Assembly: GCF_018977255.1 (NCBI RefSeq)
Contig: NW_024704742.1
Coordinates: 31,746,001-31,810,000, forward strand
Source: Callorhinchus milii
Lineage: Eukaryota
Reading direction: 5' to 3'
DNA length: 64,000 bases
The stretch's first letter is position 1; each line of letters starts with the position of its first letter. The notes under the pieces were generated by a model, which was given only the letters and a program-made list of their open reading frames with translations, was not told the origin of the DNA and ran no database searches. Below, piece by piece: positions 1 through 64,000 of this stretch. A program made the position numbers and the translations under genes.

Positions 1-451
1 GTCTGCCTGTTCAGATGGACGTTAAGGATCCCATGGCACTATTCAAAAAGAGAAGAGTTCAGTCCCAATTGTTAGTTCTTTTCAGTATTGGGGGTTGCGG
101 TGATCACCAAGTTTTGCTTCAAAACTCTTGCTGCACGACCAAACTGAGAAAGGCAAACGACACTCCAGTCTGAACTCTGAATCCATAGCTTGTGATTCCC
201 CCCCGCACAGGAAAATTTTGGAAAGGCTGAATTGACTCTTTTGTTGGAGCTTTTTATCAATGCATTCTGTACAATGGAAGCTTTATTTTCGGCATGTGAC
301 ATTAAGTAGTAGAGATGTTGCAGTGCATTGCCAGCCCAGCCTCTGGTCTAGATGTGTTTGACACAATAGCTAAAGGGGTTGGCTGAGATACTGCCTTTCT
401 CAGTCAGGACTACAGCAATTTACACATTTCACACTGGGAGAACATCTTAAA

Positions 452-823
452 TAATAATATTAATCCTTGCATTTAATATCGCTCCTTATCACGTCTTCGA
501 GACATCTCAAAGCGTTTCACAGAATATACTGGAAAGTTAATTGATCATTTTGTGGACGAACGCAGCAGCCAATTGCACACAGCAGTGTCCACAAACAGTC
601 ATGGATTGAAGTGACCATACTATTATTTTAAAAACTTTTTTTTGAAGGGTTTATTAACCCCAGAGAGCATTCTGCCAATCAAATAACAACAAGGTTCCTA
701 CTTGCTGCTAGGTAAACAGGCATGTGGAGTAAAGAAACTTACCTAAGGTATTGCCCTGCCCAGAATTAAACCTGGATCCTCTACCTTGTGAAGCGAGTGC
801 TATAACCAATACACTACTGGACT
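452..823 (-). mobile_element. tRNA-derived SINE, family B (older, long form), full length
   Basis: (ATT)n tail and L2-type 3' stem at left; tRNA-like head at right (reverse of GAGTCCAGTAG...TGGTTATAGCACTCGC); homologous to 33085, 45195, 48292 copies. Confidence 0.85.
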
Positions 824-1081
824 CAAAAAATCAGCTTGATGCTATAATGGGAGTTACAGTAGAGTATCTCCACTCGATTGGCTCTGGCCTCTTACTCTGC
901 CACTGCCAAGCGCTCTGAAACGTTACCCTGCTTGAGGGGCGCTATATAAATACAATTTGTTGCTGTTGACGGTGGAGTGGGTGATCTGGAAGGATGAGAT
1001 CAAATGGGACAAAGGGCCTTCTTCATCTGAAGCTGTCTTGTGGTCATGAGATATCTAAACACTGTCTTTTGCATCTTGCAG

Positions 1082-28483
<27,402 letters not shown>

Positions 28484-29720
28484 ATGGGCCAGCGAAACAG
28501 CACACAACAGTTCTTTAATTAATAGCAGGGGACCACACAGCAAGGGTTCCAGCAACATTAGTAGTGTTTGTCAGGAACCTGCTCTCTTTCTTAAGCTGCA
28601 AACTTTTCTGCACGAATCTTTATGAGCTTCAGTATGTATTGGGATGTGTGGAGGTGCTGTTTTTTTTAATGGTTTCTGTTTTTCTTTGACACGGTTTTAA
28701 TTTTGTATTCCCTTGTTTTAATCGTTGGTTTCCCCAACCCCAGATGAGCAGAGAACAGCTTAACATTTCAGTGGGTATTTGACGTAGTAAATTTCCAATC
28801 TCAACAATTTAATAATTAGGGGGCTTGCCGTCTAACATTACTTATTTTTTTTAATATTTAATTACTGGGGGTTGTTTAGTTGTCTATTAACTTTAAATTT
28901 TGTTTAGCTGTTGACATTGGGTCTAACAGATTTCAGATTCCGTTAATATTTGGTGTTTTATTTTACCTTTAGTTCTTTTATATTTGATATTATTTCTGGG
29001 ATGGTGGGAGGGAGAGAGGGAATAAAGAGGAGGCCCACTTTATGCAGTCCATGTGCAAGTGATTACAGCAAGCTTTAAAGGGAGCAATGGAAACGTGACT
29101 TTGTACAGATTTTGTGCTGTTCATGAACACCTGGGAATCCAGCTGTTGGATAGTTGTGTTGTTCTGCTGCTATAGAACTATCCTGTCATCATCACTTTAA
29201 ATCAAACCAAAACAACACGCTTATTCTATAGCGGTTATCATGTCCCACAGGTGGTGTCACTTTGCTTTCTGACTTGGCTGTGTGTGTGTGATAGTATTGA
29301 AATTCACAAACAGTTTAACCTTTTAATTGCTGAGCCCTCCAGTAAACCCAGTGAATATTGATTAAATGGAATTTGGAGGCATGTGCCGTTTTTAATGTAA
29401 AACAACTGCCCTGTGAATGCTAATCCTAACTATGAAATGTTGGATTATGTGTGTAGTGAAATCGGCTGGTGTATTTGTAGCATGACTGGTAATATTCGTA
29501 ACTTTCAGTCTTAACAAGGTTATAACAGTTTTTGTATGCAGCATATTGCAGGTCTAAACATAAAACACATTCAACATCTGTGCTTGTGGAAGGAAGGTAC
29601 TATTGCATTATATTCCAAGCCATTTTGTTGTTTTTTCACATATTGATACTTATCCTCAGTGCTAGGATCTGCCTTTATGTTTCTAAATGAATCAATAAAG
29701 TCTCATTAATGGTCTCATTT
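28484..29720 (+). other. Probable PAPSS1 3' UTR
   Basis: T-rich, repeat-free stretch after the stop codon; AATAAA at 29021-29026 and 29694-29699. The true end is not determinable. Confidence 0.55.
29694..29699 (+). terminator. Candidate polyadenylation signal AATAAA of PAPSS1
   Basis: Canonical hexamer followed by T-rich downstream sequence, ~1.2 kb after the stop. Confidence 0.5.
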
Positions 29721-30504
29721 TTCCTTATTAGTTAAGATTCTACAATGTTCCTTCAAAGTTAATTCAGTAAAAGTACATGGTGTCTACAAAGTCCTGTTAC
29801 CCCCATTTTTTTCGCCACCGTGCACTGACCAACATCTGAAACATGTGGAAGAATGATGATAAATGTATTTAAAAAAACTTAATTATATTCAATACAAATG
29901 TTTAACTGTATTTAAACATCCAGAAGATCGGTGTGAGCGCTCTCATTCCGTTGCCATGTTCGGTAACATAATTGAGTGACATGGGGAAATCCATCTCTTG
30001 ACAACTTGTTTCAGTTTCTCTGAACTTCTATCGTTGTTTGTGACAGTGGGTAAGAAGACTTTGTGGACGCACTATACATAGAATTTTTTTTGTTTCTGAA
30101 GATGCACACAATCTACTGGGCACTTCTGTAATTTCTTCGCTTTAAATTTGCTTTGCAAATTGAGAGGAGTTGTAGGGTTGGAAACAATCCAAGAGGTTAA
30201 TTTACTTGGTCTTGGAAAGACTCAAAGAATTAAAAGTTGATTAATTTTGTCGGTCTTCGTAAAGAATGTGGATTGTCCAAAAATTGGCCCTTTTGGAGTT
30301 GGCTGACCAAGATGTATGATGATCGTGTTACAGAATAAATTCTTACCCTTTTTGTTCATCATCCAATGGAGGATGTTTTTGGCCAGTGGGTGTCTGATGC
30401 ATATCTATGCAACTTACACATGGAAATTTCCCTGTGTTTCGAATGCTCCATGTCCCCCGCCCTGGCTGCCCTAGCATCGGCGGCTGGCCTTCAGCCTTTC
30501 TACC

Positions 30505-31096
30505 CCTACCCTGAAGGTGAGGACCAGGATCTTGAACTATTCTCTATGTGATGGGAAGCCAGTGGAGTCGGGCGAGGATGGGGGTTTAGGTTGCAGAGCC
30601 TGATGCAGGAGAGGGGACAGGCTGCAGCGTTCTGGATGATTTGCAGCCTATGGAGGGAGGAGTTGGGAATGCCGACAAGCAGGGAGTTTGTGTAGTCGAG
30701 CCTGGATGTAACGAACACATGTATGAGGGTTTCGGCGGCCTGTGGTGTGAGACAGTGGCTGAGAAGGGCGATGTTGCGGAGGTGGGGGAAGGCACAGCGG
30801 GTCATGGCACAGATGTGAGGTAGAAAGTATAGTTGAGCGTCAAACAAGACCCCAAGGTGCCAGACTGGCTTAGTAAGGTGGAGTGTGCAACTGTGGATAG
30901 TGATGCTGTCAGCGCCTGAGGTGAGGAGGTGCTGACGGGAGCCAATCAGGAGGGCCTCGTTCTTTTTCACGTTCAACTGAAGAAAGTTAGCTCTCATCCA
31001 GGACTTGATGTCTGACAGACATTCTGTCAAGACAGCAGTGATCCTGGAGTCAAAGGTGGAGGCAGAGAGGTAGAGTTGGGTGTCATCCGCCTACAT
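30505..31096 (-). mobile_element. L2-clade LINE reverse-transcriptase fragment (pseudogenised)
   Basis: *ADDTQLY (YADD mutated to stop) then CLSDIKSWMRANFLQLN..., LGVLFD, LIHVFVTSRLDYTNSLL, LQIIQNAAA. Confidence 0.9.
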
Positions 31097-32029
31097 CCGC
31101 TTCTTGATAAATACGAAACACCTCATTGAAAGCTTCCATCAAGTAGCACAGCTTCAGTTTAAACAAGGGTTAATTCATGTTCTACCATTGAGCAAGGACA
31201 GCCTGTCATTAGATGCTAGAGAAGCTGAGTTAGCACCCTCCACTAACCCCCCCCCCCCCCCCACACGCACACACACCACTACAGGCTCAATATTCTGCGT
31301 AGTCTTGGCCTGTAATTCCATTCTGTCTTAAAATTAAATTCATAATTTGAAAGCCAATTTTACACAGTTGTTACAGTTTCCAAATTATGTATTTTCCATG
31401 ATTCTGCAATTGTAAACTTTACAAGGGAATTGTCCAACAGGCTAAGACTAGGTGAAATTTCAGGCCTTTTGTTTTATTGACCATGGCAATGGAATCCCAA
31501 CCCACTCTTCAGCAAAGCCAATAGAACTGGATTACATTCCAGAAGGCACATGGGCGATGGAAATGTGGAGCTCGGAAACTCAAAGGAATAGAGTTAGGGT
31601 TGGGGGGTGCTAAGAGACGTAATCACAGGACGACAGGAAAAGATGAAGCTTTGGACCCAAGTATTAAATGGAATGGGAGTAATAAAAATTTAATTCACAC
31701 AAGATGGTATCGATGTATGATCATGTGTTACAAGACAGGCGTGGACACCTGCAAAAGTTGATGTATACTTGATTGAAAAGCATAGACCAAAAATAGTTCT
31801 AGCTGATGCCAGGATGATTGGAATCTTATCTTTTTTTGATTGAGAAATGGTGTACCTAAGAACAGCAAATAGTCTGCCTCTTTAAATTATGCATTCCATT
31901 CCACATCTATCATAGCAGTGACTGTTTGAGTTGCAAATACCATATGTCTAAGAGTAGAATCAGAGGATAAAAATCAGTATTATTTAATTAAAGTGCCTTT
32001 GCTTGGAGAGACTTCTGCACATAATGATC

Positions 32030-33060
32030 CCTCCAAGTTATCGTCCTCATCTCAACCCTGACTCTCCTCTCCATGGTGCTGGAATCTGTTGCTACCTCCC
32101 AGCTATGCTCCAAGCTTTCCCATTTCTCCTCATTTAAATCCATCTCATCTGGTTTCCATCCCATCTCACAACACCAAGACATTCCTGATCAAAATCACCA
32201 GTGAACCCTATGGCCAGGGTTCCCCGTGCCTCTCCATCCTCCTGAATCTCTCTGTAGCCTTGATACTATTGGCCATCTTTCCTTCCTGGTACATCTGTGC
32301 AGCTTCACATTTTCTTTGGTTCCACTTCTACCTATCCCACATCTTCACTATGTCTCCTCTAATGGCTTCTCTTCATGCCATGGCACAGTCATTTGCAACG
32401 TTCATCAGGGTTCTTTATCCTTGATTCTCCTCTCATCCTCATCTACATGCCTCTCCTTGGCTGATGGCATCTGCAGACATGGAGTCCTTTCCCATGTATG
32501 TGGATGACACTTATGACTCCAGGACCACTCCTGACAGACTGTCTTAATTTCCTACAGCTGAATATTGACAAAAATAAAGCTATCCTGTCTGGTTCCTTAC
32601 AACCCCTCCTAATCCCTGGTTCCAACCTTATCAAATTCTGTTCCAATCTCACCCCAGCTCACACAGTGCCAGTGTACAACCTCAAAGGTTTTGTTTGACC
32701 TCAGCATTCCTTTAAACCTTTCATCGGCACTTGACCAAGTCCACTTTCTTCCATTTGTGCTGCACAATCTACCTTCATCTGTTCTGCACCCTATCACAAC
32801 TGAACCCCTCCTCACTGGCATTCAGAGTTCAACCCTCAATGAGCTCCAGATCAGAATTTGATTGCCCGTACCCTTTCCCATATCATGCTCGACACACCCA
32901 TCACCCTCATCAGGCTCCACTCACTCCCTATTCCCTAGTGGATTGATTTCTAAGATACTCATTTAATTTTCAAATTCTCTGCACCCTTGTCCACTCTACA
33001 TCTGTGATCTTCTGTGGCCCTATTCCCCTACCCATTTTCAGCTCTGCCAAATCAAGCCTA
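32030..33060 (+). mobile_element. Highly decayed L2 LINE fragment
   Basis: Pyrimidine-rich; remnants of QGS, YVDDT and NFLQLNIDK motifs in broken frames. Confidence 0.65.
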
Positions 33061-33084
33061 TTCTATGTATACTATTCCATTTAT

Positions 33085-33452
33085 GGAGTCTTTATGTATT
33101 GGTTAGAGCACTCGCCTCACAAGTGAGAGGACCTTGGTTCGATTCCTGGGCAGGGTGAAACCTTAGATAAATTTATTTACTCCACCTGCCTCTGTTAACC
33201 TAGCAGCGAGTAGGAACCTGGTTGTTAGTTGATTGGCAGATCGCTTTTCCAGGGATAATAATCCCTCCAAAAAAATTATAATAATTTGGTCATTCAATCC
33301 ATGACTGTTTGTGGGACACTGTTGTGTGCAATTGGCTTCTGTGTTTTGCCCACAAAACATAGTTAATTCACTTCACAATATATTGTGTGAAGCACTTTTG
33401 AGACTTCTCAAAGATGTGATAAGGCGCTATATCAATGCAAGGATTATTATTA
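33085..33452 (+). mobile_element. tRNA-derived SINE, family B (long form), full length
   Basis: Head GGAGTC...TGGTTAGAGCACTCGCCTCACAAGTGAG, GGTTCGATTCC, body and (ATT)n tail. Confidence 0.85.
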
Positions 33453-33739
33453 TGTATCTCACCCCTCCAATGTAAGTAAACCTTCAGCCACTTTGCTCTT
33501 ACTCTCTCAAACTCTCCCTACATCCGCAATCTTCCTCTCCATCTCTGGTAGTTCTTTAAGATAGTTTCCTGCGTGAAAGATGCCATATAAATGTTGTCGC
33601 TTAATACAACTGGTCAAAGCAATTTTATGCTATGCTATTGACTCGATGTGCTATTGTTTAATATTAGGGAGGTTGAAATTCTGGCTGCGTAGAATATAAA
33701 TAAAAATGACATTTGATATGGCAAGTGACCGGGTATTTT

Positions 33740-34065
33740 GCAGGTAAATGTATCAATCAATTTTCACACAGCAATGTCCCACAACCAGAAGTGAATGATT
33801 CAATTCAATCTGGGGGATTGTTGGCCAGGACACCTGGAGAAACTGCCTTCTCTACTAAAGTAGAGTTGTGGGATCTTTAACATCCAATAGACAGGTCACC
33901 AGTTTAATGTCTTATCCAAAGGGCAGCACTTCTGACTATTTAGCATTCCCCAGCAGTGCACTGAAGTATTGAGGAAGACCATGAGCTCGAAGTCCTGATG
34001 TGAGGCTTGAACCCACAACTTTTTGATTCGGAGGCAAGAGTCTACTGATTCAGCCAGGTTAGCAT
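33740..34065 (-). mobile_element. DeuSINE-like element (family A)
   Basis: Reverse Deu core and head. Confidence 0.7.
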
Positions 34066-36907
34066 CTTCCCTTTTCATGCAGAAATATTGCACTTCTCCT
34101 TGAGCAAGCAGGTTGAAGCTAAAGTTGCTATTTCATTTGTGAGCACAACACAATGGAAGCCTTGTTACCAGCTTTGTGCTCAGAAAGCTCCTTGTATCAA
34201 ATGGACCTGTGGCATTGGCCAAGTAAGTTCACTGTTAGACTTAATGGCAGTGAAACTGAGTAGCAAGGTCATAATAATCCTGATTGAAGCTTGTATCGTG
34301 TACATCAGAAGTGATTGTAACTTTGCAATAGTACATTTGCAATAGGTGACCCTGCTGGATACTGTAGTAGAAGGATAGTAGCATGTGGAAGAATGCGTCA
34401 AAGAGCTTTCTTCACCCAATTCACTCTTGTGATCTGATTATTTGATGGCAGTCAGATGTTACTGTTCTTTTCGCAATATCTTTTCTCTTCAAAACCAAAT
34501 ATCCTGTGAAGCAATTTGAGACCTCCTTCCGACGTGAACGGTGCTGTACCAAATGTAAGGATTATTAGTCTTGCCATTAATCACATTATATATTATCCAA
34601 GAAGCATGTGCTTTGTTTATAGCCACTGATTGTTACTTTCAGGGGGATATTGTGGTGACTCTATCTCAACAACCAAGCAATTCACTTCTATGATCGTTTT
34701 TTCACAGTCAAATAGTTACTTAGAAAGTCCACAATGTTAGATCCTCAAAATGACATGTATGCCTTATATATCTTGATGATATAATGGTAAAAAGATAGGA
34801 TGGGTATTCTGGAAGGATAAGATCAGATGGGCTGAAGGGTCCTCTTTGTTCTAACCAATCTTGTGATTTTGTAAAAAGGCAGAGTTATTGATTCTATACC
34901 TTTATATTATCCATGATTATATTTTTATTTGAACCTTCAATTGACTTAAAATTGTAAAAATATAATTGCTTTAATATGTATTAGTACAAATACATGTAGC
35001 AGATTCGCTCCCAATTTGAAGCACTTTGAGACATCTTCCTGACATTATATCAAACGCAAGGATTATTATTTTACATTGGTCCGGAGTTCATGTTTATTTG
35101 GGTCACGTACCTTTCATTCCCAGAAGGAGACATTAAATTTCATGACTAATATTCCTTATTAAGGAATTCCATTTGGAAATACTACAAGTTTCCAAGTTCT
35201 GACTGTCTAGGTTTGGTACTCAAGTCTACAAAGAATGTCACTTCAATTCAATGAAGCCCTTTTATCATCACTAAAATGAATGAGTACTTCATTGTGCAGC
35301 ATTGCAGCACACTTGGCCGTACATGGCGTTTGATTTTCAAGTATTTAACTACAAAATATTAGTAGTAACATTACTTAGAACTCCTACGCAAAATATGGAA
35401 GTATTTAACTTGCATTAATGCAGATCACAGTGCTGTGAGAGTTACTTTTTGCTTCTAAACAGCTGGTGAATTGACCACTATGAACAGGCCAACACCAGGC
35501 CAGTGGTGCTGTTGTCATTGACAGATCGGGCTGTTTGGATGTGATGCTCTGGCATCATTTGATAACTCTTTGGTTTCAGACTTCATTAAAAGTTCCCGCT
35601 GTACCTATCTGTAATTTCACCATCTGTTTCCCATTTGACTCCAGAGAGCTCTTTATGTCCAAAATAAAAGAAATGCAGATTTCTGATAGGAATAAAATGA
35701 GATCCTTCAGATAATTAAAGAGAATAGGAAAAAATGTAATGGTCAACATGGATAATAAGCAGCAACGATGAAGAAAAAGAGCGATTATCTTTAAATCTAA
35801 GCCAGCAGTGTCTTATAAAATAAGCATTAAATAAATAATTACATCCTGTTATGAGAGATGCAATCCAAATCCAAACTAAATCAAAACCACGTCTGGAACG
35901 ATAGTATTCACTGACTCATTTATACATTCTGTTTAATAGGAAATGAACACTGGAAAATAATTGCATTAAATCCCCATGCATATCATACGGAGGATAACAT
36001 TCTCTTTCATGCTCACTGTGGGAGCGGAAAAACTTGCAGATGTTTTAAGCTGAATATCAATGAGATGTACCTGCTTGAATAATTTACATTGAGAAGAATC
36101 AGACCTACATTGATTGTTCTGAAGAAACCGCCACTAGAATATATGAATCCCGGTGCATGATAATCGGATAAGATGATAAACCGAAGTCTTGTTTGCCTGT
36201 TCAGGTAGACATTAATCATTCTAAAAAGAGAAGGGAGTTTCTCCTAGCCAACAATCCCCAGATAAAATTAGTCACTCGCCCAGAATCTATGTCAGCAGAG
36301 GATCTCCCTAATAGTGGAAGCACAAACCATTGGGGTGAAATTCAACCTGAGTCTAGATTTCCTCATTAACGTAGCATTTTAGACCATCCAGAATTTACTA
36401 AACCATTGGATTCAGTCTTAACTTTGAAGCCAATTTTCTGTACATCTGAACAGAACTTACAGAAAGCCGACTTCATAATTAAAACTGTATTTAAGAATTT
36501 GCCTAATTCTCTACATTCTGAATTGCTACATAAATAGAGTACAAGTAGATACAGGTAAAATATTTAGCCCCGACCCGAGGCACTCCCCCTGAAAATGCTC
36601 CTCCTCCTACCCCCCTCTTTCTGCTCCCCCTCCTTCCCCATCTTCAGGTCGCGCCTGAAGAACTTTTAGACCACGCCTACTGTCACCTCTCCTCTACTGG
36701 CTCGGCTTCGGGCTCCGCCATTGTTAAGCTCTTTGAGACGCCGCCCGAAGTCGAGGGCACTGTATAAATGGAAGTTGTTGTTGTTGTCTTCCAAATCAGG
36801 AGCTCGTGCAGGATTTTCACAGTATTGTGCAGTATCTCAAATAAAAATAAAACGCTTTTCACTCCAAGCTTGAAATGTCTTCAACTTTATTGTAGGCCCT
36901 CGCCTTA

Positions 36908-38632
36908 ATAGAAATATAGAAACAGGAGTAGGCCATTCAGCCCCACGACTCTGTTCTGCCATTCTATAAGATCATGGCTGATCTGTACCTTAAGTCTAAT
37001 TATATGCTCTTGCCCCATATCCCTTAATATTCTGACCTAACAAATAGCCATCCAGCTCAGTCTTGAAGATGTGAATGGATTCAGCATCCACAGCCTTTGG
37101 GATTAGAGAGTTCCAGATTTCCATTACCCTTTGGGTGAAAAACTACCTCCTGATTTCACTCCTAAATGGCCCAGCTCTAATTTTAAGATTATGCCTCCTT
37201 GTTCTGGATTCCCCACCAGACGAAATAGTTTCTCTGTATCTACCCTATCAAATCCCCTTATTGTTTTAAAAACTTCAATCAGATCATCCCTCAACCCTCT
37301 AAACTCAAGGGAATAGAGATCAAGTTTATGCAACCTGTCCTCATAATTTACCCTTTTAGCCCTGGTGTAATTCTGGTGAATCTGCGTTGAGGCCCTTCCA
37401 GAGCCAATATATCCTCCCTGAAGTATGGTACCCAAAACTGAACGCAGTACTCCAGATGGCGTCTGCCCAAGGCTCTATATAGTTGAAGCATAATTTCCTC
37501 TCCTTTATATTTCAGCCTCCTCGAGATAAAGACCAGCATCCCATTAGCCTTATTTTTTTCAACTTTTTGTACCTATGAGCTTGTTTTTAGGGATTTGCGT
37601 CCGTGAACACCCTTATCCCTTTGCTCCTCCACAGTTCTTAGTTTCTCAGCATTTAGAAAATATTCTGTTTTGCTATTCTTGGATCCATAGTGGATGACCT
37701 CATACTTCCCCACATTGAATTCCATCTGCCACAGTTTTGCCCACTCACTTAATCTATCCAAGTTCCTTTGTAACTTCCTGCTCCCATCTACACAATTTAC
37801 TGTGCCTCCTAACTTTGTGTCATCTGCAAATTTGGATGTAAAACTCACTATTCCTTCATCCAAGACATTTAATTATATATTCACTCTCGCCCCCTCTCAC
37901 TCGACTCCACTGGCTTCCTATCCTTCAGAGGATCCAGTTCAAGATCCTGGTCCTCACATACAAAGTCCTCCATGGCCTCGCCCCACCCTACCTCTGCGAC
38001 CTCCTAACCCCCTAACCCCCGCCTGTTCCCTCTACTCAGCCGACTCTGGCCTGCTTCATGTCCCCCGACCCACCCGCCCCACCATTGGTGAGATAGCCTT
38101 CAGCCACTCTGACCCCCAATCTCTGGAATTTCATCTCCCAGTCAATCCACCTCACCCCCTCCTTAGCCTCCTTCAAGTCCCGCCTCAAGACCCTCCTCTT
38201 CGACCATGCCATCGGCCACCCCCCTTCCCCTCCCTTACCCCCTGAACCCCAGCTTGGGTCTGAAATGCTGTACTCTGTCCAGCGCCTTGGGACATCCTCC
38301 TGACGTGAAAGGCACTATACAAATGTAATCTTGTTGTTTGTATGGAGAAAAGCTGAAGCCCCAGTACAGATCCCTGGTAAACACCACTTGTCCCGTACTG
38401 CCAATCAGACAATGTTCCTTTTATCCCTACTCTCTGTTTCCTGCTTCCCAACCAAGTACCAAGCCACGTCGCAAGGTTATCTCCGATTCCATGCGCTTTT
38501 ATTTTTGCTAATAACCTCTTGCGTGGAACCTTATCAAATGCCTTTTGAAAGGTCATTTTGACAAAATCCATTGACACTCTCTTATCTACCATTTTAGTGA
38601 CCTCAAAAAATTCAATTAGATTAACACACGCT
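36908..38632 (-). mobile_element. CR1 LINE 3' portion (RT and C-terminus), split by an L2 insertion
   Basis: KAFDKVP, GVYQGSVLG, SKFADDTKLGG, LEYCVQFW, RRFTR, DLIEVFK across frameshifted ORFs; CR1 3' end near 36910. Confidence 0.9.
37880..38339 (+). mobile_element. L2 LINE 3' end inserted into the CR1
   Basis: CTCCACTGGCTTCC...GTTCAAGATCCTGGTCCTC...GGGACATCCTCCTGACGTGAAAGGCACTATACAAATGTAATC(TTG)n. Confidence 0.85.
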
Positions 38633-38774
38633 TTAACATCCAGCAACTGGAATCCACCTTGATTGTCTTGCAGAAAGGCAAGCAGCTACTGTTTAAACTC
38701 CGTACCCCCATCTGGTGGAAGGGATGTGTGCCCGAACTGCAGACAGGAAGATGGTTCTCACGCATTTCATGCGT

Positions 38775-39200
38775 GAGCATTTCATCGAGTTCAAGATCCT
38801 CATCCTCACCTTTAAGGCCATCCATGGCCTTGCCCCCTCCTACCTCTCTGACCTGCTGACTCCCTACCAACCTGCCCGCTCCCTCCGTTCAGCGGGCTCC
38901 AGTCTGCTCCATGTTACCCGCCCTACCATCAGTGGCCGGGCTTTCAGCCTCTCTGCCCCCACACTTTGGAACTCCATCCCACGGTCCCTTCGCCTCGCTT
39001 CCTCCCTTGCCTCCTTCAAGGCCTGTCTCAAGACCCTTCTCTTCGACCGTGCCTTTGGTCTCCCTCCCACTTCTCTGCCTTCCCTCACCCCTAAACCATG
39101 CCTCCCCCACGCTCGGGCCTCGACACCTGACTGTTCAGCACTTTGGGACGTCCTCCTGACGTGAAAGACGCTCTATAAATGTAATTTTGTTGTTGTTGTT
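38775..39200 (+). mobile_element. L2 LINE 3' end with open C-terminal ORF2 remnant
   Basis: IEFKILILTFKAIHGLAPSYLSDLL...GRAFSLSAPTLWNSIP...FKACLKTLLF; tail GGGACGTCCTCCTGACGTGAAAGACGCTCTATAAATGTAATTTT(GTT)n. Confidence 0.9.
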
Positions 39201-41684
39201 AAATGTCAGCAGTACCCTACGTATATTCTGGGGTCCTGAAACCTTGGCTCTGGAATTAGGTAAGCAGGATGCGTCCCTACAGAGAGAGAGTGAGCATTCC
39301 ATTCCACCAATCTGTCTCTGGAATTTCCATGTCTAGGTGGGATGCGTGGAATTCTCAATTTGGTTTAGTTACTCTTAAGCCTGGTGATGGGTTTCCACAT
39401 GTATCAGACACCCGGCTGACCAAAAATAATTCCTCTCTGAGCTGCTATCCTGCTATGTGTTCCCACATTGGTCTACGAGGTTACATGTTTTACATGGTCT
39501 GAAAACTCAGACTGCCCAATCAAAAGAGAGGGTTGGATAAAATAAGCCTTGCAGAATGCTAAACCAACCATTATTCCATTTCAGCTTCAAACTGATTCTT
39601 AGGTGAATTTAGTGCCTTGACATTAAATATCCTTTTTGGTAATCCATTCAGCTTGATTGCCCTCCATGTAATGAAATACTTCGCACTGTCTATCCAAAAA
39701 TTGCTCTCCACAAACCTGAACCTGTGCCGTCTTGTCCTTGTAACTTGTTTTTTTTGGTAGCTTGATACCTTGAAACTATTATTCTAGATTTATGTTCTCT
39801 ACCTCTTTCGGTATAATTTAGATCTCCATAAGGTCCCATCTGAGATGTTCCTTACATGGGTTAAACTCCCTAGTTGCAGTTGGAAGAAGCTCTTATTTAA
39901 AATATTCCCACCCACTTGCTGTCCATTTGCCTGAACCTAAACCCGAGAAGAGGCCCTTTTCTCTGCCTCTAGTTACACTGATGTGAATTTCTGTTTCTCA
40001 CGCATCATCCTTGTGAGCTCTGTGAGCAAGGCTGACAGTTTATGTCAAATTCTGTGCAGTTGCATGCTTTGCGCTTAAACTGGCTAGAAAGTGGATTGAG
40101 GCTGTCTAAAACTATTTGACTCGAGACACTTAAAGTTGGCAAGGAAACAAGACTTAATCCGTCCGTTTGGGCTAGATTCCAGATCTGGTCTCAGCAGTGA
40201 AAGGAGAGTGTTCTAACCAACTGTACCACCCAATCCCCATTGCAAAACCATTTCAACAGATGTATTTTTTTGTAATATTTTGTTTTCTTTTGGAATAAGA
40301 TGTTTCACTCCAGATTATTTGCTAACTTAATGAATAAGACTTGACAGACCAGGATTTCTTGGATTTCCAGTCTATTGCCTAGGGTGGCTTAAGAGAAAAG
40401 ATGCCATCATTGCTAATGACATGCAGATTGCTCAACAGCTTGTCCTAGGTTGAAACATCTTGTAAGAATAGACTCAGTTCAGCCTCCTTCTCCTCAACAA
40501 ACTTTCCAAGTGCAGCAATGAGCCAATATGAGTGGCGTACTTTCTATATTTTTTTGCCATTTTTTCTCTCTCTGTATGTATAGGCTTTTGCTGGAATTTA
40601 ATTACACAGGATGCTGCAATATCCCCTCCCTGACCCCTCAGTTCTCTCTGTCTCTCCCCCACTCTCTCTGTCTCTCTGTCTCTCTCTCTCTCTCTTGCTT
40701 GTTTTCCTGTATGTCTATTGACATATAACCCCAGAAATGAATACTGGCAGGTTATTCCATTGTAAAAGGTGTCACATCTGAACTCGATTGTATATCAACC
40801 TGAGGTTTGAGGATTCATAGAGTTATGGCAGTTGTCTTAAAAGTTAGGGAAATTGGAAAACTGGCTTCTAAGTTCATTTAAGAATATTCTACAATTCTGC
40901 ACAATCTTAAATTTCACGATCTTAAATTTAAAGTTAAATTGATGAGGATTATTGGGTCTCTGTCACCTGAAATTCCACTTGGTCTTAGTTAGTTTGTGAG
41001 ACCCTTTTGTGTTAACATTTAGGATTGAGCAGAACTTTGCAAAATTCTTAAACTCAGCCTTAATTTAGTTTGGTGCCAAATGAGATCACTGGAAAGTGAT
41101 CAGAAGAGCAAGCACTGGCTAATTCTATATTTCCTTCCTTAGACCAAGGGTGTGTTCACCATATGAGATCACCTAACTCAACACAGAACAATGACAAAGC
41201 TTGTGTGACTGAGCACTCAGCTTTGGATATGATCTGAGCTCAGCTGGTAGCAATCATTTTTTTGGGTCGAAAGGTGTCAGTTCAGGTCCGCGTTGGGTCT
41301 TTGAGCTCACAGTCTAAGTTGACTCTACAGTGTGATCCTGGGGGAGAACTTCATTGCTTGAAGTGAGATATTTAACTGTTCAAAAAGCAAAGGAAATATT
41401 TTCTCCCAGTGAACTGGCCAGCAATGCTTGAGATAAATGGGTCTGACACATGCCGAAACCTCTAGGAAAGCATCCTGGTTACCTAATTCTAGAGAGCATT
41501 AGATGCAGATTGGTAAGAATCGAAGCTTGGGGATCCCAGAGTGCAATAGTGGTATTGCTGGAGACTGCAATAATTAACCAGCTAAGACTGCATAATTAAC
41601 CTTTAAAACACTGTCTAACTATCTTCCTGCTGTTCGTTCAGCTAAGACCACCCTCTGCGATAGACTTTGGTTTACCAAAAATAA

Positions 41685-42172
41685 AAATAATTTAGTCACT
41701 CTGTCCACCACTGTTTGTGGGACACTGCTGTGTGCAATTGTCTGCCGAGTTTCGATCACAAAATACACAGTCAATCCATTTTACAATATATTCTGTGAAG
41801 CGCTTTGAGATGTTTCAACGATGTGACAATAATAATGACAATAATCCTTGTATTTGATACAGTGCCTTATCACATTTTCTAGATGTCTCAAAGCACTTCA
41901 CAGAATATACTGTAAAGTGAATTGACTGTTATATTTTGTGGGCAAAACATGACAGCCAATTGCGTACAGCAGTGTCCCAATAATTTTGTAGGAATTATTA
42001 CCCCCGGTAAAGCAATCCGCCAATTGACTAACAACCCGGTTCCTACTGACTGCTAGGTGAACAAAGGTGTGTGGAGTAAGGAAACTTGCTCAACATTTCG
42101 TTCTGCCAGGAATTGAGCTCTGGGCTTCTGGCTTGCGGGGCAAGTGCTCTAATCACTGAGCTACAGGACTCC
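41685..42172. mobile_element. Tail-to-tail pair of family B SINEs (+ 3' fragment 41685-41828; - full copy 41829-42172)
   Basis: Shared body and tail sequences in opposite orientation. Confidence 0.8.
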
Positions 42173-44499
42173 TTTTAGATTTTAAGTTTAATAATAATCC
42201 TTGCATTTGATACATTCCCTTATCAAGTTGTCTCAAAGCGCTTCACAGGATATACTATCAAGTGAATTGTATGTGTATTTTGCTTTTCCTTTCATAAGGT
42301 ATCCTATTGAACCATTTCACAACTTTTTTTTCATACAAAACCTAACCTTTAAACCTTTTCTTCCATGCTTATTTCTTATTTTGAAACAAGACTTTCAAAA
42401 ATAACTTTTGCCTGATTTAAGCAATTAAGTAGCAACTCAACATGATCTGCTTTCTAAATTATTGTTTTGCGGTGCTATATGTCCGAAATGAATCAGTGGC
42501 AAGCTCTTTTGAAGTAAATAATTTCTTTGGAAACATTCTTTTTTTTTTGCATTCCTAAAATATTGCACACAAGCAAAGAAAATGAACTTCAAACCATGTA
42601 CACTCAAGACCACCCATTTCAATAGGCGGAATCCTTAATGAAACTGGCTTCCGAATAAAATGAGAGCAGAAAGAATTGGAAATTATTTTTTCCAGTTTAA
42701 ATCATGTTAACCAACACCACATGGAAAAAGGGCTTCTTTTGCTGGTCCGTTAAGATATATTTGAGTTTTTCTTTACAATTTTTTTCACATAACATCCGCT
42801 TAATTACACCGCAGTCGTTCGAAGGCTATTTTCCAATAATTCAATCAATAAGGGTGACCACTTCAATGAAAGCAACAGTGATAATCATCATCAATCTTTC
42901 TTACATTCATTTTAAAAGTACTGTACGTCAAAAGCCTTTATTTTACCTTTTTTCAAATTACTTTGGATTATTCTCCACAGATTTTGTTCCTTCAAGTATC
43001 AGTAAGACTGCGTTGTTTTCTTGCTTAAGAAAGATGATGGTGGTGCCTCTTACCCTTCGAAGCATCTATGGCGGCCAGCTCGACTGGTCAGGGAGGCTTG
43101 AGGAGAGCAGTGACAGGAAAAATAGTAACATCCAACATCGCTTCATGCAGGAACCCATTCAACTCGGGGCAAACAGTTCTTCATTGACATCATCCATCTG
43201 CACTGTTTATAGAGCAACTTTTTTCTTTTTCTTTAACTATTGCTTTCCATCATATTGCCATGTGACAATTTAGCTCACTATCTTTACACAAGGTTACTCT
43301 AGTAAAGTTTTTGAAAAATGTTTTATTCCTTATTTGTGCTGTTCACTGCCTATTCCGGTGCAGGCAGGTAGCCAGGGTACTTGTTCTGACCATTGCTAGG
43401 TTTCTGTCTGAGTAGAAGCATCTCTAACATTGCAGCGTGCCCCCAGCACTGCATTAGAGTGTCAGCATAGACTATGTGCTGTCCAAGTCCCAACATGGCG
43501 ATTGATCTAACTCAGAGGTTTCTTAAAGGGGAGTGAGACAACTGATGGTTCATTCAGCTTCACACATCCCACTGCTCTGGGGGAGCGCTGTGACTCTGTA
43601 GGGTGCTGTAGGGTGCATCATCCTTGCCACAAAGTGATGAGACACATTTTTAAAAGTGGCAGACAAATTAATGTAACAAGTTACTTTAGGAAAAGAGTAA
43701 TCTACAGTCAGCATTACACGGTCTTAATGCCGATCCTGTTCATAACCATCAATGCTTTGCCACAATCCATTTCAGCTGAATAACGAAAATTCATAACACA
43801 TGGTTGAGTGAACCTCAACATCTACTGCTCCTATAACTCAAAACAGAATTCACAAAGAGTATTTTGTAATAACTGACTGGAAGCTACGCACATCCAACAT
43901 ACAGTTAGGATTTTATTGCTCCCTCATGTAGCCTTGACTCAGAATATATTTAATCAAATTTCTTTCAGTCCCAATAATATTCCACATTTATTTATTTTGT
44001 GCCTTTTGAGTTTTATTTTAGGATCCATTCATAAATTTTTTAAAAAATCATAGGATAATGTGTCCATTTGATCAATGCGATGGGATGTTTAGGGGTGTCA
44101 GGAAGACTCGTTGGGGTCTACACTACTCACGGTCTTTATTTAAAGACGGTCAAAGAAGCAAGTGAAACGGTATAATTGGCAAGTACAGTATTATAAAGAG
44201 ATGCAGTAACGAAAGTGTTAGGGAAAGAAAGAGCGTGCAATTTTATAGCGTCTTTGTCATCAATTTACAATAATCTGACTTCTCTTTATCTATGACCCCT
44301 CAATTGGCCTTCTGTTGGTTACCACGAATTTCAGTTGCACCCATCTTCTCTCCTTCTGATCTTTTTCTTACGACAAGCATTGTCTTCAACCTCCACAAAA
44401 TAAAAATGGAAATCACCAGTCACACTCGCTGCTTTTCCAAGTAATGGATAAGCTTTTAATTCCAAATGCTTTATGATTATTATAAATGTAGGTAATGAT

Positions 44500-44895
44500 C
44501 ATAATAATAATTCTTGCATTCCATTTAGCACCTTATCACATCGTCAAGATGTCTGAAATGCCATCACTGTGTTTTGTGACAACTGTGGCAGCTAATTTGC
44601 ATGTAGCAATGTCCCATATATAGCCAGGAAATGGATGACCAATTTTATTCAGGGGATTGTCAACCAGAACACTGGAAAACATTTCTTTCTCTTTTTGAAT
44701 AGTGCTATGGAATTTTTATCATCCACCTGAACAGGCAGATGGGAACGTCAGGTTAATGTCTCACCTGAAGCACACTCCCAGCATTGCACTGGAGTGTCTG
44801 CTTAGACTATATGAGTTCCAAGTCCCAAAGTGGGAACTGAACCCACAATCTCTGAATCAAAGGTGAAAGTGTTAACAACTGAGCCAGGCTGACAC
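44500..44895 (-). mobile_element. DeuSINE-like element (family A), near full length
   Basis: Tail, reverse Deu core, head ending CTGAGCCAGGCTGACAC. Confidence 0.75.
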
Positions 44896-45194
44896 ACAGC
44901 AAGATATGTAGGGTTCCCTCACAAAAACATCCACAACTAATTGAGTGACAGCATTTCACGTCATGTTAACTGACTTGAAGATATTCGACGCCTGGGATTA
45001 TTTAGTATAAAGGCTGTTTTGTTACCTGGTGATCAAGCCTCTAAAGCACCAATGTTTGCAATGCCACTGTGTCTTCTAATCCTTCATGTTGAGGAAGGAA
45101 TTCACATTGCAACCTGTACCAGTGGTCAGCATAACAAACAGCCTTTGTTGCTATCTAGTACCTGTCTGAGGAGTGAGGTGGAAAAATGGAGGAT

Positions 45195-45680
45195 GGAGTC
45201 CTCTAGTGCAGTGGTTAGAGCACTCACCTCACAAGCGAGAGGACCTGGGTTTGATTCCCGGGTGGGGCAAAACTTTAAGCAAGTTTCCTTACTCCACTTG
45301 CCATTGTTTACCCAGCAGTAAATAGGAACCCGGTTGTTAGTCTATTGGCAGATCATTTTCCGGGGATAATAATCCCTGCAAAAAAATATATAATAACTTA
45401 GTCACTCAATCCACAACTGTTTGTGGGACACTCCTGTCTGCAATTGGCTGCCGCATTTCGCCCACCAAATATGCAATCAATTCGCTTTACAGTATATTCT
45501 GTGAAGAGCTTTGAGACATCTCAACGATGCGATAAATAATAATAATCCTTACTTTTGATATAGTGCCTTATCACGTCTTTGAGATGTCTCAAAGCGCTTC
45601 ACAGAATATAATGTAAAGTAAAGTGACTGTATATTTTGTGGGTGAAATGCTATATCAAATGCAAGGATTATTATTATCAT
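45195..45680 (+). mobile_element. Family B SINE (long form) with an inverted SINE tail fragment (~45535-45650) inserted in its tail
   Basis: Head at 45195; tail broken at GATAA and resumed at GCTATATCAAATGCAAGG. Confidence 0.85.
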
Positions 45681-47297
45681 AATAACATTTTTCAATCCGG
45701 ACGATGGTTGAATGGCAAAGACATACTGCTGTAGTTACTACAGAAAGCAATAGTGTCATTGTGTACATTTCATTCTGAATGACGTTGCACCAATGATCAT
45801 ATAATAAGAATTATACTTTGTTGATAGTTTACATTGAGTAATTCTTTATGTAATACAATATTATACTTTATTCTGGTTTGCTGAATGGTTTGACAAATGT
45901 GCTTTTTTATAGATAAACTTAACCTGGACGCAACATCCTGCAGAGCTGCTTTTCTGTTGAAGACTTCTTTTCCTCTAACACCTAGAATAACTCAATATAT
46001 ATGCATATTATTCTTTCTGCACTATCCTATCACCTCAATCCATGACTGTCTGTGCGACACTGCTGTGCGTACTTTGCTGCTGCGTTTCGCTCACAAAATG
46101 CAGTCATTACACTTTACAGTGTGTCCTGTGAAGTGCTTTGAGACGTCTCGAAGATGTGATGAGGCACTATATCAAATGAAAGGATTATTACTATTCCAAT
46201 GCCCCCTACTTGCCAACCTGTCCAGCTCCTCTCCACATAAAAGTCTGCAATCAGTCTATCCCAGTGCCATGTTTATGTGAAGCAAGTTAGTGAAATTCAA
46301 GGCATGCCATTATTTTCCACTGTTGAGACCTCAATCTCATTCTTAATCTCTTTTACAATTATTTGTGTGTGGAATTTACACACAGCAGCAAGCATTGTGA
46401 TACCACGTTATAAATGCTTTCCTCAACTGTGGAATAAACCTTCACTATTCTACATTGTACAGTGTTCGGCTATTCCCATATCTCCACCACTCACCTTTTC
46501 CCAGTTCCTTCCCACAGATCACATTTCCTAAGCCTCAGCGATTATTGAAAATGTCAAATCCCATTCCTAACCAGATATAGGAAATCCAGCTGTGTCTTGA
46601 AGGGACATCTGAAAGTGATTAAAAGGTAATAAAATGAACAAGGGGGTTATAAAGTGTAAAATCAAAGCTTCGACGGATTGAAACCACTCCAGAGAATCCA
46701 TTATTTTACATGGTTTGTTGGGAACTTCATATGTTTTGCTCTGATTTGGCTGTTATTCAATCGCATACAGGAGTCCATGCTTGCCACCTCTCTTAATGTG
46801 TGACCATATCTACAATGACTGTAAAAATAATCAGTGAAAGAAATTACTGCTGATACAGCCAGTCTCGGTAAGAAACATTTCATTGCAGTTGAAGCACATG
46901 AGACAAACTCATCTGTGTTTCAAGTGAACAATGGTTGACCTCTCGCAAGCTATGATTTGATCACATGGACTTATGTTATGGTCGAATGTCATGATATCAA
47001 GAACACGTCCCATTCACTGGGGACCTCACATCTGGAGCACTGCATGCTGCCGCTGAAGCCCTCAGCCATGCTTTCATCACTTCAGGCATAGATTTTTCCA
47101 TTGCTCCCCTTTCCAGCCTCCACAGTTCTACTGTCCAGAAGCTTCAGCTGATCCAGAAACCTGCAGCACAGTTTTTCTCGCACACAAGCTGCCTAAAGAT
47201 TACTGTGCTGAGATTACTGTGCTGCCAACATTGTCATCTTCAGCTCAGTGGTTAAAGGTCAATACACAATTGACTAATCAAAGGTTTCCCCTCTATT

Positions 47298-47542
47298 GCG
47301 AAACCTTGGGCAAGTTTCCTTACTCCACACGCCTAATAATAATCCCTCCAAAAAACCAAAAACAATAATTAAATTGGTCATTTTCAATCTACGACTGTTT
47401 GTGGGACATTGCTGTGCGCAATTGGCTGCCGCGTTCGCCCACAAATATACAGTCAATTCACTTTACAGTGTGTTCTGTGAAGCGCTTTGGGACGTCCTCC
47501 TGACGTGAAAAGCGCTATATCAAATGCAAGGATTATTATTAT
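47298..47542 (+). mobile_element. Family B young SINE, 5'-truncated
   Basis: Near-identical reverse complement of 47569-47820. Confidence 0.9.
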
Positions 47543-47568
47543 AAGGATTATTAGGATTATTATTGTTT

Positions 47569-47890
47569 AATAATAATAATAATAATCCTTGCATTTGATA
47601 TAGCGCTTTTCACGTCGGGAGGACGTCCCAAAGCGCTTCACAGAACACACTGTAAAGTGAATTGACTGTATATTTGTGGGCGAAACGCGGCAGCCAATTG
47701 CGCACAGCAATGTCCCACAAACAGTCGTAGATTGAAAATGACCAATTTTTATTATTGTTTGGGGTTTTGGAGGGATTATTATTAGGCGTGTGGAGTAAGG
47801 AAACTTGCCCAAGGTTTCGCCCTGCCTGGAATTGAACTCAGATCTCTCGCTTGCAAAGCGAGTGCTCTAACCACTGAGCTACAGGACTCC
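47569..47890 (-). mobile_element. Family B young SINE, full length
   Basis: Intact A and B boxes, (ATT)n tail; nearly identical to 13535-13853. Confidence 0.9.
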
Positions 47891-48291
47891 ACAAATGAGT
47901 ATTTGGCCACACTATGTGTCACTTGAGCCTTTTTAATTTTCTTTTGTGAAGAAGACTTTTCTCTTTCGTTAGGTAACCCCCAAGCTTATAGGAGTAAGAC
48001 TCACTCAAACTGTCTTTTATTTATTTTGTCAAGACTTAGGTCATCATTTCTCTTCACTGGCGGCAACCAAAACTTGACAAGATTGGACCGAATTTCAGTC
48101 AACGCTGCATTCATTAATCCCCAGCCACAAAAAATTGAAAGGCAATGGAGCACATTTCAACATCAAAACCTTGTGCCTGAGCCAAGGCTGCTTCATCACT
48201 CTCCTCTTACCTCCACACCAGCCCACATCTTCACTTGTGTATGTTTCTGATCAACTTGTTCCATGCGCAAACGCCCTTTATAGTAAGATTA

Positions 48292-48656
48292 TTATAATAA
48301 TCCTTGCATTTGACATAGGGCCTTATCACATCATTGAGAAATCTCAAAGCATTTCATACAATATACTGTAAAATACATTGACTTTGTATTTGTGTGGGCG
48401 AAACTTGGTAGCCAATTCCAGCAGAGTCCCACAAACAGTCATGGATTGTGGGATCAAATTATTTTTTTTAGAACAGATTATTACCCTGGGAAAAGTAATC
48501 CACAAATCGATAAACAACCAGGTTTCTACTTACTGCTAGGTAAACAGAGGCATGCAAAGAAAGGAAATTTGCCTAAGGTTTCGCCCTGCCCGGGAATTTA
48601 ACCTGGGTCCTCTTGCTTGCGAGGCGAGTGCTCTCACCACTATGTTACAGGACTCC
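48292..48656 (-). mobile_element. Family B SINE (long form)
   Basis: Tail, body and tRNA-like head in order. Confidence 0.85.
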
Positions 48657-48888
48657 ACATCATAAGCTTGTGGAGCTGATTGAAATTCTCCTCTGTTATT
48701 GTACTGTTTTTGATTTCTGATGATCACAAAATCCAAACGCATGAGTGATAGATAGATCTTGGATGTAATGTTGTGTTTTATAAACTCTGGTATCAGTCCA
48801 CTTATTGTATCTTGCAGTGCCTAAACAGTAGAAGGGAGTTTGCATAGTGAATACAAATGCTACCTCAGGTATTAGAGTTAGTCTAAAG

Positions 48889-49060
48889 GCAAAATACTGC
48901 AGATCCTGGAAATCTGAAATAAAAATAGAAGTTGCTGGGAGCACTCAGCAGGTCAGGCAGGCAGAGAGAGGAGAGTGAGTTAACGTTCTGATGAAAGGTC
49001 ATCAACCTGAAACATTATCTCACTTTCCTCTCTCTCCATAGATGCTGCCTGACCTGCTCA
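48889..49060. mobile_element. Short palindromic Penelope-like non-autonomous element
   Basis: Inverted arms AGCAGGTCAGGCAG (48947-48960) / CTGCCTGACCTGCT (49045-49058) and 48964-48987 / 49011-49034; resembles recalled chondrichthyan Penelope-derived palindromes. Confidence 0.7.
48985..49019 (+). ncRNA. Degenerate minimal type-I hammerhead ribozyme motif
   Basis: CTGATGA (48988-48994), extra A, stem AGGT/ACCT with loop CATCA, GAAA (49009-49012), then C-A-T-T. Confidence 0.55.
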
Positions 49061-50229
49061 TGAGAATTAACCTTTTGCTCTGCTGTTCAAAAAAGAATAA
49101 AATATATGAACTTTCATGAAGAAAATGTTTTTAGGCCCACTTAGCCTATCCCTCAAACCCATCTTCGCAAATATGTCTAGCTAAGACTTGAACCCATTTA
49201 TGCTGTCTATTTAAATTGTCTTCCCACCTTTTATTATCCATTGTGTGGCAAGCTACTAATTTTCTTACCCCTAACATCCTATTTTTCAACCTGTCTCCTG
49301 GTATATGAACTCTCTGCCATAGAAAACAATTTACATTCACCAACTTTGTCAAAACCCCTTTATTATTGTCAAAATTTTCAATTGGGTCACTTTGAAGTCA
49401 TAACTTTCTTCAATTGGAGCTGACAAGAAAGTAGGAAAAGCAGCTTTCTGTAACATGAGTAGTGTGTAGCTGGGAGTAAGCAGAGCTGGGGAACAGTAAA
49501 TGGACTGTTCGACTATGTACCTGCTTCGTTTACTGTACACGGTTACAGTTGTTTAATGTTTTCATTTGGCATATGGATTTATTCTATAAAGGATCAAGAA
49601 CCACATCCGTGCTTGGTAGAGCCAATCTGTGTTGGAAAATAGTAATACTATCTGCCATTCTTGCTTTATATTGCTAACAGTCAAATATTAAACATCCGGA
49701 ATGTACAGCCAGCATCATTTAGGAGGTTTAACACCTGCAATTTACAAGGTAAAGTAATATCAGTTTTCAATGGCTTAATGGGCTGAAAAGGAACCCTTTG
49801 TCCTATTGGAAGCTACTGTACAATAATATTGTTACAATCGTAAACAATAATTTGTGAGTGTTTCAGCAATATAGAAATAACACCAGCAATAAACAACAGG
49901 TCCTAACACCTACTCTTCGAGCTTCACTGAAACAAGAAAACTGAGACCTCTTTCCTTTCAAGGCTTGAGAAAGGCTTCTACTGAGAGAAGTAAATTTCCT
50001 CCTTTCATATCAACTTTAGCTAAGTGCCGGGAGCTGGTGATTCCTGATTGTCTGACACAATTAAATGGTTAATTGTGAGAGCTGAGAGAAAAATAAACTT
50101 GAATCCTTAATAACTTTTGTAACATCTATAGTTCTATTGTACGATTTAAACATTTGGTTTAATTGCCATCACGTATTGTAACTAGAGGCAATGGACACCT
50201 TGTCTAGCCTGCTTCAGTTTTGGGACACG

Positions 50230-50595
50230 ATCCAAGCCTTTAAAGTCATGAGAAGCATAGATAAAGTAGATGTAAGCAGGCTATTTAACTTAGACCGTGA
50301 GAGCCGAACAAGAGGGCATAGGTTTCAAATTCATACTGCCTCAAGCAGGAGTGAAGCTTAGAAGTTTTTTCCCCACACAGAATGGTGGACATGTGCAGGA
50401 CAGGTTTCAAAGGTGGAGATATAGGCATTGAAGAATATTCGGGTGGGGTGGGGGCTTCAATTGATTGCCTTTGGGGTTCAAGGATTCTGTGCAGAGTTCT
50501 CTCCACGAGATCGAATGAAATTTAAGTAAGTTTTGCCTAATCCGTGGAAGGAGGAGACTTGATGGGCCAAATGACCCGTCCCATTCCATTCTTTC
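50230..50595 (+). mobile_element. Decayed CR1 3' fragment
   Basis: FKVM..IDKVD-like coding remnant and GATGGGCCAAATG 3' UTR motif. Confidence 0.55.
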
Positions 50596-50754
50596 TTATA
50601 CTGTTACCAACTTGGTTCATCAGAAACATATGGACTCTTTGAAGTTGGAATATCTTTGTCAGTGGATCTTGTCATGAACCTTGTAATAAGGGTATGAATC
50701 ATACATTGTAATGAACTCATCAAATATCTGACTCATATTTAAAAACATGATTTA

Positions 50755-51185
50755 ATAATGAATAATCCTTAGATTTGGTATAGAACCTTATCACGTCAGG
50801 AGGATATCTTAAAACACTTCACAGGATTCAATGTAAAGTGTAGGAATTGCATTTGGGAGCAAATAGTCAATTTGCGCACAGCAAATGTCCCACATACTGT
50901 GTGAAGTGAATGACTTATTGGGGGGATTGTTGGCTAGGAGACCGGGAGAACCTCTCTTCACCTTTCAAATAGTCGCTTGAGATTTTTGACATCCAGCTGA
51001 ACAGGCAGACGGGACTTCTTGTAAACATATCATCCAGAGGACGGCATCTCTGATAATGCAGCACACCTTCAGCCCTGCACTGGAGTGTCAGCATGGACTA
51101 GATGGGTTCCATCTCCCGTTGTGGGGCTTGAACCCACAGTCTTCTAACTCAGAGATGAGAGTGCTATCAACTAAGCCAAACTGAT
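50755..51185 (-). mobile_element. DeuSINE-like element (family A), full length
   Basis: Tail, reverse Deu core, tRNA-like head. Confidence 0.8.
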
Positions 51186-52029
51186 GTGAATTATAGTGTG
51201 TGCAATTTCTATTTGTATTTGAGAAATGGCAGCTGAGCTGTATGTTGCTACCTCCTCATTATTAGATCTCAGCTGCTCTTGTTATGTGTTCACTGTGCTC
51301 TAATTTCTCAACAAATTTCAAGGTAATATTCTCCTTTGATGTACCGGTACTATTCTGTGCTATTTTCAGCTGCAATGCTATATTTTTTTTGATTCATAAA
51401 TGTTAAAGTGTATTTTCCACCTTTTTTTTCTTCAACCTTTGAAGCAGTCGTTGAATGCCCTATATGATGAATTGTTTTCAGCTTCAGAACGGTTATCAAC
51501 TTTTTTAATGGAATTGAGCAGTTAAAGGGATTAAACAAACAAACAGAGCCTTGTTAAATCTGCTGTTTGGTATGGCGCCTTTGCTGTATACAATATATCA
51601 GTCTAGATATATGCAAGTTATAAAACGTAATTGAAGGGAATAAATTCTTCTCTAAGTGTTAGGAGATGTTGCCATCTCTTGAAGTCAAATTCCGTGATGT
51701 TGATTAGATAATTTATGTAGAATTACATAATAATCTTCATATTTTTGCATTTGACATAGCATCTAATCATGTCATTGAGACATCCTTTACATACTGTAAA
51801 GTGGAGTGACAGTTCATTTTGTGGGCAAATAAATAGAATGATTTGGCACCGCAAAAAGCCATTTGTCCCAACCAGTCAGCGCTGGTGTTTATACTCCACA
51901 CAGGCCTCCCCAACCCCCTCATGTTATCCTTTCTTATACCTCTCTGTTCCTTTCTCCCTTTTGTATTCATTTCATTTCTTCCTCATGTATACTGAAGAAC
52001 ATAAACTTAGGAAGGAAGGTTATTAACTA

Positions 52030-53902
52030 GGGAATTAATAGGAATTAAAGAAATAAGAGGGGCAAAGAGACTGTATGAGAAAAGATTAACGGATAACATA
52101 AAAGAGAACCCTAAGGTGTTTTATTAGCATATAAGGAATAAAAGGTTAGTCAAAGGTAGGGTGGGTCAATTTAGGGATCAAAGAGGAAATCTTCTTGTGG
52201 AGGCAGAGGGCATGGCTGCCATATTGAATGAGTACTTTGCATCTTAGTCTTCACAAAAGAAGAGGATGCAGCTAATGCCACAGTATTGGAGGAGAGGGTA
52301 GAGAAATTGGATAAGAATTAACTGAGAGGAGGTACTAAAAAGGTTGTTGGTCCGCAAGGTAGATAAGTCACCCGGTCCAAGCGGGATGCATCCTAGGTTA
52401 TTGAGAGAAGTAAGGATGGAAATAATAGAGGCTCTGGCCACAATCTTTCAATCATCCTTGGACACCGGGGTGGTGCCAGAAGACTGGAGGGTTGCAAATG
52501 TACAAAAAGGAGCAGAAGGATAAACCCGGGAACTACAGGCCAATCAGCCTAATGTCAGGAATGGGGAAACTTCTAGAGAGTATAATCCGGGACAAAATAA
52601 ATTTTCACTTAGAAAAATATGGGTTAATAAAGGGCAGCCAACACGGAGTTGTTAAAAGCAAATCATGTCTAACAAACCTGATAGAGTTTTTTGATGAAGT
52701 AACGGAGAGGGTGGATGAAGGTAGTGCAAGTAGTTTATATGGATTTCCAAAAGTGTTTGATAAAGTGCCAAATAAGATACTTGTAAGCAAAATAGAAGAC
52801 AACGGTATTAAAGAGACAGTGGCAGCATGGATACCGAACTGGCTAGGAGACAGAAAACAGAAAGTGGTGGTGATCGGTTGTTTTGCTGACTGGAAGGAAA
52901 TGTGCAATGGTGTTCACCCAGGGGTTGGTATTGGGACCACTGCTGTTTTTAATCTATATAAATGACATGGACTTGGCTTTGGGGAGTACAGTTAGATGAT
53001 ACTAAGCTAGGAAAAGAAGTAAACGGTGAGGATGATAGCAGCAGACTGCAAACGGACATAGACAGACTGGTAAAATGGGCAGACACGTGGCAGATGAAGT
53101 TTAACTTGGAGAAATGCAAAGTGATACATTTCACAAGGAAGACTGAGGAGAGGCAATATAAGGTAGATGGTAGAATCTTAAAGGGGGTGAAGGAACAGAA
53201 AGACCTGGGGGTTCATACAAGTAAATCTTTGAAGGTGGCAGAACAGGTAGATAAAGCTGTTAAAAAAGCATACAGGATACTAGGCTTTATAAATAGGGGC
53301 ATAGAATACAAAAGTCAAGAAGTTATGATGAACCTTTATAAAACACTGGTTAGGCCTCAGCTAGAGTACTGTGTTCAGTTCTGGGTTCCCACACTTTAGG
53401 AACGATGTCAAGGCATTGGAGAGGGTGCAAAGCAGATTTACCAGGATGGTACCAGGAATGAGGGACTTCAGTCATCAGAAACTAGGATTATTCTCCTTGG
53501 AGCAGAAAAAGTTACGAGGAGACTTAATAGAAGTTTTCAAAATTATGAGGGGATTCGATAAGGTGGACAAGGAGAAACTATCTCCACTGGCGGGTGGGTC
53601 GGTAACCCGAGGGCACCGATTTAAAATAGTTGTTAAAAGAAACCGAGGGGAGGTGAGAAGAAATGTTTTCACACAGCGAGTTTTTCGGATCTGCAATGCA
53701 TTGCCTGAAAAGGTGGTGGAAACCGATTCGATAACAACTTTTAAGAGAAAAGTAGATAATTATTTTGGGAAGACAAGTTTGCAGTGCTATGGAGAGAGCG
53801 CGGGGGAGTGGGATTGAATTGGATAGCTCTTTTAAACGAGCCGCAGAAACGTGATGGGCTGAATGTTCTCCTTCTGTGCTGCATAATTCTATGATTCTAT
53901 GA
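52030..53902 (+). mobile_element. CR1 LINE, 5'-truncated (~1.9 kb), frameshifted ORF2 RT domain with 3' tail
   Basis: KENPKVFY, PGNYRPISL, QHG..KSCLTNLIEFF, FDKVP, DDTKLG, LVRPQLEYCVQFW, RGDLIEVFK, TRGHRFK; tail (ATTCTATG)n near 53886-53901. Confidence 0.93.
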
Positions 53903-54532
53903 ATCCCAGGTTCCACATATTGTCCCTGGCTACTAAAGTTAAGCATTTTAAAAGATGAGGATTATCAAAGATTCTGAGAGTGGATGTTCCTCAGTGTCTC
54001 TCCTTCACTTAGCATTCAATGAAGTTACCAGAAGTCATGTTCAAGATGGATTACTATGTACAGTTCTGGTCACTGCAATCTGTCTTCTCTCATCTGTGAA
54101 TCTCTTCTCTCATCTCTCATTCTCACCGAAAACAATTGTCCCGATGAAAGGCAAACTAATATTTGTACAGGCCATAAATAATTCTGAGGCCTATTTGATA
54201 CGTTATGTCTGAAGCTAAAGCTTTCTTAGAATGGATGCTTGGCAAAAACACACTGTTTACATCTGGATGTCATCCCCTCGGGTGAGAAGAGTGGAAACAA
54301 TCAGGCATACAAATAAAGCACGATTGGACTCTGCAGCAGGGACTAGTAAGGATTTTCAATGATCATGCGTATGATCCATTTGCGGGACATTCCTGTACGC
54401 AAATTGCTGCTGTGTTCACCTACAAATTCATCACTGCACTTTACAGAGCTCTTTGAGATGTTTCAATTGTATTAAATGTATGGATTATTTATTTAATATA
54501 GTTGTGCTGGAGATCAATTGTTCCAATTACAA

Positions 54533-54933
54533 TCCAAGGAATTATGCACAGAAAAAGTAAAAGTTACGCAGCTAAAAAATGAAAATTATGCAAAATTACA
54601 GGAAAATATTATTGTAGCTTCTTTAGAAAGATATGGAGGCTAGTTTCCATGAATTTTGTATTTATATAGCACATTTATTTATATTTACATTGCACATTTT
54701 TGTATTTATTTACTCATCTGTCCCTCCCCCCCAACTCAGCATCGAGCTCTGCCACTGTTAAGCACTCTGAGATAGATGCTGCTTCACATGAAGGAGACTA
54801 TATAAATGCAAAGTGTTGTTCTTATTTATTTATTTATTTATTTCTGAGTGATATGAGGCACTTCGGTCATATAATGCAATACAACGTATTATGCATGAAA
54901 TTACGTGGGTGCAAAATTGCATAATTCCCCGGG
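54533..54933. mobile_element. Putative old non-autonomous DNA transposon (TIR element) containing an L2 tail fragment
   Basis: Terminal inverted GGAATTATGCA (54538-54548) / TGCATAATTCC (54918-54928); several internal AATTAYGCA-like motifs. Confidence 0.5.
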
Positions 54934-55049
54934 TGTATAAGTTTATAATTAAGCACTATTACATATTCACTAATTTTGTAACAACTAAAATTACCTCTTC
55001 CAGATTTGGTAGATTCTTGACACTCAACTGTTGAGTATCAAGAAACCAT

Positions 55050-55321
55050 TTTTCACATGTGAGCCATGACTGAGTAACAGCCTACTTGTTAGTGGAGGGC
55101 ATAAGCCCAAAATCCACTCATGCACATTTTCCAGCAGAGGTTTCCAAATACTATATTGTAACAGGTTGAATTTCCTCTCCCTTACCCAGCTGCAACCAGT
55201 TGTAGCTTTGAACTGCTGCACCAACTGAGATCAGCTAATTCAGGACAGAGCCTTGAACCTGCACTTTCTCATTCTGTATGGTTTACTGTCACACACCGGT
55301 GTTTTTACCCACTTGGCCATC
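55050..55321 (-). mobile_element. Old, diverged SINE (family C)
   Basis: Similar to 8055-8370; reverse strand begins with a tRNA-like GATGGCCAAGTGGGTAAA. Confidence 0.5.
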
Positions 55322-57194
55322 AAACAGCAAATAGGAATAGCCTCGATAGGGAATAGAAGGGTAGGGGAGGCAGGAAAGGGTGGGTAAAAAATGGAGGAAT
55401 TCACACACACAGTAGACCAAAGTGAGATACAGAATATATTTGAAGTAATGTAAAACACATGGTTAAGAATCCATTACAAGACTGCAACATAATCCTGAGA
55501 TTCAGATGACATTAATAACCATTTGAGCTTTGTTCTCAATTGATGGTCTGACTCTGACTCCCTGTTTATCACGGCCTTCGTAGCTTACTCTTGGACATCT
55601 GTTCTCGTGTATATGTTGAGATATTCCTTCAAAATCACCATTCCGCTTGCTAAGCTCACTGAAGCCTGCATTAAGAGATTTGTACACACAATTCGTCATC
55701 CAGAAATGAGAAGCACATTCTGCCGTGTGGCTCGACACTGATGTTAGGATATTCAGTAAGCTGTTGGAGAACTCTAAGAAAAACAGCGAAGCTTGATAAC
55801 TCGCTCCTTATATTGACTACAGGGTAACACGATGGGCAGATTGACCTTCTTCTGTGCTGTAAGTTTCTGTGGTTCTATGGACCCTGCTATAATATGGCTG
55901 TTTGAATCCATAAAGGCAGACCCAATATTATAATGAAGCTCTAAAAACAATGGCTGCTGTCAGTGTTTCCAGGTTGTCAGGTCGCTGCTGATGTCAGTTC
56001 CTGTGGAAAGACGGAAAACAGAAAGCCAGCAATCGCCATCATGGGAGTTCCCAATGGTTGCTGATGCACCAGGAAGCCCTCTGCATCCGTGTGGTATGCA
56101 CAGGAAGCCTGCCACCTGAAATGTAGCACACGACAGGTATACATACCCTCTGGTCCACAGTGCGTCCTGACTATAAGCGGACCTGCACTATACTGGGGCA
56201 CAATATATAGGAAAGCCTTGATAGGGAATAGAGGGCAAGGTAGGTAGTCACTAAGGTGGGTAAAAAATGGAAGAATTCACACACAGTAGCCCAAAGTAAG
56301 ATAGTGCTCTGCGCAGTTTTCCTACGTGAAGGGCACTATATAAATTCAAATTGTTTTCGAGCAGACACAATGGCCTCTCGGCTTTTGTACTGCTGTGTCC
56401 TCTCAGCTGTCAGCACAGCTCCACTGCATTGTTTCCCACAGCCTCTGCTCCACTGCCATATGCAATTTCCTCCCCCACACCTCTGTTGCTTCCACTCACA
56501 TCAAGGTAGGTAGTTTCTAAAAAAAACAACTGGAAGAAACCATCATTATCAGTCGGTGTCCTGCTCCACCAAGCTGAAATGCTGTATTATAGTTACGAAT
56601 CAGGGATTCTCTCAGAACGATCACGTGGGTAAAGAGGATTTCCTCATTTTGATTCAAACAAATCTTCCAAATTTCCACAACTGTGTTAGGACAATCAAGG
56701 TGATGGTTTAGGTATGAAACTTGTAGGTTATAATTTTATATACTAATATACATTACTAATTGCTGTGCGCAATTGGCTACCGTGTTTCACCCACAAGATA
56801 TACAGTCAAATCACTTTACAGTATATTCTGTGAAGCACTTTGAGACGTTTCGATGACGTGATAAGGCGCTATATCAAATGCAAGGATTATTATTTTTACA
56901 AAGATTCACACCGATATAGAATGATTCTGGCAGCAGCAAGGTTGACACCAACATCACAATGAAGTAGAAAGTAGATGGGACAGCCTTAAATGAATCTAGT
57001 ACCCGAATCTTTCCATATTAATCCAAACAGCAGACACTGAGGATATAGAATGATAGGGTCTGTTACCAGATTTACTTCTATGGCTGCAATATAGAACAAG
57101 TATCAAAGGAGTGTCCTAGGCACTTTAAGGGGTGTCTGTCACTGCCTGTATTGGGTTTATATTCCAAAGTTTCCGGTCTATTAATATTAGTTGT

Positions 57195-57470
57195 CTTACA
57201 TTGTCGGAGGTGCTATCCTTCAGAAGAGACATTAAACCGAGGTCCTGTTTGCCTCTTCAGATGGAAGTTAAAGATCCCATGGCACTATTCGAAAAGCGAA
57301 GGAAATTTCTCTGGTGATCTGGCTAATAGTTCTCTAGATTAATTGATTGTTAAACATATGGTTGTTTGTGGGACCTTGCTGAGCGCAAACTGGCTGCTAC
57401 TTTTGCCTACAAAAAACACAGTCACTGCATTTGACAATAGTTACTCTAAAACATTTTGAGATGTTTCAGT
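57195..57470 (+). mobile_element. DeuSINE-like element (family A)
   Basis: GAGACATTAAACCGAGGTCC...AAAGATCCCATGGCACTATTCG. Confidence 0.8.
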
Positions 57471-57559
57471 ATTAGGGCTATAAAAAGTTCTTTCTTACTT
57501 GGATGCTAGAAGGTCGAGGGGTACAGTGAAAACTCAGGTCTTAAATCTGAAAAACATCG

Positions 57560-57800
57560 GTGGACTTGCTTTCACTCACTACACCTCGAAATTCTGGAAC
57601 ACTCTTCCTCTATCCCTTCCCCTTGAACCCCTTCTTCCCCATCTTCAAGTCGCGCCTGAAGACCTTCATCCTCAACCATGCCTATGGCTACCTCCCCACT
57701 CCCCCCATATTGGTGTTGTGCTACACCATTGTCATGTGCTCTGAGATGCTACCCTGGGTGAGGGACACTATAGAAATGCAAGTTGTTGTTGTTGTTGTCT
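57560..57800 (+). mobile_element. L2 3' end fragment
   Basis: FWNTLP / FKSRLKTF remnants plus (GTT)n tail. Confidence 0.7.
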
Positions 57801-60784
57801 TTCTAAGCATAGCATCCCAGTCTATCCTTGCAACAGGTTCCCTTTGGCCTCGCTTGTCTTTCCTAAGGAGTTCAAGGTTCCATTCTCCATCCACACGCAA
57901 TGACGGTCACTGGAGCAAAAAGATCCACAATCATTCTTTTTTGTTAATTGACAGAGTGCTGTTTATATATTTCCTTAAAAATAGATTACGTCTATTCCAC
58001 CTTTGAAACCTCAGCCGTGTTGACACATCTGCTGCCGAGAGGAGACAATAAATCAGATTGCTCACTTTGGCAGGATAAAAAGATTCCTAGCCAATTCAAT
58101 ATAAATACAAGCATTATCTCCTCAAGCTGGCCCAAATGAGCTGGCTGCTATTCAAAGCCTAGCCGACATGTAGGCACCACTCAATACAATCACTGGCTGA
58201 GTGTTTAGGTGATAATGCAATAATAATCCTTGAATTTGATACAGCGCCTTATCACATCGTGGAGATGTCTCAAAATCCCTCCTGCTCTTAGCCTTAAGAT
58301 TTAAAATTTAAGATTGTGTAGAATTTTTGGAAAAAGCTTCAATGTAGAAATAGGTTTCCAGCAGTTCTTTTCAGGCGATGTGGACATAATAATAATAATC
58401 CTTGCATTTGATACGGCGCTTTATCACATCGTTGAGACAACTCAAAGCTCTTAACAGGATATACTGTTAAGTGAATTGACTGCGCATTTTTGTGGGTGGA
58501 AATGTGGAAAGGTGGAAATGCTTCCAAATGAAAACTTAAGGCTAAGACTGTGAAGATTTTAAACATCTGCGATGGTTGGAGATGAGGGCTCAGCTCTCTG
58601 TGGGGTTGGATTAAGCCATACCGTTACACTTTGTTGAAGATAACATGGAGCCACTGTATTCAGTTCTGTCCCCGTCCAGCATCTCTAAGAAGAATAAACA
58701 TCGAGAAGCTGGCAGGCAGGTACACGGTAATTGATAACTATATCCCTCCACCAATTTTCTTTTATTTTCATAAAAAAAGGTGATCTCATCCATAATGTAC
58801 ATAACATCTTGGGTACAGGAGGCATTTTGTACATCAGTTCCCCTCTCCTGCTTTTAGCATTAGCTGCGGTAAATGACGATGAGCTCCTTTGATTTGTATC
58901 CTTCTGCCTTTAAAGTAGAGCTTAAACAATGAGGGAGCCTTTAGCAAGTGACAAAAGGCACACAGATTTGCCTGTTACAAAAGCAGCAGAGTATTTCACA
59001 ATTTGGTAATGTGGCCTAAGGGAGAAATATCACATTTATCTCTTATGGAGAGGGGGGAGGGGTGGGGGGTTTGGAAAGTACAGTTAAGTGTAGCTTTTGT
59101 GTCATACCTCAGTGCTTAGCTCACCTAATTACTAATATGAAACAAAAGACAAAAGATCTTTGAGAAAACAGCACAATATATTTATTACATAAATCACTGG
59201 CAAAGCAGCAATGGCTCTCACTGACAATGGAAGGCTGCGTAAATGCCCCGTGGATTCATGCGATCCTTCTATTAACAGCTGAGATCACTGATGTCTACAG
59301 TGATAACATGACACAACCTAAGTGGGAAGCCTTGCAGTGGGAAAGCTACTATGATCTTTTGGCTGCTAAGCAAAGGAGAGGGAAAAAAGAAAATATAACA
59401 ATGGAATGTACTCTCCTTGTTACTGCCATGAAGCCATTGTCAACGGACATGCTGGGAAAGTCAACGAAGGAAAGAAAAAGGAGAGGGCTTTGGCTGCGGA
59501 GATAGAAGTTCAACTCCAGGTCACACACAGGTGACGTTCTTGCTGCAACAGATGAAATTTGAAGGGAGCCTGGGCTTGATTAAGCTGAGTCCCCAGTCAA
59601 TATCACAAGCCACCTTGGCCAATATCTGACTTTGGCATAACCTAGCTTTGATATATAAGTAGCTGTTCAGTTGCCTGTTTGCGTTTTTGGTGCTTTGTTT
59701 GTTCTGGGGAGTGGGTGGAAGGACGTTTGTTACATTGTAATGGCAATATACCACTTACGGTCTATAATAAGCCAATAAATATGGTATTTATAATTATAAT
59801 AATCCTTGCATTTGATATAGTGCCTTATCATGTCATTGAGACGTCTAAAAAAGCTTTGCAGAATATACTGTAAAGTGGATTGGCTGTATATTTTGCGGAT
59901 GAAATGCAGCAGCCAGTTGTGCACAGCAGTGTCGCACAAACAGCTGTGGATTGAGTGACCAAATTATTATTATGTAGCTTATATGTGGTATTATGTAGTA
60001 AATGATGTAGCTTCATACAGTAAGTTACTTCGGGATGAAGTTATATTGCTAGGTGCTGTGAGAGTGGGAGCTCATCTGCACCAGCAACAATTTCTATAGA
60101 CAGCAGTGAGATGAATGACCAATAAAGCTATTTACAGTTCAATTTTGTTGAGGAATAGTGGCTAGGAAAGTGGGAGAATTTCTGCTCTGCTTCCAAATAT
60201 TGTATTGGGATCAAATCAAGTTGAAGGGACCTTGCCTTAGTGTGTCATCTGCAGGATGCCATCTCCAACCAAACAAACCTCCATCAGTACTGCATTAGTG
60301 TCAGTCCAGTGTGCAAGATCAAGCCCTGACACAGCGCTTGAACTAGCTTTGATACATAAGGACTTGAACTCCCAAATTTCTGACCGGCACAAAGTGCTGC
60401 CAACCAACAAATATCAAGGCAGTGTTACTATATGATTAACACACAAAACTCGGGGATTGGATTGGGGTAAAATTCCAATGCTCAGTAAAGTTACCATCCT
60501 TAGCGATGTGGGCATTTTTGGGAAATCCTATTGTAGTGCAATTTTACCTCTTTAAATTTTGTTCTATCGAGTATCTGTGTAGAAATAGGTACAGTATTTT
60601 GGAACTGAATCTGAAATAGATGAATCCTTAGCCAACATCACAACTAACTGTGTTGGTTTTGGCTGAATTTCTAGTTCTCATTCTTGTCAGTCAGACAGAA
60701 GATTTCAGGTTCATAAGTGCCGGAGTGATACTATATGGTCCTGTATTATCAGAAGTTTCAAAGCAAGGTTCCACCTGCTTGTTC

Positions 60785-61242
60785 AAATAATAATAATAGT
60801 AATAATCCTTGCATTTGATACACAATACAATACAAAATTACATTTGTGTAGCTCCTTTCACATCGTGAGGACGTCCCAAGGCACTGGACAGTCATGGATG
60901 ATATGGTGCCTTATCATGTCTTCAAGACATCTCAAAGCGCTTCACAGAATACAGTGAAAAGTAAATTGACTGTGTATTTTGTGGACGAAACATGGCAGCT
61001 GATTGTGCGCAGAAGTGCCCCACAAACAGTTACGGATTAGGTGACCAAATTATTATTATTTTTTTAAAATGAAGGAATTATTAGCCCCGGAAAAGCGAGC
61101 CGTCAATCGACGAAAAACCGGGTTCCTACTTACTGCTAGATAAACAGAGGCGTGTGGAGTAAGGAAATGTTTTGCTCTGCCCGGCAATCAAGCCCAGGCC
61201 CTTTCACTTGTGAGGGTTTTAACCACTAAGCTACAGGACTCC
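60785..61242 (-). mobile_element. Family B SINE (long form) with a short L2 tail inserted in its tail
   Basis: Head ends GGACTCC at 61242; L2 tail (reverse) at ~60820-60892. Confidence 0.8.
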
Positions 61243-62959
61243 AATGCATTCTCTCCAATGCAACAGAGAATGCAATTTCTCTTCCCTTCCTGGCCAACAA
61301 TCCTCCAGCTAAAATTGGCCATTATACAAATTTGCAAGCAATGGACAATTCTTGACATAAGTAATCAGTGAAACACTCTGAGACATTTAATTGTTTTAAT
61401 AATAATATTAATAATAACCTTTACATTCGGTACAGTGCCTTTCAAGTCATGAAGAAGTCTGAAAAAAAACACTTCACAGGAGACACTGAAAAGTAGAATG
61501 ACTGTGTGTACCTTGTGGGCGAAAATAGATTCAGGCACTATTTCAAATGCAATGATATGTTTACATTATAATTACCTTTGTGTATCATGCTTATGAAAAT
61601 GATCAGTTTGTGCTCTCTATTTCGTAAGTTGTTTTTTCCAGGTTGTAAGCCAGCCACACTTGCGTCATATATTGAGGACAAATAGTTAACCTCTTCCTTG
61701 GTTTCTACCAATGAGACATTTGAGGCTTGAAATTTCTCATGGTTTTAACCATTGTTTTAACATTTAAGATTGTGCTGAATTTTAGAAAAGTTCTTGAAAA
61801 GACCTGTGAAGAACCAGCTTTTAAATTAAGACTGAATTTGAGAATTTTCCATGAAGAATTTTCCCTGCTGATGATTATCACATTGCTACCATATTTTCAC
61901 CACCAATCGCTCTGGGACGCTACCCTGTCTGAGGGGCACTATACAAATGCAAGTTGTTGTTGTTGTTTCTTAAGATTCTCTATGAGACGGTAGTGATTTT
62001 ATAAGACAACATTTTGAACATCCTCCTCTAAAACCGCTGGGGACAAAATTAAAAGGATAAATTTATGAGTTATGGGATTGAGAGGACCGGGGTGACCCTG
62101 TGGCAGACATGAACCAATCACCAGAATAACGTAAGAAACGCAATTGGAAATTGTCATGTGCATGGTTTATTTGGTGCCTGGTTAGAGAATTGGTTACGCT
62201 AAGGAATGACATCTACTGCTTTGCGATGTCTGCTGGTGGGATGTCCTCCCGACGCGAAAGGCAATGTAAAAATGTAATGTATTATTGTTGTTGCTTGCTC
62301 CATGACTAATTTATTAGCATTAAATTATTATTGCTGCCTTTTCAACTGCCACAAGGTGTGCGTCAGAATTGTTTCATCCAGCAGAAAGGATTTTACTGTG
62401 TTTTTCAACCGCTCAGTAACCTAGCATTCCATCCTGCATATTCCTTTAAACAAGTTTAATTTTTCTTAATGGCAGGTTGTCACTGTGAAACAGTTTCCTG
62501 TTTCATGTATTATCTTTAATTACAGGCAATTTGAGTCACCCAAGCTGATTAAAAATGGCCTCTTCCACTTTTCAAAACAACATCAAATGGCAATATCATT
62601 AGCATTTTAAGTATTCACGGCTTTCTTCTACCCTCTCCCCTCTGCCCCCCCACCCCCGCACCCTGCAACACTCTATTACAAAATGTGAGCAAACTCAATT
62701 CTTGTACTGTGACTTGAGGAACTTCAAATAACAGAAAAAAATCTGGCTTTTGAAGAATGTAATTGTACTTTTGGGGGCAGAAGGTTTTGGGCAGTGTTTT
62801 GGGATAGTGAGTTTTTTCCATTTAGTTTGTCGAATATCCGAATGTAAATATCAACTTAATTTCTGCTTATGGCTTCCATTCCACGTAGCATGTGTCTCTA
62901 ATAGGCATCGTCAATTTTTGGCTTACAATCCTAATATTTCTAATTGAAATGATTGGATC

Positions 62960-63420
62960 TTTGGAAATTCCCAATTACACAATCCACAAAATCCAATTGA
63001 TGCAATATTTCATAGCCCATATCTTCACCCAGACCGGACGCTGTACTACCCTCACCCAAGTCCTTGCCAGGTTCCACTAGCTTCTTATCTCCAAATGGAT
63101 CAACTTCAAGATCCTCATATAAATCCCTCCGCATCTTAGCACATCAATATCTCTCTGATATGCTCATACCCTATTCCTCAGCTCACCCCCCATTGCTACG
63201 CTAACACAGTCCTGTCATATGTCTTCTGCATATCCGCCATTGATGGCTGTGCCATCAGTCACTATATCCTTAACCTTTCAAACCCCTTGCCTCTGTCTTT
63301 TTGCCCTTGCCCCATCTCTATCTCCCTTTAAATCCCTCTTCAATCATCACCTTCCTCTTCTTCTTCTCCCACATTCATTGCCCAATCCTTCCATTGTGAA
63401 ATGCTCTGAATTATTAGGTT
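62960..63420 (+). mobile_element. Decayed L2 3' fragment
   Basis: IQLMQ / HW / FKIL-like remnants. Confidence 0.55.
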
Positions 63421-63645
63421 AAAAAAATCTTTGCATTTGATCATGTTGAGGGGATGTCTCAAGCACTTCACAGGATTTTACTATGAAGTGTAGCAATCTG
63501 GATTTGTAGGCAAATGTGGCAGCCCAATTGTGCACAGCAATGTCCCACAAACAGGCATGAAACAAATAATTAATTTTATTTGGAGGATTTTTGGCCAGGA
63601 CACCAGAATAAACTTCTCTTTTCAAATAGTGCCATGGGATTATTA
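63420..63645 (-). mobile_element. DeuSINE-like 3' fragment
   Basis: Reverse of CCCATGGCACTATTTG core plus tail. Confidence 0.7.
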
Positions 63646-63899
63646 ACTTTAAACTGAAGCTTTTATGAGGGAATTCTATCTTTGAAATTCTTCAACTGGT
63701 AATGGTCTGTTTCATGGCCCATATTTTCTGTTACTTCTATCTGATGGCCTGAGCATCTTTTATCTGGTCAGGTGTCAGATATAAGTTTCTGACACACACA
63801 GAAAACATCACCATGTAAAGTATAAATACGTAAACAAACAAAAAGGCAAATAAATAAATAAATAAACAAATGAATACATAGAGAGACAGACAAACACAC

Positions 63900-64000
<101 letters not shown>

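Follow-up and report, generated by a model that had tools for sequence, protein, structure and literature searches.

A decayed inverted insertion in Callorhinchus milii, very probably of Penelope-like origin, from an abundant repeat family with a minimal hammerhead motif

Penelope-like elements (PLEs) carry minimal hammerhead ribozymes (min-HHRs), for which the published consensus is CUGANGAH / stem II / GAAA-N-palindrome-NUH, with C-G-U-U in 15 of the 56 published rows by our count (Cervera and De la Pena 2014, PMC4209133). The same source describes the G10.1-C11.1 pair as highly conserved and reports that the min-HHRs of PLE pseudo-LTRs (pLTRs) do not cleave as monomers and cleave weakly as dimers; most are solo motifs of truncated elements, and some form close pairs on opposite strands (PMC4209133). 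The features described for PLE insertions include an adjacent inverted and 5′-truncated copy, a one-sided tail of 30-40 bp, palindromes at the junctions and target-site duplications (TSDs) (Craig et al. 2021, PMC8557442; Arkhipova et al. 2013, PMC3846280). In PAc, the Poseidon element of Anolis carolinensis, which is predicted to dimerise, the hammerhead depends on the element’s protein for cleavage, insertion in vitro can proceed without that cleavage, and the start points of reverse transcription (RT) lie 111-118 nt inside an ORF with its start at stem II (Frangieh et al. 2024, PMC11167929). Hammerhead retrozymes have been reported from one chondrichthyan (Li, Clavereau, Pollet, bioRxiv 10.64898/2026.07.22.740005).

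The DNA analysed here, called the window below, is a 64,000-nucleotide stretch of C. milii contig NW_024704742.1, numbered from its first letter. It contains a 174-base hairpin at 48885-49058 that consists of an antisense arm and a sense arm with a GTT common to both. We consider it very probable that this hairpin is an old, 5′-truncated insertion of an endonuclease-bearing (EN+) PLE, in which two copies of the last 100-135 nt of the element stand head to head and which carries a PLE-type minimal type-I hammerhead. The initial annotation had placed the hairpin at 48889-49060; the ends given here are those defined by reads and contigs. The features of the locus are as follows.

48870..48884, no strand: target-site duplication, left copy, decayed, 14-15 bp, candidate; 10 of 15 positions identical to 49059-49073
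48885..48987, minus strand: left arm, an antisense 5′-truncated copy of the element’s 3′ end with the full outer terminus; paired to 49011-49058
48885..48920, minus strand: candidate ‘tail’, the outer 32-36 nt, absent from a subset of copies (from the second loose-end clusters)
48985..48987, plus strand: GTT microhomology of 3 nt, common to both arms and serving as stem I’s 5′ strand in the hammerhead (from the mirror table)
48985..49058, plus strand: right arm, a sense copy that runs from the hammerhead 5′ edge (stem I 5′ strand) to 62 nt short of the family 3′ terminus
48988..48995, plus strand: core C3-A9 (CUGAUGA) and the extra nucleotide before stem II (read from the sequence)
48996..49008, plus strand: stem II, 4 bp with a 5-nt loop in this copy, 5 bp with a 3-nt loop when the family letter is used
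49009..49016, plus strand: G12-A15.1, 15.2, 16.2, U16.1 and H17; an ACGU palindrome in the family, broken here at 49014
49017..49019, plus strand: 3′ strand of stem I; in this copy 49018 gives a U-U mismatch at its centre
49059..49073, no strand: target-site duplication, right copy, decayed, candidate (from the mismatch-tolerant search)

The outer arms (48947-48960 and 49045-49058) pair at 14 of 14 positions, exactly as annotated before, and the inner arms (48963-48987 and 49011-49035) form 22 of 25 Watson-Crick pairs, a range within which the 21 of 24 counted previously falls. The arms are offset by 7 nt. The palindrome is asymmetric, its left arm exceeding its right arm by 62 nt. The distance from the hammerhead to the end of the element is 133 nt in this insert. 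Neither arm ends at the predicted cut site, which lies within the right arm and whose mirror is passed by the left arm, stopping 3-6 nt beyond. A left arm ending at the cut site was considered and is ruled out by this extension. The longer (TC)n at 49028 is a minority allele, absent from 62-67% of the family depth, and the left arm has an indel.

A search for exact TSDs around the insert returned nothing beyond 4-mers. The mismatch-tolerant search gave as its best register 48871-48884 against 49060-49073, which adjoins both read-defined ends of the insert and is identical at 10 of 14 positions, three of the four mismatches being transitions. This register is equalled at 115 of 3000 random positions in a wide search and at 104 of 20000 in a narrow one (empirical p 0.005-0.04), which gives moderate support to a decayed direct repeat of 14-15 bp as the target duplication.

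The insert sits among short interspersed elements (SINEs), and no exon or PLE domain was detected at 40-58 kb. Upstream, the exons of a PAPSS-like gene occupy 2779-28480 of the plus strand (APS kinase at 2.8 kb, a PUA-like domain at 14.5 kb and ATP-sulfurylase at 21.5, 27.5 and 28.4 kb), the exon at 28.4 kb reaching the end of the ATP-sulfurylase profile. One tRNA-derived SINE forms a dense cluster on both strands at 44500-51830 and recurs at 13780-13851 and 42098-42170; four tRNA-like heads in the window reach the Rfam gathering score. Two copies of this tRNA-headed SINE lie tail to tail at 47298-47820, forming a near-perfect palindrome of ~520 bp with an (ATT)n/(AAT)n centre and arm segments that are 97%, 89% and 97% complementary. 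The right copy retains its tRNA-like head (47817-47888, minus strand, 53.4 bits) and the left copy is headless. The arms of this palindrome are more alike than other local copies (~76-87%), which suggests fold-back duplication or conversion. A perfect 14-bp tandem duplication at 47197-47224, equal in length to the putative target duplication of the family under study, is possibly an insertion or repair footprint. Broken reverse-transcriptase remnants at 38188-38685 (minus strand) and 52429-53396 (plus strand) match RVT_1 (E values of 1e-6 and 1.4e-8, respectively), are unconnected to the insert and, judging by their motifs, are presumably CR1-like.

The centre of the hairpin reads as first annotated: GTT (48985-87), CTGATGA (48988-94), an AGGT/ACCT stem around a 5-nt loop, GAAA (49009-12), C-A-T-T and ATC (49017-19), with A48995 as the extra nucleotide that separates position 9 from position 10.1. 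The core elements CUGANGA and GAAA-N-N-U-H are thus present and all invariant core nucleotides are intact; the predicted cut site lies between 49016 and 49017. Stem II opens with A48996-U49008, not with the usual G10.1-C11.1, and neither site has a variant row in the family contigs. Two checks had been suggested in the initial annotation, one with Rfam hammerhead models and the other with a minimal-HHR descriptor. The Rfam search returned no hammerhead family at any threshold tried; Rfam hammerhead models may miss minimal forms. The published RNAmotif min-HHR descriptor (PMC4209133 supplement), which we coded with stems I and II of 3-7 bp each, has no strict match in the 64-kb window, and this copy fails it. 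When one mismatch in stem I is allowed, the sole match in the window is 48988; 300 dinucleotide shuffles of the window gave one strict and seven relaxed matches. Five other loose CTGAnGA..GAAA matches in the window fail the min-HHR descriptor.

To place this copy within its family, contigs of four public runs (X1, X3, X8 and X9, of 24 runs listed) were aligned to 48760-49200 at 80% likeness, which yielded 4533, 5398, 193 and 1448 contigs, respectively. Runs X1 and X3 come from one study and may include the source of the window; X9 is RNA by guess. As X8 looks base-converted (C>T of 88-100% at four sites), it was discounted for C/T and G/A sites. The summed depth, which is not a copy number, is 5.7-10.9 in the flanks in X1 and X3 and 5,500-298,000 in most inner bins, with maxima of 183,000 and 298,000. 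This contrast marks a very abundant, high-copy repeat with sharp ends at 48885 and 49058. The family contigs are fixed at the 3′ side, with the sharp end at 48885, and truncated at the 5′ side: the depth in X1, ~180,000 at the 3′ end, has dropped to ~5,500 by the time the core is reached, a gradient that private mismatches may steepen and that, like the tail cluster, may partly reflect clipping of the alignments.

The ends of the contigs’ similarity to the insert describe the family further, here for the loose-end results listed (24 of 501). Before 48885, where the depth steps up, unrelated flanks are found in 336 contigs of X1, 401 of X3 and 113 of X9 among those listed, with an agreement of ~0.41. 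Second clusters of ends, again among those listed, stand before 48917 (92 in X1, 103 in X3) and before 48921 (67 in X1, 19 in X9) with an agreement of 0.38-0.43; these tail candidates lie 32-36 nt inside the terminus and show no depth step, and clipping at the variable site 48920 may contribute to them. Before 48985, the listed loose ends comprise 94 (X1), 96 (X3) and 30 (X9) contigs with an agreement of 0.35-0.40. This agreement is no higher than that of the true flank, which suggests that many copies start at the hammerhead or immediately before it; the listed consensus before the GTT ends in CA in three runs. In the same listed results, a mirror image of the left arm at ~48916-48945 appears in the consensus behind 49058 (agreement 0.67-0.77; 48, 52 and 15 contigs), and one of the right arm, as far as helix III, in the consensus behind 48960. 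The mirroring of opposite arms indicates that the same end piece was copied into both. Single contigs do span the centre and the outer junctions, with just 26-28 letters on their shorter side, below the 31 letters that the alignment rule requires.

The family letters restore the motif. The initial annotation had deduced from the left arm that two motif positions were decayed in this copy, and both deduced ancestral letters are the family majority: 49018 is A in 98, 98, 100 and 98% of the summed depth of the four runs, and 49014 is G in 64, 66 and 68% of the depth of three runs and in 31% of that of X8. The neighbouring 49013 shows the mirror CpG decay, with C>T in 9-15%. The count of two was too low, as 49004 is a third such position, with G in 59, 58, 48 (X8) and 67% of the depth; a family G at this position gives a stem II of 5 bp with a 3-nt loop. 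The ACGT palindromic stem III and GTT/AAC stem I proposed at the outset are borne out by these letters, which give eight of eight stem pairs, in comparison with six of eight in this copy, and a self-complementary ACGU at 15.1-16.1. The palindrome needed for dimer formation (15.2-16.2) is therefore in the family majority and broken in this copy. The family form passes the strict descriptor with all three letters, and also with the letter at 49018 alone.

The sole catalytic-core variant at or above 5% is at N7 (48992, T>C in 23-68%); there is none at C3-A6, G8, A9, G12-A15.1 and U16.1, a conservation that is over-estimated because strongly diverged copies do not align. The stem variants seen, which are per-site letters only, are all one-sided (49004, and 49017 with A>G in 3-11%), with no compensatory change. 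In a collection scan with an 18-mer, 5 viral and 120 metagenome loci were found, and all 125 were rejected as chance matches, the best alignment being 25 nt. Longer family patterns gave no match in viral contigs, prokaryote genomes and plasmids.

We assign the family to PLEs because of the anatomy of the insertion; an ORF is not the basis of this assignment. The description ‘palindromic Penelope-like element’ given initially holds in so far as the insertion pattern is PLE-like, and does not hold for a special palindromic element, since the usual inverted partner copy is the better explanation of the palindrome. Were the palindrome itself the mobile unit, as a non-autonomous MITE-like or retrozyme-like PLE derivative, its centre would be fixed. 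Some other contigs do cross the centre, at the cost of 6-16 differing letters and 6-11 gaps (records 5 and 7 of X1, 15 of X3, and 29, 31 and 32 of X9), but the depth at 48970-48984 is 170 in X1 and 337 in X3, against ~180,000-298,000 at the 3′ end, and the joints into 48985 come from differing points of the left arm (48924, 48927 and 48932, 1-2 contigs each, among the 15 of 77 joints listed). The arms are, furthermore, unequal, and the locus has no tandem array of the kind required in animal retrozymes (bioRxiv 10.64898/2026.07.22.740005). A mobile palindrome is thus improbable. Identity with a retrozyme was rejected outright, as no tandem array with hammerhead units is present at 44-54 kb and BLAST of the insert against the 64-kb window detected no second copy.

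Still less probable is a repeat of another class with a hammerhead-like centre (a SINE tail, a LINE end or a DNA-transposon MITE) or a hammerhead retroposon unrelated to PLEs. Such a reading could draw on the missing Rfam hammerhead match, on the A-U in place of G10.1-C11.1 and on the lack of a linked PLE ORF among the ORFs scanned: GIY-YIG had no match among the 68, 135 and 110 ORFs scanned in the window, a scan that left out the minus-strand ORFs of 45-89 aa at 22-40 kb and 58-64 kb (113 of 358). The last point is expected of a truncated PLE copy. Against another class stand (i) the convergence of the family letters on a descriptor-perfect motif and, in addition, on a helix III palindrome that the descriptor does not ask for, (ii) the insert itself, in which no tRNA head, poly(A) tail or simple-repeat tail was found, and (iii) the unequal head-to-head arms and the candidate TSD of 14-15 bp, which misfit terminal inverted repeats.

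We return to the truncated PLE copy, and to what can be expected of its ribozyme. By analogy with known min-HHRs, the family hammerhead would presumably have to dimerise through its ACGU palindrome in order to work. With family letters, the hammerhead fold is predicted at −4.3 kcal/mol, against −7.3 kcal/mol for the monomer minimum free energy (MFE), a gap of 3.0; for the dimer, the corresponding fold stands at −6.5 kcal/mol and the MFE at −19.3 kcal/mol, 12.8 lower. These modelled values fit, and do not prove, a weak and assisted ribozyme. In this copy, the region 48860-49090 folds at −83.3 kcal/mol (z −4.7, as stable in 0 of 200 shuffles), and the dimeric fold is less stable than the MFE by 30 kcal/mol. 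In context, the pairing probability of stem I is ~0 and that of stem II 0.006; family letters do not rescue stem I in a transcript that spans the fold-back, since its 3′ strand, like helix III, is taken up by pairing with the left arm. With stem I and the ACGU palindrome broken and the core hidden by the fold-back, this copy is very probably dead. The earlier judgement ‘probably inactive’ is therefore supported, and concealment of the core by the fold-back is a reason that it had not considered. According to the folding model, the inverted partner would have silenced this copy from the start. A rival hairpin at 48989-49004 (UGAUGA/UCAUCA with an AAGG loop) competes with stem II; its pair probability, 0.99 for this copy in its context, is lower once family letters are placed in the fold-back (0.57) and lowest in the family right arm alone (0.05).

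That this copy serves the host as an active ribozyme or as a small-RNA hairpin precursor is scarcely credible, for although the hairpin is stable and its invariant core nucleotides are intact, its stems I, II and III are broken by three private changes, its hammerhead folds are as disfavoured as just described, it lies ~20 kb past the last PAPSS-like coding exon in a region with no exon detected at 40-58 kb, and its matches to Rfam miRNA models are generic hairpin scores far under gathering (best 26.7 against 90 bits).

Beyond the family membership, ends, letters, descriptor fit and decay observed above, we infer a possible route of insertion for the truncated PLE copy. The element’s RT/GIY-YIG protein, supplied in trans, would nick both strands ~14-15 nt apart, and uncleaved element RNA would be copied from both nicks. 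The first cDNA would start at the full 3′ terminus and stop at the helix III palindrome, and the second would start 62 nt inside and run to the 5′ edge of the hammerhead. The 3′ ends of the two cDNAs (GTT and AAC) would then anneal, to be followed by fill-in. Later decay at two CpG sites (49004 and 49014) and a transversion (49018) would have broken stem II, helix III and stem I. Such twin-priming from two nicks would explain why the copies stand head to head and why their ends are unequal, as well as the putative duplication, and we give it about an even chance of being right. That the right arm ends at a non-standard place counts against the reading as a PLE insertion.

A somewhat less probable route, which we nevertheless take seriously, is a template switch or a self-primed hairpin that was trimmed unevenly. 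Self-priming on an antisense template was proposed by Arkhipova et al. (2013, PMC3846280), and uneven resolution of a hairpin intermediate (PMC8557442) is another form that this route could take. Plain snap-back of the right-arm cDNA is insufficient, because the 62 extra nucleotides of the left arm would not be templated. A later rearrangement is an unlikely source of the inverted pair.

Whichever route was taken, the hammerhead might shape insertions by its fold or position and not by cutting: RT would stop at the 5′ edge of stem I, and GTT/AAC would supply the microhomology for joining. We put this forward tentatively and hold it to be doubtful. It could come about in either of two ways, with a template RNA that begins at stem I, at a transcription start or a splice acceptor, or with a folded motif that blocks RT.

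This copy is very probably a dead stub of an element of a described kind and in itself matters little. The family is of some value, as it is very abundant and its inverted junctions record PLE insertion, the mechanism of which is still unsettled. If the hammerhead does act through its position, the role of PLE hammerheads and the origin of inverted pLTRs would be testable by junction statistics alone, given the abundance of the family. Both the hammerhead and the insertion pattern are of already described PLE kinds, to which the family adds a member. The published literature searched, a scope that excluded Repbase, Dfam and Luense et al. (RNA Biol), gave no instance of the family’s hammerhead motif; Luense et al. 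reportedly describe small PLE hammerhead variants that cleave as dimers and may list this family. Text searches for the motif in papers and in one text file of the PMC8557442 supplement gave nothing relevant.

In comparison with the PLE min-HHRs of Cervera and De la Pena (2014, PMC4209133), the motif in its family form shares CUGANGA with an extra nucleotide, a short stem I, a stem II of 5 bp, GAAA-C-G-U-H without a helix III loop, a palindromic 15.1-16.1 and a GUU site. Unlike in most of them, stem II of the insert opens with A-U, as it does in at least 3 of the 56 published rows; the published 56-row alignment has no row from a cartilaginous fish, and this copy is mutated at three stem positions (PMC4209133).

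The insert resembles the units of EN+ PLEs (Craig et al. 2021, PMC8557442; Arkhipova et al. 2013, PMC3846280) in its head-to-head copies, junction palindrome, candidate TSD, 5′ truncation and unequal outer ends. In contrast to these units, it has no ORF between the arms, the asymmetry of its ends is 62 nt instead of 30-40, and its candidate TSD of 14-15 bp is longer than the 8-10 bp of A. vaga (PMC8557442, PMC3846280). With animal non-LTR retrozymes (Li, Clavereau, Pollet, bioRxiv 10.64898/2026.07.22.740005), the insert has in common that it is a non-coding, hammerhead-bearing PLE derivative; in retrozymes, however, the units form tandem arrays head to tail and each has its own hammerhead, whereas the insert comprises a single pair, arranged head to head, in which one motif is complete.

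The comparison with PAc (Frangieh et al. 2024, PMC11167929) bears on the process of insertion. The ORF of PAc starts at stem II, whereas here, as judged by eye, the frame opened by the ATG of the core closes after 19 codons when the family letters are read. As in PAc, the hammerhead lies ~110-150 nt upstream of the 3′ ends of insertions, and two 3′ end positions, nicking and extension of both strands and an uncleaved RNA template are features of PAc that the route proposed for the insert would share (PMC11167929). That neither arm ends at the cut site agrees with the insertion of PLEs in vitro, which uses uncleaved RNA (PMC11167929).
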